From Dehalococcoidia bacterium (GTDB lineage Bacteria > Chloroflexota > Dehalococcoidia > Lucifugimonadales > UBA3495), in the NCBI GenBank assembly GCA_965203975.1, contig CBDBDT010000001.1, positions 712,029 through 776,028 of the forward strand: 64,000 nucleotides of DNA, given 5' to 3'. The notes under the pieces were generated by a model. The model had not been told where the DNA came from. It ran no database searches and worked only from the letters and a program-made list of their open reading frames with translations. Positions 1-64,000 of the stretch are shown piece by piece. A program made the translations under genes and the position numbers. Each line of letters starts with the position of its first letter. Positions within the stretch are counted from its first letter, which is position 1.

Positions 1-243
1 CGTCAAATCACCAATGCCGACCAGACCCCTCCGGCACAGGAGGGTTGCACAGTGCCTCAGCCGCTCTTTCACATCCAAAAACCCTGGTTCCTGACATTCT
101 ATTTCCCGTTATTCCGTCCCCTTCCTCCCATCTTCCCCGCTCAACCGCCGGTAAATCCCCCGCCCACTGATGCTGCTTCGGGTGTAGAATACGTCCGCAA
201 ACAACATCTGCCCTATTCTGGGCATCGCTTACGGTTCCGGAAC

Positions 244-1071
244 ATGGTCGGGAAACCATCCAAATACACACTGTTCTTCGTGGGTGCTGCCGTGGCCCTC
301 GCTTTGGTCGCAGCTTGCGCCATTCCGCGCGCCCATGCCCTCTACGTCGAAACCCTGCCCTCCGGCACGATCTCCGGGATACCCATTCCCCCCGAACAGT
401 ACCTATGGGACCCCAGCGAAGACTCCTTCTGGTGTCTCGGGTACATGGCGACCATCGTCGGCGGCCCCGGCGATGACATCCTTGAAGGCACTGACGGCCG
501 CGACGTGATCCACGGCCGCGGCGGTGATGACACCCTCCACGGCATGGGCGGCGATGACCTGATCTGCGGCGGCTCTGGGGATGACGTCATGTTCGGCGGG
601 GAGGGCAAGGACTTCATGCGCGGCCGCTCCGGCGACGACTTCATCCACGGCGGCCCCGGGGCGGATACCGTCCTCGCCGACCGCGGCAACGACGAGCTCG
701 TCGGCCATGACGGCCGCGACTTCCTCTCCGGCAGCTACGGAGATGACATAATCATCGGCGGCGACCTCCTCCTAAAAGACCATCAGAAACCCCGCCTGAC
801 CGGCCGTGATGTTCTCCTCGGCGGCGTGGGATCCGACATCATCATCGGCGACGACGGCGACGACGGAATCCTTGGCTTCGGGGCCTCGGACTTCATGGCC
901 GGTCTCGGCGGGAACGACACCATCTATGGCTATTCCGGCAACGACCTGCTCGATGGTGGCGAGGGAGTCGACGAGTGCAAGGGCGGCACCGGAGAGGACA
1001 CCGCCGCTGAATGCGAAATTGAGGAAGCCGTGGAGAGACGCGACGCCAGCCGCTTCCCCTTCCTCGACTGA
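244..1071 (+). CDS. secreted calcium-binding protein with hemolysin-type (RTX) GGxGxD repeats
   Basis: Track ORF 52..1071. The internal ATG at 244 gives a signal-peptide-like N-terminus (MVGKPSKYTLFFVGAAVALALVAACAIPRAHA). The rest is more than 15 tandem nonapeptide-like repeats (GGPGDDILEG, GRGGDDTLHG, GGSGDDVMFG...). The Pro-rich 52..243 extension looks non-coding. Confidence 0.7.
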   Translation: MVGKPSKYTLFFVGAAVALALVAACAIPRAHALYVETLPSGTISGIPIPPEQYLWDPSEDSFWCLGYMATIVGGPGDDILEGTDGRDVIHGRGGDDTLHGMGGDDLICGGSGDDVMFGGEGKDFMRGRSGDDFIHGGPGADTVLADRGNDELVGHDGRDFLSGSYGDDIIIGGDLLLKDHQKPRLTGRDVLLGGVGSDIIIGDDGDDGILGFGASDFMAGLGGNDTIYGYSGNDLLDGGEGVDECKGGTGEDTAAECEIEEAVERRDASRFPFLD

Positions 1072-1108
1072 ATCCCCGCCTATATTCAAGGCCCTGGGAG
1101 GCTCAGCT

Positions 1109-1999
1109 TTGCAACGAGACCTCATCGGCTACGGCCAGCATCCCCCCGTCGTTCATTGGCCCAACGGGGCCCGCATCGCCGTCTCCATCGTCGTCAACTA
1201 CGAGGAGGGCTCCGAACGCTCCCTTCTCGACGGCGACGATTTCCACGAGACAAACAACGAGGTCCCGTCGCCGGTCCCTCCTTCAGACCGCGACCTCTTC
1301 AACGAGTCCTTCTTCGAATACGGCAGCCGCGTCGGCGTCTGGCGTCTCCTGGACCTGTTCGACCGCCACAACGTCAAGTCCACCTTCTACTGCTGCGCCC
1401 TCGCCCTGGAACGCAACCCAGAGGTCGCCCACGCCATCGTCGCCCGCGGCCACGAGGTCTGCGGCCACGGCTACCGCTGGGAGGAATACCACTCGGCTGA
1501 TGAGGATTACGAACGGGATTCCATCCGCAAGACCGTCGAATCACTGGAACGCACCACCGGCGTCCGTCCCACCGGGTGGTTCACCCGCTACGGCCCCAGC
1601 GTCAACACCCGCCGCCTCGTCGCCGAGGAGAGCGGGTTCGTCTACGACAGCATCGCCCTCAACGACGACCTTCCCTACTACGTCGCCGTCAATGACCGTC
1701 CCTGGCTCGTCATCCCTTACAGCTTCGAAAACAACGACGCCCGCTTCTGGCGCGGCGGCCTTGTCAGCATCGGAGACTTCTACGAATATCTCAAGGAAAG
1801 CTTCGATTGCCTCTACGAAGAAGGCGCTGCCCGCCCCAAGATGATGTCCGTTGGTCTCCACTGCCGCATCACCGGCACCCCGGCCCGCTCCCGTGCCGTC
1901 GCTCGCTTCCTCGAATACGCCACCGGCTTCGACGGCGTCTGGTTCGCCCGCCGCGACCAGATCGCCGCCCACTGGCTCCAGAATCACCCGCCCAAATAG
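1109..1999 (+). CDS. puuE: PuuE-type allantoinase / polysaccharide deacetylase (NodB-fold) family protein
   Basis: Track ORF 806..1999 overlaps the RTX gene. The conserved part begins at LQRDLIGYG (TTG 1109, alternative CTG 1094). Near full-length resemblance to PuuE: RDLIGYG, NYEEGSE, EYGSRVGVWR, HGYRW, DDLPYY, VIPYSxxNND, GLHCRITGxPAR, VWFARRDQIA. Confidence 0.8.
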   Translation: MQRDLIGYGQHPPVVHWPNGARIAVSIVVNYEEGSERSLLDGDDFHETNNEVPSPVPPSDRDLFNESFFEYGSRVGVWRLLDLFDRHNVKSTFYCCALALERNPEVAHAIVARGHEVCGHGYRWEEYHSADEDYERDSIRKTVESLERTTGVRPTGWFTRYGPSVNTRRLVAEESGFVYDSIALNDDLPYYVAVNDRPWLVIPYSFENNDARFWRGGLVSIGDFYEYLKESFDCLYEEGAARPKMMSVGLHCRITGTPARSRAVARFLEYATGFDGVWFARRDQIAAHWLQNHPPK

Positions 2000-2285
2000 T
2001 ACTGCGCGTTCCGTCAAGGGTCCCCGCCCCGAAAATCCGGGCCCGGCCTCATCGTCTCCCATGCCGCCCCCGGCCGGTCCGCTTACTGGCGCCAGGCCCC
2101 TTACGTAACCCGCCCAGCCTCAGTTACCATTCTTCTATGAATCTCCCAACCGCCCAGCATCCAGGGATAACCAGCCGGACGGCGGGCTGCAGACACCCGG
2201 GAAGACGCCCATGTCCTTGCAGTCCAGTGCAATTCGGGCCTTACCCGACCTTCCGACGGGACGGCTCTCGGCCATCGACCAAAAA

Positions 2286-2332
2286 TGCGACACTTTGACA
2301 CAAAATGACACGGTTTGGCACAAAAATGGCAC
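2286..2332 (+). promoter_or_regulatory. array of five helically phased AAATGRCAC-type direct repeats (putative regulator-binding array)
   Basis: TGcGACAC at 2286, TGACAC at 2296, TGACAC at 2306, TGGCAC at 2316, TGGCAC at 2327 (spacing 10,10,10,11 bp), plus a sixth TGGCAC at 2411. AT-rich patch about 200 bp upstream of the selenoprotein gene. A perfect TATAAT lies at 2474..2479. Confidence 0.35.
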
Positions 2333-2530
2333 ACCAATGCTCCGCTGGTGGAACCAATTGACCAGCCTTCTTGGGTATTTCACGCTCCAAAAGCGGGATT
2401 TCGCTCCAAATGGCACAAGTGTTGAATTTTCAGGAACCTTCGTTTGGCGCCCTGGAAAGTTTGACCCCTTGGGTATAATTCCCGAAAGTTCCATCCGAAT
2501 CTGGCGGCCCGCCGCCCCCGGAGGCATCCC

Positions 2531-3079
2531 ATGACCCTTACCGCCGTAGAACCCGCCGTCAAGCGAGTGACCTATCTCGACCCCACCGGCCACGTCTACA
2601 CCGAGGAGCGGCACATGTCCGGCCGCCTCTCAACCGTCCGCGGCTCCGTAGCCGCCCTCCTGGATAACGGCAACGACACCTCCAACTTCTTCTTCCAGGG
2701 CCTCGCCCAGGTCCTTCAGGAGGAATACGGCGTCGGCAAGGTCATCCTCGAGACCAAGTTCACCTCCACCAAGCCCGCCGACCCGGACACCATCAAGGGC
2801 ATGTCCGACGCCGCCGACTTCATGGTGGCCGGCGTCTGCCTTTGAGGGTCCTGCACGTCGGGCAGTATGCTCGACGGGATTCGCTTCGAGGAGACCGGCA
2901 AGCCAGCTGTGGTCGTCGCGACCGCCGGATTCGTCCGCCTTGCCAACTCCATCAAGGCGTCGCTGAAGCTGGAAGACCTGCCCCTCGTCGTCGTGAGCCA
3001 TCCTCTCGGCGACCCGGAAACCGCCCAGGCCAAGGCCTGCGAAGCCGCCGCCGAGATCGTTCAGGCCGTCTTGGGCTAG
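2531..3079 (+). CDS. U-G-S-C motif selenoprotein (TGA 2843..2845 read as selenocysteine)
   Basis: ORFs 2531..2845 and 2867..3079 share one frame and are separated only by the TGA plus 7 sense codons. GGAGG RBS 6 nt before ATG 2531, but no RBS before ATG 2867. Read-through gives ...FMVAGVCL-U-GSCTSGSMLDGIRFEETGKPAVVVATAGF... A SECIS-like hairpin follows. Confidence 0.7.
2857..2875 (+). promoter_or_regulatory. SECIS-like hairpin downstream of the in-frame TGA
   Basis: gtcgggc-agtat-gctcgac: a 7-bp stem (one G-U pair) with a 5-nt loop containing GU. It starts 12 nt after the TGA. A possible lower stem is tcc(2849)/gga(2877). Confidence 0.5.
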
Positions 3080-3102
3080 ACCCCGGCAATCACGGAGGAA
3101 GC

Positions 3103-4188
3103 ATGGTCACCGGCAACGCTACCGCACGCCTGACCGGGTTGGACTCGGTCCAGGGCGCCATTGACACCATCGAGCAATACTACGAGAACGGCTGGACCGA
3201 CGGCTTCCCTATAGTCCCGCCCACCGAGGATGCGGTCCTGCGGATGATCGAGGCCAGCGGCCGCAACGCCCTCGATGTCATCGGCGTCGTCCCGCCCCGT
3301 TACGGCGTCGCCACCATGGAGGCCGTCGCCGTGAACGCTGTCATGGCCGGCTGCAAGCCCGAGTACATGCCCGTCATCGTCGCCTCCGTCGAAGCCCTGT
3401 TGGATGAGCGCTTCGACCTCCACGGCCTCCAGGCTACCAGCGATCCTGCGGCCCCCATGGTCATCATCAGCGGTCCCGTTATCCAGCAGATCGGTGTCAA
3501 CCATGGCGCCAGCCTCTTCGGACCCGGCTACCGCGCCAACGCCACCATCGGCCGCACCCTCCGCCTCATCATGATTAACCTCGGCGGCGCTTACCCCGAC
3601 TCCGGCGACAAGTCCACCCTCGGCTCCCCCGCCAAGTACTCCTACTGCGTCGGCGTCGACGTTGACACTCCCTGGGCGCCCGTTCACACCGAGTTCGGCT
3701 TTGCCCCCGAAGATAGTTGCGTAATGGTCTACGCCGCCGACGCCCCTCGCGGCAACAACCCCGGCGGCTCCGGCAGTATGGAGTTCCCCCTCTGGATCCT
3801 CGCCGACTCCATGTCCAACCTCAACCACAACATCATCCACGGGGGCCACGCCGTCGTCGTCATCAGCCCCCTCATCGCCCACACCCTCCACCAGGAAGGC
3901 TGGACCAAGGATGAAGTGAAGTTCTACCTCTACGAGCGCGCCCGCGTTCCCGTGGAAAGGGTCCAGCGCTACAAGCAGCTTCGCTACGGCCGAACCCAAG
4001 AAGCTGGCAACCCCTACTACTGGCCCAGTTGGCTCAACGTGGATGAACCGGGGATAACCGTCCCTGTCGTCCGCGACCCCCGCAACTTCCTTGTCCTCGT
4101 CGCCGGCGACCCCGGCCGCTCCCGGTCCGCCTACTGCCCGGCCCGCCCCTACAACCCCCCCGTCATGAAAAAGGTGGAAATGCCCTGA
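3103..4188 (+). CDS. conserved hypothetical protein co-transcribed with the selenoprotein
   Basis: ATG 3103 is preceded by GGAGGA and lies 23 nt after the selenoprotein stop. 361 aa of non-repetitive, balanced composition (GWTDGFPIVPPTEDAVLRMIE..., GPGYRANATIGRTLRLIMINLGG). I cannot assign a family. The track ORF start at 2842 is an artefactual extension. Confidence 0.7.
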   Translation: MVTGNATARLTGLDSVQGAIDTIEQYYENGWTDGFPIVPPTEDAVLRMIEASGRNALDVIGVVPPRYGVATMEAVAVNAVMAGCKPEYMPVIVASVEALLDERFDLHGLQATSDPAAPMVIISGPVIQQIGVNHGASLFGPGYRANATIGRTLRLIMINLGGAYPDSGDKSTLGSPAKYSYCVGVDVDTPWAPVHTEFGFAPEDSCVMVYAADAPRGNNPGGSGSMEFPLWILADSMSNLNHNIIHGGHAVVVISPLIAHTLHQEGWTKDEVKFYLYERARVPVERVQRYKQLRYGRTQEAGNPYYWPSWLNVDEPGITVPVVRDPRNFLVLVAGDPGRSRSAYCPARPYNPPVMKKVEMP

Positions 4189-4206
4189 CCGGACTCAGTC
4201 GAGATC

Positions 4207-5244
4207 CTATCCTCCCGTCACGCCGCCGACCACAATCCCGGAAACATCCACTCCTGCTTCCGCCAGCAGGTTGCGGATGTGCAGCTCCGTCTCCCGGTAG
4301 GCCCCTTCCCCGATGTGGTGGAACCGGATGGTTCCCTGCTGGTCTATCAGGAATTTGTGCGGCCACCACCGGTTCTGATACGCCCTCCACGTCTGGAATC
4401 CATTGTCCATCGCCACCGCCCAAGTCACGTCCTGGTCGATCACCGCCTGCCGGACATTCTCCTCTTTGTGTTCAAACTGGAACTCCGGGGCATGGACTCC
4501 CACCACCACCAACCCCATCTCTCCGTACTTGTTGTGCCAGTCCCGGATGTAGGGCAGCGTCCGCTGGCAGTTGATGCAGGAATACGTCCAGAAATCGATC
4601 AGCACCACCTTGCCCCGTAGCTCCTCCATCGTCAGCGGATCGCTGTTGATCCACCGCACAATTCCCCGGAACTCCGGCGCGGTGTAGACCCCCGGCGGCG
4701 TCACAATCTCCGGCTTGTCCGCCTTAGCCTCAACAGGTGCCGTTGCTTCCGCGACAGTCGCCGGAGCGCTGTCCTTCGGTTCGACCGGCCCGCTCCGGGC
4801 CACCGGAACGTCCGCGGGAGTTGAAGAATCCTCCTCCGCCATCGCTTCCGGGGCTGCAGCGGACACAGTTGAGGTGGGAGCCGCAACAGCGGTTGGAGTC
4901 GGTCCAGTTACGCCCGCCTTCTGGTCTATCCCCAAAGGCTTTCCCTCATCTTTGGAGACTCCATTCAAAGGATCGGCGACTCCGCCAGCGGCGGCCCCGC
5001 TGGAGGCCGGAGAAGCGGTCGCCCGCACTCCGACCTGTACCGCAGGTTTTCCACCGGCTATGCCCCTGTCCCCCTCTGCTGCTGCGGCGGGTTCCGCAAG
5101 GGCAGCCTCTTTCGCCTCGGGTACCTCTTGGTCGACTTCAGTCGACGGACCGCAGGCCGCTGCAAATAGCACCACCCCGGCGGCCATCACCAAGCCCAGG
5201 ATACGAATCAACGCCAACGCGGTCCAAGGGATTGTTCCCGTCAT
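4207..5244 (-). CDS. membrane-anchored thioredoxin-fold thiol:disulfide oxidoreductase (redoxin/DipZ C-terminal-like)
   Basis: N-terminal TM or possible lipobox (LVMAAGVVLFAAAC), then a long Ala/Pro/Glu-rich linker. The C-terminal domain carries VVLIDFWTYSCINCQRTLPY (CxxC), VVGVHAPEF and WPHKFLID. Confidence 0.75.
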   Translation of the reverse strand: MTGTIPWTALALIRILGLVMAAGVVLFAAACGPSTEVDQEVPEAKEAALAEPAAAAEGDRGIAGGKPAVQVGVRATASPASSGAAAGGVADPLNGVSKDEGKPLGIDQKAGVTGPTPTAVAAPTSTVSAAAPEAMAEEDSSTPADVPVARSGPVEPKDSAPATVAEATAPVEAKADKPEIVTPPGVYTAPEFRGIVRWINSDPLTMEELRGKVVLIDFWTYSCINCQRTLPYIRDWHNKYGEMGLVVVGVHAPEFQFEHKEENVRQAVIDQDVTWAVAMDNGFQTWRAYQNRWWPHKFLIDQQGTIRFHHIGEGAYRETELHIRNLLAEAGVDVSGIVVGGVTGG

Positions 5245-5277
5245 GATTGCACCGTCAGAGAAAACACCGCGGCTCCG

Positions 5278-6465
5278 CTAGTTGTCCGCCGGAACCGCCG
5301 CCTCCGCCGTTGCGAACTCCGGCATCACCTCCTTGGCAAACCACTCCAACTGCTCCAGAATGACGCTCTGCGGCGTCCCCACCGGTTGCCCCACGCTCAC
5401 CCGGTCCAGCCCCGGATACTGGGCCTCCAGCTCCTTCAGTTTCTCGATGATCACCTCCGGAGGCCCGCACAGGAACCCGCCCCTCTCCACTGCCCGCTCG
5501 ATGGTTGGCAACCCGGCCGTCGGCGCTCGCTTTGGGTCTCCCATCGCTTCTATCTGCTCATCGGAAAGGCTCCGCACCAGCCGCAGCGGGCCGAACATCT
5601 TCAGGTTTTCCTCGTAGTACTTCGCCGCTTCCTTAACTGCCTTCTCCTGCGTGTCGGCCAGCATGAAGTGATACCCGATGCTGAGGTTCTCCCCCGGAAG
5701 GGTATCCCGGCCCGCCCGGTGCTCCGCCTCGTTGTAGGCCATGATTACGTCTTCAATCGCCCCGCCTTCCGCCACGCCTCCGCCGATGATCCCCTTGATT
5801 CCGTGCTTGGCCATGAAGTCCAGCGCCCGCGGCGTCGCCCCCTGGATCGGCTGCCACGTCTCCACCGGCAGCGTCAGCGGTCGGGGGACCAGCGTAATCT
5901 CCTCCAGTTCATAACCCCGGTACGGCACCCGGGGCGGTACCGTGTAATGCTTCCCCTGGTGCGAGAAGGACCGCTCGTTGAACGACTTCAGGACCAGTTC
6001 CACCTGTTCCTCGAACAGATCCCGGTTCGCCGGTTGGTCCAGCAGCGGCGACCCGAAGGTCTCCACCTCCCGCGTGTGGTAGCCGCGTCCAACTCCGAAT
6101 ATCACCCGCCCCTTCGTCAGGATGTCCGCCGTCGCGAAGTCCTCAGCCAGGCGCAGCGGGTGCCACATCGGAGCAATGTTGAACCCGCACCCAAAGTTAA
6201 TCCGCTCCGTCAGGTGCGCCAGGTGGATGCTAAGCAGCAGGATATTCGGGATGCATTCGTACCCTTCCGGCTGGAAATGGTGCTCTGCCATCCAGAAAGT
6301 GTCGTACCCGTTGCGGTCCATCACCTGCGCGATCGCCAACGTTTTGTCAAAGCAGGTAGCCAGGTATTCGTCCGAGAACGAACGGTCATTGACCGCAGTT
6401 CCCCCGTATCCCACGTCCTCCATGTCAACGTGGCCTGCAAACAGGCTGTCAAATTTGGTAATCAT
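5278..6465 (-). CDS. LLM-class (luciferase-like) flavin-dependent oxidoreductase
   Basis: FWMAEHHFQPEGYE, GRVIFGVGRGYHTREVETFG; AGGGGGA RBS upstream of ATG 6465. Confidence 0.85.
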   Translation of the reverse strand: MITKFDSLFAGHVDMEDVGYGGTAVNDRSFSDEYLATCFDKTLAIAQVMDRNGYDTFWMAEHHFQPEGYECIPNILLLSIHLAHLTERINFGCGFNIAPMWHPLRLAEDFATADILTKGRVIFGVGRGYHTREVETFGSPLLDQPANRDLFEEQVELVLKSFNERSFSHQGKHYTVPPRVPYRGYELEEITLVPRPLTLPVETWQPIQGATPRALDFMAKHGIKGIIGGGVAEGGAIEDVIMAYNEAEHRAGRDTLPGENLSIGYHFMLADTQEKAVKEAAKYYEENLKMFGPLRLVRSLSDEQIEAMGDPKRAPTAGLPTIERAVERGGFLCGPPEVIIEKLKELEAQYPGLDRVSVGQPVGTPQSVILEQLEWFAKEVMPEFATAEAAVPADN

Positions 6466-6627
6466 AACCGTCCCCCTTTGTTCTTGCTTCCAGCTTTGAC
6501 TACCATTCTAGTTTCTCAATACCCTCTGTCAACTTGGCGTAACCCCCGCCCCATGTAGTATTCTTGGAATGCGAGTCCCGACCGGCCTGTGCCCGCAGAC
6601 CCTTGCAGTAAAGGCGGACCTCAAGCA

Positions 6628-7734
6628 ATGGAACGGCCCATATTTCAACCCCTCGGCACTCCCGCGTTGGAGTTGGACACCCCGGCTCTCGTCGTAGACC
6701 TTGACCTGATGGAACAGAACATCCAGGTCGTTCACTCCGTCTTTGACGATTCCAACGCTGTTCTCCGTCCCCATGTTTCCTGCCACGGCTGCCCCAACAT
6801 CGCCCGCGCCCAGGTCGCGGCCCGCAACGCTCAGGGCATCGCCGTCTCTACCGTCGGGGAAGCCGAGGTCTTCTGCCAGGCCGGATTCACCGACGTTTTC
6901 GTGGCCAACCAGGTTGTCACCCGTCCCAAGATCCGCCGCCTCTGCGCCCTGGCCCATTCTGCCGCCATCGCCGTCGCCATCGACAACTCTGACAATCTGG
7001 CCCTCCTATCCTCCCTGGCCGCCGAGGCCGGGGTAACCCTTGGCCTTTGGGTGGAGCTTGACGCGGGACAGGCCCGTTGCGGCGTAGCCCCCGGTTCCGA
7101 TGCCGTCGACCTCGCCCGGGCCGTCGTTGCTGCGGACAGCGTCGAATTCCGTGGTTTGACAATCTCCGAGCCCACCAGCCCTCCCTCGGATTCCGACCTC
7201 AGCGCTCCCGATATCGCCGGCTTGGTCCAACCCGTCCTGGAGACGGCCCGCTGGTTGGAGCAGACCAGTACCCCCGTTCCCGGCATCAGCATCGCCGCCT
7301 CTTACGACTACATCCAGGCCTCTGCCATCGGGGGCGTCACCGAGGTCCAGGCCAGTGTTTACCCCCTGGGAGACCATCAATTCTGCCGCCGCCGCCGCGA
7401 ACTTTCCCGGGCCGCCCGCATCCTTGCATCAGTCCTGAGCCACCCCGTGCCCAACCGTGCCGTCGTCGACGCCGGTCACAAGGCCACCGGACCCGATTTG
7501 GGCGTCGCTTTTGCCGAGGGCATCCCCGGGGCCGTCGCCGGCCGGTTCAGCGCCGAGCACGGCATCCTGGACCTCGCTGGCCCGGCCACCGCCCGCCTCC
7601 ACCCCAACGACAAGATCTGGTTGACTCCCTACAACCTCTCCCTCTGCGCCAACCAGTACGACTACTTCCGCGCCGTCCGCAACGGCCGCCTCGAAGGATT
7701 CTGGCCCATCGCCTCCCGGGGCAGGTTCTACTAG
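6628..7734 (+). CDS. DSD1/D-threonine-aldolase-like (alanine racemase N-domain) paralog lacking the PLP lysine
   Basis: LDTPALVVDLDLMEQNI is typical of the family. However, the PH(I/V)KTHK motif reads RPHVSCHGCP, so both Lys are absent. ATG at 6628 chosen (MERPIF). Confidence 0.75.
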   Translation: MERPIFQPLGTPALELDTPALVVDLDLMEQNIQVVHSVFDDSNAVLRPHVSCHGCPNIARAQVAARNAQGIAVSTVGEAEVFCQAGFTDVFVANQVVTRPKIRRLCALAHSAAIAVAIDNSDNLALLSSLAAEAGVTLGLWVELDAGQARCGVAPGSDAVDLARAVVAADSVEFRGLTISEPTSPPSDSDLSAPDIAGLVQPVLETARWLEQTSTPVPGISIAASYDYIQASAIGGVTEVQASVYPLGDHQFCRRRRELSRAARILASVLSHPVPNRAVVDAGHKATGPDLGVAFAEGIPGAVAGRFSAEHGILDLAGPATARLHPNDKIWLTPYNLSLCANQYDYFRAVRNGRLEGFWPIASRGRFY

Positions 7735-7791
7735 ACCTGTGCTGCACCCCTGTTTTCCGCCGCAGTTGTGATCTTCAGGAGCTGACTTACC

Positions 7792-8895
7792 ATGGACCAA
7801 AGCTATCGTCCCGCCGTCGGAACCCCCGTGGAAGACTTGGACACCCCCTGCCTCGTCCTCGACCTCGACGCCCTCGACCACAACATGGATGTCATGGCCG
7901 ATTACTACCGTGACCGCTCCAGCAAGCTGCGCGGCCACAGCAAGAACCACAAGACTCCGGCCATCGCCACCCGCCAGATTCGCCGTGGCGGGACCGTCGG
8001 AGGGGTCTGCGCCGCCAAGGTCTCTGAGGCCGAGGTCATGGTCCATGGCGGCATTCCCAGCGTCCTCGTCACCAGCGAAATCGTGGCTCCCTCCAAGATC
8101 GAACGCCTCTGCTCCCTCGCCCGGCAGGCCGAGGTCATCGTCGCCTGCGAGTCCGAGGCCAACGCCTCCGATCTCTCCCGTGCCGCCGCCTCCCAGGGAG
8201 TTGAATTGGGAGTCCTCATTGAGCAGGAAACTGGCCTCTTGCGTTGCGGGATCCAGGACCCCGGCCAGGGAGTGAGTCTGGCCCGCAGAATCAGCGAGCT
8301 TCCCGGCCTGGCCTTCCGCGGCATAATGAGCCATCAGATGATGGCCCAGCCATCATCTGACCGGGAGGAACGCGCCATCGAGGGACGCCGCATCATCCAG
8401 GGCGTCATCGACTTCAAGAATGCCCTGGAATCCGCCGGACTCCCGGTGGAGATCGTCTCTACCGGCGAGACCTGGAGCTACGACATCGCCGGAGAAATCC
8501 CCGGCGTCACCGAAATTCAGGGCGGCACCTACCTGCTCATGGAAACCGCCTATTCCTACATGGAGGACTTCCACTTCGCCGGCCGCGTCCTCTCAACCAT
8601 CCTCAGCACTCCGCGGGAAGGTGTTGCCGTCGGTGACGCCGGTATCCGAGCCGTCGGAGCCATGAAGGGCGTCCCCGCCGTCGCCGATCGTCCCGGTGTT
8701 GTCTGTGAGCGCCTCGACCTTGACCACGCCGTCTTCCGAGTAGCGCCGGAGACATCCCTTCGAGTTGGAGACCAGCTATCTCTGATTCCAGGCCAGCAGG
8801 ACGCCATGGTCTCCCGCTGGGACTACTTCATCGGCCTTCGCAACGGCAAGGTCGAAGAGGTCTGGGACATAACCGCCCGCGGCTGCCACAGTTGA
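7792..8895 (+). CDS. DSD1 family PLP-dependent enzyme (D-serine dehydratase / D-threonine aldolase-like)
   Basis: LDTPCLVLDLDALDHNM, canonical GHSKNHKTP lysine motif, CAAKVSEAEVM, and a C-terminal D-serine dehydratase-like domain. Confidence 0.8.
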   Translation: MDQSYRPAVGTPVEDLDTPCLVLDLDALDHNMDVMADYYRDRSSKLRGHSKNHKTPAIATRQIRRGGTVGGVCAAKVSEAEVMVHGGIPSVLVTSEIVAPSKIERLCSLARQAEVIVACESEANASDLSRAAASQGVELGVLIEQETGLLRCGIQDPGQGVSLARRISELPGLAFRGIMSHQMMAQPSSDREERAIEGRRIIQGVIDFKNALESAGLPVEIVSTGETWSYDIAGEIPGVTEIQGGTYLLMETAYSYMEDFHFAGRVLSTILSTPREGVAVGDAGIRAVGAMKGVPAVADRPGVVCERLDLDHAVFRVAPETSLRVGDQLSLIPGQQDAMVSRWDYFIGLRNGKVEEVWDITARGCHS

Positions 8896-8990
8896 CGCGT
8901 TCCCCGGGATCATCTTCTAGGGATCGCCGCATTTATCGGAACGGGGCCTACCCTTTCCCGGCATTCCCAACCCAATATCTCCCCAACAAT

Positions 8991-9014
8991 AAGGCTCGCC
9001 GCCCGGCGAGCCTT
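8991..9014. terminator. GC hairpin between convergent genes
   Basis: aaggctcgcc-gccc-ggcgagcctt: a perfect 10-bp stem with a 4-nt loop, between the DSD1 gene (+) and fhs (-). No clear U-tract. Confidence 0.4.
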
Positions 9015-9321
9015 GACCATGCTATTCTGGACCCTCCCACGGAGGGTTAGGGCTTCGGTCCTCAATGGTCCCATCTTACCTGCAACGCCAGCCAGTCCCT
9101 CCGCGACAACCCTGGATAAGTCGTCTTGACTTTCCCCCGCTCCAACGGGAAGGGTCGGACTCGAAATTTCTTTCGCAGGACTTCACCCAGCTTCATCCTG
9201 TCCCTCTACCTCTGGATACATATAGGCCCAAGTTTCCCAAAACACCGCCACCAAACCACCAAGCCTGACCATTCCTACGAATCATCCGCCTCTTCGGTTG
9301 CCCCTCAAGAGCCGGAAAACC

Positions 9322-10953
9322 CTAGCTCAACCCGACAATTTCTCCCGCCGGAGTAACGTCCATATCCAGTGCCCGCGGCCGTGTGGGCAGACCCGGCAGC
9401 GTCTCAATCGGCCCCGCCAACGCGTAGAGGAACCCTGCTCCCACCGATGCCCGGATATCCACAATCGGGAAGGTATACCCCGAAGGCCGTCCCTTCAACG
9501 ACGGGTTATGGGAAATCGACAGATGGGTCTTGGCCATGCAGATCGGCAGTTGTCCCCATCCCTGCGCCTCGAAATTACGAAGCTGCCGCCGTGCCGCCGG
9601 AGTCCAGCTCACCCTCTCCGCGTTGTACACTGTCTTCGCCAGTGCCAGGGCCTTTTCCTCCGCCGAAGCCTCTATCGGGTACGCGTAGGTGACCTCCGGG
9701 GCATCTACCGCCGCCTCCATCACCCGTTCCCCCAGTTCCGTCGCGCCGGCGCCGCCTTGGGCGAAACCGTCGCACTCGGCCGCCGAATCGGCCCCTGCCT
9801 TCAGCGCAATTTCTTTCACCGCCGCCAGTTCTTCGGCACTGTCCGTGTGGAACTTGTTGATCGCCACCACCACCGGCAAGTTGAAACTCTTGACGATGCT
9901 GATGTGATGCTCCAGGTTTGGGCCCCCCGCCACCACTGCTTCCACATCCGGTTTGTCCAGGTTTCTCCGCAGCGTGCCCCCGTGCCACTTCAGCGCCCGG
10001 ACCGACGCGACCAGCACCACCGCGTTCGGAATCAAGCCGCTTTGCCGCGCCTTGATGTGCATGAACTTCTCGAACCCCAGGTCCGACCCGAACCCGGCCT
10101 CCGTAACCACGAAGTCCGCGTACCCCAACGCCATCCGGTCCGCGATGATCGAGTTGCACCCGTGGGCTATGTTCCCGAAAGGCCCCGCGTGGATCAGCGA
10201 CGGCTGCCCTTCCTGCGTCTGCACCATGTTCGGCATGACGGCGTGCCGCAGGAGCGTCAGCAGCGCTCCCTCGAATCCCAGGCTTCCCACCGTCACGGGC
10301 CCGCCGGACCGCGTCCAACCCACCACCACCCGGGAAAGCCGCTCCCGCAGGTCTTCCAGGTCGGCGGACAGCGCCAGGATCGCCATGATCTCCGACGCCG
10401 CGATGAAATCAAACCGCGTTTCCCGCAAGGGGCTGTTGTTCGTCCCTCCCACGCCCGCCACCAGCGCCCGCAACGCCCGGTCCGAAGCGTCCGTCACCCG
10501 CGACCACCGAATTCCCGTCGCGTCCATTTCCCCCTCAGGGCTCCGGAACACGGCGTTGTCCACCAGTGCCGCCAGTAGGTTGTGGGCCGAACCCACCGCG
10601 TGGGCGTCGCCCGTGAAGTGAATGTTGATTTCGTCGTCCGGGACCACCGTTGCCTTGCCGCCCCCGGTCCCGCCCCCCTTGATCCCGAAGATTGGCCCTA
10701 GGGAAGGCTCGCGCAGCGTCACCACGGCATTCTTCCCCAGCTTTCCCAGCCCCTGCGTCAACCCCACCGCCGTGGTCGTCTTCCCCTCTCCCGCCGGCGT
10801 CGGAGTGATCCCCGTCACCACCACCAGCTTCCCTCTCCGTTCCGCCGGCTCTTTCATCGCCTCCAGCGAAATCTTGGCCTTGTACCGCCCGTAGGGAATC
10901 AAGTGCTCCTCGTCAACTCCCAGCCGCTCCGCAATCACGTTGATGGGTTCCAT
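9322..10953 (-). CDS. fhs: formate--tetrahydrofolate ligase
   Basis: Full-length match to FTHFS: ITPTPAGEGKTTTAVGL, GIKGGGTGGG, PAxIHGGPFANIAHG-like (IHAGPFGNIAHG). ATG 10953 has a GGGAGG RBS; the TTG at 10965 lies within the RBS. Confidence 0.95.
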   Translation of the reverse strand: MEPINVIAERLGVDEEHLIPYGRYKAKISLEAMKEPAERRGKLVVVTGITPTPAGEGKTTTAVGLTQGLGKLGKNAVVTLREPSLGPIFGIKGGGTGGGKATVVPDDEINIHFTGDAHAVGSAHNLLAALVDNAVFRSPEGEMDATGIRWSRVTDASDRALRALVAGVGGTNNSPLRETRFDFIAASEIMAILALSADLEDLRERLSRVVVGWTRSGGPVTVGSLGFEGALLTLLRHAVMPNMVQTQEGQPSLIHAGPFGNIAHGCNSIIADRMALGYADFVVTEAGFGSDLGFEKFMHIKARQSGLIPNAVVLVASVRALKWHGGTLRRNLDKPDVEAVVAGGPNLEHHISIVKSFNLPVVVAINKFHTDSAEELAAVKEIALKAGADSAAECDGFAQGGAGATELGERVMEAAVDAPEVTYAYPIEASAEEKALALAKTVYNAERVSWTPAARRQLRNFEAQGWGQLPICMAKTHLSISHNPSLKGRPSGYTFPIVDIRASVGAGFLYALAGPIETLPGLPTRPRALDMDVTPAGEIVGLS

Positions 10954-11027
10954 AGGACCTCCCAAGGAAGAAAACTGGGCCGCCGTCAGGGGTTACTTTC
11001 GAGGAAAACGGTCGGGCCGGACACCTG

Positions 11028-14000
11028 CTATCCGGAAGTTGTCTGCCGCTCCAACCGCTCGATATCAACTTCGTCCAGGTTGAAATACTTCGCGTCCGGG
11101 TGGTGGAACACCAGAGCCGACACCGACCCCTCCGGGTCCATCATGAAGCCTTCCGTCAGCTCCACGCCGATGTTCCCCGTCACGTCCAGCAGCCGGAAAA
11201 GTTGTTCCTGGTCCTCCAGCCGAGGGCATGCCGGATACCCGAAGGAGTACCGCCTCCCTTGGTACTGCGTCCTGAACAAGTCCGTGTAGGATAGCCCCGG
11301 AGGATCTCCAATCCCCCACATCTGCCGCATCTGCTGGTGCAGCAATTCGGCGAACCCCTCCGCTCCTTCCAGGCCCAGCACCTGCAATATATGCGAGTTA
11401 AGGAACTCCCCCTCAGCCTTCCACCGCTCCGAAAGTTCCCGTACCCCCGGCCCGATGGTTGTCGTGAACATCCCCACGTAGTCCATCACCCCCGATTCCA
11501 CTGGCATCGCATAGTCGGAAAGGCACAGTCCCTCTCGCTGCGACTGCCGGCCAAAGTAGAATCGCTCTAGGACCGTGTTCCCGTCCGGGGCGTAGACCAG
11601 CAGCCACTGCCCGTCGGACTGGCACGGGAAAAACTTGAACACCGCGTTGGCGTTGATAGTTGGATCAGACAGCATCGCGTCTTCCACCCGCCGCACCGAG
11701 TCCCTCAACTCCACCGCGCCCGGGTCCCCGGCTTCCAGCGCCTCCGCGAATCTCCCCTTGTACCCCAGATGCCTGACATAAAGCATCTGCGGGTTGATGT
11801 ACGGGAATATCCGCTCTAGGTCATACTCCCTGATTACATGCAGCCGCAGGTCCGGCGGCGTTGGAATCGCGAAGTCATGCCTGACCTTAGCTGGAGCCAC
11901 ATCTTGCACCGGGGCCGCTGCTGCCTGCCGGTTCTGGTCCGCGTTCAGCAGTTCCTCCGTTTCTGCCTCCACCGACGCCGCCAGGTGCTGCCGTTCGTCC
12001 GCGTCCTGCAGGGTGTTGGCCAGCGCCAGGCCGGTCATCGCGTCCTGCGAATAGACCACCATGCCGTCGTATTCCGGCCCGATCCTCAGCCTGGTGAAGC
12101 GGTTCGACAATGCCGCGCCTCCCACCAGGATGGGCGCATCCACCCCCGCCTGCCGGAAGTCCCGCGCTGTCTCCACCATCATCTGCGCCGACTTCACCAG
12201 CAGCCCGGACAACCCGATAATGTCCGGCCGGTGCTCCCGGTAAGCCTCGATCAGGTCTTGGGGCGGCACCTTGATCCCCAGGTTCACCACGTCGTATCCG
12301 TTGTTGGAAAGGATTATCTCCACCAGGTTCTTTCCGATGTCGTGGACGTCTCCCTTCACCGTCGCCAGCACCACCTTGCCCTTGGTGGCGGTGTCCATCC
12401 GGTCCATGTGGGGTTCCAGGTGGGCCACCGCGAACTTCATCGACTCCGCCGACTGCAGCACTTCCGCAACAATTAGTTGGTTGGCGTTGAACTGCCGCCC
12501 CACTTCATCCATTCCCGCCATCAGCGGCCCGTTGATGATCTCCAGCGGAGCCCGCCCCTGCAACGCCTCGTCCAGGTCATCCGCCAGCCCTTCCTTGCTT
12601 CCCTCGATAATCGCCAGGGCAAGCCGCTCGTCCAGCGGCAGGCTGAGCCGTTCCTCGGCGGTAGCCTTGGGCGCCTTGTCCCGGAAGTACCCCGCAAACG
12701 CAGCCACCGGGTCCTCGCCCCGGTTCCAGATCAGGTCTTCGGAAAGCCTTTTCTCCTCGTCGGGGATGGATGCGTACCGCTGCATCAGCTCCGAGTTGAC
12801 GATTGCCATGTCCAGCCCGGCCTGGACGCAGTGGTAGAGGAACACCGAGTTGAAAACCTCCCGTCCCGCTGGGGGCAGCCCGAAGGAGACGTTTGAGATC
12901 CCCAAAACCGTCTTGGTGTTGGGCAGCGCCTCTTTGATTAGCCGCACCCCTTCAATCGTCTCCGCCGCCGACCCCACGTAGTTTTCGTCGCCGGTGCCCG
13001 CCGGAAAGACCAGCGGGTCGAAAATAATGTCCTGCTCCGGAATGCCATACTTCTCGGTAAGCAGCTTGTGCGACCGCAGGGCCACCTCCAGCTTCCGCTC
13101 CTTGGTGATGGCCTGGGCCTGCTCCTTGTCGTCGTCAATGCACCCCACCACCAGTGCGGCCCCGTAGCGCTGTGCCAGGGGAACCACGGCTTGGAATCGT
13201 GCTTCCCCGTCTTCCAGATTGATGGAGTTGATGATCGACTTCCCCTGCAGCCTCTTCAGCGACTCCTCGATGACCTTCGCATCCGTGGAGTCGATCATAA
13301 TCGGCGTCTTGACCTTCTTGGTCACGAAGTCCAGGAACTGGATTACGTCGCTCAATTCGTCCCGGTCTGGGTCTTGCAGACAGACGTCCAGCACATGGGC
13401 TCCGTTCCTCACCTGCCGGCGTCCCACTTCCGACGCCTCCTCAAAGCCACCCCGTCCGATCAGCCGCCGGAACTGCCGGCTGCCCAGCACGTTGGTCCGC
13501 TCTCCCACCACCACGGGACGGGTGTCTTCGTCTACTACCAGCGCCTCTATCCCGGAAACTCTTGTTTCAATGGAACACGCAGGTTCCCGGGGAGTTGCGT
13601 CAGCCACCGTTTCCGCCAGGCTCGCGATGTGCCCCGGACCGGTCCCGCAGCACCCGCCCACCACGTTCAACCAGCCCTGCTGGACAAAGCGTCCGATGGT
13701 CGCGCTCACCATCTCGGCCGTTTGGTTGTAGTTCCCGTTCTCATCCGGCAGCCCTGCATTCGGAACGCAGGCAATCGGAAAACGCGACAGCCCGGCCAGG
13801 GTGCGGATGTGGTCTGTCATGAAGTCCGGCCCCGTGGCGCAGTTGAACCCTATCCACAGCAGGTCCCGGTGCGCAAGCGACGTGTAGAACGCCTCCGCGT
13901 CCTGTCCCGCCAGCAGGGTTCCCATCGGCTCGATGGTTCCTTGCACTGCCACCGGAATCGACCAGCCCAGCTCGGCAAAAGCCCGGTCCACCCCTTCCAG

Positions 14001-14531
14001 CCCGGCCTTCACATTGATCGTGTCCTGGCTCGTTTCCAGCAGCAGAAGGTCCGCCCCGCCCTCCATCAGTCCCGCTGCCTGCTCCTGGAACGCTTCCGCC
14101 AACTCGTCAAAGGTCACGCCGCCCGTCACCGAAATCGTCTTCGTCGTCGGCCCCATCGAACCAGCCACGAAACGCGGCTGCCCGTCCCCTGCCGCCTCAT
14201 CCGCCGCTTCCCGTGCAATGGCGGCGGCTTCCCGGTTCAGCCGCCGCGCCTCGGAAGCCAGGTCATACTCCGCCAGGACTACCGAAGTTGCCCCAAAGGT
14301 GTTGGTCTCGATTATGTCCGCGCCTGCGTCCAGGTATTCCTTGTGAATGTCCTTGATTACGTCCGGGCGGGTTACCACCAGGTACTCATTGCACCCCTCG
14401 TACTCGGCGCCGCCGAAGTCGTCGGGTCCCAACCCCCGTGCCTGTATCTGGGTGCCCATCGCCCCGTCTACCACCAGAATACGTCGGTGGAGAGCTGTTT
14501 TCAGCGCATCGATGCGTTCGTATACTGTCAT
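11028..14531 (-). CDS. metH: cobalamin-dependent methionine synthase
   Basis: All modules are present: Hcy S-methyltransferase (GGCCGTxPxHI), pterin-binding, B12-binding (GDVHDIGKN) and the AdoMet activation domain. ATG 14531 preferred over TTG 14540. Confidence 0.95.
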   Translation of the reverse strand: MTVYERIDALKTALHRRILVVDGAMGTQIQARGLGPDDFGGAEYEGCNEYLVVTRPDVIKDIHKEYLDAGADIIETNTFGATSVVLAEYDLASEARRLNREAAAIAREAADEAAGDGQPRFVAGSMGPTTKTISVTGGVTFDELAEAFQEQAAGLMEGGADLLLLETSQDTINVKAGLEGVDRAFAELGWSIPVAVQGTIEPMGTLLAGQDAEAFYTSLAHRDLLWIGFNCATGPDFMTDHIRTLAGLSRFPIACVPNAGLPDENGNYNQTAEMVSATIGRFVQQGWLNVVGGCCGTGPGHIASLAETVADATPREPACSIETRVSGIEALVVDEDTRPVVVGERTNVLGSRQFRRLIGRGGFEEASEVGRRQVRNGAHVLDVCLQDPDRDELSDVIQFLDFVTKKVKTPIMIDSTDAKVIEESLKRLQGKSIINSINLEDGEARFQAVVPLAQRYGAALVVGCIDDDKEQAQAITKERKLEVALRSHKLLTEKYGIPEQDIIFDPLVFPAGTGDENYVGSAAETIEGVRLIKEALPNTKTVLGISNVSFGLPPAGREVFNSVFLYHCVQAGLDMAIVNSELMQRYASIPDEEKRLSEDLIWNRGEDPVAAFAGYFRDKAPKATAEERLSLPLDERLALAIIEGSKEGLADDLDEALQGRAPLEIINGPLMAGMDEVGRQFNANQLIVAEVLQSAESMKFAVAHLEPHMDRMDTATKGKVVLATVKGDVHDIGKNLVEIILSNNGYDVVNLGIKVPPQDLIEAYREHRPDIIGLSGLLVKSAQMMVETARDFRQAGVDAPILVGGAALSNRFTRLRIGPEYDGMVVYSQDAMTGLALANTLQDADERQHLAASVEAETEELLNADQNRQAAAAPVQDVAPAKVRHDFAIPTPPDLRLHVIREYDLERIFPYINPQMLYVRHLGYKGRFAEALEAGDPGAVELRDSVRRVEDAMLSDPTINANAVFKFFPCQSDGQWLLVYAPDGNTVLERFYFGRQSQREGLCLSDYAMPVESGVMDYVGMFTTTIGPGVRELSERWKAEGEFLNSHILQVLGLEGAEGFAELLHQQMRQMWGIGDPPGLSYTDLFRTQYQGRRYSFGYPACPRLEDQEQLFRLLDVTGNIGVELTEGFMMDPEGSVSALVFHHPDAKYFNLDEVDIERLERQTTSG

Positions 14532-14737
14532 AAATCGCAACCTTGAAACAACGTTATCACTGCCCCAAGGCTACCCATTCCCAGGGTCTCTGTCAAACCG
14601 GAGGAGTCATAACTGGCCCGGTTCGGGTGGGACTGGACACCCTTCATTGGCCGGCATTTGGCCTTCAGGACGCCCTGTGACCAGCCCTTGTCTCGATAGG
14701 GTCCGATGTGGCATTCGCCACTCCCGTTGCCGACGTA

Positions 14738-14765
14738 GGACACACCCGCAGGCCCGGGTGTGTCC
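14738..14765. other. perfect 11-bp GC hairpin in the pepN-metH spacer
   Basis: ggacacacccg-caggcc-cgggtgtgtcc. No U-tract. It could be the pepN terminator or part of a metH leader. Confidence 0.35.
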
Positions 14766-14881
14766 GCGTCGCTTTCTCCCGCCCCCGCTAGGGCGCCCCG
14801 GCTATCCCTGCCTGTTGCAGCGAGTGCATCCCCAGCGGCAACGGACCAGGCGGGCTATGCCTCGCCTGGCTCCGAACGGCA

Positions 14882-17470
14882 TTATCCAAAGAACCCGGCC
14901 AGTTCCTCCCGGTTCTTCTCGACCCAGGTGGCGTTCAACCGGATTCGTTCCAACGCCTGCCGTATGCTCCGCTCGGCCGCCGGAGTCGGGTTCTCTTGGA
15001 AGAATGCTTCTACTTCAGCGTACCGCCCCATATCGGTGAAGCTGTTGCAGATCCCCACCAGTCGCATCAAGCCGAACCCGCCGCCGCCATAACGCCGGTC
15101 GAATTCCGGCCAGTTTTCCCGGACAAAGTCCCACGCCAGGCCCCGTCCTCGAATGTTGCCCGAAACCGCCCCAACAACCGTGATTGTGTCCTGGGACCGG
15201 ACGTCGTCGGTAAGCGACCGTCGCAGCGTTTTGTTAAGCAGGTCCTCCTGGTTGAACCGTGCCAGGCTGATCAGCACCCTGATTTTCTCTTCCTGGAGGT
15301 CTGCAGCCCTGGCCAGCTCCCAGAGTTGGTCGTAGGTCGTCGAGTCTCCTCCCTGGGCTGCCAGGCTGTACACGACCCCTCTCAAGTCGGGATGTACCGA
15401 TGCAGGATCTCGCCGGTAAGCGCTAAACTTTCGCGACGCTTCCTCGAGGACCGCGCCGTCCCCGTAATTCCCTGCCTGGCTCAGCACGGTGCTGCGTAGT
15501 AGCGAGTCCAGGTGTCCCTCCCCGGTCCGGGCTTCCCACCCGATTCGCGCCGCTGCGGGACCGAACAAGTCCCGGGCGAACTCCTGGAAGGCGGAATAGT
15601 ACGGCTCGTTGGCTACCAGCGTTTCGATCTCCCTCAGATTGCTCGCCAGGTCGCTCCACACCGAGGCGTCCGTCTCGTTCCCGTACGCCTTGGCCAGCGA
15701 GAGGAACTGGGCCACTGGTAGCAGCCCAGCCCGCGAGAGCGCATAGGCGTCATTCTGGATCCCTAGCCGGTCGGTTGCGGGCAGGGTCAGCGACTCGATT
15801 GAAGGCACCAGCCTTTCCCAGTCCTCCGCCGAGTAGTTCACCCGGAAAAACCCGGTCTGCTGCGGGTTCACCTTGAACCACGGATTGGCGCCCGGCCCCA
15901 GGTTCAACGTTGCGGAGCGTTCGCTCATCACCGACGATACCTGCGAACCCCCTGCGGGACTGCCCACCGCCACCCGGACCGGCACCTGCCAGGCGGCATC
16001 CTCGGGTTCGCCCTCTTCCAGCAGCCGGTCATAAACGAACCGCTCCTGGGACAGGTCCAGTTCCGTGTCATCCCCCGATTGCCGCGCCGCTACGTCCAGG
16101 ACCGGGTAACCCATTTGACCCGTCCATGAATCCATTATCGCCGTCACCGGCTGCTGCGACGCTTCCTCCAGGGCCTCCCAAAGGTGCTGGGTCCGCGCGT
16201 TTTCGTATTGGTGCCCCGACAGGTAACGGTACAACCCTTGGCGGAAGACTTCCGGCGTCAGGAATTGCTCCAGCATCCGAATCACCGACGCCCCCTTGCT
16301 GTAGCTGATGGCGTCGAACAGTTGGCTGACCTCGGCCGGATTGGTCACCTCCTGCTCAATGGGATGCGAGTTCTTCAGGCCGTCCAGGCTCAGTGCCCGG
16401 TTCGTGTCCATGTTGACGAACTGCGTCCACATCTCCCACTCGGGGAATAGCCAGTCCACCGCCTTCGTCCCCATCCAGGACGCGAAGCTCTCGTTTAACC
16501 AGAGATCGTCCCACCATTCCATCGTCACCAAATCCCCGAACCACATGTGCGCCATCTCGTGGGCCACCACCTCTGCCACTCGCTGGCGAGTGCCCGCCGA
16601 TGAGTTCTGACTGTCCACCAGCAGCGCCGTCTCCCGGTACGTCACCGCACCCCAGTTCTCCATCGCACCCGCTGCAAAGTCCGGAATAGCTATGTGGTCC
16701 AGCTTCTCCAGCGGATACGGGATACCAAAGTAGTCGTTGAAGAACGACAGCAGCTTGACGGACGTATCCAGCGCAAACCTTCCCTGTTCCTCCTTCCCGG
16801 CAGTCGTCCACACCCCCACCCGGGTCCCGCTGGCCGCTTCCTTCTCGATGTGGGACAAATGGCCCACCACGAAGGCCAGCAGGTAGGTCGACATAACCGG
16901 CGTCTCCGCGAACCGGACCACTTTCAGTCCATTTCCCGCCGTGGTCTCTTCCAATACGGGAGTGTTCGATAGCGCCGTCATGTCCTCTGGAACAACCAGC
17001 GTCACCTCGAAACGGGCCTTTCGTGCCGGCTCATCCCAGCAGGGAAAAGCCTGCCGGGCATCCGTCGCCTCGAATTGCGTGGTGGCCAGGTACGCGGTCT
17101 CGCCGCCTTCCGTCGTGTACTGGCTCCTGTAAAATCCCCTTAGCTTGTCGTTGAGGATTCCGGTGAACTTCATGCTCAGTTTCGCCGCGCCTTCTCCGGC
17201 CTCTCCGGCCAGCGTCAGCGTCACCGACTCCGTTTCCTTGTCGTAAGCCATACCGCTCACTGGGATGGTTTCTCCGCCCTGCTCCAGCTCCGCCGACTGG
17301 ATTTCGATATCCAGCGAGTTCATCACCAGTTCGCTGATTCGCTCGTTGATGTCCAGATCGACAACGGCCTCCCCCTGGAACACGAACTCCTCCAGGTCCG
17401 GTTGCAGCCGCAGGGTGTACTTGCTGGGGATTGCGCTGCTTGGCAGCACCACCGCTTCACTTGCGGGCAT
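14882..17470 (-). CDS. pepN: aminopeptidase N (M1 family zinc metallopeptidase)
   Basis: GAMENWG exopeptidase motif, HEMAHMWFGDLVTMEWWDDLWLNE (HExxH-18-E), and an ERAP1-like C-terminal domain. Confidence 0.9.
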   Translation of the reverse strand: MPASEAVVLPSSAIPSKYTLRLQPDLEEFVFQGEAVVDLDINERISELVMNSLDIEIQSAELEQGGETIPVSGMAYDKETESVTLTLAGEAGEGAAKLSMKFTGILNDKLRGFYRSQYTTEGGETAYLATTQFEATDARQAFPCWDEPARKARFEVTLVVPEDMTALSNTPVLEETTAGNGLKVVRFAETPVMSTYLLAFVVGHLSHIEKEAASGTRVGVWTTAGKEEQGRFALDTSVKLLSFFNDYFGIPYPLEKLDHIAIPDFAAGAMENWGAVTYRETALLVDSQNSSAGTRQRVAEVVAHEMAHMWFGDLVTMEWWDDLWLNESFASWMGTKAVDWLFPEWEMWTQFVNMDTNRALSLDGLKNSHPIEQEVTNPAEVSQLFDAISYSKGASVIRMLEQFLTPEVFRQGLYRYLSGHQYENARTQHLWEALEEASQQPVTAIMDSWTGQMGYPVLDVAARQSGDDTELDLSQERFVYDRLLEEGEPEDAAWQVPVRVAVGSPAGGSQVSSVMSERSATLNLGPGANPWFKVNPQQTGFFRVNYSAEDWERLVPSIESLTLPATDRLGIQNDAYALSRAGLLPVAQFLSLAKAYGNETDASVWSDLASNLREIETLVANEPYYSAFQEFARDLFGPAAARIGWEARTGEGHLDSLLRSTVLSQAGNYGDGAVLEEASRKFSAYRRDPASVHPDLRGVVYSLAAQGGDSTTYDQLWELARAADLQEEKIRVLISLARFNQEDLLNKTLRRSLTDDVRSQDTITVVGAVSGNIRGRGLAWDFVRENWPEFDRRYGGGGFGLMRLVGICNSFTDMGRYAEVEAFFQENPTPAAERSIRQALERIRLNATWVEKNREELAGFFG

Positions 17471-17627
17471 TCCTCAACTCCTGATCTCAAGTTGTGTGGG
17501 GCAACCTCGGAGCCCTCTCCGGGGCGGCCCCAACCGATTGCCAGTTTACCACCAAAGGCCGGGAACGTGTGCCTTCTGCCAGCGGAAAGCGGCTTCCCCG
17601 GCCAGTCCGGGCGGAGGGGACCGCCGG

Positions 17628-17636
17628 TGTTATAAT
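17628..17636 (+). promoter_or_regulatory. extended -10 promoter candidate for leuCD
   Basis: TGtTATAAT about 73 nt upstream of the leuC ATG, in the divergent pepN/leuC spacer. No good -35. Confidence 0.35.
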
Positions 17637-17686
17637 GCTTATCGCCAACACCAACGCCCTGGGCGGCTATTGTCCGTCCGGGGCCT

Positions 17687-17710
17687 ATGAATTATGAGGA
17701 GATAATTCAT
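17687..17710 (+). promoter_or_regulatory. AT-rich perfect palindrome presenting the leuC Shine-Dalgarno in its loop
   Basis: atgaattat-GAGGAG-ataattcat: 9-bp arms with a 6-nt loop that is the SD. The right arm includes the A and T of the start codon (17709). Confidence 0.4.
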
Positions 17711-19109
17711 GCCCCCACAGACCATGTTCGAAAAAATCTGGGACTCCCACGTCGTCCATCAGGAACCCGGACAACCTGCGATCCTCTATGTCGACCTCCA
17801 CCTGATCCACGAGGTGACCACTCCCCAGGCCTTCGAGGGACTCCGCCTCGCCGGACGCAAGGTGCGCCGCCCCGACCGGACGGTGGCAACCGTGGACCAC
17901 AACACCCCCACTTGGGACCTGTCCCTGCCCGTCACCGACGAAATCTCCAAGCGCCAGTTGGATGCCCTCTCCGATAACCTGGAGGGCACCGGCATCCCCT
18001 TTTACGACCGTTACAGCCCCAACCAGGGCATCGTCCACGTCATCGGCCCCGACTTGGGCTACACCCAGCCCGGCATGACCGTCGTCTGCGGCGACAGCCA
18101 CACCTCCACCCACGGCGCCCTCGGCTGTTTCGCCCTCGGAATCGGCACCTCCGAAGTCGAGCACGTGCTGGCCACGCAGACCCTCCGCCAGTTCAAGCCC
18201 AACACCATGGAAGTCCGCGTCAACGGCCCTCTGCCCACCGGAGTTGAGGCCAAGGATGTCATCCTCGGCATCATCGGCCAGATTGGCATTAACGGAGGCA
18301 TTGGCCACGTCATCGAGTACACCGGCGAGGCCATCCGCTCCCTCTCCATGGACGGACGCATGACCGTCTGCAACATGAGCATCGAGGGAGGGGCCCGCGC
18401 CGGAATGATCGCGCCCGACCAGACCACCTTCGATTACGTCCGCGGCCGCCAGTTTGCCCCCCAGGGCGACGACTTCGATGCCGCCGTCGAACGCTGGAAA
18501 CAGCTTCCCACCGATCAGGGAGCGTCCTTCGACAAGCTCGTCAAAATCGAGGCCGCCGATCTCGAACCATTCGTGACTTGGGGCACCAACCCCGGGATGG
18601 TCACCAAGGTTACTGGCCGCGTCCCCGACCCCGCCGGCTTCGACCAGCCCGCCGAGCGCGAGGCCGCCGAGCGCGCTCTCGTCTACATGGGACTCGAACC
18701 CGACACGCCCATCCAGGACATCAAGATCGACCGCGTCTTTCTCGGCGCCTGCACCAACAGCCGCATCGAAGACCTCCGCACCGCCGCCAACGTCATCAGG
18801 GGAAAGAAGGTCAACCCGGACGTCTACGCCATGGTCGTGCCCGGCTCCGCCCGGGTGAAACTTCAGGCCGAGCAGGAGGGACTCGACCGCATCTTCACCG
18901 ACGCCGGCTTCGACTGGCGCGTCGCCGGATGCTCCATGTGTCTCGGCATGAACCCCGACATTCTCGAACCCGGCCAGCGTTGCGCCTCCACCTCCAACCG
19001 CAACTTCGAGGGACGCCAGGGCAAGGGCGGGCGGACCCATCTCGTCAGCCCCTCCATGGCCGCCGCCGCTGCCATCGCCGGCCACTTCGTCGACATCCGG
19101 GAATGGTAG
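17709..19109 (+). CDS. leuC: 3-isopropylmalate dehydratase large subunit
   Basis: [24 protein letters not shown]-like, [25 protein letters not shown]; adjacent leuD. Confidence 0.95.
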
Positions 19110-19185
19110 GAATCGTCACGAAAGCGTCCCCTTACTTGTCTCCAGGCTCAACACATACCGGAATACGGAAAATCGAGAGGAAATC

Positions 19186-19773
19186 ATGGAGCCCTTCGTC
19201 AAGCTAACCGGCGTCGCCGCACCCATCGACCGGGTAAACATCGACACCGACCAGATTATCCCCGCCATTCACCTCAAGCGCATCGAACGCACCGGCTTCG
19301 GACAGTTCCTGTTCTCCAGTTGGAGGTTCAATGAGGACGGCTCCCCCAAACCCGACTTTGTGCTCAACGCCCCCGCTTACCAGAACCCCCGGATTCTCGT
19401 GGCCGGGCGCAACTTCGGCTGCGGCTCCTCCCGCGAGCATGCTCCTTGGGCCCTGGAAGACTACGGCATCCGCTGCGTCATAGCGCCCAGCTTCGCCGAC
19501 ATTTTCTTCAACAACTGCTTCCAGAACGGCCTCCTCCCCGTCGTGCTCCCCGAGGAAGACGTGCGCCGCCTTATGGACAAGCTCAAGGACAACCCCGGCA
19601 TGGACCTAACCGTTGACCTCGAAGCCCAGCGCATCTGGGACGACCAGGAAGACATCGTTCTGTCCTTTGACGTGGACCAGTTCCGCAAGAACTGCTTGCT
19701 CAACGGCCTCGACGACATCGGCCTCACCCTCCAGCACGACGATCTCATCGCCGCCTTCGAAAGCAACCAGTAG
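19186..19773 (+). CDS. leuD: 3-isopropylmalate dehydratase small subunit
   Basis: [27 protein letters not shown], [11 protein letters not shown]. Confidence 0.95.
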
Positions 19774-19795
19774 ACTCCTCCGGCCAAACCCGGCT

Positions 19796-19836
19796 CTAAA
19801 GCGCGACCCTCCCATTTCGGGAGGGTCGCGCTTTAG
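19796..19836 (+). terminator. strong hairpin terminator after leuD
   Basis: ctaaagcgcgaccctccc-atttc-gggagggtcgcgctttag: a perfect 18-bp stem, 23 nt after the leuD stop. Confidence 0.6.
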
Positions 19837-19958
19837 CAACTAGCTCAAAAGTCCCTTCCCCCATCAAGGGGGAAGGTAAGGATGGGGGTGACAAGCAATG
19901 CAATGTCATCTCTGCATTCAGCCACGATCTTCGCCGCCGGTTTTGAGATAGTTTCTTA
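19833..19958. mobile_element. MITE-like repeat, family 1, copy 1 (~125 bp)
   Basis: Shares its ends and core with 61260..61445. Terminal inverted repeats are ~TTAAGAAACTnTCTCAAAA / TTTTGAGATAGTTTCTTAA. Internal hairpin cttccccc-atcaa-gggggaag, plus ggatgggggtgacaag and atgatcttc..gccgg. No ORF. Confidence 0.5.
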
Positions 19959-20068
19959 ACCGACCGCCGGACGGGGGCCGCACCCTCTCCCGTTCCTTTC
20001 CCCGGTGTTATACTCGGCCCAAACTTCCCCGGCCCCAAAATCCCGAACTCCACCAGGAAGGTGCCAAC

Positions 20069-21715
20069 ATGAGGACCATAGACGCCATCGCCGAAATCCT
20101 GAAGCGGGAGGGTGTGGAATACCTTCCCTGCTTCCCCACCACTCCGGTCATAGAATCCGCCGCCGCTGCCGGCATCCGCCCCATCGTCTGCCGCCAGGAA
20201 CGGGTCGGCGTCGGCATCGCCGACGGGTACAGCCGCGTCACCAACGGCCGCAAGCCCGGCGTCTTCGCCATGCAGTACGGGCCCGGTGCCGAGAATGCCT
20301 ACTCCGGCGTCGCCACCGCCTACTCCGACTCAACGCCCATGCTATTGCTCCCTTTGGGACACCCCCGCGCCCGCCAGGGCGTCTTTCCATTGTTCTCCTC
20401 CATGACCAACTACGCCGGCGTCACCAAGTACATCGAGCAGATTAACGCCGCCGACCGCACCACCGACGTTATGCGCCGCGCCTTCGCCGCCCTACACCAG
20501 GGGCGCCCCGGCCCCGTCATGGTCGAAATCCCCGCCGACATCGGATTGGAGGAAGTCAGCGAGGAGTCCTTCTATTGGGGCGGGAGAATCCAGAACACCG
20601 TTTCCCAGGGCAATCCCCGGGACATCGAAGCAGCAGCCCGGGCCCTCTGCGCTGCCCAGTACCCGGTCATCCATGCCGGCCAGGGAGTCCTAGCCGCTGA
20701 AGCCACCGATGACCTCGTCGAATTGGCCGAGCTTCTTTCCGTCCCGGTAATGACCACCCTTCTCGGAAAAAGCGCCTTCCCCGAGGTGCATCCCCTCGCC
20801 CTCGGCAGCGGCTCCGGCGTCATGTCCGGCGCCCTCTACTGCTTCATGCGCCGCGCCGACATCGTCTTCGGTATCGGCGCCAGCTTCACCAAGCACGGCA
20901 TGTCCATGAACCTTCCCCCTGGAAAGACCCTCATCCAAGCCACCAACGACCACCGCGACCTCCACAAGGACTACGAGGTGGACCACGCCATCCTCGGAGA
21001 TGCGAAGCTGGTCTTGCGCCAGATGATCGAAGCCTGCCGCGACATCGTCGGAGACACCCGGCAGAACAACCCCGCCGTCGCCGATGAAATCCGCTCCCAG
21101 CGCGACGCCTGGCTGGCCCAGTGGAACCACAAAATCACCGATGACAGCCGCCCCATCAATCCCTACCGTGTAATCTGGGACTTCATGCACACCGTCCCGC
21201 CCGAGGACGCCATAATCACCCACGACTCCGGTAGCCCCCGCGACCAGATAATGCCCTTCTACCGCACCAACGGCCCCCGCACCTACCTGGGCTGGGGCAA
21301 GTCCCACGGGCTGGGCACCGGCCTCGGTCTCGTCATCGGGGCCAAGCTGGCCGCCCCGGACAAGATGTGCGTCAACTTCATGGGCGACGCAGCCTTCGGC
21401 ATGACCGGCCTCGATTTCGAGACCGCCGTCCGCTCCGGCATCCCCATCACCACCGTCGTTCTGAACAACTCCACCATGGCCGTCGAGACCCACGCCATGG
21501 AAACCTCCCACGATCTCTACAACAGCCGCGACCTCGGCGGCAACTACGCCGACATGGGCCGGGCCATGGGCGGATACGCCGAGCGCATCGAAGACCCCAC
21601 CGAGGTCTCCGCCGCCTTCCGCCGCGCCCGGGAGAAAAACGAAAACGGGGAAGCCGTCCTGTTGGAGTTCATCACCTCGGCGGAAATCGAATACTCCCAC
21701 CGCCGCGCCTTCTAG
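20069..21715 (+). CDS. thiamine pyrophosphate-dependent enzyme (acetolactate synthase-like superfamily)
   Basis: N-terminal TPP pyrimidine-binding domain (RQERVGVGIADGYSRV). C-terminal GDAAFGMTGLDFETAVRSGIPITTVVLNN (GDG-x24-NN type motif). Confidence 0.85.
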   Translation: MRTIDAIAEILKREGVEYLPCFPTTPVIESAAAAGIRPIVCRQERVGVGIADGYSRVTNGRKPGVFAMQYGPGAENAYSGVATAYSDSTPMLLLPLGHPRARQGVFPLFSSMTNYAGVTKYIEQINAADRTTDVMRRAFAALHQGRPGPVMVEIPADIGLEEVSEESFYWGGRIQNTVSQGNPRDIEAAARALCAAQYPVIHAGQGVLAAEATDDLVELAELLSVPVMTTLLGKSAFPEVHPLALGSGSGVMSGALYCFMRRADIVFGIGASFTKHGMSMNLPPGKTLIQATNDHRDLHKDYEVDHAILGDAKLVLRQMIEACRDIVGDTRQNNPAVADEIRSQRDAWLAQWNHKITDDSRPINPYRVIWDFMHTVPPEDAIITHDSGSPRDQIMPFYRTNGPRTYLGWGKSHGLGTGLGLVIGAKLAAPDKMCVNFMGDAAFGMTGLDFETAVRSGIPITTVVLNNSTMAVETHAMETSHDLYNSRDLGGNYADMGRAMGGYAERIEDPTEVSAAFRRAREKNENGEAVLLEFITSAEIEYSHRRAF

Positions 21716-21746
21716 GCCCGGCTAACCGCCCCGTAGGAGGTGCAGC

Positions 21747-22109
21747 ATGGCCCCGCGCTCAAAATACCTGATGATTGCCAGCATGGATATAGACCCGTCC
21801 CGCGAAGACCTGTTCAACGAGGTCTACAACGAGGAGCATTGTCCCCTGCTCTCCCGGGTCCCCGGCGTCATATCCGTCGCCCGCTTCGAGACGGAAAAGC
21901 TGACCATGATCATCGGCGGCCAGCCTCAGACCCTCGTCATCGAGAACCAGCCCAAGCACCACGCCCTCTACGAAATTGAGGACCCGTCGGTCCTCACCAG
22001 CTCGGAGTGGGGCAACGCCGTCGACCAGGGCCGCTGGCCCGACCTAGTCCGCCCCCACACCCGCAACCGCCAGCACCGCCTCCTCCGCCTCACCTATCCG
22101 GAGGCGTAA
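21747..22109 (+). CDS. small hypothetical protein (possibly EthD/dimeric alpha-beta-barrel-like)
   Basis: Strong AGGAGG RBS and 120 aa of balanced composition. The family call is only a weak impression. Confidence 0.55.
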   Translation: MAPRSKYLMIASMDIDPSREDLFNEVYNEEHCPLLSRVPGVISVARFETEKLTMIIGGQPQTLVIENQPKHHALYEIEDPSVLTSSEWGNAVDQGRWPDLVRPHTRNRQHRLLRLTYPEA

Positions 22110-22152
22110 TTCTGGCCGCGGCAATGCTTGGGAAGGTTGGCCGGGTGTAAGC

Positions 22153-23091
22153 TCAGGAACTCCCCGCCAACTCCTGCTCAATCCGCTCCGCCCACGGCTT
22201 CAGCAGCCCATAGATTGTGTCGTTCACCGGCGTCGGAACGCCGACCTCCCGCCCCATCCGGCAGACCGTTCCCGTCAGACCCTCCAGCTCCACCGGACGC
22301 CCTTCTAGGAAATCCTTGGCCAGTGACGCCCGGCCCGTCGCCGGAAAGTTGTCCAGGGCCGTCATCGACCACTCCATCGCGTCATCCTTGATCGGAGCTC
22401 CCCGCGCCCTTCCCACCTCGAACCCCTCCGCGATAGCCCGCTCAATGATGTCTCGGGTTGCTGGAATCGACCGCATTTCCCCAATGGTCGAGTTGCTCGC
22501 CGCGCAGACCCCGGCCGATCCAGCCAGGTAGGCGAACTTCTTCCACAGCATGTCCACCATGTTCTCGTGAAGCTCCACCCGCCAGTTGGCTTCCTCGAAA
22601 ATCGCCAGCAGCCGTTGCGCCCGGTCCGTAATCCCGGGGTGTAGCTCCCCAAAATTCGCCCGGCCCGGACCGCCTTGTGTCACAACGCCCGGCTCGCTGA
22701 TGCGTCCCTCCAGCATCACCGACCCGATCATCACCCGCTCCTCCCCGAAAGCCTCCACCAACTGATCCCCATTGTCGATCCCGTTCTGCAGGGTCATCAC
22801 GATGGTTTCCGGCCCCACCATCGGAGTCATGGCCCGGATTGCCTCCTCGTTGTGGTACATCTTCACCGCCAACAGCACCAGGTCCTGAAACCCTGCTGCC
22901 GAAGTGTCCTCCACGGCGTTCCCGGCGACCGTGAAAGTCCCATCGTTCGTGCTTTCCACTCGCAGCCCGTTGGCCCGGATCGCTTCCAGGTGTGCCCCAC
23001 GCGCCACGAATGTAACATCGTGCCCCGCCCGTGCCAGCAGCCCGCCGAAGTATCCTCCCACGCCCCCGGTGCCCATGACTCCAATTTTCAT
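22153..23091 (-). CDS. panE: 2-dehydropantoate 2-reductase (ketopantoate reductase family)
   Basis: MKIGVMGTGGVGGYFGGLLARAGHDVTFVAR Rossmann N-terminus and a ApbA C-terminal domain. GGAG RBS before ATG 23091. Confidence 0.78.
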   Translation of the reverse strand: MKIGVMGTGGVGGYFGGLLARAGHDVTFVARGAHLEAIRANGLRVESTNDGTFTVAGNAVEDTSAAGFQDLVLLAVKMYHNEEAIRAMTPMVGPETIVMTLQNGIDNGDQLVEAFGEERVMIGSVMLEGRISEPGVVTQGGPGRANFGELHPGITDRAQRLLAIFEEANWRVELHENMVDMLWKKFAYLAGSAGVCAASNSTIGEMRSIPATRDIIERAIAEGFEVGRARGAPIKDDAMEWSMTALDNFPATGRASLAKDFLEGRPVELEGLTGTVCRMGREVGVPTPVNDTIYGLLKPWAERIEQELAGSS

Positions 23092-23204
23092 AACTCCAAC
23101 TCCCAATCCGTATCGGAGAAACCCCCAGGCCCTTTCCATTCTTCGGAGCCTCCGGACAATCCGTTCACAGTGAACCCCACAGGCAAATCCAACCCTTCAA
23201 TTCA

Positions 23205-23234
23205 GGGGGTTTGGGGGATGAATCCCCCAACGTG
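23205..23234 (+). repeat. REP-like 30-nt palindromic repeat, copy 1
   Basis: gggggtttgggggatgaatcccccaacgtg. The core hairpin ttggggga-tgaa-tcccccaa is identical in four intergenic copies. Confidence 0.75.
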
Positions 23235-23301
23235 CCCGGGTGCCCCGGCGGTCTTCTCGCAAGATGAGAAGCTCCTGAGAAGCTCCTGAGAAACCTCCAC
23301 G

Positions 23302-24873
23302 CTAATCTTCAAATCGCTGCGCCTCCGCCCCGTACTGCTCCCGCAAGTCCCTCTTCAACACCTTCCCCATAGCATTGCGCGGCAGCTCGGATACAAACAC
23401 CACCGACTCCGGTCGCTTGAAGCTCGCCAGTCTCTCGTGGCAATACTCGATCAGCTGCCCTTCGGTCAACCCTCCGCCGCCATCGTCTCGACGGACCACC
23501 ACCGCCCTGACCGTTTCCCCCCACTCCAGGTCCGGCACCCCGATCACCGCCGCGTCGTCCACACCCGGATGCGCCATCAACGTCTGTTCTACCTCTTCTG
23601 GAGAAATCATCTCCCCGCCCCGCTTGATGAAGTCCCGCGCCCGCCCGGAAAGGTAGATGTACCCGTCCTCGTCCCGGTAACCCAGGTCTCCCGTGTACAC
23701 CCACCCGGACCGGATCGTATCTCCGGAGGCCGACTCCTGCTGCCAGTACCCCTTCATCATCCGGGGGCCTCGCGCCACGATCTCGCCGACCTCGCCCACA
23801 CCTGTCGTTTCCCCTTCCTCGGATACAATCCTGACCTCCACGTCCTCAAGGGGCAGCCCAATCGAGGTCAACCGCCTCAGCTTCGTCTCGATCTCTTCCG
23901 GGCTACCTTCCAGAACATGGTCGTCCGGCGGCAGCATCGTGATCGTCGACGCCGTCTCCGTCTGTCCGAAAGCGTTCACGAACCGCGCGTTTGGAAACTC
24001 TCGGATTGCTTGCCGGATTACCGGCATCGGCATCGGCGCCGCCCCGTAGGTAATAACATCCAGCGACGACAGGTCGAACTCACCAAAGCGCGGATAGTCC
24101 ATCAACCGCTTCAACATCGTCGGCACCAGCATCGCCCGGTTCGCCTGCCGTTCCTGCACCAAGGTCAGCCACTCCACTGGCTCGAACTGCCGCATCACCA
24201 CCAGCGTCCGCCCTCCGTAAACCGCCGCCATCGCCGCCTGCAGCCCTGCGATGTGGTAGAACGGCACCGTCAGCAGGTTCGTCTCCTCCACGTCCGGGTC
24301 CGCCGGCTCCACGTTGGACAGCAGGTAACCGGAAAAGCTCTCGTGGGTCAGCATCACCCCCTTCGGAACACCCGTAGTCCCGGCGGTGAACATAATCACC
24401 GTCGTATCCTCGTCATCCCCCTCCGGGAACAATATCTGCTCCGGCTCGCCCCTTTCCAGCAAGTCCTCGTAGTCCTGCACCCCGTCCGCCGCGCCGTCAA
24501 GAAGCACAACCGGCGGCGCGGCATCCCCCGCCTGGCTTACCAGAGACAGGTAACGCTCCCCGCAGAACAGGATGCTTGGCTCGGCGATGGCCAGCATCTG
24601 CTCCAACTCCTCGGCCTTGGCCCGGAAATTCAACGGAACATAGATCGCGTCCAGCTGCGCCGCCGCAAAGTAGATCTCGACGCATTGGTTGCAGTTCACC
24701 TGCATCGTCGCCAGACGGTCCCCGCTCCCAACCCCCTGCCCGGCCAGCGCGGACGCCACCCGGTTCACCCGCTCCTGCAACTCAGCAAAGGAAAACTCCC
24801 GTCCGTCGAAAACTACCGCCGCCCGGTCCGGCACGATGGAGCTGGCAATCATCAAGAATTCCGAGGTGTTCAT
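23302..24873 (-). CDS. AMP-dependent acyl-CoA synthetase/ligase
   Basis: MFTAGTTGVPKGV (AMP-binding P-loop), YGAAPM, GWVYTGDLGYRDEDGYIYLSGR, FVSELPRNAMGKVLKRDL. Confidence 0.9.
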   Translation of the reverse strand: MNTSEFLMIASSIVPDRAAVVFDGREFSFAELQERVNRVASALAGQGVGSGDRLATMQVNCNQCVEIYFAAAQLDAIYVPLNFRAKAEELEQMLAIAEPSILFCGERYLSLVSQAGDAAPPVVLLDGAADGVQDYEDLLERGEPEQILFPEGDDEDTTVIMFTAGTTGVPKGVMLTHESFSGYLLSNVEPADPDVEETNLLTVPFYHIAGLQAAMAAVYGGRTLVVMRQFEPVEWLTLVQERQANRAMLVPTMLKRLMDYPRFGEFDLSSLDVITYGAAPMPMPVIRQAIREFPNARFVNAFGQTETASTITMLPPDDHVLEGSPEEIETKLRRLTSIGLPLEDVEVRIVSEEGETTGVGEVGEIVARGPRMMKGYWQQESASGDTIRSGWVYTGDLGYRDEDGYIYLSGRARDFIKRGGEMISPEEVEQTLMAHPGVDDAAVIGVPDLEWGETVRAVVVRRDDGGGGLTEGQLIEYCHERLASFKRPESVVFVSELPRNAMGKVLKRDLREQYGAEAQRFED

Positions 24874-24915
24874 CCGTCATTACTCACAATCTTGGATAAA
24901 GCCTTGCGCGTCCCG

Positions 24916-25647
24916 TCACGAAGACGGTGAATCGCCAATCTGCGACGCGGCCAGCCGGTTTTCCAGAGCGAGCCCTTGGCGTATCGACAAGTCGGCGCCG
25001 CGTTTGACCGCTGACCGGAGAGCTGCCACCCGCCTTCCGCCACCTTCTGCTAACTCAGCGGCCGCTGCCATCGCCTCGGCCAACAACAGGTCTGGACTGG
25101 TCACCCTCGTAACCAACTTCAACCGGATGGCCTCCGCCGCATCAAACCGCCTCCCCGTATACAGGAGGTCTAACGCAGCACTTTCGCCGCACGCTCTCAC
25201 TAGCGTCTGGGTACCGCCCGCCGCCGGAATCATCCCTAGCCGCACCTCCGGCATCGCGAACACCGTACCTTCCGCCGCCAGCCTCAAATCGCTAAGTAGT
25301 GCCATCTCCAGCCCCGACCCGATGCAATACCCATGAACGGCTGTCACCACCGGCTTGATCAGACTCCACCACCGTCCCCACACATCCCGTTCCCAGCGCA
25401 CCTCGCGTGCCTCCACCGGCGAAGGCGCGGACCCGAACTCCGTCAAATCCGCCCCCGCGCAAAACGCGCGCCCTTCCCCGGTAACCAGCAGCGCCCCTAC
25501 GTCTGGATCGTCCTCCACCGCCGCCAAAGCCTCCCAGACATCGTCCCGCATCTGAACGTTGAAAGCGTTCAACACTTCAGGCCGGTTCAGGGAGATGCAA
25601 GCCACCCGGCCTTGCTTGGAGTATTTCAGCGTGTCAAACCCGGCCAC
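24916..25647 (-). CDS. enoyl-CoA hydratase/isomerase (crotonase) family protein
   Basis: ISLNRPEVLNAF, GEGRAFCAGADLTEF, VHGYCIGSGLEMALLSDLR. Confidence 0.85.
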   Translation of the reverse strand: MAGFDTLKYSKQGRVACISLNRPEVLNAFNVQMRDDVWEALAAVEDDPDVGALLVTGEGRAFCAGADLTEFGSAPSPVEAREVRWERDVWGRWWSLIKPVVTAVHGYCIGSGLEMALLSDLRLAAEGTVFAMPEVRLGMIPAAGGTQTLVRACGESAALDLLYTGRRFDAAEAIRLKLVTRVTSPDLLLAEAMAAAAELAEGGGRRVAALRSAVKRGADLSIRQGLALENRLAASQIGDSPSS

Positions 25648-25779
25648 TTCCCTACGTCCAATCCCGTTGCCGAAGCGCCGTCTTCGTCCTTAACGACAAC
25701 TCCACGCCAACGCGAAGATGATGGTCATTACCTTAACTGGTATGCAGGTAGATACCGGGCCTTGTAGTCATCCCATAGA

Positions 25780-26535
25780 CTATGCATCAAGAGGTTTCCT
25801 TACCATGATGATATGCTCGTCCTCTACCACTCTATGATCCATCTTCTTGTGATATGCCGACCGGGTGCCCGGCGGCATCCATCTGAACCAATTCTGATAC
25901 TCAAACCCTCCCAGTTGCATTAGCTTTTGCATGGACTGCATACCCAACTGATGGAGTTCCCCTGAGTAGAAGTCCTTGATGATGACGGCTAGGCATCCAC
26001 CGGGCTTTAGAGATTGGTAACAGAGGCGGTATATCTCCCCCATTTTCAGGTTAAACTTAAACGGGTTCAACCGTCCCAAGTTCCCTTCCTTGCCCTGAGG
26101 TGTTGATGGTTTGGGCGGTGAGAAGATGATGGCCTGGCTCCCAGGTAGAGGCAGTATCTTCGTACAGTCGCCGACTATTACCGTAGCCTGCACCCCCATC
26201 TTTTCAGCAGATTGCCTAATGAAGTTGGCATAGTGCTCCTGCAACTCGATGGCGACAACGTTCCGGCCCAGCTTAGCTCCGAGGAGGATGCTACCGGAGC
26301 CAGCCATGATGTCCATGATAATGTCCCCAGGCTCCGACAGAGACTTGATGCACTCCTCGACTAGGTAGAGGTTTGTCTTCTGGGCTTTCACACCTTGGAC
26401 AAAGTTGGCCTTGCGGTAGCTGACATCCGAGGGGAATTTGAGGAGTTGGCGCTTGGCCCCACGAAAATCCGTATGTTCCACCCACTCGTAGCCATCTGCA
26501 AATTCACGGTTGAATGGTGTATTGCTCATGGTCAT
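25780..26535 (-). CDS. SAM-dependent methyltransferase with an amino-MTase-like motif order (motif I then S-P-P-K)
   Basis: DIMAGSGSILLGAKLGRNVVAIE (motif I plus the acidic loop), QAIIFSPPKP at the (D/N/S)PP(Y/F) position, then YQSLKPGGCLAVII. Local GC is about 48% against about 65% in the flanks. Confidence 0.7.
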   Translation of the reverse strand: MTMSNTPFNREFADGYEWVEHTDFRGAKRQLLKFPSDVSYRKANFVQGVKAQKTNLYLVEECIKSLSEPGDIIMDIMAGSGSILLGAKLGRNVVAIELQEHYANFIRQSAEKMGVQATVIVGDCTKILPLPGSQAIIFSPPKPSTPQGKEGNLGRLNPFKFNLKMGEIYRLCYQSLKPGGCLAVIIKDFYSGELHQLGMQSMQKLMQLGGFEYQNWFRWMPPGTRSAYHKKMDHRVVEDEHIIMVRKPLDA

Positions 26536-26553
26536 GGGCTCGTCAACGCCCGG

Positions 26554-27096
26554 TCAGTCCAGAGGCATCGCCCGCCGGTACAATTCCTCCAGTTCCACCT
26601 CCGTGTACCGCAGACCTATGTTCTCCAAGTTGTGGGCGTCGCTTACCTCAAACGTCATCAGGCCGTAGTCCGCCGCCACCTTGGCCACCTGTGGCTTGCG
26701 GATGTGCCAGTTGTGGATGTAATTGTCGATTTCGATGCCGTGGACGTTTTCTTCGATGATGATGTTCGGGGTGTAATAACCGGGATGGCAGTAAATTCGG
26801 AACATTCCGCCTTCGGGGAGGAACAGTTCCGTCACCTGGTACTCGTCAAAGGGACTAAGCACTGGCCGGATTTCTATTTCCCAACCAGGGATAATGATTG
26901 CCTCCCCGGGAAAGTGCTTCTCGACCAGCGCCCTGAACTCGAACGCCCAGTCCTTGTTGTGGTGGTCGGTGATCGCGATCCCGTCAATCCCCTTCGACTT
27001 GATTTGCCCAATCACCTTCTCGGCGATCTCCAGGGAGGGCGGCTGGAAATTGAAAGCCTCCCAGACGTGAGTATGTAAATCTAGTTTCAATTTCAT
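26554..27096 (-). CDS. PHP-domain metal-dependent phosphoesterase (short, 180 aa)
   Basis: The four PHP motifs are present: DLHTHV, IAITDHH, CHPG, VSDAH. It lies 18 nt upstream of the methyltransferase on the same strand, in the low-GC islet. Confidence 0.7.
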   Translation of the reverse strand: MKLKLDLHTHVWEAFNFQPPSLEIAEKVIGQIKSKGIDGIAITDHHNKDWAFEFRALVEKHFPGEAIIIPGWEIEIRPVLSPFDEYQVTELFLPEGGMFRIYCHPGYYTPNIIIEENVHGIEIDNYIHNWHIRKPQVAKVAADYGLMTFEVSDAHNLENIGLRYTEVELEELYRRAMPLD

Positions 27097-27172
27097 TCAA
27101 ATTACTTCCATCGGCTGATGATGTTTGGGGTATGCCCATCTTGGTTGTACCGTGCCCTGTCGCGCATTCCAG

Positions 27173-27946
27173 TCACCGGCCCCGGTACTCCGGAGTCCGA
27201 CGCTCCAGAAACGACGCCAACCCCTCCGCCCTGTCTTCCGTGGTCTGTAGCAGAAAGTTCAGGTCCGCTTCCAATCTCAGGCCCTGGTCCAGGACAAGCT
27301 CCCGCCCATCCTTGACTGCTTCCTTGGCGAAACGTGCCGCCACCGGAGCACCTTCCGCAATATCCCCGGCCACTTTTCTGGTGGCTTTCCCCACATCCGC
27401 CGCCGCTGCCATCCTGTTCACCAGCCCCATCTGCAACGCCTCGGATGCTGATACCGTCCGGCCCGTCAGCAGCATGTCCAGCGCCATCGCCGGACCAACA
27501 ACTCGGGGCAGCCGCTGCGTCCCGCCGTCGAATGGGAACCCCGAGGCAGGAGTCCTGTCCGGAAACCCCAGGCGCGCGTTATCCGAACAAATCCGCAGGT
27601 CTGCCGCCAAGGCCAGTTCCAGGCCGTGATCCAGGGCGTCCCCGTTTAATCCCGCGATCACCGGCATCGGCAGAGCCGCTAGCGACTCTGCGACCCGCAT
27701 CCAGCCCAACCAGGACTCCACGTCCACTGCCTCAATGCCTCTGGAATCCTCAGGAAACGATGACCTCCCCACGGAGAACGACGGACCGTTCCCGGTCACC
27801 ACAACAACCCTGATCCCGTAATCCTCTCGGACCTTTCGGCACCCATCGCGGAACTCTTCTGCCAGTTCCCCGCTGACGCGGTTGCCCGTTGCCGGACTGT
27901 CCAGCGTGATGGTCGCGATTCCTCCCGAGGTCTCGTATCCAATCAA
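27173..27946 (-). CDS. enoyl-CoA hydratase/isomerase (crotonase) family protein
   Basis: ITLDSPATGNRV, VVVTGNGPSFSVG, INGDALDHGLELALAADLR. Confidence 0.85.
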   Translation of the reverse strand: MIGYETSGGIATITLDSPATGNRVSGELAEEFRDGCRKVREDYGIRVVVVTGNGPSFSVGRSSFPEDSRGIEAVDVESWLGWMRVAESLAALPMPVIAGLNGDALDHGLELALAADLRICSDNARLGFPDRTPASGFPFDGGTQRLPRVVGPAMALDMLLTGRTVSASEALQMGLVNRMAAAADVGKATRKVAGDIAEGAPVAARFAKEAVKDGRELVLDQGLRLEADLNFLLQTTEDRAEGLASFLERRTPEYRGR

Positions 27947-28055
27947 ACCGCGCTTCCCGGCTATGCCCTCCCGCCCAACTGCACCAGAGAATCAGCGTCG
28001 GGTTGAGGGTCAGTTTCCCTAGAAACCGGCTCAATGTTACGTTGACAACCTGTTC

Positions 28056-28084
28056 TTGACAAGTATTGGTGCCTTTATTACGAT
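28056..28084 (+). promoter_or_regulatory. sigma-70-like promoter candidate for groES-groEL
   Basis: TTGACA (28056) - 17 nt - TACGAT (28079), about 80 nt upstream of groES. A second TTGACA lies at 28042. Confidence 0.4.
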
Positions 28085-28164
28085 AGTTTGTCGTACACCG
28101 TGTCTGAACAGCGGCACGTGTAACCGCAAAAAGCAATGCAAGCATTTCTGGAAAGGAGGATCAG

Positions 28165-28464
28165 GTGGTAACCAAGGTTAATATCCAGCCCCTGGGCGAG
28201 CGCATCGTCATCAAGCCCATCGAACAAGAGCAGACGACTAAGGGCGGCATTTACCTGCCCGACACTGCCAAGGAGAAGCCTCAGGAAGGCGAAATCGTCG
28301 CCGCCGGACCGGGCCGGATGACTGACGACGGCACCCGCATCGCCATGGAACTGTCCGTCGGCGACAAGGTCATTTACTCCAAGTACGCCGGAACGGAATA
28401 CAAGGATGGCGACGACGAGTACCTCATCCTGCGCGAAAGCGACGTCCTGGCCAAGATTTCGTAA
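28165..28464 (+). CDS. groES: co-chaperonin GroES
   Basis: GTG start after [53 protein letters not shown]. Confidence 0.95.
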
Positions 28465-28497
28465 CCGAAACCAGCATCTCAAGCATTAGGAGGATAG

Positions 28498-30120
<1,623 letters not shown>

Positions 30121-30151
30121 CCCACCGGAAACCGTTCCAACCGGAACAACC

Positions 30152-30188
30152 AGCGGCCGCCCTTGGATGGGGCGGCCGCTTCTCTTTG
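30152..30188 (+). terminator. intrinsic terminator after groEL
   Basis: agcggccgccc-ttggatg-gggcggccgct (11-bp stem) followed by the T-rich tctctttg. Confidence 0.65.
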
Positions 30189-30294
30189 CGCTGATCGCCG
30201 TGCTTGTCCCCTCCTCAAAGGTGTCTTCGGACAAAGAGTATCTTCAACTCCCCCGGCATTGCTGGTAGAATCTCGCCGGAGGAGGGATTCTGCT

Positions 30295-30996
30295 TTGCCC
30301 ACGGAAAAGGTCTTCGCTTCATGCGCCGCCGCCGTCGCCGACATCCCCTACGGCGCGACCATCCTCGTCAGCGGAGCCGCCGTATCCGGCGACCCGTCGG
30401 GACTCATTGGAGCCTTGGCCCGGACATCCACTCGCGGCCTGACTTGCATTTATTCGCCCTTGGGATGCCCACCCTCGGATGGGTGTCCCTGCCCTTCCTC
30501 CCCCGGGATAGACCCTCTGCTCGCCAACGGCCAGGTTTCTCGCCTCGTTTCGGCTTTCCCTTTCGTATCCGGCGCCTCCTCATTTGCCGAGGAGTGTTGG
30601 CGCACTGGCGCCTTGGAAATCGAAGTCGTCCCCCAGGGCATCCTTGCCGAGCGTCTCCGCGCCGGTGGTGCGGGACTCGGAGGAGTATTTCTGCCGCCCG
30701 CGGACGGTACCAGGTTTGCTAACGGGAAAGAGACCCGTGTGCTCGAAGGGCGGGAAACCGTCTTCGAACCTGCCTTGAAGGCCAACTTCGCCTTCGTCCG
30801 CGCCGCCGCGGCCGACACCTTCGGCAACGTCATTTACCGGGGCATCGGACGGAATCTTGGCCCCACCATGGCCATGGCCTCAACCGTCTGCATCGCCGAA
30901 GTCGACCACATCTCCGAACCAGGTTCCCTCGACCCTGAGGTCATCATCTCCGGCGGCATCTTCGTCAACCGCATCGTTCAGACCACCGCTCCGTAG
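30295..30996 (+). CDS. family-I CoA-transferase subunit A-like
   Basis: TTG 30295 follows a GGAGG RBS. EIEVVPQGILAERLRAGGAGLGGVF, RAAAADTFGNVIYRG, NLGPTMAMAS. Contains an unusual Cys/Pro-rich insert (SPLGCPPSDGCPCPSSPG). Confidence 0.72.
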   Translation: MPTEKVFASCAAAVADIPYGATILVSGAAVSGDPSGLIGALARTSTRGLTCIYSPLGCPPSDGCPCPSSPGIDPLLANGQVSRLVSAFPFVSGASSFAEECWRTGALEIEVVPQGILAERLRAGGAGLGGVFLPPADGTRFANGKETRVLEGRETVFEPALKANFAFVRAAAADTFGNVIYRGIGRNLGPTMAMASTVCIAEVDHISEPGSLDPEVIISGGIFVNRIVQTTAP

Positions 30997-31037
30997 CTTC
31001 TCCCCGGGAAAACAACCCGCCAGACCTGCAGCCCTTT

Positions 31038-32453
31038 ATGCCAGACCAACAACCCAGCACCGACAACCTCCCTTTCCTCCGAGTCCTCGGAGAATTGCCG
31101 CCGGGGACTATTGCCTTCGTTGGCTCCGGCCTTCCCTCGGGAGTGCCCGCGCTGGCCCCGGACGAATCCCACATCCAATTCCTCACCGAGACCGGCCTGC
31201 TCGGAGGAATGTCCGGGTCCGATGCTTCCAACGGGCTCGGATTGGCAAGTTCCAACGGTCTCACCGTTGGTCTCCGCCCAGGTGGTTCCATCTCTTCCAC
31301 CGTTGACGTCGCCGCAATGCTCCGCGGCGGGCACGTTGATGCAGCCATTATCGAACCATCTCAGGTCGATCCGCAGGGAAACTTCACCCACTGGACCACC
31401 CGCGCTTCGGATGCCCTTCATGCTCCCGGCTTTGCTGTCGACGCTGCTTCCGGTGCTGGCCGCACCATCGCCCTCATGCCTCACACTAACCCGGACGGCT
31501 CCCCCCGGATCGTCGGCGAACTGTCCGGCCCCCCGGACGGACTTGACTGCATCGACCTCATCATCACCGAACGCGCCCTTATCCGCGTCTCCCCCTCCGG
31601 TCTCACCCTGGAAGAACTCGCCCCCGGCTGGTCTGCCGGTGACGTAATCTCCTCCACCGGTGCCCCGTTGGACGCCGCCGGCACTCTTACGGAAATGAGC
31701 CAGCCTATTTCCACTAGCCTTCCCGTTAACAAGCTCTGCGACACCGGCCTCGCCGCTGTCTCCGATGTTCCCAACGGCGCCGTCGTCATGATTGATGGAT
31801 TCGCCGGCCCGGGCGGAACGCCCCACTACCTGCTGACTGCCCTCCGCGACCACGGCGCCAGGGAACTCACCATCATCAGCAACACCGCCGGCATCGCCCG
31901 TGTCGTCAACTTCGGCACCCCGCCCGGCAAGCAGGCCATCGATCACACCATCCTCATCGACAATCGGCAGGTCCGGAAGGCCGTCGCCTCCTACCCTGTC
32001 TCCCCTTCAGCATCCCGCCCCACCGCCTTTGAGATGGCCTACCGCCGCGGCGAGGTTGAGTTGGAACTCGTGCCCCAGGGGACCCTAGCGGAACGTCTCC
32101 GTGCCGGCGGGGCCGGGGTAGAAGCCTTTTACACCCCCACGGGAGCCGGCACCCTCATCGCCGACGGTAAGGAGACCCGGGTCATTGACGGCAGGTCCTA
32201 CGTTTTGGAACAGGCCCTCCGCGCCGACTTCTGCATCATCCGCGGCCACCGCGCCGACACCCTCGGCAACGTCGTCTACAAGGGCACCTCCCGCAATTTC
32301 AATTCCGTCATGGCTCCCGCCGCCAGGGTGACCATCGTTGAAGTCGACGAAGTCGTCGAGCCCGGCGTCCTCGGACCCGAGCAGATCATCACCCCGGGCA
32401 TTTACATAAACCGCATCGTCGTCCGCCCACCCGATTTCTCCCCCTACGAGTAG
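31038..32453 (+). CDS. CoA-transferase with subunit-B-like N-half fused to subunit-A-like C-half
   Basis: The N-half has FLTETGLLGG (the position of the catalytic SENG Glu), MLRGGHVDAAI and PRIVGEL. The C-half has ELELVPQGTLAERLRAGGAGVEAFYTPTGAGT, ADTLGNVVYKGTSRNFN and ITPGIYINRIV. Confidence 0.75.
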   Translation: MPDQQPSTDNLPFLRVLGELPPGTIAFVGSGLPSGVPALAPDESHIQFLTETGLLGGMSGSDASNGLGLASSNGLTVGLRPGGSISSTVDVAAMLRGGHVDAAIIEPSQVDPQGNFTHWTTRASDALHAPGFAVDAASGAGRTIALMPHTNPDGSPRIVGELSGPPDGLDCIDLIITERALIRVSPSGLTLEELAPGWSAGDVISSTGAPLDAAGTLTEMSQPISTSLPVNKLCDTGLAAVSDVPNGAVVMIDGFAGPGGTPHYLLTALRDHGARELTIISNTAGIARVVNFGTPPGKQAIDHTILIDNRQVRKAVASYPVSPSASRPTAFEMAYRRGEVELELVPQGTLAERLRAGGAGVEAFYTPTGAGTLIADGKETRVIDGRSYVLEQALRADFCIIRGHRADTLGNVVYKGTSRNFNSVMAPAARVTIVEVDEVVEPGVLGPEQIITPGIYINRIVVRPPDFSPYE

Positions 32454-32488
32454 CTCGTTTATAAAGAACCAAACCGGAGGCGCCCCCC

Positions 32489-33160
32489 GTGTTCGAAGAC
32501 AAAGAGAGGCTTGACCGGGAAATAATCGCCATGCGGGTCGCCAGGGAATTGCCCGACGGCGGCTACGTCAACCTTGGCATCGGCATCCCCACCCTGGTTT
32601 CCAACTTCGTCTCCGACGACAGCGTCGTCTTCTACCACAGCGAGAGCGGTGTCCTCAACTGCGGCCCCCTCGCCGATGAGGACGAACAGGATATCGACCT
32701 CATCAATGCCGGCGGCCAGTTCCTCCAGATGGTCCCCGGAATGGCCTTCTTCAGCTCGGTTGACGGCTTCGCCATGATCCGCGGCGGTCACGTCGACGTC
32801 ACTGTCCTAGGTGCCCACCAGGTCTCCGCCAACGGCGACCTCGCCAATTGGATGCTCCCCCAGCGCGGCGTCGGCAACATCGGAGGTGCCATGGACCTCG
32901 CCGCTGGAGCCAAGACGGTTATCGTCGCCATGGAGCACACCGACCGCAACGACAACCCCAAGATAGTCGATGAATGCACCTTCCCTATCACCGGCAAAGG
33001 GTGCGTTTCCCTCATCGTCACCGACATCGCCGTCATCCGCCCGACCTCCGAAGGACTGGTCCTCGAAGAGGTGGCCCCCGGCTGGGAACCCGGCGAAATC
33101 CAGCAGTTGACCGGCGCCCCCCTAGCCATCTCCCCCGCCTTGAAGGACTACGAACTCTAG
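32489..33160 (+). CDS. family-I CoA-transferase subunit B
   Basis: GTG start. YVNLGIGIPT, YHSESGVLN (catalytic Glu), MIRGGHVDVTVLGAHQVS, GGAMDLAAGAK, PKIVDECTFPITG. Confidence 0.85.
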   Translation: MFEDKERLDREIIAMRVARELPDGGYVNLGIGIPTLVSNFVSDDSVVFYHSESGVLNCGPLADEDEQDIDLINAGGQFLQMVPGMAFFSSVDGFAMIRGGHVDVTVLGAHQVSANGDLANWMLPQRGVGNIGGAMDLAAGAKTVIVAMEHTDRNDNPKIVDECTFPITGKGCVSLIVTDIAVIRPTSEGLVLEEVAPGWEPGEIQQLTGAPLAISPALKDYEL

Positions 33161-33287
33161 CCCCGACAGTTCCCGTTGAAGCCCCCAATCCCCGCTGTTA
33201 TAATCCCATCCCCAAAGGGTGTGGTGCGGAAAACCTCCGTCTGATTGCCGTCTGCTGCGAGTCTTGCTTGGTGTGAGGGAGGCCATC

Positions 33288-33869
33288 ATGTTGCCGAGAG
33301 TGACTTTGGAGCCGGTTAAGCGGGAAGATCTCCAGCGCATGGCCGATTGGCTCACCGACCGCGACGTGAACTCCTCGTGGTACGGACTGGACGATAACGG
33401 TAAGCCCCTCCACATCGGCTACGACCCCGGTGACCTCCTCCAGGCTCCCGACGAACAACTCGACGAGACTTTCAACGGCGACGACCGCAAGTTCTATTCC
33501 ATCTACTCCCCCGAGTCGGAGCACATCGGTGAGGGGCAGTTGGTTGTCGAATGGTCCCTCGAAGAAGCCCAGCTTTTCATCCTCATCGGCCGCAAGGACT
33601 TGTGGCACCACCACTACGGCACTTCGGCTCTCCTGATGCTCCTCGATGAAGCCTTCGACGGACTCGGTCTCCACCGCGTTTGGATCGACGTTCCCGAGTA
33701 CAACAACCATGCCCTCCAGATGTTCCGCCACGTTGGGTTCGTCCTCGAAGGCCACTTCCGCCGCAGCCACCGCCGCGATGACGAGTGGTACGACTCCTTC
33801 GCCATGGGGCTTCTCTTCGACGAGTACACCCGCCGCCGTGAGCGCTTGTTAAGCAGCTTGTCTGAGTAG
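33288..33869 (+). CDS. GNAT family N-acetyltransferase (RimJ/RimL-like)
   Basis: ATG 33288. LEPVKREDLQRMADWL, WHHHYGTSALLMLLDEAFDGLGLHRVWIDVPEYNNHALQMFRHVGFVLEG. Confidence 0.75.
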   Translation: MLPRVTLEPVKREDLQRMADWLTDRDVNSSWYGLDDNGKPLHIGYDPGDLLQAPDEQLDETFNGDDRKFYSIYSPESEHIGEGQLVVEWSLEEAQLFILIGRKDLWHHHYGTSALLMLLDEAFDGLGLHRVWIDVPEYNNHALQMFRHVGFVLEGHFRRSHRRDDEWYDSFAMGLLFDEYTRRRERLLSSLSE

Positions 33870-34037
33870 CCCCGCCCTGGCCTTTCCAAAGCCCCGCACA
33901 CCGTCTTGAATTGTCGGCGGTTCGCAGCTCCCCTTCAGTATTCGTCCGGATTCCTGTATCATTTTCCTATGCCCATCCACCCTTCCGTCGGGTCCAATTT
34001 CCAACTAAAGCCCTTTTGAGCGGGGCGGGGAGGCGAA

Positions 34038-34766
34038 ATGCCAATAATCACCATCAACGGGACCATTGGCAGCGGGACCTTCGAAGTGGGTCAAATGGTG
34101 GCCAATTCTCTCAACCTGAACTACGTCGACCGCATGGTCCTTGCCGAAGCCGCCCGCCGCGTCGGCTCCCCCGTGGGAGTCTTGCTCGAAAAAGAGCAGC
34201 GGGTCATCCGCTTCCGCGAACGACTGGGGCGTTTCCTCCAGACCATGCTCGAACGGTCTGCCATCTCCGGAGTCAGCGGCGAGCCCTACTTCGGGCGGGG
34301 CGTCGAGATGCTCCCAGCCGAGACCTACACCGAGCTGGCCGGGGACGCATCATCCTCCGCCCAGCAGGTCAACGACGCCGCCTTCATTGATGCAACCACC
34401 TCCGTTATCAAGGAAGTCGCCTCCGCGGGCAACGTCGTCATCATCGGGCGCGGCTCCAACATGATCCTCGCCGACACCCCCGGCGTCATCAACGTCGCTC
34501 TCGTCGCTCCCATGGAATATCGGGTCAACACCATCATGCACCGCGAGCACCTCGACCAGGCCGAAGCCCGGGCTTATCTCGACCAGTTGGAGGAAGCCCG
34601 CCTTACCTTCTTCCGCAAGTTTTTCAAGGTCGAAGCCACCGACCCTGACCTGTACCACCTCGTAATCAACACCGGCCTCATCAACCAGGACGCCGTCATC
34701 GACACCATCGCCCGCGTAGCCACCGCCCAAGAGTCATCCCAGGAAACCGCCGAAGCCACCGTTTAG
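34038..34766 (+). CDS. cytidylate kinase-like family protein (P-loop NMP-kinase fold)
   Basis: MPIITINGTIGSGTFEVGQMVA; VIIGRGSNMIL; typical C-terminal RDxxDxxR-like region. Confidence 0.7.
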   Translation: MPIITINGTIGSGTFEVGQMVANSLNLNYVDRMVLAEAARRVGSPVGVLLEKEQRVIRFRERLGRFLQTMLERSAISGVSGEPYFGRGVEMLPAETYTELAGDASSSAQQVNDAAFIDATTSVIKEVASAGNVVIIGRGSNMILADTPGVINVALVAPMEYRVNTIMHREHLDQAEARAYLDQLEEARLTFFRKFFKVEATDPDLYHLVINTGLINQDAVIDTIARVATAQESSQETAEATV

Positions 34767-35003
34767 GGGGCATCCCTTCATTCGGGTATTTGAGAACTCC
34801 ACGCAATCGGGACATTTGGAAAACGGGTGGGCGCTGGTTGACAGGGCGCCCGCCCATCACTGTCACAAGAGACAGGGGTGACGAGGGCGAGGTGATCGTT
34901 GGATCGCGCTGGCCAGTTGATCTGGTCTATCCCGTCTTTTGCCTGACCCATTGGCGTAGCTAGATTCTTCTCGCCCGATGGGCTTCCGTGAGGTTTATTC
35001 TCC

Positions 35004-35819
35004 TTGATCCCCCTCTCCGACGGAACCCTCTACTTCCGCTCCCGCCCCGCGGTCACCATTGCACTGTTGTCTCTGAACGGACTGGTTTTCCTCTACTCCA
35101 TCGCCGTCGGAGGATTGTCCTTCCTCTTCGGCGGCAGCAATCCCGCCATCATCGGCTTCTTCTACACCTGGGGATTCATCCCCGCCGAATTTCCCGGCCG
35201 CCAGCCCTTTGAGACCCTCGGCCTCGGGTTCTTCGGGGCCCTCGACATAACCACTCCCGTCCCCACCTGGGGGACCATCTTTTCCGCCATGTTCATGCAC
35301 TCCGGCATCCTCCACTTCGCAGGGAACATGGCCTTCCTCTGGGTTTTCGGACGCGCCCTTGAGGACCGCCTCGGACACGTGAAATACCTCGGGTTCTACC
35401 TCGTCACCGGCGTCCTCGCCACCCTCGCCCACTGGTTCTTCTTCCAGGACTCCCAGACCCCTCTCATCGGCGCCAGCGGAGCCATCTCCGGTGTCCTCGG
35501 AGCCTACCTGTTCCTCTTCCCCTACAACCGCGTCCGTGTTCTCACCATGACCTTCATCATTACCGTCCTCCAGCTCAACGCCGTCTATGTCCTCGGGTTT
35601 TACCTCCTCCTCCAGGTCATCCAGCTCCTCTTCTCCCTCGGAATGTCCGACCAGGTCAGCGTCGCCCTCTGGGCCCACATCGGAGGCTTCGTCGCCGGGG
35701 CCGCCATCGTCGTCCTCTACCGCCTCGCCACCGGACAGCGGCCCTGGCCTTCTCGCCACGCGCCAATCCCCCATCGCCGCGGCCCAACCCAGTACTGGCG
35801 AGGCCGCCCTCTGGACTGA
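35004..35819 (+). CDS. rhomboid family intramembrane serine protease
   Basis: TTG start giving MIPLSDG. FMHSGILHFAGNMAFLWVFG, GASGAISGVLGAY (catalytic Ser), WAHIGGFVAG (catalytic His). Confidence 0.85.
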   Translation: MIPLSDGTLYFRSRPAVTIALLSLNGLVFLYSIAVGGLSFLFGGSNPAIIGFFYTWGFIPAEFPGRQPFETLGLGFFGALDITTPVPTWGTIFSAMFMHSGILHFAGNMAFLWVFGRALEDRLGHVKYLGFYLVTGVLATLAHWFFFQDSQTPLIGASGAISGVLGAYLFLFPYNRVRVLTMTFIITVLQLNAVYVLGFYLLLQVIQLLFSLGMSDQVSVALWAHIGGFVAGAAIVVLYRLATGQRPWPSRHAPIPHRRGPTQYWRGRPLD

Positions 35820-35904
35820 CGGCTAGTTCTACCCATGGCTTGATAATTGACAATTGCAACTGTGCTGGATAAGCTGGGGCAACAGTTGGATAGGCAATGA
35901 GGTC

Positions 35905-36270
35905 ATGGGAACATTCAGCGTTTCAGTCGGCATCGGAAACCCCGGAGGCGGTGACCTTCATTGGGTCGATGCTTTGGTTGACACCGGGGCCATTCACTCG
36001 ATGATTCCTGAATCATTGTTGGAACAGACTTTGCATGTTCCCCGGATCCACAACCTCGAATTCGAACTGGCTGATGGTACGGTCAAGAACTACGGATACG
36101 GAGTTGCCCGTTTTCGAATGGAAGACAGGGAGATGCCGTGCCCGGTCATCTTCGGCCCCGAGGACCAATACCTCCTGGGAGCAACCACGCTGGAAAGCTT
36201 CAACTTGATACCGGATACGAGTCACCTTCGCCTCGTACCCGCCCCTCGTATGCGCGCCAGGCCGATCTGA
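35905..36270 (+). CDS. retropepsin-like (clan AA) aspartic protease, stand-alone
   Basis: ALVDTGAIHSMIP (D-T-G-A active-site motif) in a 121-aa protein. GC is lower than in the neighbours. Confidence 0.62.
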   Translation: MGTFSVSVGIGNPGGGDLHWVDALVDTGAIHSMIPESLLEQTLHVPRIHNLEFELADGTVKNYGYGVARFRMEDREMPCPVIFGPEDQYLLGATTLESFNLIPDTSHLRLVPAPRMRARPI

Positions 36271-36274
36271 ACCC

Positions 36275-37162
36275 CTATCCATCCAACGCCGGCAGCAGCC
36301 CCAGCATCTCCCGCGCTTCCTCCAGCGTCGCCGGTTCCCTCCCGTTCAGCCGCGCCATCGTCACCGCCCACTCAATGTACTGCGCGTTCGACGTCGGCAT
36401 CGGATTGTTCGGCAGGAAGGGACTGTCCTCGAACCCAACCCGGATGTGCGCCCCCGTGGCAATCGCCACGCCGCACAGCACGAACGTCTGGCTCCCGCTG
36501 CTGTGCGCCAGCCACGTCGCTTCGGGATAAAGCTCTCGGATGTTGTCTGTGATCATCGTGTAGTTGCGGAGGCTTCCCACCATGGACTGCCGGCCATCCC
36601 CCCAGTACGCCGACGGCTCCACCAGGAAATACCGGCTGCTCCGGATCTTCCCCTCACGCATCAGCGTCGTCGCGTTGTTCAGCATCCCCGTGTCATGCAC
36701 CGCCGGCTCCGGGAACGTTCCCCGTTGGTAGCAGGCGTCCAGCGTCGCGCAGATATCCTCGTAGCTGTTCGGAGAAATCGATGTCCGCCGCTCCCCGGTC
36801 TCCGGGTCCACTGGCCACCTGATCCCGTACCCCAGGTTCAGCGACACCATCTCCACCGGATTCGGCGTCTCCAGCAAATACCGGGTCACCGCCTCTACCG
36901 GAACGTCCTGCCCCCGCGCGGTGGTATGGTTCAGCACCAGATCGCACTGCGCTCGGATCAACCCGTCCGCCCGCGCGTACCATTCCGGGTCATAGCTGAC
37001 CCTGCCGTCGGGATGCCGCGCGTGGAAATGGACTATCGACGCACCCGCTTCATAGCACCGCACCGCCTCTTGTGCCACCTCTTCCGGCGTCCACGGCACA
37101 TTCGGATTCGGGTCCCGCGCCCGCCCGCCGTTCAGACAGCCCTTGATGATTATCTTGTCCAT
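36275..37162 (-). CDS. 3-keto-5-aminohexanoate cleavage enzyme family (BKACE/DUF849)
   Basis: ATG 37162 follows a GGAAGGAG RBS. KGCLNGGR..., GASIVHFHARHPDG, FEDSPFLP. Confidence 0.8.
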   Translation of the reverse strand: MDKIIIKGCLNGGRARDPNPNVPWTPEEVAQEAVRCYEAGASIVHFHARHPDGRVSYDPEWYARADGLIRAQCDLVLNHTTARGQDVPVEAVTRYLLETPNPVEMVSLNLGYGIRWPVDPETGERRTSISPNSYEDICATLDACYQRGTFPEPAVHDTGMLNNATTLMREGKIRSSRYFLVEPSAYWGDGRQSMVGSLRNYTMITDNIRELYPEATWLAHSSGSQTFVLCGVAIATGAHIRVGFEDSPFLPNNPMPTSNAQYIEWAVTMARLNGREPATLEEAREMLGLLPALDG

Positions 37163-37290
37163 GCCCGCTCCTTCCCTCGGCTTCGACACCTTTCGGCCCC
37201 AACCCGCCGCCTTCAATTTCAGGGGGGATATGGTATTATAAACGCCGAACCATTAACGCCATTTCCCTTATCATTTCGGTGGAGGAATAC

Positions 37291-39615
37291 ATGCTGGACT
37301 ACAAGCCGAACATAGTCCTGTCCAATGAAGAATACAACGTCGTCGGCACCCGTCCTGTCCGTCCCGACGGTGCTGACAAGGTGACCGGAAAGGCCCGCTA
37401 CTCGGCTGACATCAACCTGCCGGGCATGCTCTACGGGAAGATTCTCCGCAGCCCCCACGCCCACGCCCGCATCAAGAAGCTGGACACCAGCCGGGCCGAA
37501 GCCCATCCCGGTGTCCGCGCTGTCATCACTGGCGCAGACCTCCTCCAGCCCGCCGGCCGCGCCTCCGACCTCACCGAAGGTGCCATGGTCAACTACAAGT
37601 TCCTCAGCAACAACGTCCTCGCCCAGGAAAAGGCCCTCTACAAGGGACACGCCATCGCTGCCGTTGCTGCGGCCAGCGCCCACGTCGCTGAGGAGGCCCT
37701 TGCCCTGATTGACGTCGAATACGAGGTCCTTCCCCCGGTCCTCGACGCCCCGGAAGCCATGAAGGAAGATGCCCCGCTGGTACACGAGCGTCTGGCCGCG
37801 ATGAACACCGCCAACATCCGCGCCGGCGGCGTTCTCGATGACGACGACACTTCTCGCGGCACCAACATCGCCAACCACTTCGAGTTCCGTCTCGGGGATA
37901 CCGAAGTCGGCTTCAAGGAAGCTGACATTATCGTCGAGAAAGAGACTTCAACCGTCGCCGTTCACCAGGGCTACATCGAGCCCCACAGCGGCACCGCCAT
38001 GTGGCACGAGGACGGCACCCTCACCGTCTGGTCCTCCAGCCAGGGACACTTCACCGTCCGAGACTACACCGCCCGCCTCATGGGTATCCCCGTCTCCAGC
38101 GTCAAGGCCATCCCCATGGAGATCGGTGGCGGCTTCGGCGCCAAGCTCACCATGTACTCCGAGCCCGTCGCCGCTGGACTGGCCCGCAAAGCCGGCGCCC
38201 CGGTTAAGGTCACCATGAACCGCACCGAGGTCTTCGAGGCCACCGGCCCAACCTCCGGCACCCAGATCAAGGTCAAGCTCGGCGCCACCAAGGATGGACG
38301 GTTCACCGCCGCCGAGGCCCAGCTAGTCTTCGAAGCCGGCGCCTTCCCCGGCTCGCCCGTCCCCGGCGGTGCCCAGTGCATGATGGGTGCTTACGACATC
38401 CCCAACGCCTACATTGAGGGCTACGACATCGTAGTCAACCGCCCCAAGACCGCCGCATACCGGGCCCCCGGTTCTCCCGCCGCCGCCTTCTGCATCGAGA
38501 CCGCCATCGACGAGCTGGCCGAAAAGCTCGGCATGGACCCCATCGACATCCGCCTCCTCAACAGCTCCAAGGAGGGCGTCCGCCGCGCCACCGGGCCCCT
38601 CATGCCTAGGGTAGGATTCATCGAGGTTCTTGAGGCCGCCAAGGCCCACCCCCACTACATTGCTCCCAAGGATGGCAAGTTCCGCGGCCGCGGCGTCGCC
38701 AGCGGCTTCTGGGGCAACAACACCGGCCCCTCCTCGGCGGTCGCCACCGTCACCCCCGACGGGATAGTCAACCTCGCCGAGGGTTCCCCCGACATTGGCG
38801 GTACCCGCGCCTCGGTGTCCCAGCAGCTTGCTGAGGTGCTTGGGATACCTATTGAGGACGTTCATCCCCAGATCGTGGATACCGATTCCATCGGCTTCAC
38901 CTCCAATACCGGCGGCAGCGGCGTCACCTTCAAGACCGGCATCGCCGCCTACACCGCCGCTCACGACATCCGCCAGCAGATGATTGAACGCGCCGCCAAG
39001 ATTTGGGACGTCGACGCAGCCGATGTTACCTATGAAAATGGTGTCGTCCAGCACGTCTCCGACCCCGAGCTTAAGCTGACCTTCAAGCAGCTTGCCGCTC
39101 GTCAGGTTCCCACCGGCGGCCCCATCGTCGGCTCTGCAGGAGTCAACCCTCCCGGCGCCGGTCCCGCCCTGGCCACCCACATCGTCGACGTGGAGGTGGA
39201 CGTGGATACCGGAAAGGTCGAGGTCGTCCGCTACACCGCCCTTCAGGATGCCGGCAAGGCCATCCACCCCAGCTACGTTGAGGGACAGATTCAGGGCGGC
39301 GTCGTGCAGGGCATCGGCTGGGCCCTCAACGAGGAGTACTACGTCAACGACAACGGACACATGCTCAACTCCAGCTTCCTCGACTACCGCATGCCCGTCA
39401 GTCTCGACCTCCCCATGATCGACACCGTCGTCGTCGAAGTCGCTAACCCTAACCACCCCTACGGAGTGCGCGGCGTCGGCGAAGTCTGTATCGTACCCCC
39501 CATGGCCGCCATCTCCAACGCCATCTACGACGCCATCGGCGTGCGCCTCAACAGCCTCCCGATGAACCCCGGCGCGGTGTTGGAAGCCCTCTGGGAAAAG
39601 GAAAACGCCGGTTAG
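37291..39615 (+). CDS. xanthine dehydrogenase family molybdopterin-binding (large) subunit
   Basis: VGTRPVRPDGADKVTGKARYSADI, GGGFGAK, AYRAPGSP, GQIQGGVVQGIGWALNEE, GVRGVGEV. The start could also be GTG 37279. Confidence 0.9.
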   Translation: MLDYKPNIVLSNEEYNVVGTRPVRPDGADKVTGKARYSADINLPGMLYGKILRSPHAHARIKKLDTSRAEAHPGVRAVITGADLLQPAGRASDLTEGAMVNYKFLSNNVLAQEKALYKGHAIAAVAAASAHVAEEALALIDVEYEVLPPVLDAPEAMKEDAPLVHERLAAMNTANIRAGGVLDDDDTSRGTNIANHFEFRLGDTEVGFKEADIIVEKETSTVAVHQGYIEPHSGTAMWHEDGTLTVWSSSQGHFTVRDYTARLMGIPVSSVKAIPMEIGGGFGAKLTMYSEPVAAGLARKAGAPVKVTMNRTEVFEATGPTSGTQIKVKLGATKDGRFTAAEAQLVFEAGAFPGSPVPGGAQCMMGAYDIPNAYIEGYDIVVNRPKTAAYRAPGSPAAAFCIETAIDELAEKLGMDPIDIRLLNSSKEGVRRATGPLMPRVGFIEVLEAAKAHPHYIAPKDGKFRGRGVASGFWGNNTGPSSAVATVTPDGIVNLAEGSPDIGGTRASVSQQLAEVLGIPIEDVHPQIVDTDSIGFTSNTGGSGVTFKTGIAAYTAAHDIRQQMIERAAKIWDVDAADVTYENGVVQHVSDPELKLTFKQLAARQVPTGGPIVGSAGVNPPGAGPALATHIVDVEVDVDTGKVEVVRYTALQDAGKAIHPSYVEGQIQGGVVQGIGWALNEEYYVNDNGHMLNSSFLDYRMPVSLDLPMIDTVVVEVANPNHPYGVRGVGEVCIVPPMAAISNAIYDAIGVRLNSLPMNPGAVLEALWEKENAG

Positions 39616-39627
39616 CCGGGAGCAGCT

Positions 39628-39912
39628 ATGGCTGAGGTCTGGATACCTCCCCAAATGCAGGACGTCACCGGCGGCCAGGAACGGGTCCAGGTCGACGGAA
39701 GGACCGTGCGCCAGTTGGTCAACAACCTTGACCAGCAGTTCCCCGGCCTTAAATCCATGCTCTACGACGAGGAAGAGGACGATATAATGGCTGGACTCGC
39801 CGTCATCGTCGACGGCGAAGCCAGCCAGCTCGGCCTCCTCGAGCGCGTCTCCGAGACCAGCGAAGTCCACTTCCTCCCCGCCATCGGCGGCGGCTTGGGA
39901 TACCCTTACTGA
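39628..39912 (+). CDS. MoaD/ThiS-family ubiquitin-like sulfur-carrier-type protein with a 5-aa tail after the Gly-Gly
   Basis: 94 aa with a beta-grasp-like pattern, ending ...SEVHFLPAIGGG-LGYPY. It starts 12 nt after the Mo-enzyme gene. Confidence 0.65.
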   Translation: MAEVWIPPQMQDVTGGQERVQVDGRTVRQLVNNLDQQFPGLKSMLYDEEEDDIMAGLAVIVDGEASQLGLLERVSETSEVHFLPAIGGGLGYPY

Positions 39913-39978
39913 CGTGAAGCAAACGGGGCGCTTGCGTGGGCGCCCCATTCTTCGTAACCCAAAAAGACCCCGGTTAAA

Positions 39979-40464
39979 ATGCCCACATCCCTATTCCACA
40001 AAGCCGCCCCCAACACCCCACCCAGCCCCCAGGCCGCCCGGGAAGTCCGTCTCAACTCTCCCCTGCGCCAGGCCCGCACCTGCTACACTCACCTCGCCGG
40101 TCTCGCCGGAGTAACCCTCGCCGACGCCCTCCTGTCCCGCGGTTGGATCGAAGAAGCTGGCATTTCCCGCAGTCGCGTCGACTACCGCCTCACCCCGTCG
40201 GGGGAAAAGGCCCTTCTGGATCGCGGCGTTGTCATCCCCGTCCCATCCCGGACCCGCCGCTACGCCTACGGCTGCGTCGACTGGACTGAGCGCCGCTGCC
40301 ACCTCGCTGGAGCCCTTGGCGCTGCCATCCTGGAACGCCTTTTCGCCGGCGGAGTCGTTGCCCGCTTCCCCGAATCCCCCGGGACAACCCCTTCCAACCG
40401 CAACCGTCTCCGTGCCCTCAAGCTCCACCAACCCCTGGAAACCTGGCTGGACCTGCCCGTCTAG
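39979..40464 (+). CDS. putative winged-helix (ArsR-associated ARTCY..HLAG family) regulator
   Basis: ARTCYTHLAGLAGVTLADALLSRGWI ... CVDWTERRCHLAGALGAAILERL duplicated motif. No obvious RBS and no canonical N-terminal ArsR HTH. Confidence 0.45.
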   Translation: MPTSLFHKAAPNTPPSPQAAREVRLNSPLRQARTCYTHLAGLAGVTLADALLSRGWIEEAGISRSRVDYRLTPSGEKALLDRGVVIPVPSRTRRYAYGCVDWTERRCHLAGALGAAILERLFAGGVVARFPESPGTTPSNRNRLRALKLHQPLETWLDLPV

Positions 40465-40494
40465 CTTTCTGTACCCCCGACGTTTCCGCATCGG

Positions 40495-41985
40495 TTGAAT
40501 GAATTTTCCCCCCTCGGTTACAATACCTCCGCGTTGAACAACCTGAACACTAACCAGCACCCCCGGGGCGTCGTCCCCCAGGAATCCTGGCTGCGCACCC
40601 GCCAACTCCAGGATAAACTGCTGCGTCTCATCGGCAGCTACGGCTATACCTTCCTCGACCTGCCCATACTGGAGTCCACCGACCTTCTTCTGCGTAAATC
40701 CGGCGGAGACCTAGCCTCCCAGATTTACAGCTTCCTTGATCCCGCCGGCGCCTCCGTCAGCCTCCGCCCCGAGTTTACCTCCTCCCTGATGCAGCATTTC
40801 CTGGACCAGCCGGAACCCCGGGACGTGCCAACCCGTTGGCAGTACGCCGGCCCCGTCTTTCGCTTCGGCGGCCCCGGGGCGGACACCGATCCCCAGTTCA
40901 CCCAGATCGGGGCCGAACTCATTGGCGCTTCCGGCGTGCTCGCCGACGCCGAACTCGTAACCTTGGCTTCCGACCTGCTCCTGTCCCTTGGCATCCGGGA
41001 ATACGTCATTTCCCTCGCCGACCTCCAGGTCCTCACCAGTCTGCTGGAAGTCGTGCGGATCTCCGACCGCGCCCGTTCCTTCGTCGCCGCCAACATCCCC
41101 GCTATGCGTTCCGGCGAGGAATCCGTCGAGTCCTTGCTTGACCGCGCCATCACCCTGCACCTCGTCGGCCAGGGTGCCGCTGACCGTAACCTCGCCCCCG
41201 CCATCGCCGGATTGGATGACGACCAAGCCCGCTCCGTCCTTCACGGATTCCTGGGCTGGAGCGGTTCCGACCTCCTTCAGTTGGGCCAGCGCGACCCCGA
41301 TGAAGTCGTGGAGCGGCTCCTCCGCAAACTCCGCGGCAGCGACGACCCCGCCGAGCTGGAAAAGGCCCTCCACCTCGCCCACGCTCTCGCCAACGTCCGC
41401 GGCGAGCCCGCTTCCGCCGTGTCCCAGGCCCGACGGACCCTCTCCAGCGCCGGTGCCGACCCTGCCCCCTTGGACCGCCTCGAAGAGCTTGTCCGCCTTT
41501 TGACCGGACAACCTGCTCTTCGGGATTCCATCCAGCTCGACTTCGGACTCATGCGCGGCATCGCCTACTACAACGGAATCGTCTTCGAGGTCAGCCACCC
41601 CGCATCATCCGGTTCTCTCGGTGGCGGCGGGCGCTACGACTCCCTCGCCCTCGCCTTCGGCAATCCCGACCCGGTCCCGGCCCTCGGATTCGCCTGCAAC
41701 CTCAACGCTCTGCTGGAGCTTGCAGACGGCCTTTCTCCGGGTCTCGACCCCGGTGCCTCCTTCCTGGAATGGCCCGAGTCCGCCCTCATCGTTCCCAGCG
41801 GCCCTGGGGCCCGCCTTCCCGCCCTCGTCGCTGCTCAGGAATGGCGCCGGAAAGGCTCCCAGGCCCGCTTGGCGGTCCTGGAGACCCCCGCTGGTGCCGG
41901 CACGAACGTAGAGGCCCATCGAGGCGTTGACTCCGTTGTCACCGTCGACGTTAACGGCACTCAGACCGTCCGGTTGCTCCGGTAG
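40495..41985 (+). CDS. hisZ: ATP phosphoribosyltransferase regulatory subunit (HisRS paralog)
   Basis: Class-II HisRS-like core (SLRPEFTSSL, FTQIGAELIG, GGGGRYDSLALAFG) with the motif-2 arginines degraded. Lies immediately upstream of hisG. Has a C-terminal anticodon-domain-like extension. Confidence 0.72.
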   Translation: MNEFSPLGYNTSALNNLNTNQHPRGVVPQESWLRTRQLQDKLLRLIGSYGYTFLDLPILESTDLLLRKSGGDLASQIYSFLDPAGASVSLRPEFTSSLMQHFLDQPEPRDVPTRWQYAGPVFRFGGPGADTDPQFTQIGAELIGASGVLADAELVTLASDLLLSLGIREYVISLADLQVLTSLLEVVRISDRARSFVAANIPAMRSGEESVESLLDRAITLHLVGQGAADRNLAPAIAGLDDDQARSVLHGFLGWSGSDLLQLGQRDPDEVVERLLRKLRGSDDPAELEKALHLAHALANVRGEPASAVSQARRTLSSAGADPAPLDRLEELVRLLTGQPALRDSIQLDFGLMRGIAYYNGIVFEVSHPASSGSLGGGGRYDSLALAFGNPDPVPALGFACNLNALLELADGLSPGLDPGASFLEWPESALIVPSGPGARLPALVAAQEWRRKGSQARLAVLETPAGAGTNVEAHRGVDSVVTVDVNGTQTVRLLR

Positions 41986-42085
41986 TGATTGAGTTCCTTC
42001 GTTCCCGCCTAACCCCTTCCCTTGCCCTCTCGCCGGTGACGGGGTAGGATTAACCAGATCGTTTACGGCCCGTTTCCCCGTAGAA

Positions 42086-43126
42086 ATGTACGAAAACAAC
42101 GACAGCCACGACACTCTCCACCTCGTCCTGCCCAGCGACGGCGAGCTCTACGACTCGACCCTTGATTTCCTCAAGGACTGTGGCCTCGGAGTCCGCCGTC
42201 CCAGCGCTCGCCGCTATACCGCCTACGTTCCCGCCCTTCCTGGAATCGAGGTCCTTTTCCAGCGCACCGCAGACATAACCCGCAAGGTCGAGGAAGGCAG
42301 CGCCGAAATCGGTATCACTGGCCTAGACCGCTTGCTGGAGTACCGCAGCGACGAACACGCCGTAGTTCCCCTGGTCGAGGACCTCGGATACGGCCGCTGC
42401 GAGTTCGTCCTCGCCGTCCCCGACGCCTGGCTGGACGTGACTTCCGTTGATGACTTGGCGGACTTGGCCCTGGAATTCCACGAAAAGGGTTCCCGCCTCC
42501 GTATCGCCTCCAAGTACCCTCGTCTCCTCCGCCGGTACCTCTTCGACCGCGGCATCAACTACTTCACCATCGTTGCCGCCAGCGGAGCGTTGGAAGCAGC
42601 CCCCACCGCCGGATACGCTGACCTCATCGCCGACATCACCGCCACTGGCGCCACCCTTCGCGAAAACCGCCTCAAGACCCTGGAAGGAGGCACCGTCCTC
42701 AGTTCCCAGTCTTGCGTCATCGGAAACCCTGCCCAGTTGGCCCTTTCGCCGGCTCGTTCCCGCCTCGCTCGCCACTTGATCGAGTTGATCGAAGCCCACC
42801 TTCAGGCCGAGCCCTTCTACCGCCTTACCGCCAACGTCGTTGGGCCGTCGCCCGAGGCTGTCAGCTCCATCATCCTGGCCCGCCCCGAGGTTTCCGGATT
42901 GCGCGGCCCCACCGTCGCTCGCGTCTACAACATCGAGGAGGAGGACTGGTACAGCGTCAGCCTCCTCGTCCGCAAGGGCCAGTTGATGGAAGCCGTCGAC
43001 CACCTTCGCGACTGCGGCGGCGTGGACATTGCCGCCTCCCCGGTCAGCTACCTGTTCCGTGGCCAGTCCGAGGCCTACCGGAGTCTTCTCCACCTCAATG
43101 GCGCGGCAGCCCCGGTGGAACGCTGA
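42086..43126 (+). CDS. hisG: ATP phosphoribosyltransferase, long form with C-terminal regulatory domain
   Basis: LVLPSDGELYDSTLDFL, GALEAAPTAGYADLIADITATGATLRENRL, HisG_C-like tail (GPTVARVYN...WYSVSLLV). Confidence 0.85.
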   Translation: MYENNDSHDTLHLVLPSDGELYDSTLDFLKDCGLGVRRPSARRYTAYVPALPGIEVLFQRTADITRKVEEGSAEIGITGLDRLLEYRSDEHAVVPLVEDLGYGRCEFVLAVPDAWLDVTSVDDLADLALEFHEKGSRLRIASKYPRLLRRYLFDRGINYFTIVAASGALEAAPTAGYADLIADITATGATLRENRLKTLEGGTVLSSQSCVIGNPAQLALSPARSRLARHLIELIEAHLQAEPFYRLTANVVGPSPEAVSSIILARPEVSGLRGPTVARVYNIEEEDWYSVSLLVRKGQLMEAVDHLRDCGGVDIAASPVSYLFRGQSEAYRSLLHLNGAAAPVER

Positions 43127-43127
43127 C

Positions 43128-43886
43128 ATGCCCAACCTTCCCATGCACATCTTCCTCGCTTGCGAGGTCGCCCGCGAACTCGATTGGGGTTTCGTCAACG
43201 ACCACCTCGGCAGTTGCTTCCTCGGCTCCACCGCCCCCGACGTCCGCGCCATGACCAAGTGGGAACGGGAGCGGACCCATTTCGCCCCCCTCACCATCCG
43301 CGAGTCCGGGTCCGGCACTCGCCGCATGTTCGAGCTGAACCCCCAGCTCGCTGAGAATTCCAGCCAGTCTCCCGAGACCCGGTCCTTCCTCGTCGGCTAC
43401 GTCAGCCACCTCACCGCCGACGAGGTCTGGATTACCTCCATGTTTCACCCCCACTTCGGCGTCGAAACCCGCGTCACCGATACCCAGCTCGAGGCCCACA
43501 TCCTGGACCGTGCCCTCCAGCTTGACATGGACCGTGTGGTTCTCCAGGAAAATGGTGGATTGACCGTCCCCGCCGCCGAGTTGCCCGGCTCGGACTCTGC
43601 CGTTGACGTTGGCTTCATCGACCCCGAGGTTCTTCAGGAATGGCAGCAATGGGTCGCCCGCTTCCTTACCTGGGACTTTAGCTGGGAGCGCCTCAAGCGC
43701 GCCCTCAACCGCATGTACCGTGACAACGACGAAGTACAGGAAGCCGTCGACCACTTCCTCGCCTCCATGCCCGACAGCCTCGAGCGGGCCTACGAGAAAG
43801 TTCCCGATTGGGACGTCCAGGCCTTCCAGTCGCGCGTTGTCAGCGAGACCATCCAGCAAGCCAAGGAGTACCTGAGTGCAGCTTAA
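43128..43886 (+). CDS. zinc-dependent phospholipase-C-like metal hydrolase family protein embedded in the his operon
   Basis: ATG 1 nt after the hisG stop, and an 11-nt overlap with the hisD start. His/Asp motifs: PMHIFLA, GSTAPDV, RTHF, YVSHLTADE. Confidence 0.6.
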   Translation: MPNLPMHIFLACEVARELDWGFVNDHLGSCFLGSTAPDVRAMTKWERERTHFAPLTIRESGSGTRRMFELNPQLAENSSQSPETRSFLVGYVSHLTADEVWITSMFHPHFGVETRVTDTQLEAHILDRALQLDMDRVVLQENGGLTVPAAELPGSDSAVDVGFIDPEVLQEWQQWVARFLTWDFSWERLKRALNRMYRDNDEVQEAVDHFLASMPDSLERAYEKVPDWDVQAFQSRVVSETIQQAKEYLSAA

Positions 43887-45216
43887 CCTGGTTCGCGGAT
43901 TGATCGGGGCCGAGGAAGCCCTCACCCGTGTCGATCCCTTGGACCTCAGCGCGTTGCCCCCCGCCGTCGTCGCCAGGACCCGCGAGGTGTTCGGCGACGG
44001 CGTCACCCCTGAACAGTCCGTCGTCCGCATCATTGAGGACGTCCGCCGCGACGGCGACGCCGCCGTCCGCCACTACGCCCGCGTCTTGGATGGCGTCGAA
44101 CTCGCCAACCTCCGCATCGATCGTGAGGAAATCGCCGAAGCTCGCTCCGGCCTTTGCCGGGAGTTGGTCGAAGCCCTCGAAACCGCCGCCCAGCGCATCA
44201 CTGGGTTCCACCAGGCCACTCTTCCCCGTCACTGGGTCGACCTGGAACAGGGATTGGGCGAACTGGTCCGGCCTATCGAACGTGTCGGTCTCTACGCCCC
44301 CGGCGGAACCGCCGCTTATCCCTCCACCGTCCTGATGACCGCCATACCTGCCCGCGTCGCCGGCGTCAGCGAAATCGCCCTAACTACTCCCCGCCGCGAA
44401 GGACAACCTCTCAACCCCGCCGTGATGGCTGCCGCCGAAATCGCCGGGGTCGATGCCTTCTACCAAGTCGGAGGCGTCCCCGCCATCGCCGCCTTCGCCT
44501 ACGGCACCGAGTCTATCCCCAAGGTGGACAAAATCTGCGGCCCAGGCAACATTTTCGTCGCCTATGCCAAGAAGCTGGTCCAGGGCCGGGTCGACATCGA
44601 CGGCGTATTCGGCCCCACCGAGACCGTGGTCGTCGCCGATGAGACCGCCCACCCCGCCTTCTGCGCTGCCGATCTCATCGCCCAGGCCGAGCACGACCCC
44701 CTCGCCACCGCCATCCTCGTCACCAACTCCCCCGACCTCGTCCGCGGAGTGGAAGAGGAGCTCGGCCGCCTCCTCGCCAAAGCCTCCCGTGGTCAGATGG
44801 CCCGCGAAGCCCTGGAACGCCAGGGGAAGGTCGTCCTGGTCGACACCGTTGACGAAGCCGTCCAGCTCGCCAACGCCATCGCCCCCGAACACCTCTGCCT
44901 CATGGTCGACGACCCCTGGGCCTGGGCTGGCAAGGTAAACCACGCTGGCGGCCTCTTCCTCGGCGAGTTCTCCCCGGAGGTCATGGGAGACTACATCGCC
45001 GGACCCAGCCATGTCATGCCCACTGGCGGCACCGCGCGGTTCGGTTCCGCCCTCGGCGTCCACCAGTTCCTCCGCACCATGCCTGTCGTCGGCCTCAGCA
45101 AGGAGAGTTTCTCCCAGCTCGGCTCGGCTGCCGTAGCCATTGCCCAGGCCGAGGGCCTCTCCGGCCACTCCAGCGCCATCGAGGTCAGATTGGACTATCT
45201 AAAGGCTTCCTCATGA
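43876..45216 (+). CDS. hisD: histidinol dehydrogenase
   Basis: GTG start after AAGGAG. Full-length HisD: GLYAPGG, CGPGNIFV, AQAEHD, APEHL, GDYxAGPSHVMPT. Confidence 0.95.
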   Translation: MQLNLVRGLIGAEEALTRVDPLDLSALPPAVVARTREVFGDGVTPEQSVVRIIEDVRRDGDAAVRHYARVLDGVELANLRIDREEIAEARSGLCRELVEALETAAQRITGFHQATLPRHWVDLEQGLGELVRPIERVGLYAPGGTAAYPSTVLMTAIPARVAGVSEIALTTPRREGQPLNPAVMAAAEIAGVDAFYQVGGVPAIAAFAYGTESIPKVDKICGPGNIFVAYAKKLVQGRVDIDGVFGPTETVVVADETAHPAFCAADLIAQAEHDPLATAILVTNSPDLVRGVEEELGRLLAKASRGQMAREALERQGKVVLVDTVDEAVQLANAIAPEHLCLMVDDPWAWAGKVNHAGGLFLGEFSPEVMGDYIAGPSHVMPTGGTARFGSALGVHQFLRTMPVVGLSKESFSQLGSAAVAIAQAEGLSGHSSAIEVRLDYLKASS

Positions 45217-46304
45217 CTAGCGTTCAGGACCTGATCGTCCCCCACCTCCGCTCCCTCAACACCTACCAGGGCGTCGACCCCATGGAAGTCCTCGCCGAGC
45301 AGGCCGGGATCACCCCTGAGGATGTCATTCGCCTCAACGGCAACGAAAACCCCTACGGACCTTCCCCCAAGGTCACCGAGGCCCTCGGGAGGTTCCAGCA
45401 CTACAACCACTACCCCGACCCGGGCCAGCGCCGCCTTCGCGAGGCTCTGTCGGACTACCTCGAAGTGGATCCCGGCCGAATCGTCTGCGGCAACGGCAGC
45501 GACGAACTCATCGACATGCTCCTCCGCATGTTCGTCGGCCCCGGTGACAACGTCCTCCTGCCCACCCCCACCTTCGGGATGTATGCCTTCAACACCGAGG
45601 TTGTCGGAGGTGATCCTGTCTCCGTCCCCCGGGACGACAACTTCGAAATTGACCTCGAAGCTGTCCGTCTCGCCGTCACCCCCAACACCAAGGCCATCTT
45701 CCTGGCCTCTCCCAACAACCCCAGCGGCAATATCGCCACCCAGGCCCAGGTGCGGGGGCTGCTCGAAACCGGGGTCTTGGTCGTTGTCGACGAGGCCTAC
45801 TATGAGTTTTGCGGCGAATCCGTCCTCCCCATGGTGGAGGAATATCCCAACCTCGTCGTCCTTCGCACCTTCAGCAAATGGGCCGGACTGGCTGGCTTGC
45901 GGCTCGGGCTCGGCGTCATGGACCCCGCCGTCAGCCAGACCATGATGAGCATGAAGCCCCCATACAACGTCACCCTTCCCGCCGAGGTCGCCCTCCTTGC
46001 CTCCCTGGAAGACCGTCCTACCCTTATGTCCCGCGTCCAGTCCATTGTTCAGGAGCGGGACCGGATGATGTCCCTCCTCCAGCAGATCCCCGGGGTCCGC
46101 CCTTGGCCCTCCCGGGCCAACTTCATCCTCTGCGGGCTTCCCGAGGGGCGCGGCAAGGAGATATTCGAGGGACTCTGCCGCCGCGGCATCTTCCTCCGCT
46201 ACTTCGGCAACGCCCGCCTCCAGGACTACATCCGCATCAGCGTCGGCCTCCCCGGCGAAACCGACGCCGTCATCGCCGCCCTGACCGACCTCGTGGGAGC
46301 GTAA
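45213..46304 (+). CDS. hisC: histidinol-phosphate aminotransferase
   Basis: ATGA overlap with hisD. LNGNENPYGPSP, SPNNPSGN, RTFSKWAGLAGLRLG (PLP Lys). Confidence 0.93.
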   Translation: MTSVQDLIVPHLRSLNTYQGVDPMEVLAEQAGITPEDVIRLNGNENPYGPSPKVTEALGRFQHYNHYPDPGQRRLREALSDYLEVDPGRIVCGNGSDELIDMLLRMFVGPGDNVLLPTPTFGMYAFNTEVVGGDPVSVPRDDNFEIDLEAVRLAVTPNTKAIFLASPNNPSGNIATQAQVRGLLETGVLVVVDEAYYEFCGESVLPMVEEYPNLVVLRTFSKWAGLAGLRLGLGVMDPAVSQTMMSMKPPYNVTLPAEVALLASLEDRPTLMSRVQSIVQERDRMMSLLQQIPGVRPWPSRANFILCGLPEGRGKEIFEGLCRRGIFLRYFGNARLQDYIRISVGLPGETDAVIAALTDLVGA

Positions 46305-46307
46305 CCC

Positions 46308-46943
46308 ATGCAGGACAATCCCGCTTCCCTCGCCCTCAATGACGATCAGCCCCGCCGCGCGGAGCTTCAGCGCGCCACTGGAGAGACCCAGATTTCCCTG
46401 TCCGTCGATCTCGATGGCCAGGGCGTCTACCAGGTGGACACCGGCAACGGCTTCCTCGACCACATGGTCAGCCAGATTGCCCGCCATGGCCTCTTTGACA
46501 TAACCCTCCACGCCCAGGGCGACGTCCACGTCGGCTGGCATCATCTCGTCGAGGACACCGCCATCATGCTGGGCCGCGCCTTCCGCGAAGCCCTTGGCGA
46601 ACCCCGGGGCATCCGCCGCATGGGCCATGCCATCGTCCCCTTGGATGAGACCCTTGTCATGGTGGCCCTCGACTTCAGCGGCCGTGGCTATGCCGTCGTC
46701 GACACCACCCTCAACGACACCATGGTCGAGACCCTGTCCGGCGACCTCATCCAGCACTTCCTCGAGTCCTTCGCCATCGAGGCGCGCCTTAACCTCCACG
46801 CCCGGGTGATGACCGGCACCAGCCCCCACCACAAGGCCGAGGCTCTCTGCAAGGCCCTCGCCCGCGCCCTTCGTGACGCCGTCGAACCCGACCCCCGCGC
46901 TCCTGGGATGGTCCCCTCTACCAAGGACACCCTCGACGCCTGA
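46308..46943 (+). CDS. hisB: imidazoleglycerol-phosphate dehydratase (monofunctional)
   Basis: RATGETQISLSVDLDG, GFLDHM, HHLVEDTAI, HHKAEALCKALARAL. No HAD phosphatase domain. Confidence 0.93.
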   Translation: MQDNPASLALNDDQPRRAELQRATGETQISLSVDLDGQGVYQVDTGNGFLDHMVSQIARHGLFDITLHAQGDVHVGWHHLVEDTAIMLGRAFREALGEPRGIRRMGHAIVPLDETLVMVALDFSGRGYAVVDTTLNDTMVETLSGDLIQHFLESFAIEARLNLHARVMTGTSPHHKAEALCKALARALRDAVEPDPRAPGMVPSTKDTLDA

Positions 46944-46971
46944 CCCTTCCCCCCAACGTAACCCTCTGCCC

Positions 46972-47008
46972 CAAAAAAACCGCCCCCGCGTCTCACCGCG
47001 GGAGCGGT
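46972..47008 (-). terminator. intrinsic terminator between convergent hisB and a crotonase gene
   Basis: accgcccccgcg-tctcac-cgcgggagcggt (12-bp stem, one mismatch) flanked by A7 on the plus strand, which is a U7 tract for the minus-strand gene. Confidence 0.65.
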
Positions 47009-47035
47009 CTTGAAAAACCCTGTAACCGTCGAACC

Positions 47036-47824
47036 CTACTGCGCGTTCGACAACGGCCGCCCGCGCCGCGCAATGAACTCCGGGAAGGCTTCCTCCGCCC
47101 GCGCGCCCCGGGACACGTTGGTGGTGTAGTCCTTCTCCGCGGCCCACTGATCTTCCAGGTCCATCGTCATCTGCTTCAGCAGCAGTCGCTTTACCCCGAT
47201 CACCGAGTCCCGCCGGTTCTTGGCGATAGTGGTCGCGATTTCCATGGTCTTTTCCCTCAACTGCTCGCTCGGGACCAGGTGGTTCAGCAAGCCGATTCGG
47301 TACGCCTCCTCCGCTTCCACCACCCGCGCCGTGAACAGCAGTTCCTTGGCCATCGGCCAACCTACCTGGTTCGGCAGCGTCCAAGTGCTGTTGATTCTCC
47401 CGTAAGCCACCGCCAGGAACCGGAAGCTGGAGTTCTCGCAGCCAATGCGGAAGTCCAGGGAAGAGGACAGCACCGCCCCACCGCCGTAGGCCAGCCCATT
47501 GATCATCCCGATAATCGGCTTGTCGCAGGCGGCCAGTTCGTAGCTCCCCCGCGACCGCGCTTTGTTCCGTTCTTCCAGTTCTTCCCGCGTGTACTTGATG
47601 TCGTTCTCCCGTTGCTCGTGGATGTCCCCGCCCGCCGAGAAAGCCCGGTTCCCTGCGCCCGTCAACACAATGCACCCGACGTCGTCATTCTCGTTCAGCT
47701 CCCGGACCGCCTCCTGTAGCTCGGTGGATAGCTGATTGTTCATCGCATTGAGTTTTTCTGGCCGGTTCAGGGTAACGATCCCCACACCCTCCTCGATCTC
47801 CACGGTAATGAACTCTGGATTCAT
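47036..47824 (-). CDS. enoyl-CoA hydratase/isomerase (crotonase) family protein
   Basis: ATG 47824 (MNPEFITVEIEEGVGIVTLNRPEKLNAM), GAGNRAFSAGGDI, INGLAYGGGAVLSSSLDFR. The track ORF extension to 48163 looks non-coding. Confidence 0.85.
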   Translation of the reverse strand: MNPEFITVEIEEGVGIVTLNRPEKLNAMNNQLSTELQEAVRELNENDDVGCIVLTGAGNRAFSAGGDIHEQRENDIKYTREELEERNKARSRGSYELAACDKPIIGMINGLAYGGGAVLSSSLDFRIGCENSSFRFLAVAYGRINSTWTLPNQVGWPMAKELLFTARVVEAEEAYRIGLLNHLVPSEQLREKTMEIATTIAKNRRDSVIGVKRLLLKQMTMDLEDQWAAEKDYTTNVSRGARAEEAFPEFIARRGRPLSNAQ

Positions 47825-48154
47825 GGTCCTCTCCTCGGCGTCAAAATAAAGGGACTTGGCCCAATCCCTTCGGGCCCGTAACGGGTCCAACATAGCTCGG
47901 CCCATTGTATGTTCTCCCCCCAACACCGTCAAACCAACCTTTCCCTTCGGGATTGGGGTTCCCCCACCGATGACATTTCCCTGTTGGCAACTCTGCAAAC
48001 CCTTCTCTACAATAAGAGTGTGTCCAGGGTTAGCAACCGTCTCCGACACTCTGTTTGAATTAGCCCGGAATCTCCAACCTGTATCGGCCTTGCTCCAAGC
48101 AGGATCCGCCGTCGAACGAAACCAACACGGTACCCTCCAACTGAATCGGACGAA

Positions 48155-49552
48155 ATGGGACAAAATCGGACAGAAGAAAAACCTCTCGCTCTCCCCTTCC
48201 TGTTACCCTCTCCCTTTGCCATCCTGAGAGGCTTATCCATCGCCCTCTTCGTCTCCCTCATGGCCCTCGGATGGTTCGGCATCGCCTCCGCCCAGACCGC
48301 ATCGGATCATGCGGTCGTTGTTCGCGTTGACGGAGTGGTCAACTCCGTCAAGGAACGCCTCATCGACCGCACCTTGGAACAGGCTGCCGGAGAGAACGCC
48401 GCCCTCGTCGTCATCGAGTTGGACACCCCCGGTGGCCTTCTCGACTCCACCCGCCATATCGTCGCATCCCTCCTTGAGTCCCCGGTCCCCGTCGCCGTCT
48501 ATGTCTATCCTCGCGGCGCCCATGCCGGCTCGGCCGGAACATTCATCGCCGCCGCCGCCAACTTCGCCGCCATGGCTCCCGGGACCAACATAGGCGCTGC
48601 CACCCCTGTCTCCGGGTCCGGGGAGGAACTGCCCGAAACCCTCGCGGACAAGGTCACCAATGACGCCGCCGCCTTCATCCGCAGCATCGCCGAGGAACGC
48701 GGACGCAACGCCGACAAGCTCGAGGAGACCGTTGTCAGGGCCGCATCCTTCACTGCCTCCGAGGCCGTCGAACACAACGTCGTTAACTTCGTCGCCCGCG
48801 ACCTCGACTCCCTCCTGTCCCAGCTTGACGGCCAGACCGCCGAGACCCCTTCCGGTCCTGTCATTCTCCAGACCGCCGACCTGGATGTCCAGCGAGTGGA
48901 CAAGCGCATGTTGGACCACTTCCTCGAGTTCATTTCCAACCCCAACATTGCCTTTATACTCCTGACCATCGGGTTGGCCGGAATCACCATTGAGCTGTTC
49001 AATTTTGGCCTGGTCATTCCCGGCGTAATCGGCGTCACCTGCCTGCTCCTCGCCTTCCTCGCTTTCGGTAATCTCCCGGTCAACTGGGTCGGAGTGGCTT
49101 TCATCGTCCTGGCCGTCGTCCTGGTGGTCCTCGAAACCCAGGTCGCCGGGTGGGGTGCCCTCGGTGTGGGCGGCATCGTAAGTCTCGTCATCGGCGGACT
49201 GCTCCTCTTCGGCAACTTCGGTAACTTCGGGACCCCGGAAGTTACCGCCCCCGATATATCCGTCAGCCTATGGGTCCTGGCCGCCGTCGCCGGAGTCGCC
49301 CTCGTGTCTTTAGGTGTCCTGGTCTGGCTCATCCGCCTTTCCCGCAACAGCAGCCCGCCCCCCTCGGAATCTGAAACCCTGGTCGGCGAATCTGGACGCG
49401 TGACCACGGACCTCGACCCTCGCGGAGTTGTTGTCATCGGTGCCGGCTCATGGACAGCAATTAGCGAAGATGGTACGGTTATCGAATCAGGGGCACGCGT
49501 CCAGGTCGTTTCAGTGGACGGACTTACCCTTACCGTCGCCCGTATACCCTGA
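48155..49552 (+). CDS. NfeD-family membrane-bound ClpP-class serine protease
   Basis: Signal peptide, ClpP-like domain (ELDTPGGLLDSTRHI, GAHAGSAGTFIAAAANFAAMAPGTNIGAATP), multiple TM segments, and a C-terminal OB/NfeD domain. Confidence 0.8.
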   Translation: MGQNRTEEKPLALPFLLPSPFAILRGLSIALFVSLMALGWFGIASAQTASDHAVVVRVDGVVNSVKERLIDRTLEQAAGENAALVVIELDTPGGLLDSTRHIVASLLESPVPVAVYVYPRGAHAGSAGTFIAAAANFAAMAPGTNIGAATPVSGSGEELPETLADKVTNDAAAFIRSIAEERGRNADKLEETVVRAASFTASEAVEHNVVNFVARDLDSLLSQLDGQTAETPSGPVILQTADLDVQRVDKRMLDHFLEFISNPNIAFILLTIGLAGITIELFNFGLVIPGVIGVTCLLLAFLAFGNLPVNWVGVAFIVLAVVLVVLETQVAGWGALGVGGIVSLVIGGLLLFGNFGNFGTPEVTAPDISVSLWVLAAVAGVALVSLGVLVWLIRLSRNSSPPPSESETLVGESGRVTTDLDPRGVVVIGAGSWTAISEDGTVIESGARVQVVSVDGLTLTVARIP

Positions 49553-49598
49553 AGCTGGCAATCATCCCACCACCATCCTTGCCCACTAGGAGGCGCCA

Positions 49599-50477
49599 AT
49601 GTCTAGCGGATTGATCGTCGTCCAGCAGTACGAACGCATGGTGGTCCAACGGCTGGGGAACTTCGTTGGTATCTCCAGGCCGGGTCTACGCTTCCTCATC
49701 CCCATCATCTACACCGGGACCAAGGTCGACCTCCGCGAGCGCGTCACCCGCGTCCCCACCCAGAAGTACATCACCGCCGACAACGTCGTCGTCGACATGG
49801 ACTTCGTTATTTACTACCGCGTCATCGAGGAAATGACCGACCGCGCCGTCCTGGAAGTGCAGAACTTCGAGCAGGCCGTCATCAACCTTGCCTTCGCCAC
49901 CCTCCGCGCCGTCATCGGTGCCATCGACCTGTCCACCGCTCTCTCTGAGCGCGAGCGCATCCGCGATGAAGTCCAGGTCCGCATGGACGAAGTGACCGCC
50001 CGTTGGGGCGTCAAGGTTTCTCAGGTGGAGATCAACGAGATCGATCCTCCCGTCGGCGTCAAGGCAGCCATGGAACGCCAGAAGTCCGCCGACGCCATCA
50101 AGACCGCGGAAATCACCGAGTCCGAGGGCCAGCGTCAGGCTCAGATTAACCGAGCCGAGGGAGAAAAGCAGTCCGCCATCCTTGAAGCCGAGGGCAAGCG
50201 TCAGGCCGAAATACTCGAAGCCGAGGGCGAGCAGCAGGCCACCGTCCTTCGGGCCGAGGGGTTTAGCACCGCCTTGGAACGCATCTACGGCGTCGCCAAC
50301 ACCGTCGACGCCAAGACCATGAGCCTCCAGTACTTCGAGACCCTGAAGTCTCTCGGGGCCAGTCCCTCTACCAAGTTCATCTTCCCCATGGAGTTCACCT
50401 CCATGCTCAGCCCCTTCCTCGGCATGGGCGGCAACCAGCAGCCGGCCAACGGCGGCAACAACACCAACCAGCCGTGA
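49599..50477 (+). CDS. SPFH/band-7 (stomatin-like) protein
   Basis: AGGAGG RBS. VVQQYERMVVQRLG, TADNVVVDMDFVIYYRV, WGVKVSQVEINEIDPP. Classic nfeD-stomatin pair. Confidence 0.9.
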   Translation: MSSGLIVVQQYERMVVQRLGNFVGISRPGLRFLIPIIYTGTKVDLRERVTRVPTQKYITADNVVVDMDFVIYYRVIEEMTDRAVLEVQNFEQAVINLAFATLRAVIGAIDLSTALSERERIRDEVQVRMDEVTARWGVKVSQVEINEIDPPVGVKAAMERQKSADAIKTAEITESEGQRQAQINRAEGEKQSAILEAEGKRQAEILEAEGEQQATVLRAEGFSTALERIYGVANTVDAKTMSLQYFETLKSLGASPSTKFIFPMEFTSMLSPFLGMGGNQQPANGGNNTNQP

Positions 50478-50507
50478 CCACTCAAAGGCATTGCCCGGAA
50501 TTAAAAG

Positions 50508-50533
50508 AAGCGCCGGGGCATATTCGGCGCTTT
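50508..50533 (+). terminator. hairpin after the SPFH gene
   Basis: aagcgccg-gggcatatt-cggcgctt followed by tcgtatct. Lies between convergent genes. Confidence 0.4.
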
Positions 50534-50561
50534 CGTATCTCCCCTCTCCCCAACCCAGGCC

Positions 50562-51221
50562 TCAGTCATCCGCCGCGCTCGCCAGCGGCACCAGCCTTGG
50601 GATCGCCACCAGCCCTTCCGCAGTATTCCCCACCCACTCCGTCTCGTTCCGGTGATGCAGCAATGCCGTGTAGGCGTTGACCAGCGCATCGCAGGCTTGC
50701 CAGTCCAGCTTCACGCCCCGGGCCTCCAACCCCCCCACCAACCCCGGTAGTCGGTCCCGCATATATTGCAGGCTCCCAGCCTTCTTCTTGGGTGGCACGT
50801 TATCACCGAAAAGCACCACCTTGGTCGCGTGGGGATAGACCTCGATTACCTCGAACCCTGCGTTTCGCAACCGGGCCGCAACCTCGATTCCCCGGTAGAT
50901 TAGTTTGCGGACAATGGATCCCTTCGATGTCGGAAAACAGCTTATGCCTATCCTGGAAAGTTCGAGCTCTGACTGCCTCCCTTTGTGCTCTCGGTTGACT
51001 GCCCGGCACTCGCAGGACGACTCCAGGCAGCAATTGCCCTCCGGAAGCCCCAACGGCGTTCCAATAGCAATAATTGACGGACACCTCGCCTCCGCTAACC
51101 CTGTCAGGTCGTCGCCGGTATGGGCGGATTCTACGCCGACCACTTCGGACTGAAAGTTCAACACGGCAACTGTGCTAGCAAGATTCGATGAAGTTCGTAG
51201 ATCCACACCCATGACGACCAT
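50562..51221 (-). CDS. DUF429-like (RNase-H-fold) protein
   Basis: ATG 51221 follows a GGGAGGG RBS. MVVMGVDL..., IGTPLGLP, EVYPHATKVVL, CDALVNAYTALLH. GC is somewhat lower than in the flanks. Confidence 0.6.
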   Translation of the reverse strand: MVVMGVDLRTSSNLASTVAVLNFQSEVVGVESAHTGDDLTGLAEARCPSIIAIGTPLGLPEGNCCLESSCECRAVNREHKGRQSELELSRIGISCFPTSKGSIVRKLIYRGIEVAARLRNAGFEVIEVYPHATKVVLFGDNVPPKKKAGSLQYMRDRLPGLVGGLEARGVKLDWQACDALVNAYTALLHHRNETEWVGNTAEGLVAIPRLVPLASAADD

Positions 51222-51321
51222 GTAACCCTCCCTATCTACTAAGAAACCCACAGACCATCTGCGTCCCGCGTCTACCCGTTTCCGGCTGCTCCTCAAGACT
51301 CTCTCAAACTCCGGCCACCGC

Positions 51322-52332
51322 CTAAAGCGACGAACGGTCTTTCGGCCATTCCTTCCCGAACTCGGTGTATTCCAGCAGGCTGGCTGCGGCCGAAAACGGG
51401 TCCGAGTCTCCTGTTTCCACCCTGGCCACTAACTCCTGTACGCTTCCGTCCAGCCTTGCCAGGTCTCTCACCCGGCGGCTCAACTCCTCTTCCACCGTCT
51501 CCAGGAACTCATCCCTTCGTCGGGCCCTTCTTTTCGACGCTAGTCCTCCGGTGTCCGTCAGGAACTCCCGGTGCGCCTTGACCCTGTCCCAGAGTTCGTC
51601 AATCCCTTTTCCCGCATCTGCCTGCGTCGTAACTACTGGCGGTTCCCAGTCCAGCGTCCCCACCGTCATCCGCAGCATGGACGTGATCGCCGCCGCCATT
51701 TGGAATGCCCCTTCCCTGTCCGCCTTGTTCACCACATAGACGTCGGCAATCTCCATGATTCCCGCCTTCAACGTCTGCACCGCGTCTCCCGACTCCGGCA
51801 TCAGCGTCACCACCACCGTATCCGCCACCCCCATGATCCCCAGTTCTGTCTGGCCCACTCCCACCGTCTCCACCAGGATCACATCCTTCCCAGACGCGTC
51901 CAGCAGCCGCCCGATGCTCTTCACGATTCTCGGTAGCCCGCCCGATTGTCCCCTCGTAGCCACGCTGCGGATGAACACGCCGTCATCTAGGAAATGCCGC
52001 TGCATCCGGATGCGGTCCCCCAGCAGTGCCCCGCCACTGAAGGGACTCGTCGGGTCAACTGCGATAATCCCTACCGTCAGCCCCTCCTCCCTCAGTAGCC
52101 GGGTCAACTCACCGACTATCGTACTCTTCCCCGCTCCTGGCGGTCCGGTCACCCCTACTGTGTAGGCTCTTCCCGTGTGCCCATCCACGCCTTCCATGAA
52201 CCCGGCGGCTTGGGTTGTCCCCCGTTCCACCGCCGATATCGCCCGGGAAAGCGCCCGCACCTCCCCTTTTAGTAGTCTCAGAACTTGGTCCTTCATCGGT
52301 GTGACGCCGCTGCCGCCAGCCGCTTGAATCAC
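51322..52332 (-). CDS. meaB: methylmalonyl-CoA mutase-associated G3E GTPase (MeaB/ArgK)
   Basis: GVTGPPGAGKSTIV, IIAVDPTSPFSGGALLGDRIRM, ETVGVGQTE, VVNKADR. The start is ambiguous (GTG 52332 or ATG 52296). No mutase gene in the window. Confidence 0.85.
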   Translation of the reverse strand: MIQAAGGSGVTPMKDQVLRLLKGEVRALSRAISAVERGTTQAAGFMEGVDGHTGRAYTVGVTGPPGAGKSTIVGELTRLLREEGLTVGIIAVDPTSPFSGGALLGDRIRMQRHFLDDGVFIRSVATRGQSGGLPRIVKSIGRLLDASGKDVILVETVGVGQTELGIMGVADTVVVTLMPESGDAVQTLKAGIMEIADVYVVNKADREGAFQMAAAITSMLRMTVGTLDWEPPVVTTQADAGKGIDELWDRVKAHREFLTDTGGLASKRRARRRDEFLETVEEELSRRVRDLARLDGSVQELVARVETGDSDPFSAAASLLEYTEFGKEWPKDRSSL

Positions 52333-52631
52333 CTGCTTTCGCCCTTGGAAGCTACCCTGTCTCTATTGGCAACCGTGCAGCCTCCCCGCTGCGGGTTCCT
52401 CCACGCGCTACTCATACCTGGTCCCGTTGGGGCCGTCCCCAGCCGCACCAAGTGCGGCTACGAAAAAACCGCGCCCCAAAGAACGGAGACATCATCCGCA
52501 AAACCGCGCCGGCGTTTTTCCGCAGACAAGCGAAAACACCCGCAACCCTTCTCGGGTTTCTGAGCTCATGGCTTCGGTGGTGTGGTCCCTCCGCCTCCCG
52601 GCCCCTCCTCCCGTGTTTGGACTGAACAGTC

Positions 52632-54830
52632 CTAGTGGTGGAAACCTGTATCGAAGGCCCTGCCTCCCGCCGTAATCAGCAGGTCCGGCCGGTTGCCCCA
52701 GCGCCGCAGGAAACGCCCGAAGTTCTTCCGGCTCATCTCTTCCCGCTGGTTTTCGTCCAGCTCCTCCCACTGCCGGTGCTCATGGCGCACCAGCGGAAGG
52801 GTGCTGTCCGCCACGATCCGGTAACCCTGCTCCTTGAACTGGAAGCTGTAGTCAATGTCCAGGTTGCGGTAGAACCGGAACCCCTCGTTCATCAACCCCA
52901 CCTTCTGCACCGCTCCCCTCTCGAACGCCATGCAGTAGGCTTGGATCGCGTCTGCGTCTCCCCTTTCCACTTCCTCGTGGAAATGCCTCATATCGTCCGT
53001 CGACAAGCCGAACGGCCCGAATATCCCCACCGTTCCGTCGGACAACTGCTCCGTCACCGGCGTCAGCAGGTCCCCCACGATCTCGGTGGATGCGTCAACG
53101 ATGATGATGTACCGCCCCAGGCTCTGTTTCAGGCCAATGTTCTTGCCTGCGGCGTCCCCGATAACGTGGTCGCAGTGAAACACCCGAACGTCGTCGTTGT
53201 CCCTTTGGAAATCTTCCAGGAATTCTGCGGTGCCGTCCGTGGACCCATTGTCCACCACGATGATCTCCGCCGACCGGCCCCGAGACCATTCCAGCATGCT
53301 GTTTACACACCGCCGCACGTCGTCCACGTAATTGTACGCATTCAGGATGAACGAATAGTCGTACAAGGGCCCCTCGTCCAGCAGCGACCCGACTTCCCGC
53401 GACGACGAGACCGACGGCCACCGCTCCAGTTGCTGTTCCAGCGCCGTTTTCGGGCGTATCCGCGTCGTCGGCCCGATATCCGCCACCAAGTACCCCTGCG
53501 ACAGCACCTCGGATCGCAGCGTGTCCGCCGTCGGATACTCCGCCTGCTCCCTCAAGGCGCTCCGCCGCTCCAGGCTGGTCAACACAGCCTCTGGGACCTC
53601 GTAGTCCGCCGGCACCTTGTCCAGGTCCAGCCCGAACAGCCGGTCGAAGTCCCGCATCAGGTCCAGCTTGGCCTGCCCCGGCAGGTCCGACCTGATCATG
53701 CTCCACGTCAGCGACACCGCCCCCGGAAGGTTCAGGTCGTCGTTCGCCGTGTCCCAGAACCGTCGTCGCCACTCCTCCGTTTCCGGCGGCAGTTGCTCCA
53801 GTGCCGGCAGACCCTTCCACTCCCAGATCCGGTCACGCCAGCACGTCAACGCCCGCTCCGACGCCCGCAGCGAACCGAAGGTGAAATTCATCCTGTGCCG
53901 GTACCGCACCGTCAGGCAAAGGTAACGGAAGGAAAGCGGATCAAACCCCCGCTCCACCAGGTCGTCTATCAGGAAAACGTTCCCCGACGACTTGGCCATT
54001 TTGGCCCCGTCCGCCAGCAGGTGTTGGCCATGCACCCAGTAGTTGACGTGGACATCCCCAAACGCGCCTTCGCTCTGCGCGATCTCGTCCTCGTGGTGCG
54101 GGAAAATGTTGTCCACCCCGCCCGTGTGGATGTCGAACTTTTCCCCCAGGTACTTGCTCGCCATCGCCGAGCACTCGATGTGCCAGCCCGGGAACCCGTC
54201 TCCCCAGGGGCTTTCCCACTTCACATCCCGCCCCGGCTCGGCGGCTTTCCACAACGTGAAGTCCCTTGGGTCTCGCTTCAGCGGATCGGCTTCAACCCGC
54301 ACCCCTTCCAGCAGGTCCCCTCCAAAGTTCCTCGACAGTTTCCCGTACCCGGAGAAGTTCGGGACGTCGTAATAGACGTTCCCTCCCGATTCGTAGGCAT
54401 ACCCCGCCGCAAGCAGCTTCTCGACGATTTCAATCATCTCCGGAATATGCTGCGTCGCCCACGGAAACACCTGCGCCGGCAGGATGTTCACCCTTAGTTC
54501 GTCTCGGTAGAACTTGTCCGCGTAGTATTCGGCGATCTCGCCAATGGTCTTGCCCTCCGCCAGGGCGGCCAGGATCATCTTGTCCCCGCCCGTCTCCACC
54601 AACTCCTGCCGCATGTGTCCCACGTCGGTAATATTCTTGACGTGATAGACATCCACCCCTTGCGCCAGCAGCGACCGGCGGATCCAGTCCGCCATCATGT
54701 AGGTGCGCAGGTTCCCGATATGCGCATCCCTGTAAACCGTAGGCCCGCACGTATACATGCGGACCTTGCCTGGCTCTATCGGTTGGATCTCTTCGACCTG
54801 CTTGGTCAGGGTGTTATACAGTCGTAACAA
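52632..54830 (-). CDS. cysS: cysteine--tRNA ligase fused to a C-terminal family-2 glycosyltransferase domain
   Basis: TTG 54830 follows GGGGGAAG (LLRLYNTLT...). CysRS motifs: CGPTVY, AHIGNLRT (HIGH), WHIECS, FPHHEDE, KMAKSSGN (KMSKS). After about residue 470 comes SFILNAYN..., AEIIVVDNGSTDGT, GKNIGL, YIIIVDAS (GT-A fold). Confidence 0.85.
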   Translation of the reverse strand: MLRLYNTLTKQVEEIQPIEPGKVRMYTCGPTVYRDAHIGNLRTYMMADWIRRSLLAQGVDVYHVKNITDVGHMRQELVETGGDKMILAALAEGKTIGEIAEYYADKFYRDELRVNILPAQVFPWATQHIPEMIEIVEKLLAAGYAYESGGNVYYDVPNFSGYGKLSRNFGGDLLEGVRVEADPLKRDPRDFTLWKAAEPGRDVKWESPWGDGFPGWHIECSAMASKYLGEKFDIHTGGVDNIFPHHEDEIAQSEGAFGDVHVNYWVHGQHLLADGAKMAKSSGNVFLIDDLVERGFDPLSFRYLCLTVRYRHRMNFTFGSLRASERALTCWRDRIWEWKGLPALEQLPPETEEWRRRFWDTANDDLNLPGAVSLTWSMIRSDLPGQAKLDLMRDFDRLFGLDLDKVPADYEVPEAVLTSLERRSALREQAEYPTADTLRSEVLSQGYLVADIGPTTRIRPKTALEQQLERWPSVSSSREVGSLLDEGPLYDYSFILNAYNYVDDVRRCVNSMLEWSRGRSAEIIVVDNGSTDGTAEFLEDFQRDNDDVRVFHCDHVIGDAAGKNIGLKQSLGRYIIIVDASTEIVGDLLTPVTEQLSDGTVGIFGPFGLSTDDMRHFHEEVERGDADAIQAYCMAFERGAVQKVGLMNEGFRFYRNLDIDYSFQFKEQGYRIVADSTLPLVRHEHRQWEELDENQREEMSRKNFGRFLRRWGNRPDLLITAGGRAFDTGFHH

Positions 54831-54912
54831 GCTGCTTCCCCCAAGGCGGCGGATGTCCCGGCGGATTATCGTGCAGTTTACCACGCACCACCCCGCTTTG
54901 CATCACACCCGG

Positions 54913-54935
54913 CCGGCGCGTCAGCCCAATCGCAT
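54913..54935 (+). repeat. 23-bp direct repeat, copy 1 (ccggcgcgtcagcccaatcgcat)
   Basis: An identical copy lies at 55077..55099. The two flank palindromic elements in the cysS / cyclophilin-like spacer. Confidence 0.7.
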
Positions 54936-54966
54936 GAAGGGCGGTTCCACGCTGTCACCCCTTCCC

Positions 54967-55003
54967 CCGTCATTCCCGCGCAGGCGGGAATCCAGGCCCC
55001 CGT
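54967..55003 (+). repeat. ATTCCC-N8-GGGAAT type palindromic repeat, copy 1
   Basis: ccgtcattcccgcgcaggcgggaatccaggcccccgt. Identical apart from one base to 57326..57362. Confidence 0.7.
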
Positions 55004-55076
55004 TAACCGTTCCCCCAGTATAGTCCCGAGGATTGGCGGGTCTCCCCGCCAATATTGCGCTCATGCGGTTGTCCTG

Positions 55077-55099
55077 CCGGCGCGTCAGCCCAATCGCAT
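55077..55099 (+). repeat. 23-bp direct repeat, copy 2
   Basis: Exact copy of 54913..54935. Confidence 0.7.
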
Positions 55100-55132
55100 T
55101 TCGAACGCGACGGCACGGCCAGCCCCAGCTCC

Positions 55133-55162
55133 GGGGGTTTGGGGGATGAATCCCCCAACGTC
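55133..55162 (+). repeat. REP-like 30-nt palindromic repeat, copy 2
   Basis: gggggtttgggggatgaatcccccaacgtc. It abuts the stop codon of the minus-strand gene 55161..55550. Confidence 0.75.
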
Positions 55163-55550
55163 ACCCCACCGTCTCAACCAGCACCGCCTCCCCTGAAACC
55201 ACCCCCATGAAAACCGTCGCATCCCCTTCCACCCTCCCGATTATCGTCACCGCGCTCGCCGGACGAATCTCCGCCCCCCTGCTCGCCGGAGTCGGCCCGA
55301 AGAAGATGCAGAATGCGTTCCCGGGAGGCCAGTACCCTAGGTCCCCCATCTCCACAACCTCCTTCCCGTCCTCCAGTTCCGCCTCCACCGGGATGGGGAA
55401 GTAAATCTCGTCACCCCACGTCCGCGCGGATCCGGAAATCGGCAGCGCCTCCGCCACCATCCTCCCCGTCCCGTTGTCCGCCAGTTCCCCCTCCGCCTGC
55501 ATTGCCCCCGCCGTTATGCGTATCCTCTGCCCCAAGAGCCTTCCCTCCAT
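55161..55550 (-). CDS. cyclophilin-like fold protein (no PPIase motifs evident)
   Basis: 129 aa. GELADNGTGRMVAEALP..., WGDEIYFPIP, GDLGYWPPGNAFCIFFG. GGTGGAG RBS. 18 nt downstream of the FAD oxidoreductase gene. Confidence 0.6.
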   Translation of the reverse strand: MEGRLLGQRIRITAGAMQAEGELADNGTGRMVAEALPISGSARTWGDEIYFPIPVEAELEDGKEVVEMGDLGYWPPGNAFCIFFGPTPASRGAEIRPASAVTIIGRVEGDATVFMGVVSGEAVLVETVG

Positions 55551-55568
55551 TCATCTCCACCGGCCGTA

Positions 55569-56723
55569 TCAGCCGCCCTGCCCTCTCCCCCGCCCCGCCG
55601 GAGCGAACCGGCTTGGGTCGCACGCCCCTATCGGCAGCGTCGTCTCCCCTTCGCTGATGAGGTCCGCCGTCGCCTTCCCGATCCCCGGCGCCAGCAGCAC
55701 TCCCTTCTTCCCCGCGCCCGTCGCCAGGAAAACGTTGTCCCACCCCGGCGCCTTCCCCACAATCGGCAGCCAGTCTGGCGTCACCGGCCGCAGGCACGCC
55801 GTATGCTGGACCAGCCATGCGTTGCCCACATTCGGCGCCAGCCTGACCGCCTTCTCCAAAATCGTCTGCCGCACCCCATCGCTGGGCTGGCGGTCAAACC
55901 CCTTCCACTCCTCCGTAGTCCCGCACCACACCTGCGCGTTCGGCTTCGGCGTCACCGAAACGCCGCCGCCGGACAAATCATGCCCCGGCTGCACGCCCGG
56001 TATATCCATCCGCAGCGTTTCCCCTTTTAGCGGGTCCACCGGAATCGAAATATCCAGCCAGGTCTCCGCCTCCCGCGCCCAGGGCCCGGTTGCCAGCACC
56101 AGCGACCCGCAAGCCAGCTTCCCGTCCGCCAGGATTACCCCCGTCACTCCGCCGCCGATTTCCAACCCGTTCACCGCCCCATTGCGGAAAATCGCCCCCT
56201 GTCCCTCTGCGGCCCTCTTCAGGGCCTGCGTCAGCTTGTAGCTGTCCAGTGCCGCGTTCCCCGTTAGTCGCACCGCCCTGCCGATCTCTGGAGAGAACAG
56301 CGGCTCGGCGGCCCGAGCTTCCTCCGCCGTCAACCACTCCGCCGTGAACTCCCTCGGCCCTGCCTCAAACAGTTCGTGGGATGTCTGCAGCGCCTCCATC
56401 TCCCCGTCGTCCATCGCGGCGTGGAGCAGGGAGACCACCCGGTACTCGTAGTCAATCCCCGATGCCTCCACCACCGCACCGCACATCTCCCGGTGCAGGT
56501 CATAGGATGCCATCGCCAGTGGAGCCAATGGCCCCGGAATCTGCGCTCCCTCCAGCGGATTCAGGCCGCCCGAGGAAAACCCCGAAGCCTGCGACCCAAT
56601 CCCTTCCCTTTCGATTACTGTCGCTCCGACGCCCGCCAGCGACAGGAAATACGCCGTCGCGCACCCGGCGACCCCGCCGCCAACGATCACCACGTCATTC
56701 CCGGATGTGTTTCCCTCGGCCAT
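55569..56723 (-). CDS. FAD-dependent oxidoreductase (DAO/glycine oxidase-like)
   Basis: DVVIVGGGVAGCATAYFLSLAG dinucleotide-binding motif and a DAO-type C-terminus (LATGAGKKGVLLAPGIG). Confidence 0.85.
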   Translation of the reverse strand: MAEGNTSGNDVVIVGGGVAGCATAYFLSLAGVGATVIEREGIGSQASGFSSGGLNPLEGAQIPGPLAPLAMASYDLHREMCGAVVEASGIDYEYRVVSLLHAAMDDGEMEALQTSHELFEAGPREFTAEWLTAEEARAAEPLFSPEIGRAVRLTGNAALDSYKLTQALKRAAEGQGAIFRNGAVNGLEIGGGVTGVILADGKLACGSLVLATGPWAREAETWLDISIPVDPLKGETLRMDIPGVQPGHDLSGGGVSVTPKPNAQVWCGTTEEWKGFDRQPSDGVRQTILEKAVRLAPNVGNAWLVQHTACLRPVTPDWLPIVGKAPGWDNVFLATGAGKKGVLLAPGIGKATADLISEGETTLPIGACDPSRFAPAGRGRGQGG

Positions 56724-56850
56724 AGATCAACGTCTCCCGCAGCCAACCCCGGTTTCGATCAACCAATCCAGGGCCTTTTCATTCTCAGTATCCGCCGGAT
56801 ATTCCGTTCCCGGCGAACCGTCCAGCAAGCATCCCAACTCCACAAATTCA

Positions 56851-56880
56851 GGGGGTTTGGGGGATGAATCCCCCAACGTG
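56851..56880 (+). repeat. REP-like 30-nt palindromic repeat, copy 3
   Basis: Identical 30-mer. Shares extra flanks with copy 1 (attcaggggg... / ...gtgccccggt). Confidence 0.75.
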
Positions 56881-57037
56881 CCCCGGTAACCCGGTGCGTT
56901 TTCCTCAACAATCGCGAAAGCCCCTGCCACCCGGCCTGCGACGGTAGCCGGCGATTCCCGGTTGAGTATAAAATTATCTCTGACAACAAGAAAGGTTGGC
57001 CCTGCCGCCAACCACGTAATGCCCTCGGAGGTAACTC

Positions 57038-57274
57038 ATGCCCATCTACGAATACTATTGCGCCAACTGCAACATCGAGTTCGAGGCTCTCCGCCCCGCC
57101 TCCCGCTCCCAGGAACCCGCCGAGTGCAAGGTGTGTGGCACCCAGTCGGAGCGGCAGCTCTCCACCTTCTCCTTCAAGTCCAACACCTTCACCGCCCCCA
57201 AGCTCAAGCCCGCCACCAAACCCCGCCGTTCCTACACGCCATCGGAGCCCGCTGAAACGCCCTCCGACTCTTAA
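57038..57274 (+). CDS. FmdB-family zinc-ribbon protein
   Basis: MPIYEYYCANCNIEFEAL...CKVCG (CxxC-x-CxxC). GGAGGT RBS. Confidence 0.8.
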   Translation: MPIYEYYCANCNIEFEALRPASRSQEPAECKVCGTQSERQLSTFSFKSNTFTAPKLKPATKPRRSYTPSEPAETPSDS

Positions 57275-57417
57275 AGGGTGTGTGATAAATACCCGCTTGC
57301 CCGCCCGTCATTCCAGCGGCCTTTTCCGTCATTCCCGCGCAGGCGGGAATCCAGACCCCCGTCCGTCTCCGGAGCAAAGGTCAATTACGAGAGCACACGC
57401 TTGTATTCACACACCCT
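57275..57417. mobile_element. MITE-like element, family 2 (143 bp) with TIRs and a CTTAA flanking duplication
   Basis: Left end agggtgtgtgataaatac. The right end, reverse-complemented, is agggtgtgtga---atac. CTTAA lies at 57270..57274 and 57418..57422. The element carries the ATTCCC-N8-GGGAAT repeat internally. No ORF. Confidence 0.55.
57326..57362 (+). repeat. ATTCCC-N8-GGGAAT type palindromic repeat, copy 2
   Basis: ccgtcattcccgcgcaggcgggaatccagacccccgt. A partial extra copy (cccgtcattccagcgg) lies at 57304. Confidence 0.7.
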
Positions 57418-57504
57418 CTTAAAGTGAGATTCCTGGCATCCAATCACGCTAGAGCGTAGGGCAAAACCCTGGCCGCTTGGATCGCGTGAAGGTAAAAGAA
57501 CGGC

Positions 57505-57846
57505 CTACCCGTTCTCTGCCGCCGCCCTCTCTTGATTGCAGGCTATACAGGTACACTGCCCCCGCAGGAAGGTGTAGGGATAGATACCCGTATAGTGGGC
57601 ATCGCTCCAAAGAAACTGGATAGCGTAGTTTCCCACCTGCATCTGATCAATGGCCCGCACATCGGCGGGCACCGTATCCGGGTCCAGCCGCGGCCGCCCC
57701 GTCATCTCCTCCACGCAGTTCGCGCACCGGCACCGCAGCCGCAGCAGCCGGTGCGGATATATCGACCGGTGCCCATCACTCCATAGGATAATGATCTGAT
57801 TCCCGGAAACATCCACTTCCGTTGGGACAACTAATTCGTCTTGCAC
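57505..57846 (-). CDS. DUF971 (gamma-butyrobetaine hydroxylase N-terminal-like) protein
   Basis: ILWSDGHRSIYPHRLLRLRCRCANC...FLWSDAHYTGIYPYTFLRGQC. Confidence 0.75.
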   Translation of the reverse strand: MQDELVVPTEVDVSGNQIIILWSDGHRSIYPHRLLRLRCRCANCVEEMTGRPRLDPDTVPADVRAIDQMQVGNYAIQFLWSDAHYTGIYPYTFLRGQCTCIACNQERAAAENG

Positions 57847-57884
57847 GTCCTAACCCGGTACCGTCGTCTGGATCTCTGCATAAA

Positions 57885-57914
57885 GGGGGTTTGGGGGATG
57901 AATCCCCCAACGTG
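57885..57914 (+). repeat. REP-like 30-nt palindromic repeat, copy 4
   Basis: Identical 30-mer, 12 nt from the stop of the minus-strand TPP enzyme gene. Confidence 0.75.
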
Positions 57915-57925
57915 ACCCCGTAACT

Positions 57926-59620
57926 CTAACCGCCCTGCGGAGCCTGCACCTCAGCCAGCCGCGCCGGCCGCGGCATCTCATCCGGGTCCGTCGGAATCTC
58001 GATGATGCTCGGTCCGTCGCAGTTCAGCGCCTCCGTCAACGCGTCCGCGATATCCTCCGCCCGGTCCACGTAGAACCCGGTCCCGCCGAACAGCTCCGCG
58101 TACTTGTCGTAACGCGGATTGACCGTGTCCGCCCCGACGTACCGTTCATTGAATGCATACCTTTGGTACGCCTTCTCCGACCCCCAGCAGTTGTTATTCA
58201 TTACCACGGACACCAGCTTCAGCCCATACCGCACCGCCGTCTCAAACTCCTGAGCGTTGAACAGGAACCCCCCGTCCCCGTTGAAGTTGATTACCGGCCG
58301 GTCCGGCGCGGCGAACTTCGCGCCAATGGACGCGGGAAAGCTGAACCCCAATCCTCCCAGGTCCAGGGGAACCAGCAAGCTGCGCGGTTGGTAGAAATTC
58401 AGCCGGTCCTGCCCGAAGTTCGGCGCCAGCCCCGCGTCCAGAGCGACGATGGAGTCCCGGGGCATCGCCTTCCGCAGCTCCGCGTAGACCCGCTGCGGCT
58501 TGATCGGAGTTTCCGTCAGCCGCTCTTCCGCCTGCAGCCGCTGCTCCCGCCGCGCAAACCAGTCCTTGATATCCGACACCCACGCCTCGTTGGGACGCGG
58601 CTCTGCCTCCCGCACCTTCTCGATTAGGTCTTCCAGCACCGCCTTGGCATCGCCCTCGACCCCCACCTCCACCGGATAGTTACGCCCTATTTCGTTGGCG
58701 TCAATCTCGATCTGAACGATCCGCGCATCCGCCGGAACGAACCGGTTGTCGAAGAATGTCGTCGACTGACCCAGCCGCGTCCCCGCCGCCAGGATCACGT
58801 CCGCGTTTCTGATTGCCTCAATAGCCTCATCCGACCCCAGCCTGCCCAGGTGCCCCAGGTGATAAGGATGGTCGTTTGGCACCGCGTCTGCCCGCCCGTA
58901 GGAGGTGACTATCGCCGCCCCTAGCAGTTCGGCTAGCCGCGTGACCTCCTCCGAGGCCATGCTCCACTCGATGCCACCCCCCGCCAGGATCACCGGCCGC
59001 TGCGCCGACAGCAACGTCGAAGCCGCCCGGTCGATCAGGTTCCTGTCCCCCCGCGCCCGTGTCTGCCCCGTCCGGTAAGCGTTGGGCGGAAGCAGGTCCA
59101 CGTCTATCTCCGCCCCCGGTAGCAGGTCTCTCGGAATATCCAGCAGCACCGGCCCCATCTTCCCCGACGTCGCCACCCGGAACGCCTGCCTCAATGCGTC
59201 CGGCAGCCGCTCGATCTTGTTGATCGGAAAGCTGGCCTTGGTAATCGGCCGGAACAGCGACACTTGGTCAAACTCCTGCGTCGAGTCCCGGTACTGGTGC
59301 TCCCGCGACGCTGAAGGCGCCAGCACCACCACCGGGGAGTGCGACACGTAGGCCGACGCGATCCCGTATGTCAGGTTCAGGACGCCGGGCCCATTCGTTG
59401 CCAGGCACACCGAAGGCGCTCCGGAAATCCGGCTGAACCCGTCCGCCATCAGCGCCGCACCCTGCTCGTGCCGCACCCCCACGAACTCCATGTCGTGCCG
59501 ATCGTAGATCGGGTCCAGGATATCCAGGAACGACGACCCCACAATGCCGAAAATCTTCGACACACCTTCCTGCCGCAACAGTTCAATAACGGCTTCCCCA
59601 GCATTCATCCGTTGGGACAC
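57926..59620 (-). CDS. thiamine pyrophosphate-dependent enzyme (acetolactate synthase large-subunit-like)
   Basis: GVSKIFGIVGSSFLDILD, VRHEQGAALMADGFSR, GDGGFLFNAQEFETAVRYGLKLVSVVMNN. Confidence 0.88.
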   Translation of the reverse strand: MSQRMNAGEAVIELLRQEGVSKIFGIVGSSFLDILDPIYDRHDMEFVGVRHEQGAALMADGFSRISGAPSVCLATNGPGVLNLTYGIASAYVSHSPVVVLAPSASREHQYRDSTQEFDQVSLFRPITKASFPINKIERLPDALRQAFRVATSGKMGPVLLDIPRDLLPGAEIDVDLLPPNAYRTGQTRARGDRNLIDRAASTLLSAQRPVILAGGGIEWSMASEEVTRLAELLGAAIVTSYGRADAVPNDHPYHLGHLGRLGSDEAIEAIRNADVILAAGTRLGQSTTFFDNRFVPADARIVQIEIDANEIGRNYPVEVGVEGDAKAVLEDLIEKVREAEPRPNEAWVSDIKDWFARREQRLQAEERLTETPIKPQRVYAELRKAMPRDSIVALDAGLAPNFGQDRLNFYQPRSLLVPLDLGGLGFSFPASIGAKFAAPDRPVINFNGDGGFLFNAQEFETAVRYGLKLVSVVMNNNCWGSEKAYQRYAFNERYVGADTVNPRYDKYAELFGGTGFYVDRAEDIADALTEALNCDGPSIIEIPTDPDEMPRPARLAEVQAPQGG

Positions 59621-59855
59621 GGTTATTACCTCCCGGTCTTTTCCCTAGTCTCCGGAACGAGCCGTTAACCATCACTCGGACCTTGGCGACATTCGGCAGT
59701 GTATCACAACAACCTCTTCCCGGTGCCCGCTTGCGCTATGAAGGTCCGTTCACAAACTCCTGCCCTTACAATCAACCGCACCGTAGCTCCCTTTCCTCAC
59801 TCCACGACATCGCCCTTTTCTTGCGTTACAATTACCCTAGGGACTCACCCAGGCC

Positions 59856-60632
59856 ATGACCACCATCAACGACATATCCGACCTCGTCCGGATCCTCCAG
59901 GACCACCCCGAATGGAAAAACACCATCCGGGGGCTCATCATTGGCGAAGAGCTCGCCCAGCTCCCCGAGCGCGTCACCCGTTTGGAGCAAACTCTCGCCG
60001 ACTTCATCGAAGCCACCAACCGTAACTTCGAACTCGTCCACGCCCGCCTCGACTCTATGGACGCCCGCATGGACCGGATGGACGCCCGCCTCGACTCCAT
60101 GGACCGCCGTATGGACTCCATGGACGCCCGCATGGACCGGATGGACGAGAGATTCGACGCAATAGACACCCGGTTCGACCGCATCGAAGGACGGCTCGAC
60201 AACGGGTTCGGAATGAATTACGAGCTCAAGGTCGGCAAGAATATCCTAAGCATTGCCGGCCAGCACCTCGGTATCCGGCGCGCCCGCGTCCTCCGCGGCG
60301 CCATCAACGGGTTCACCCCCGACATACAGGAACTCATCGAAGATGCCCTCGATGACCGCACCATCACCCCCGAGCAGGCCGACGAACTCTTGCAGGTGGA
60401 CCTGATCCTCGCAGGCCGTCACCAGGATACCGGGGCGGAGACCTACATGGCCGCGGAACTGTCCATTACCATCGGAAGCGACGACATTACCCGCGCCGCT
60501 GATCGGGCCGCCCTGCTGCAGTCCGTGGTTCGGCTCCCCGTCCTCCCCGTTGTCGTCGGCGCCCGCATCGACGACGCTAGGGCCGCTATGGCTTCTGACT
60601 TGGGAGTGTCCGTCGCCATTTCCCCCGAGTAG
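59856..60632 (+). CDS. coiled-coil protein with MDxRxDx heptad array and a conserved C-terminal domain (possibly a degenerate restriction-endonuclease-like fold)
   Basis: The N-terminus (ILQDHPEWKNTIRGLIIGEEL) is followed by about 7 heptads (LDSMDAR MDRMDAR LDSMDRR MDSMDAR MDRMDER FDAIDTR FDRIEGR). The C-terminus reads VDLILAG...YMAAELSITIGSDDITRAADRAALLQ...PVVVG. Confidence 0.65.
   Translation: MTTINDISDLVRILQDHPEWKNTIRGLIIGEELAQLPERVTRLEQTLADFIEATNRNFELVHARLDSMDARMDRMDARLDSMDRRMDSMDARMDRMDERFDAIDTRFDRIEGRLDNGFGMNYELKVGKNILSIAGQHLGIRRARVLRGAINGFTPDIQELIEDALDDRTITPEQADELLQVDLILAGRHQDTGAETYMAAELSITIGSDDITRAADRAALLQSVVRLPVLPVVVGARIDDARAAMASDLGVSVAISPE
60048..60200 (+). repeat. 21-bp tandem coding repeat (~7 units)
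   Basis: atggacgcccgcatggaccggatggacg recurs at about 60057 and 60121. Encodes the heptad array. Confidence 0.8.
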
Positions 60633-60697
60633 TCCCGGCCGGGACTCGCCGGGACAAACTCCACCCAGTGGCCCGCCGCCCCTCCTGACAACCCCGA

Positions 60698-60726
60698 TTG
60701 ACAACCCGCATCGCCAAACCTATCGT
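60698..60726 (+). promoter_or_regulatory. sigma-70-like promoter candidate for the VOC gene
   Basis: TTGACA - 17 nt - TATCGT, 34 nt upstream of ATG 60760. Confidence 0.4.
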
Positions 60727-60759
60727 GTAGTCTCAAACTACCGACCGGAGGTAACTCTG

Positions 60760-61263
60760 ATGCCCATCAACCTCGAAAGAATCGGCCACTGCGCCGTTCG
60801 CGTCCGGGACATCGAACGCTCCAAGAACTTCTACATCAACGTGCTCGGCCTCCAGTTCATGGAGCAAGACCCCGACCACGGCGGAGTCTTCATGAGCCTC
60901 CCCGGCGACGGCCACACCATCGACGTTTCCCCCGTCCAGGACCCCGACACTGCCGCCGGTCCCGTCCAGGCCAACAACGCCGTCGGAGTCGTCCACATCG
61001 CCTTCAAGGTCGGCAGCTACCATGCCCTTAAGGACGCCTACGACACCCTCATCGAGAACGGCGTCGAGGTCAACCGCATGATGGACCACGTCAGCCAGCG
61101 CAGCATTTACTTCACTGACCCCGACGGCAACGGACTTGAAATCTACTTCGAGTACCCCACCGCCCGCGAGCTTTTCCTCCAGGGCCGCGGCGACGAAGAC
61201 CTGGCCTTCACCTTCGACGACCCCCTCCCCGAATGGGCCGGCGTCAGCGACTCGTCGGATTAA
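60760..61263 (+). CDS. VOC (glyoxalase/bleomycin-resistance/extradiol dioxygenase) family protein
   Basis: ATG 60760 follows GGAGGT. LERIGHCAVRVRDIERSKNFYINVLGL, HIAFKV, YFTDPDGNGLEIY. Confidence 0.8.
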   Translation: MPINLERIGHCAVRVRDIERSKNFYINVLGLQFMEQDPDHGGVFMSLPGDGHTIDVSPVQDPDTAAGPVQANNAVGVVHIAFKVGSYHALKDAYDTLIENGVEVNRMMDHVSQRSIYFTDPDGNGLEIYFEYPTARELFLQGRGDEDLAFTFDDPLPEWAGVSDSSD

Positions 61264-61445
61264 GAAACTGTCTCAAAAGTCTCTTCCCCCATCAAGGGGG
61301 AAGAGGCTGCCCCCGCGTAGGAACGTCACCCCCGCGTAGGCGGGGGAGGGGGTTAGGATGGGGGTGACAAGTAACCCAATAGCATCCTTGCGCGCGCCAT
61401 GATCTTCACAGCCGGTTTTGAGATAGTTCCTAAATCCCGTGTAAT
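61260..61445. mobile_element. MITE-like repeat, family 1, copy 2 (~185 bp, with ~50-bp internal insertion)
   Basis: Same ends and core as 19833..19958. Extra internal segment with a cccccgcgtagg duplication. The left end overlaps the TAA stop of the VOC gene. Confidence 0.5.
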
Positions 61446-61456
61446 CATATCGAACT

Positions 61457-62104
61457 ATGACCCAACAACCCTTCCCCCAATCCAGTCCGATGATGTCCTT
61501 CCCCGAGGCCGTCAAGATTTGCCTTCGCAAGTACGCCGTCTTCAGCGGCCGCGCCACCCGGGCCGAATACTGGTGGTGGGTCCTTGCCGTCGTCATCGGT
61601 TCCTTCGTCTTCTCCTTCGTGGACGGATTGATCGGCTCCCTCCTCCTGGAGGGCGAGGACGGAATCGCCTTCAGCTTCTTCCAGGTCATCTTCACTCTCG
61701 CCACCCTCCTCCCCGGTCTCGCCGTCACCGCCCGCCGCCTCCACGACATCGGCAAGACCGGATGGTGGGTCCTCGTCTGGTACGGAATCCTCTTCCTAGG
61801 CTGGATCCCCTTCGCCGTCGGACTTGGCATCGTCTTCTTCGCCGTCCTGAGCGCCGCCGTCGGAGAATTTAATCTGGAAGGACTTTTCGAAGGCAACTTC
61901 GGTGTCGGCGAAGACGCGGGTCTCATACTGTTCGGACTATTCACCCTGTTGGCGGGGATTTTGTTCGCTCTCGCCGTCACCCTCGGAGTCCTCATCTGGT
62001 CCATCATCTGGCTTGTCCGACAGGGCCAACCCGGCCCCAACCCCTACGGCCCCGACCCCCGCGCCCCCGTGCCACCTCCCGTTGACACATCCTTCGATAT
62101 TTGA
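61457..62104 (+). CDS. DUF805-family inner-membrane protein
   Basis: FSGRATRAEYWWWVL, RRLHDIGKTGWWVL, several TM segments, and a Pro-rich C-terminal tail. Confidence 0.75.
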   Translation: MTQQPFPQSSPMMSFPEAVKICLRKYAVFSGRATRAEYWWWVLAVVIGSFVFSFVDGLIGSLLLEGEDGIAFSFFQVIFTLATLLPGLAVTARRLHDIGKTGWWVLVWYGILFLGWIPFAVGLGIVFFAVLSAAVGEFNLEGLFEGNFGVGEDAGLILFGLFTLLAGILFALAVTLGVLIWSIIWLVRQGQPGPNPYGPDPRAPVPPPVDTSFDI

Positions 62105-62164
62105 TACCGACAGTACACAGGCAGAACGAGGCGGACGGCCACGCCTCCGCAATAGGAGGACACA

Positions 62165-62434
62165 ATGGTTCAATTAGTCCCGGTCAGCGTCAGGAACAGC
62201 GATACCGGAAAGATATGGCACGCAAGGGCGCTAACCTACAGTATCTCGGGACGGGGTGATACCCCCAAAGAAGCCCTTAGTGACCTGAAAAGCAAAGTCA
62301 GAAGCGCTCTCGGCGGCGATCCGGTTGAATTGCTCGTGCGGTCCGTAAACGTGACCTTCCCCATGTCCTTGACGGAAGAAGACTTCCATCAATGGGTGGA
62401 TCGGGCCGAGGCAGCGAGCAATGCCATCCGATGA
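62165..62434 (+). CDS. small hypothetical protein (weak HicB/UPF0150-like impression)
   Basis: Strong AGGAGG RBS, 89 aa, in a local low-GC patch (~50%). GRGDTPKEALSDLKSKVRSAL. Confidence 0.5.
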   Translation: MVQLVPVSVRNSDTGKIWHARALTYSISGRGDTPKEALSDLKSKVRSALGGDPVELLVRSVNVTFPMSLTEEDFHQWVDRAEAASNAIR

Positions 62435-62639
62435 TGCAAGAATTAATCGCTTGGATGCGGAAGTCGAGGAGTTGCGGCGCAGAGTCGAAGATCTCGAATG
62501 GCGAGTGGACGACACAGTAACAGGGAGGGAATTCGAAAAAGCCAAAAGCGATATAGCTTGGAAGCTCGTTGGACTAATCATCGGAGTTCTTGCGCTAGTC
62601 GGCGCTGCCGTCGGCATCACGATTGCCGCTTTGGCGTAG
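62421..62639 (+). CDS. small coiled-coil protein with a C-terminal transmembrane anchor
   Basis: Overlaps the previous gene by 14 nt. RLDAEVEELRRRVEDLEWRV, then LVGLIIGVLALVGAAVGITIAALA. Confidence 0.45.
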   Translation: MPSDDARINRLDAEVEELRRRVEDLEWRVDDTVTGREFEKAKSDIAWKLVGLIIGVLALVGAAVGITIAALA

Positions 62640-62904
62640 CTCTATCTCGCCTGCCTGTCATCCTTGCACATCCCTGAAACCCTTGGAACCCATTCCCACC
62701 CTGGCTGACCATCTCCGCTCTTACTACAAATGGTGGGAATTCCTCATGGAGTTAGGTCCATAGTTACCACTCCTCCCGCTCAATGACCGCCCAAAACGGG
62801 TAGTCATACCCCCGTTGACAACCCCCCAAAATCCCCTATAATATCCCCGTCTCGAATTGGTCAGACCACTTACCCCAGCATACGGGAACCCGCTAACGCC
62901 GACG

Positions 62905-63669
62905 ATGCCAACCGAACCCCTCCAGAGCATCAAGCGCCGCCGCTTGCACGAGGAAATCGTGCAGCAGTTCCACACCCTCATCCGGCAGGGAAGACTCAAG
63001 CACGGCGACCGCCTCCCCTCCGAGCGCAGCCTCGCCGAGCAGTTCGGCGTCAGCCGCAGCTCCGTCCGCGAGGCCATCCGCTCCTTGGAGCTTCAGGGAC
63101 TCGTTCAGAGCAAGCGCGGCTCCGGCACCTTCATCGACACCGCCAACGTCGAGGGCAACCTCGATTCCGTCATGGCCTTCATCACCGCCACCCTTTCCAC
63201 CGGCGGCGCGGACCTCACCGACGTCTTCGAGATGCGCCACGTCCTCGAACCCCCTATCGCCGCCCTCGCCGCCCGTCGCGCCACCCCCGAGGACGTGCAG
63301 CGTCTCCGCGGCATCCTTTTCGAGCAGCGCGCCCGAATCGACGCCGGCGGGACCGGAGTCGAGTCCGACACCGCCTTCCATTTCGCCCTTGCCTCGGCCA
63401 CTCACAACACCGCCCTCATCAAGGTGGTCAGCGCCGTCGAGGACATCCTGCAGCTCTCCCGGGACCGTTCCCTCCAGGAACCGGGACGCCCCCTGCGCTC
63501 CCTCGAGTCCCACTGGGAAATCCTGCAGACCATCGAAGCGGGCGACTCCGCCCGCGCCCAGCAGGCCATGGAGCATCACCTCACCGCCGTCGAACCCGGC
63601 ACCCACGGACACCATCACGGAGGGGATGAGTCCGTCAAGCCCGTAGCCGCCGGTGAGGTCTGGTCCTGA
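62905..63669 (+). CDS. GntR-family transcriptional regulator (FadR/FCD subfamily)
   Basis: ATG 62905. LPSERSLAEQFGVSRSSVREAIRSLELQGLVQSKRGSGTFI, and an FCD domain with FHFALASATHN. Confidence 0.85.
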   Translation: MPTEPLQSIKRRRLHEEIVQQFHTLIRQGRLKHGDRLPSERSLAEQFGVSRSSVREAIRSLELQGLVQSKRGSGTFIDTANVEGNLDSVMAFITATLSTGGADLTDVFEMRHVLEPPIAALAARRATPEDVQRLRGILFEQRARIDAGGTGVESDTAFHFALASATHNTALIKVVSAVEDILQLSRDRSLQEPGRPLRSLESHWEILQTIEAGDSARAQQAMEHHLTAVEPGTHGHHHGGDESVKPVAAGEVWS

Positions 63670-63730
63670 GGACCCCGACCCATCAGCGTACCCAACCCAT
63701 TCGCCCAACATATTCGGAGGAGGAACCATT

Positions 63731-64000
63731 ATGAGCACAGTAGCTGTGGAGGTCGTGTACCGGGGGATATTCCAGAAATCCCTCGCCCGGAACATCGTCC
63801 GATCCATAGTCTTCGCCGCCCGCAAGGAAGGCAAGATCGGCACCGCTTTCGGCCGCTACGGCGACTCTCCCGAGCGCAACGGCATCCCGGCCAAGCAGTT
63901 CGCTATCGTCGCCGACACCGCCGAGGAACTTGAGGAAAACCTCGCCGTCTACGAGGCCCACGATGTGGACGTGACCATCAACGTCGACGACACCATGTGC
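63731..64000 (+). CDS. partial (5' end) 2-oxoacid:ferredoxin oxidoreductase gamma-subunit-like protein
   Basis: My own translation from ATG 63731 (GGAGGAGG RBS): MSTVAVEVVYRGIFQKSLARNIVRSIVFAARKEGKIGTAFGRYGDSPERNGIPAKQFAIVAD... It is open to the window end and is not in the track because no stop is reached. Confidence 0.5.
   Translation, partial: MSTVAVEVVYRGIFQKSLARNIVRSIVFAARKEGKIGTAFGRYGDSPERNGIPAKQFAIVADTAEELEENLAVYEAHDVDVTINVDDTMC

What the first reader, a model, noticed from the sequence alone, without database searches (positions are those of the whole stretch)
2531..3079. In-frame TGA joins two ORFs into one U-G-S-C selenoprotein with a SECIS-like hairpin
ORFs 2531..2845 and 2867..3079 are in the same frame, separated only by TGA (2843-2845) and seven sense codons. 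The downstream ATG has no Shine-Dalgarno, while ATG 2531 has GGAGG. Read-through yields ...DFMVAGVCL-U-GSCTSGSMLDG..., that is, Sec-Gly-Ser-Cys, a redox-type U..C pair. To my recollection RefSeq uses the name 'UGSC family (seleno)protein' for exactly this motif; this needs confirmation. A 7-bp hairpin with an AGUAU loop (2857..2875) starts 12 nt after the TGA, where bacterial SECIS elements sit. An ORF caller would split or truncate this gene.
Basis: partly seen in the sequence, partly recalled or inferred. Interest (0 to 1): 0.72.

Follow-up and report, generated by a model that had tools for sequence, protein, structure and literature searches.

The report
UGSC selenoprotein gene split by TGA
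The two short ORFs are one gene for a known but uncharacterised selenoprotein family (UGSC), whose in-frame TGA is read as selenocysteine with the help of a conserved RNA hairpin; gene callers routinely truncate it.

Summary
ORFs 2531..2845 and 2867..3079 are one 182-residue gene with an in-frame TGA (2843-2845) giving ...VCL-U-GSC-TSGSMLDG.

Pfam PF24696 "UGSC family" matches across the junction (126 bits, cutoff 25). Full-length homologues that NCBI names "UGSC family (seleno)protein" place Cys opposite the TGA (CGSC). All 33 Dehalococcoidia/Chloroflexota relatives and all 80 metagenomic relatives keep TGA followed by an in-frame conserved domain.

The hairpin at 2856-2876 meets all four published bacterial SECIS constraints. 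Its synonymous sites are frozen (p=3e-5). Across 102 Sec-form sequences it shows compensatory pair changes, and it is degraded in Cys-form genes.

The family has been known since at least 2007-2008 (a major selenoprotein family in ocean metagenomes), so this is a new, divergent, mis-annotated member, not a new kind of thing.

Added here:
- An uncharacterised 361-aa partner gene (3103..4188) was next to, or fused with, every UGSC gene whose flanks were examined.
- The fold is flavodoxin/Rossmann-like, not thioredoxin-like.
- There is weak but recurrent similarity to the Sec-bearing region of GrdB/PrdB reductase subunits.

Not testable here: whether the genome has selA/B/C/D.

The parts
2520..2524 (+). 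Shine-Dalgarno GGAGG, 6 nt upstream of the start codon
   Evidence: Read from sequence.
2531..3079 (+). Complete UGSC-family selenoprotein gene (182 residues with Sec at 105; stop TAG 3077-3079)
   Evidence: Pfam PF24696 at 126 bits, spanning residues 15-180. GC3 stays high in the same frame through the TGA. 33 of 33 and 80 of 80 relatives have the same architecture.
2843..2845 (+). UGA codon read as selenocysteine (residue 105)
   Evidence: TGA in 34 of 34 Dehalococcoidia sequences and 80 of 80 metagenomic relatives. Cys is aligned here in 18 of 19 full-length homologues.
2852..2854 (+). Codon for Cys108, the invariant second residue of the U-x-x-C motif (inferred resolving thiol)
   Evidence: Invariant column in alignments A1, A3 and A5. 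TGC and TGT are both used, so selection acts on the amino acid.
2856..2876 (+). SECIS-type hairpin. Core 7-bp stem 2858-2864 / 2868-2874, two further pairs in this sequence, apical loop G-U-A at 2865-2867 (G23, U24 counted from the U of UGA). The 'internal ATG' at 2867 is loop base A25 plus the first two bases of the 3' arm.
   Evidence: Meets all four published bSECIS constraints (criteria from PMC13188914). Synonymous entropy is 0 at TCG-GGC-AGT against a mean of 1.44 elsewhere, p=3e-5. Covariation on 102 sequences: 93.1% of cells paired, score 0.248 against 0.096 in shuffles, 0 of 500. The stem is intact in 91 of 95 Sec forms and 4 of 12 Cys forms.
2840..2891 (+). Possible extended lower stem (CUUUGAGG at 2840-2847 with CUUCGAGG at 2884-2891) enclosing the UGA. 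Tentative.
   Evidence: RNAalifold consensus of 30 Dehalococcoidia sequences. It is G-U rich, has only one-sided changes and 0 compensatory pairs, and is not conserved in wider Sec forms.
3094..3098 (+). Shine-Dalgarno GGAGG of the partner gene, 14 nt after the UGSC stop codon
   Evidence: Read from sequence.
3103..4188 (+). Conserved partner gene: 361-aa protein with no Pfam or NCBIfam family. Probably the 'Unknown_1' domain of Zhang & Gladyshev 2008, but not verified.
   Evidence: Immediately downstream in 33 of 33 loci. Homologues (33-37% identity, E 1e-40 to 1e-57) are adjacent to 5 of 5 Cys-form UGSC genes in Actinomycetota. A Pfam-less protein of 297-380 aa adjoins each of the further Cys-form genes looked up. 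Fused to UGSC in P0194, P0220, P0229 and locus L041. AF2 pLDDT 84.6.

Best explanation
Region 2531..3079 is a single gene for a UGSC-family selenoprotein.

Recoding. During translation the UGA at 2843-2845 is decoded as selenocysteine rather than stop. The mRNA folds, 11-13 nt downstream, into a short hairpin (2856-2876) whose apical loop presents G23-U24. By analogy with characterised bacterial SECIS elements (inferred, not shown here), this hairpin recruits the Sec-specific elongation factor SelB carrying Sec-tRNASec to the ribosome.

Product. The product is a 182-residue flavodoxin/Rossmann-like alpha/beta protein. The Sec105-Gly-Ser-Cys108 motif sits at the end of a beta-strand and the N-terminus of a helix, which is the classic geometry of a redox-active U/CxxC pair.

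Function (inferred). It is co-transcribed with, and most likely forms a complex with, the product of the downstream gene 3103..4188. The proposed chemistry is as follows. The selenolate attacks a substrate or an oxidised group held by the partner. Cys108 then resolves the adduct into a selenenyl-sulfide, which a thiol system re-reduces. This is formally like the Sec-bearing PrdB/GrdB subunits working with their catalytic partners.

Shown here: one ORF, family membership, Cys/Sec alignment, conservation and covariation of the hairpin, and gene-pair linkage. Inferred: SelB dependence, complex formation and the chemistry.
For: One gene, translated through the TGA
- Pfam UGSC match across the junction.
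- GC3 is continuous through the TGA.
- Codons +1 to +4 after the TGA show 4, 4, 2 and 4 synonymous variants and no amino-acid change in 34 sequences.
- 33 of 33 genome loci and 80 of 80 metagenome loci keep TGA plus an in-frame GSCTS... domain.
- Cys-form homologues are continuous proteins with CGSC at this spot.

SECIS
- 34 of 34 sequences meet all four bSECIS constraints (loop 3 nt, stem 7-9 bp, spacing 19 nt, dG -8.1 to -14.2).
- The loop A-G-U-R-U fits the N1-G-[G/U]-N-N2 pattern of PMC13188914.
- Synonymous entropy is 0 at TCG/GGC/AGT, although TCC is the dominant Ser codon at the other conserved Ser positions of the gene and AGT ends in T in a gene with GC3 of 0.84-0.89.
- Pairs 19-29 (G-U/U-A) and 21-27 (C-G/G-C) covary, and a synonymous G-C to A-U swap occurs at pair 18-30.
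- Stem intact in 91 of 95 Sec forms against 4 of 12 Cys forms (Fisher 6e-7). AGU:AGC is 91:1 in Sec forms against 0:10 in Cys forms (Fisher 5e-13).

Known family
- PMC2398784: 255 Sec against 21 Cys forms in GOS.
- PMC13188914: lists the UGSC-containing protein under NF041046.
- PMC5330540: tRNASec in a Dehalogenimonas (Dehalococcoidetes).

Partner
-.

Fold and GrdB/PrdB link
- AF2 pLDDT 93.5, five beta-alpha units, CGSC at the strand/helix junction.
- 32 of 43 members hit the GrdB model, best E 4.5e-7.
- Cys/Sec maps to about PrdB profile positions 146-151, and PrdB's Sec is U151 (PMC11229817).
Against: - No tRNASec, selA, selB or selD was found in the window or in the 33 flanking loci. This only shows they are not nearby, but Sec-decoding capacity of this genome is unproven.
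- No Rfam SECIS model matches.
- The single-sequence folding z-score is only -0.97.
- Part of the stem is imposed by the conserved peptide. Cys-form genes retain a partial stem and some would pass the generic bSECIS test, so that test discriminates poorly within this family.
- The covariation counts are inflated by relatedness and probably reflect only 2-3 independent switches. The switches also change amino acids.
- The NCBIfam equivalog score is below its cutoff.
- The GrdB/PrdB similarity is far below those families' cutoffs.
- The partner is not detectably related to PrdA/GrdE (no Pfam hit). Its best fold match, class I fumarate hydratase, has TM of only 0.23-0.27.
Confidence: 0.92

Rival explanations
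1. The TGA is a genuine stop. Two separate small proteins are made: 104 aa from ATG 2531, and 70 aa from ATG 2867, perhaps by translational coupling.
For: Public gene calls list the homologues as 104-106 aa proteins and separate 70-80 aa C-terminal fragments. An ATG or GTG exists at codon +8 in all 34 sequences. No Sec machinery was seen locally.
Against: The seven codons between the TGA and the ATG would be non-coding, yet they encode an invariant GSCTSGS with purely synonymous variation at +1 to +4. There is no SD before the ATG. Cys-form homologues are single continuous proteins with Cys at this column. The Pfam domain model spans the junction. The ATG itself lies inside the conserved hairpin.
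Confidence: 0.02
2. The UGA is read through, but with a standard amino acid (Cys, Trp, Gly or Arg by near-cognate or suppressor decoding) rather than selenocysteine. The hairpin acts only as a generic read-through stimulator.
For: Sec machinery is not demonstrated for this genome. The hairpin matches no Rfam SECIS model. Cys at this site is functional in natural homologues.
Against: The family is an established selenoprotein family with Sec forms outnumbering Cys forms (PMC2398784). In Geodermatophilaceae whose tRNASec has a CUA anticodon, UGSC-motif selenoproteins are among the selenoproteins reported (PMC5330540), which ties the recoded site to tRNASec. The loop G-U and the 19-nt spacing are the SelB-type signature and are lost in Cys forms. 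Ordinary genes in the window, including the partner gene, end in TGA, so UGA is not generally reassigned.
Confidence: 0.04
3. A pseudogene or assembly error: a UGSC Cys-form gene with a TGC/TGT-to-TGA mutation or miscall.
For: A single-base change from TGC or TGT gives TGA.
Against: TGA is present at the identical position in 34 independent Dehalococcoidia assemblies and 80 metagenomic contigs, with purifying selection downstream.
Confidence: 0.005

Closest known systems
UGSC family (seleno)protein: Pfam PF24696, NCBIfam NF041046; 'UGSC-containing protein' of Zhang & Gladyshev (PMC1976440 2007; PMC2398784 2008)
   Same: Same domain (126 bits), the same U/C-G-S-C motif at the same column, about 180 aa in length, Sec forms predominating over Cys forms, and the same association or fusion with an uncharacterised second domain.
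   Different: This is a divergent Dehalococcoidia subclade. It has L-U-GSCTSGS[M/V]L instead of the commoner D-U/C-GSCTSWS[V/I]H, scores below the NF041046 equivalog cutoff (91.7 against 125), and is only 23-37% identical to the Cys forms. Its hairpin is the UCGGGCA/UGCUCGA variant rather than UCGUGGA/UCCACGA.
Bacterial SECIS element (consensus model of Zhang & Gladyshev 2005, as summarised in PMC13188914; the prototype is E. coli fdhF)
   Same: A stem-loop inside the coding region just 3' of the UGA, with a small apical loop starting G-U, 19 nt between the UGA and the loop, and adequate stability. From my own recollection of the fdhF literature (not checked here), the essential loop bases there are also numbered G23 and U24 from the U of UGA.
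   Different: The sequence is unrelated to fdhF. There is no bulged U in the upper stem, the loop is only 3 nt (or 5 with the A-U pair open), and no Rfam SECIS family matches. SelB binding is untested.
Selenoprotein B subunits of glycine/sarcosine/betaine/D-proline reductases (GrdB, GrdF, GrdH, PrdB; TIGR01917, TIGR01918, TIGR04483, Pfam PF07355)
   Same: A UxxC motif; weak but recurrent HMM similarity over the Sec-containing C-terminal ~80 residues (32 of 43 members, best E 4.5e-7); the Sec/Cys maps to about the Sec position of PrdB (U151); and it is a small Sec subunit encoded beside a larger partner subunit.
   Different: Scores are far below the family cutoffs (for example 11.9 against 65.45). 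The N-terminal ~340 residues of GrdB are absent. The partner is not a PrdA/GrdE-type pyruvoyl proprotein by sequence. The hosts are mostly not Stickland-fermenting clostridia, and no prdC/grdA/grdC-like genes were seen nearby.
Thioredoxin-fold CxxC/UxxC oxidoreductases (the fold guessed for UGSC in PMC2398784)
   Same: A U/CxxC motif at a strand-to-helix junction, which suggests redox chemistry.
   Different: The AF2 model of a Cys-form member (pLDDT 93.5) has five parallel beta-alpha units. Its best PDB matches are flavodoxin-like domains, lumazine synthase, small GTPases and NagZ domains (TM 0.38-0.48). No thioredoxin-fold protein appears among the top 50.

Membership tests
UGSC family (Pfam PF24696) | HMM score above the Pfam gathering threshold over the whole domain | tested here: met
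   126 bits against a cutoff of 25, residues 15-180 on profile positions 2-170 of 172, with Cys substituted for U. With X at the site the score is 119 bits.
UGSC family (NCBIfam NF041046, equivalog) | Score at or above the curated equivalog cutoff of 125 bits | tested here: not met
   91.7 bits, E 4.2e-26, residues 41-179. Some Cys-form members that NCBI names as UGSC also score below the cutoff in my scan (P0383 at 110.4; P0304 at 123).
UGSC family | U/C-G-S-C motif at the conserved column, with Cys in non-Sec homologues | tested here: met
   Column C105 is Cys in 18 of 19 homologues; G106 and C108 are invariant. The same holds in the 43-sequence alignment.
Selenoprotein gene (general) | Purifying selection on the amino-acid sequence continues in frame past the UGA | tested here: met
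   GC3 is 0.84 in frame after the TGA. Only synonymous variation occurs at codons +1 to +4. A 77-89 aa conserved extension is present in 33 of 33 loci.
Bacterial SECIS (bSECIS consensus model) | Apical loop of 3-9 nt and upper stem of 4-16 bp | tested here: met
   Loop 3 nt (GUA), stem 9 bp here and 7-9 bp in all 34 sequences.
Bacterial SECIS (bSECIS consensus model) | G in the first two loop positions (usually G followed by G or U) | tested here: met
   G23-U24 in 34 of 34 Dehalococcoidia sequences and 91 of 95 distinct Sec forms. Cys forms have G-C.
Bacterial SECIS (bSECIS consensus model) | 16-37 nt between the UGA and the apical loop; MFE of -7.5 kcal/mol or lower | tested here: met
   Spacing 19 nt; -14.2 kcal/mol here, with a range of -8.1 to -14.2.
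Bacterial SECIS | Structure conserved by compensatory change | tested here: met
   4 of 9 pairs show both-sided changes. 87 cells have both sides changed against 37.4 in shuffles (0 of 500). Score 0.248 against 0.059 or less in slid registers. Caveat: few independent events, and they are coupled to amino-acid changes.
Bacterial SECIS | Match to a curated Rfam SECIS covariance model | tested here: not met
   No hit at gathering thresholds over the window and none on the + strand at E up to 10 in 2780-2960.
Bacterial SECIS | Binds SelB and is required for Sec insertion | not testable with these tools
   Needs reporter or binding assays.
Sec-decoding organism | selA, selB, selC (tRNASec) and selD present in the genome | not testable with these tools
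   None in the 64-kb window or in the 33 12-kb loci. tRNASec is reported in another member of the class (Dehalogenimonas, PMC5330540).
GrdB/PrdB 'selenoprotein B' family (TIGR01918 / PF07355) | Score above the family cutoff | tested here: not met
   TIGR01918 at 11.9 bits against 65.45; TIGR01917 at 13.2 against 602; no PF07355 hit.
GrdB/PrdB 'selenoprotein B' family | Sec in a UxxC motif at the equivalent position of the C-terminal region | tested here: inconclusive
   32 of 43 members hit the GrdB model at about 330-415 of 431. Cys/Sec maps to about 341-351 (GrdB/GrdF) and 146-151 (PrdB, whose Sec is U151) by gap-free arithmetic. I could not see residue-level alignments.
GrdB/PrdB 'selenoprotein B' family | Adjacent pyruvoyl-proprotein partner (PrdA/GrdE) | tested here: not met
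   The partner (3103..4188) has no Pfam or NCBIfam hit. Its best PDB fold match is class I fumarate hydratase at low TM.
Thioredoxin-fold oxidoreductase | Thioredoxin fold | tested here: not met
   The AF2 model of Cys-form P0304 has five beta-alpha units and flavodoxin-like PDB matches.

The most novel reading that the evidence does not exclude
The UGSC protein and its ever-present ~360-aa partner form a previously unrecognised two-subunit Sec/Cys-dependent enzyme. Its small subunit would be a stripped-down evolutionary relative of the GrdB/PrdB 'selenoprotein B' Sec domain. It would carry out a reductive, Stickland-reductase-like cleavage or redox reaction in Dehalococcoidia, Actinomycetota and other environmental (aquatic and soil) bacteria. 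[quoted passage not shown]
Probability: 0.25. Interest if true: 0.65.

Novelty: new member of a known kind. Interest (0 to 1): 0.3.

Why it matters
For annotation, this gene and its relatives are stored in public protein databases as 104-106 aa stubs plus orphan 70-80 aa fragments. All 33 Dehalococcoidia genome loci and all 80 metagenome loci examined have the same in-frame TGA architecture. Recognising the read-through restores a complete 182-aa protein and flags these lineages as selenium users.

[quoted passage not shown] The strict linkage to one partner family, the non-thioredoxin fold and the GrdB/PrdB-like Sec region narrow the hypotheses and make the function directly testable.

The finding itself, that this is a UGSC selenoprotein with a SECIS element, is confirmation of a known kind and not a discovery.

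Tried and rejected
- **Second selenoprotein at 55161..56723 (-).** The two ORFs share a frame, but two stops separate them (TGA, five codons, then another stop). They are separate genes: an FAD oxidoreductase-like protein and a small protein.
- **Systematic window scan.** A scan for other TGA read-through candidates found none.
- **Rfam.** No SECIS family hit at gathering or permissive thresholds.
- **Sec machinery.** ARAGORN found no tRNASec in the window or the 33 loci. tblastn with E. coli SelA/SelB/SelD gave no hits. A Pfam survey of 20 large window genes found only housekeeping and metabolic genes.
- **Structure of the window protein.** I used the post-TGA fragment and a Cys-form homologue instead.
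- **PDB by sequence.** Nothing significant for either the UGSC profile or the partner.
- **Pfam GRDB.** No hit among 20 UGSC members. The link appears only with the NCBIfam/TIGRFAM models.
- **Lower stem enclosing the UGA.** No compensatory support, so it stays tentative.
- **Invariant CTT before the TGA as a general context signal.** Rejected. Wider Sec forms mostly have GAT or GAC there.
- **Identity of the partner with 'Unknown_1' of the 2008 paper.** The supplementary alignment panel is held only as an image.
- **Generic bSECIS test as a Sec-versus-Cys discriminator.** It is weak, because some Cys-form genes pass it. The loop G-U and full stem integrity discriminate better.
- **Sigma-70 promoter.** None found upstream of the gene.
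Full report
**1. The observation**

The sequence is as described. ORF 2531..2845 ends in TGA (2843-2845). After seven sense codons an ATG at 2867 opens ORF 2867..3079 in the same frame. Read-through gives a 182-residue product...DFMVAGVCL-U-GSCTSGSMLDG...AVLG. GGAGG sits 6 nt upstream of ATG 2531, and nothing similar precedes ATG 2867.

The hairpin is present. ViennaRNA pairs 2856-2864 with 2868-2876 (loop GUA).

In this 62.7% GC window, real genes have GC3 of about 0.75-0.89. GC3 is 0.89 before the TGA and 0.84 after it in the same frame, against 0.68 and 0.47 in the other frames. This is the only in-frame TGA in the window with coding signal on both sides.

Taken alone, the fold is not significant (z = -0.97).

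**2. Family**

With Cys in place of U, the protein matches Pfam PF24696 'UGSC family' at 126 bits (cutoff 25) over residues 15-180, so the match runs across the junction. NCBIfam NF041046 'UGSC family (seleno)protein' also matches (E 4e-26), but at 91.7 bits, below its equivalog cutoff of 125.

The literature already covers the family:
- It is listed in current reviews with function unknown (PMC13188914).

**3. Does the 'homologues terminate here' refutation apply?**

The 120 closest database proteins are almost all 104-106 aa, and orphan fragments of about 70-76 aa match the downstream part. The DNA shows this is a gene-calling artefact.
- All 33 related loci from named genomes (all Dehalococcoidia/Chloroflexota MAGs; L001 is 99% identical) have TGA at the same codon. 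It is followed in frame by an invariant GSCTSGS and a conserved 77-89 aa domain, even where the N-terminal domain is only 52-60% identical.
- The four codons after the TGA show 4, 4, 2 and 4 synonymous variants and no replacement. The supposed start is GTG (Val) in 10 of 34 sequences.
- Nineteen full-length homologues of 156-215 aa align across the junction, with Cys opposite the TGA in 18 and Ser in one. The following residues are an invariant G, then S or A, then an invariant C.
- All 80 of the best metagenomic relatives also have TGA.

**4. The hairpin as a SECIS element**

The published bacterial SECIS model requires four things (PMC13188914, Fig. 2 legend):
- a 3-9 nt apical loop on a 4-16 bp stem;
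- a G in the first two loop positions, usually in the pattern N1-G-[G/U]-N-N2;
- 16-37 nt between the UGA and the loop;
- MFE of -7.5 kcal/mol or lower.

All 34 Dehalococcoidia sequences meet all four: loop GUA or GUG, stem 7-9 bp, spacing 19 nt, and -8.1 to -14.2 kcal/mol. Only 1.7% of random window positions and 3.3% of UGA triplets do.

*Synonymous constraint.* Across a codon alignment of the whole gene, synonymous-codon entropy is 0 at TCG, GGC and AGT (2858-2866), 0.32 at CTC and 0.19 at GAC. The mean for the 63 other conserved 4- or 6-fold codons is 1.44 (permutation p = 3e-5). Codon bias does not explain this. TCC is the dominant Ser codon at the gene's other conserved Ser positions, and AGT ends in T in a gene with GC3 of 0.84-0.89.

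*Covariation.* Within the 34 the stem is too invariant to covary. In the wider set the hairpin occurs in three variants:

| Peptide | 5' arm | 3' arm |
|---|---|---|
| SGS[M/V]L (this window) | UCGGGCA | UGCUCGA |
| SWS[V/I]H | UCGUGGA | UCCACGA |
| SCS[V/M]H | UCGUGCA | UGCACGA |

- Pair 19-29 switches between G-U and U-A.
- Pair 21-27 switches between C-G and G-C.
- Pair 18-30 shows a purely synonymous G-C to A-U swap (UCA...CAU).

On 102 distinct sequences, 93.1% of cells pair against 82.6% in shuffles. 87 cells have both sides changed against 37.4. The covariation score is 0.248 against 0.096 in shuffles (0 of 500 reach it) and 0.059 or less in slid registers.

*Caveats.* The sequences are related, the independent switches are few, and they also change amino acids.

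*Sec-versus-Cys control.* Twelve Cys-form genes keep part of the stem, because the peptide S-W-S-V-H-D itself encodes complementary codons.

| Feature | Sec forms | Cys forms | Fisher p |
|---|---|---|---|
| All seven core pairs intact | 91 of 95 | 4 of 12 | 6e-7 |
| Ser codon in the loop, AGU:AGC | 91:1 | 0:10 | 5e-13 |

*What is missing.* No Rfam SECIS family matches. Rfam's bacterial SECIS models were, as far as I recall, built for particular clades, so I give this little weight. SelB binding is inferred, not shown.

**5. Sec machinery**

The window holds no tRNA at all. There is no homologue of E. coli SelA, SelB or SelD in the window or the 33 loci. None appears among the 20 largest window genes, which are metH, fhs, pepN-like, aconitase-family, groEL, the his operon, cysS-like and similar.

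This says nothing about the rest of the genome, which I could not reach. tRNASec is documented in Dehalogenimonas, another member of the class (PMC5330540). The maintenance of TGA plus a selected downstream domain in more than 110 independent sequences is itself strong evidence that the codon is decoded. UGA is not generally reassigned, because ordinary genes here, including the partner gene, end in TGA.

**6. What the protein is and how it may work**

*Fold.* AlphaFold2 on the Cys-form homologue P0304 (33% identical over the full length, 42-sequence alignment) gives pLDDT 93.5. The model has five parallel beta-alpha units. CGSC lies at the end of strand 3 and the N-terminus of helix 103-118. 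The best PDB matches are flavodoxin-like domains, lumazine synthase, small GTPases and a NagZ domain, at TM 0.38-0.48. No thioredoxin-fold protein appears in the top 50, so the 'likely Trx-like fold' of the 2008 paper is not supported.

*Link to reductase selenoprotein B.* 32 of 43 family members weakly hit the glycine-reductase selenoprotein B model TIGR01917 (best E 4.5e-7). 17 hit GrdF, 15 hit TIGR01918, 11 hit GrdH and 5 hit PrdB, always in the C-terminal Sec region, while unrelated families are singletons. By coordinate arithmetic the Cys/Sec falls at about PrdB profile position 146-151, and PrdB's Sec is U151 (PMC11229817). All of these scores are far below the family cutoffs, so this is a lead on ancestry, not membership.

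*The partner gene.* Gene 3103..4188 has its own GGAGG and starts 23 nt after the UGSC stop. It encodes a 361-aa protein with no Pfam or NCBIfam family and more than 5,000 homologues.
- It is immediately downstream in 33 of 33 loci.
- Homologues (33-37% identical) adjoin 5 of 5 Cys-form UGSC genes in Conexibacter, Embleya and an actinobacterial contig, in either order.
- A Pfam-less neighbour of 297-380 aa adjoins each further Cys-form gene looked up.
- Partner::UGSC fusions exist and are themselves selenoproteins (...TAIGD-TGA-GSCTSCSVHD...).
- This is probably the 'UGSC/Unknown_1' fusion of PMC2398784, but I could not verify that.
- Its AF2 model (pLDDT 84.6) resembles class I Fe-S fumarate hydratases only loosely (E 5e-5, TM 0.23-0.27).
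- It has two invariant cysteines, C84 and C182.

*Proposed mechanism (inferred).* A two-subunit enzyme in which the UGSC subunit supplies a Sec105/Cys108 redox pair to chemistry on the partner, formally like PrdB with PrdA.

**7. Verdict**

This is a correctly recognised, divergent and systematically mis-annotated member of a known selenoprotein family, with a well-supported SECIS hairpin.

Novelty is low for the finding itself. Moderate interest attaches to the strict partner linkage, the non-thioredoxin fold and the GrdB/PrdB-like Sec region. I did not see these stated in the papers I read, and they make the family's unknown function testable.

Noticed in passing
window 3103..4188 (+): A 361-aa protein with no Pfam or NCBIfam family but more than 5,000 homologues. 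It was adjacent to or fused with every UGSC gene whose flanks I examined. It has two invariant Cys (C84, C182) and motifs GWTDGLPxVPPT and RANATIGR. Its AF2 model loosely resembles class I Fe-S fumarate hydratase. It looks like an uncharacterised, widespread family.
   Followed up: partly
L036, L037, L039, L123-L129 (Cys-form UGSC genes): Cys-form genes keep a partial hairpin at the SECIS position (4 of 12 fully paired) but with AGC instead of AGU in the loop. This is either a fossil SECIS left after Sec-to-Cys conversion or a by-product of the conserved peptide SWSVHD.
   Followed up: partly
L065, L111, L113 (metagenome Sec forms, motif AYGH-U-GSCTSGTVRD): A sub-type of Sec-form UGSC genes lacks the canonical hairpin (codon +7 is ACC, with no G-U loop at 19 nt). 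It may use a different SECIS structure.
   Followed up: no
window 2840..2842: The Leu codon just before the UGA is CTT in 34 of 34 Dehalococcoidia sequences, although CTG is the usual Leu codon. Wider Sec forms mostly have GAT or GAC (Asp) here, and some close metagenomic relatives have CTG. It may belong to a clade-specific lower stem (2840-2847 with 2884-2891), which has no compensatory support.
   Followed up: partly
window 5278..6465 (-): A luciferase-like (LLM-class) flavin monooxygenase gene. Homologues lie within the 6-kb flanks in 32 of 33 loci (29 of them downstream at 57% identity or more; 3 are only 29% identical and upstream). It may belong to the same pathway.
   Followed up: partly
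window 4207..5244 (-): An AhpC/TSA-redoxin domain protein with a long Ala/Pro-rich N-terminal region and a CxxC (CINC) motif, convergent with the partner gene. It is found in only 4 of the closest loci, so it is probably not part of the module.
   Followed up: partly
window 52632..54884 (-): A 749-aa protein combining a class-I Cys-tRNA-synthetase catalytic domain with a family-2 glycosyltransferase domain. This is an unusual fusion, reminiscent of low-molecular-weight-thiol biosynthesis ligases (MshC-like; from memory).
   Followed up: no
window 55161..56723 (-): Two ORFs in the same frame that look like a split gene, but two stops lie between them (TGA, five codons, then another stop). They are separate genes: an FAD-oxidoreductase-like protein and a small downstream protein.
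   Followed up: yes
window 52..1071 (+): A protein rich in GGxGxD-type repeats (GGDDTLHGMGGDDLICGGSGDDVMFGG...). It looks like an RTX/hemolysin-type calcium-binding repeat protein. I did not run it against family libraries.
   Followed up: no
window 2000..2530: A ~530-nt stretch with no convincing coding ORF upstream of the UGSC gene. It contains TTGACC (2461) and TATAAT (2474), but only 7 nt apart, and the consensus scan found no sigma-70-type promoter.
   Followed up: partly
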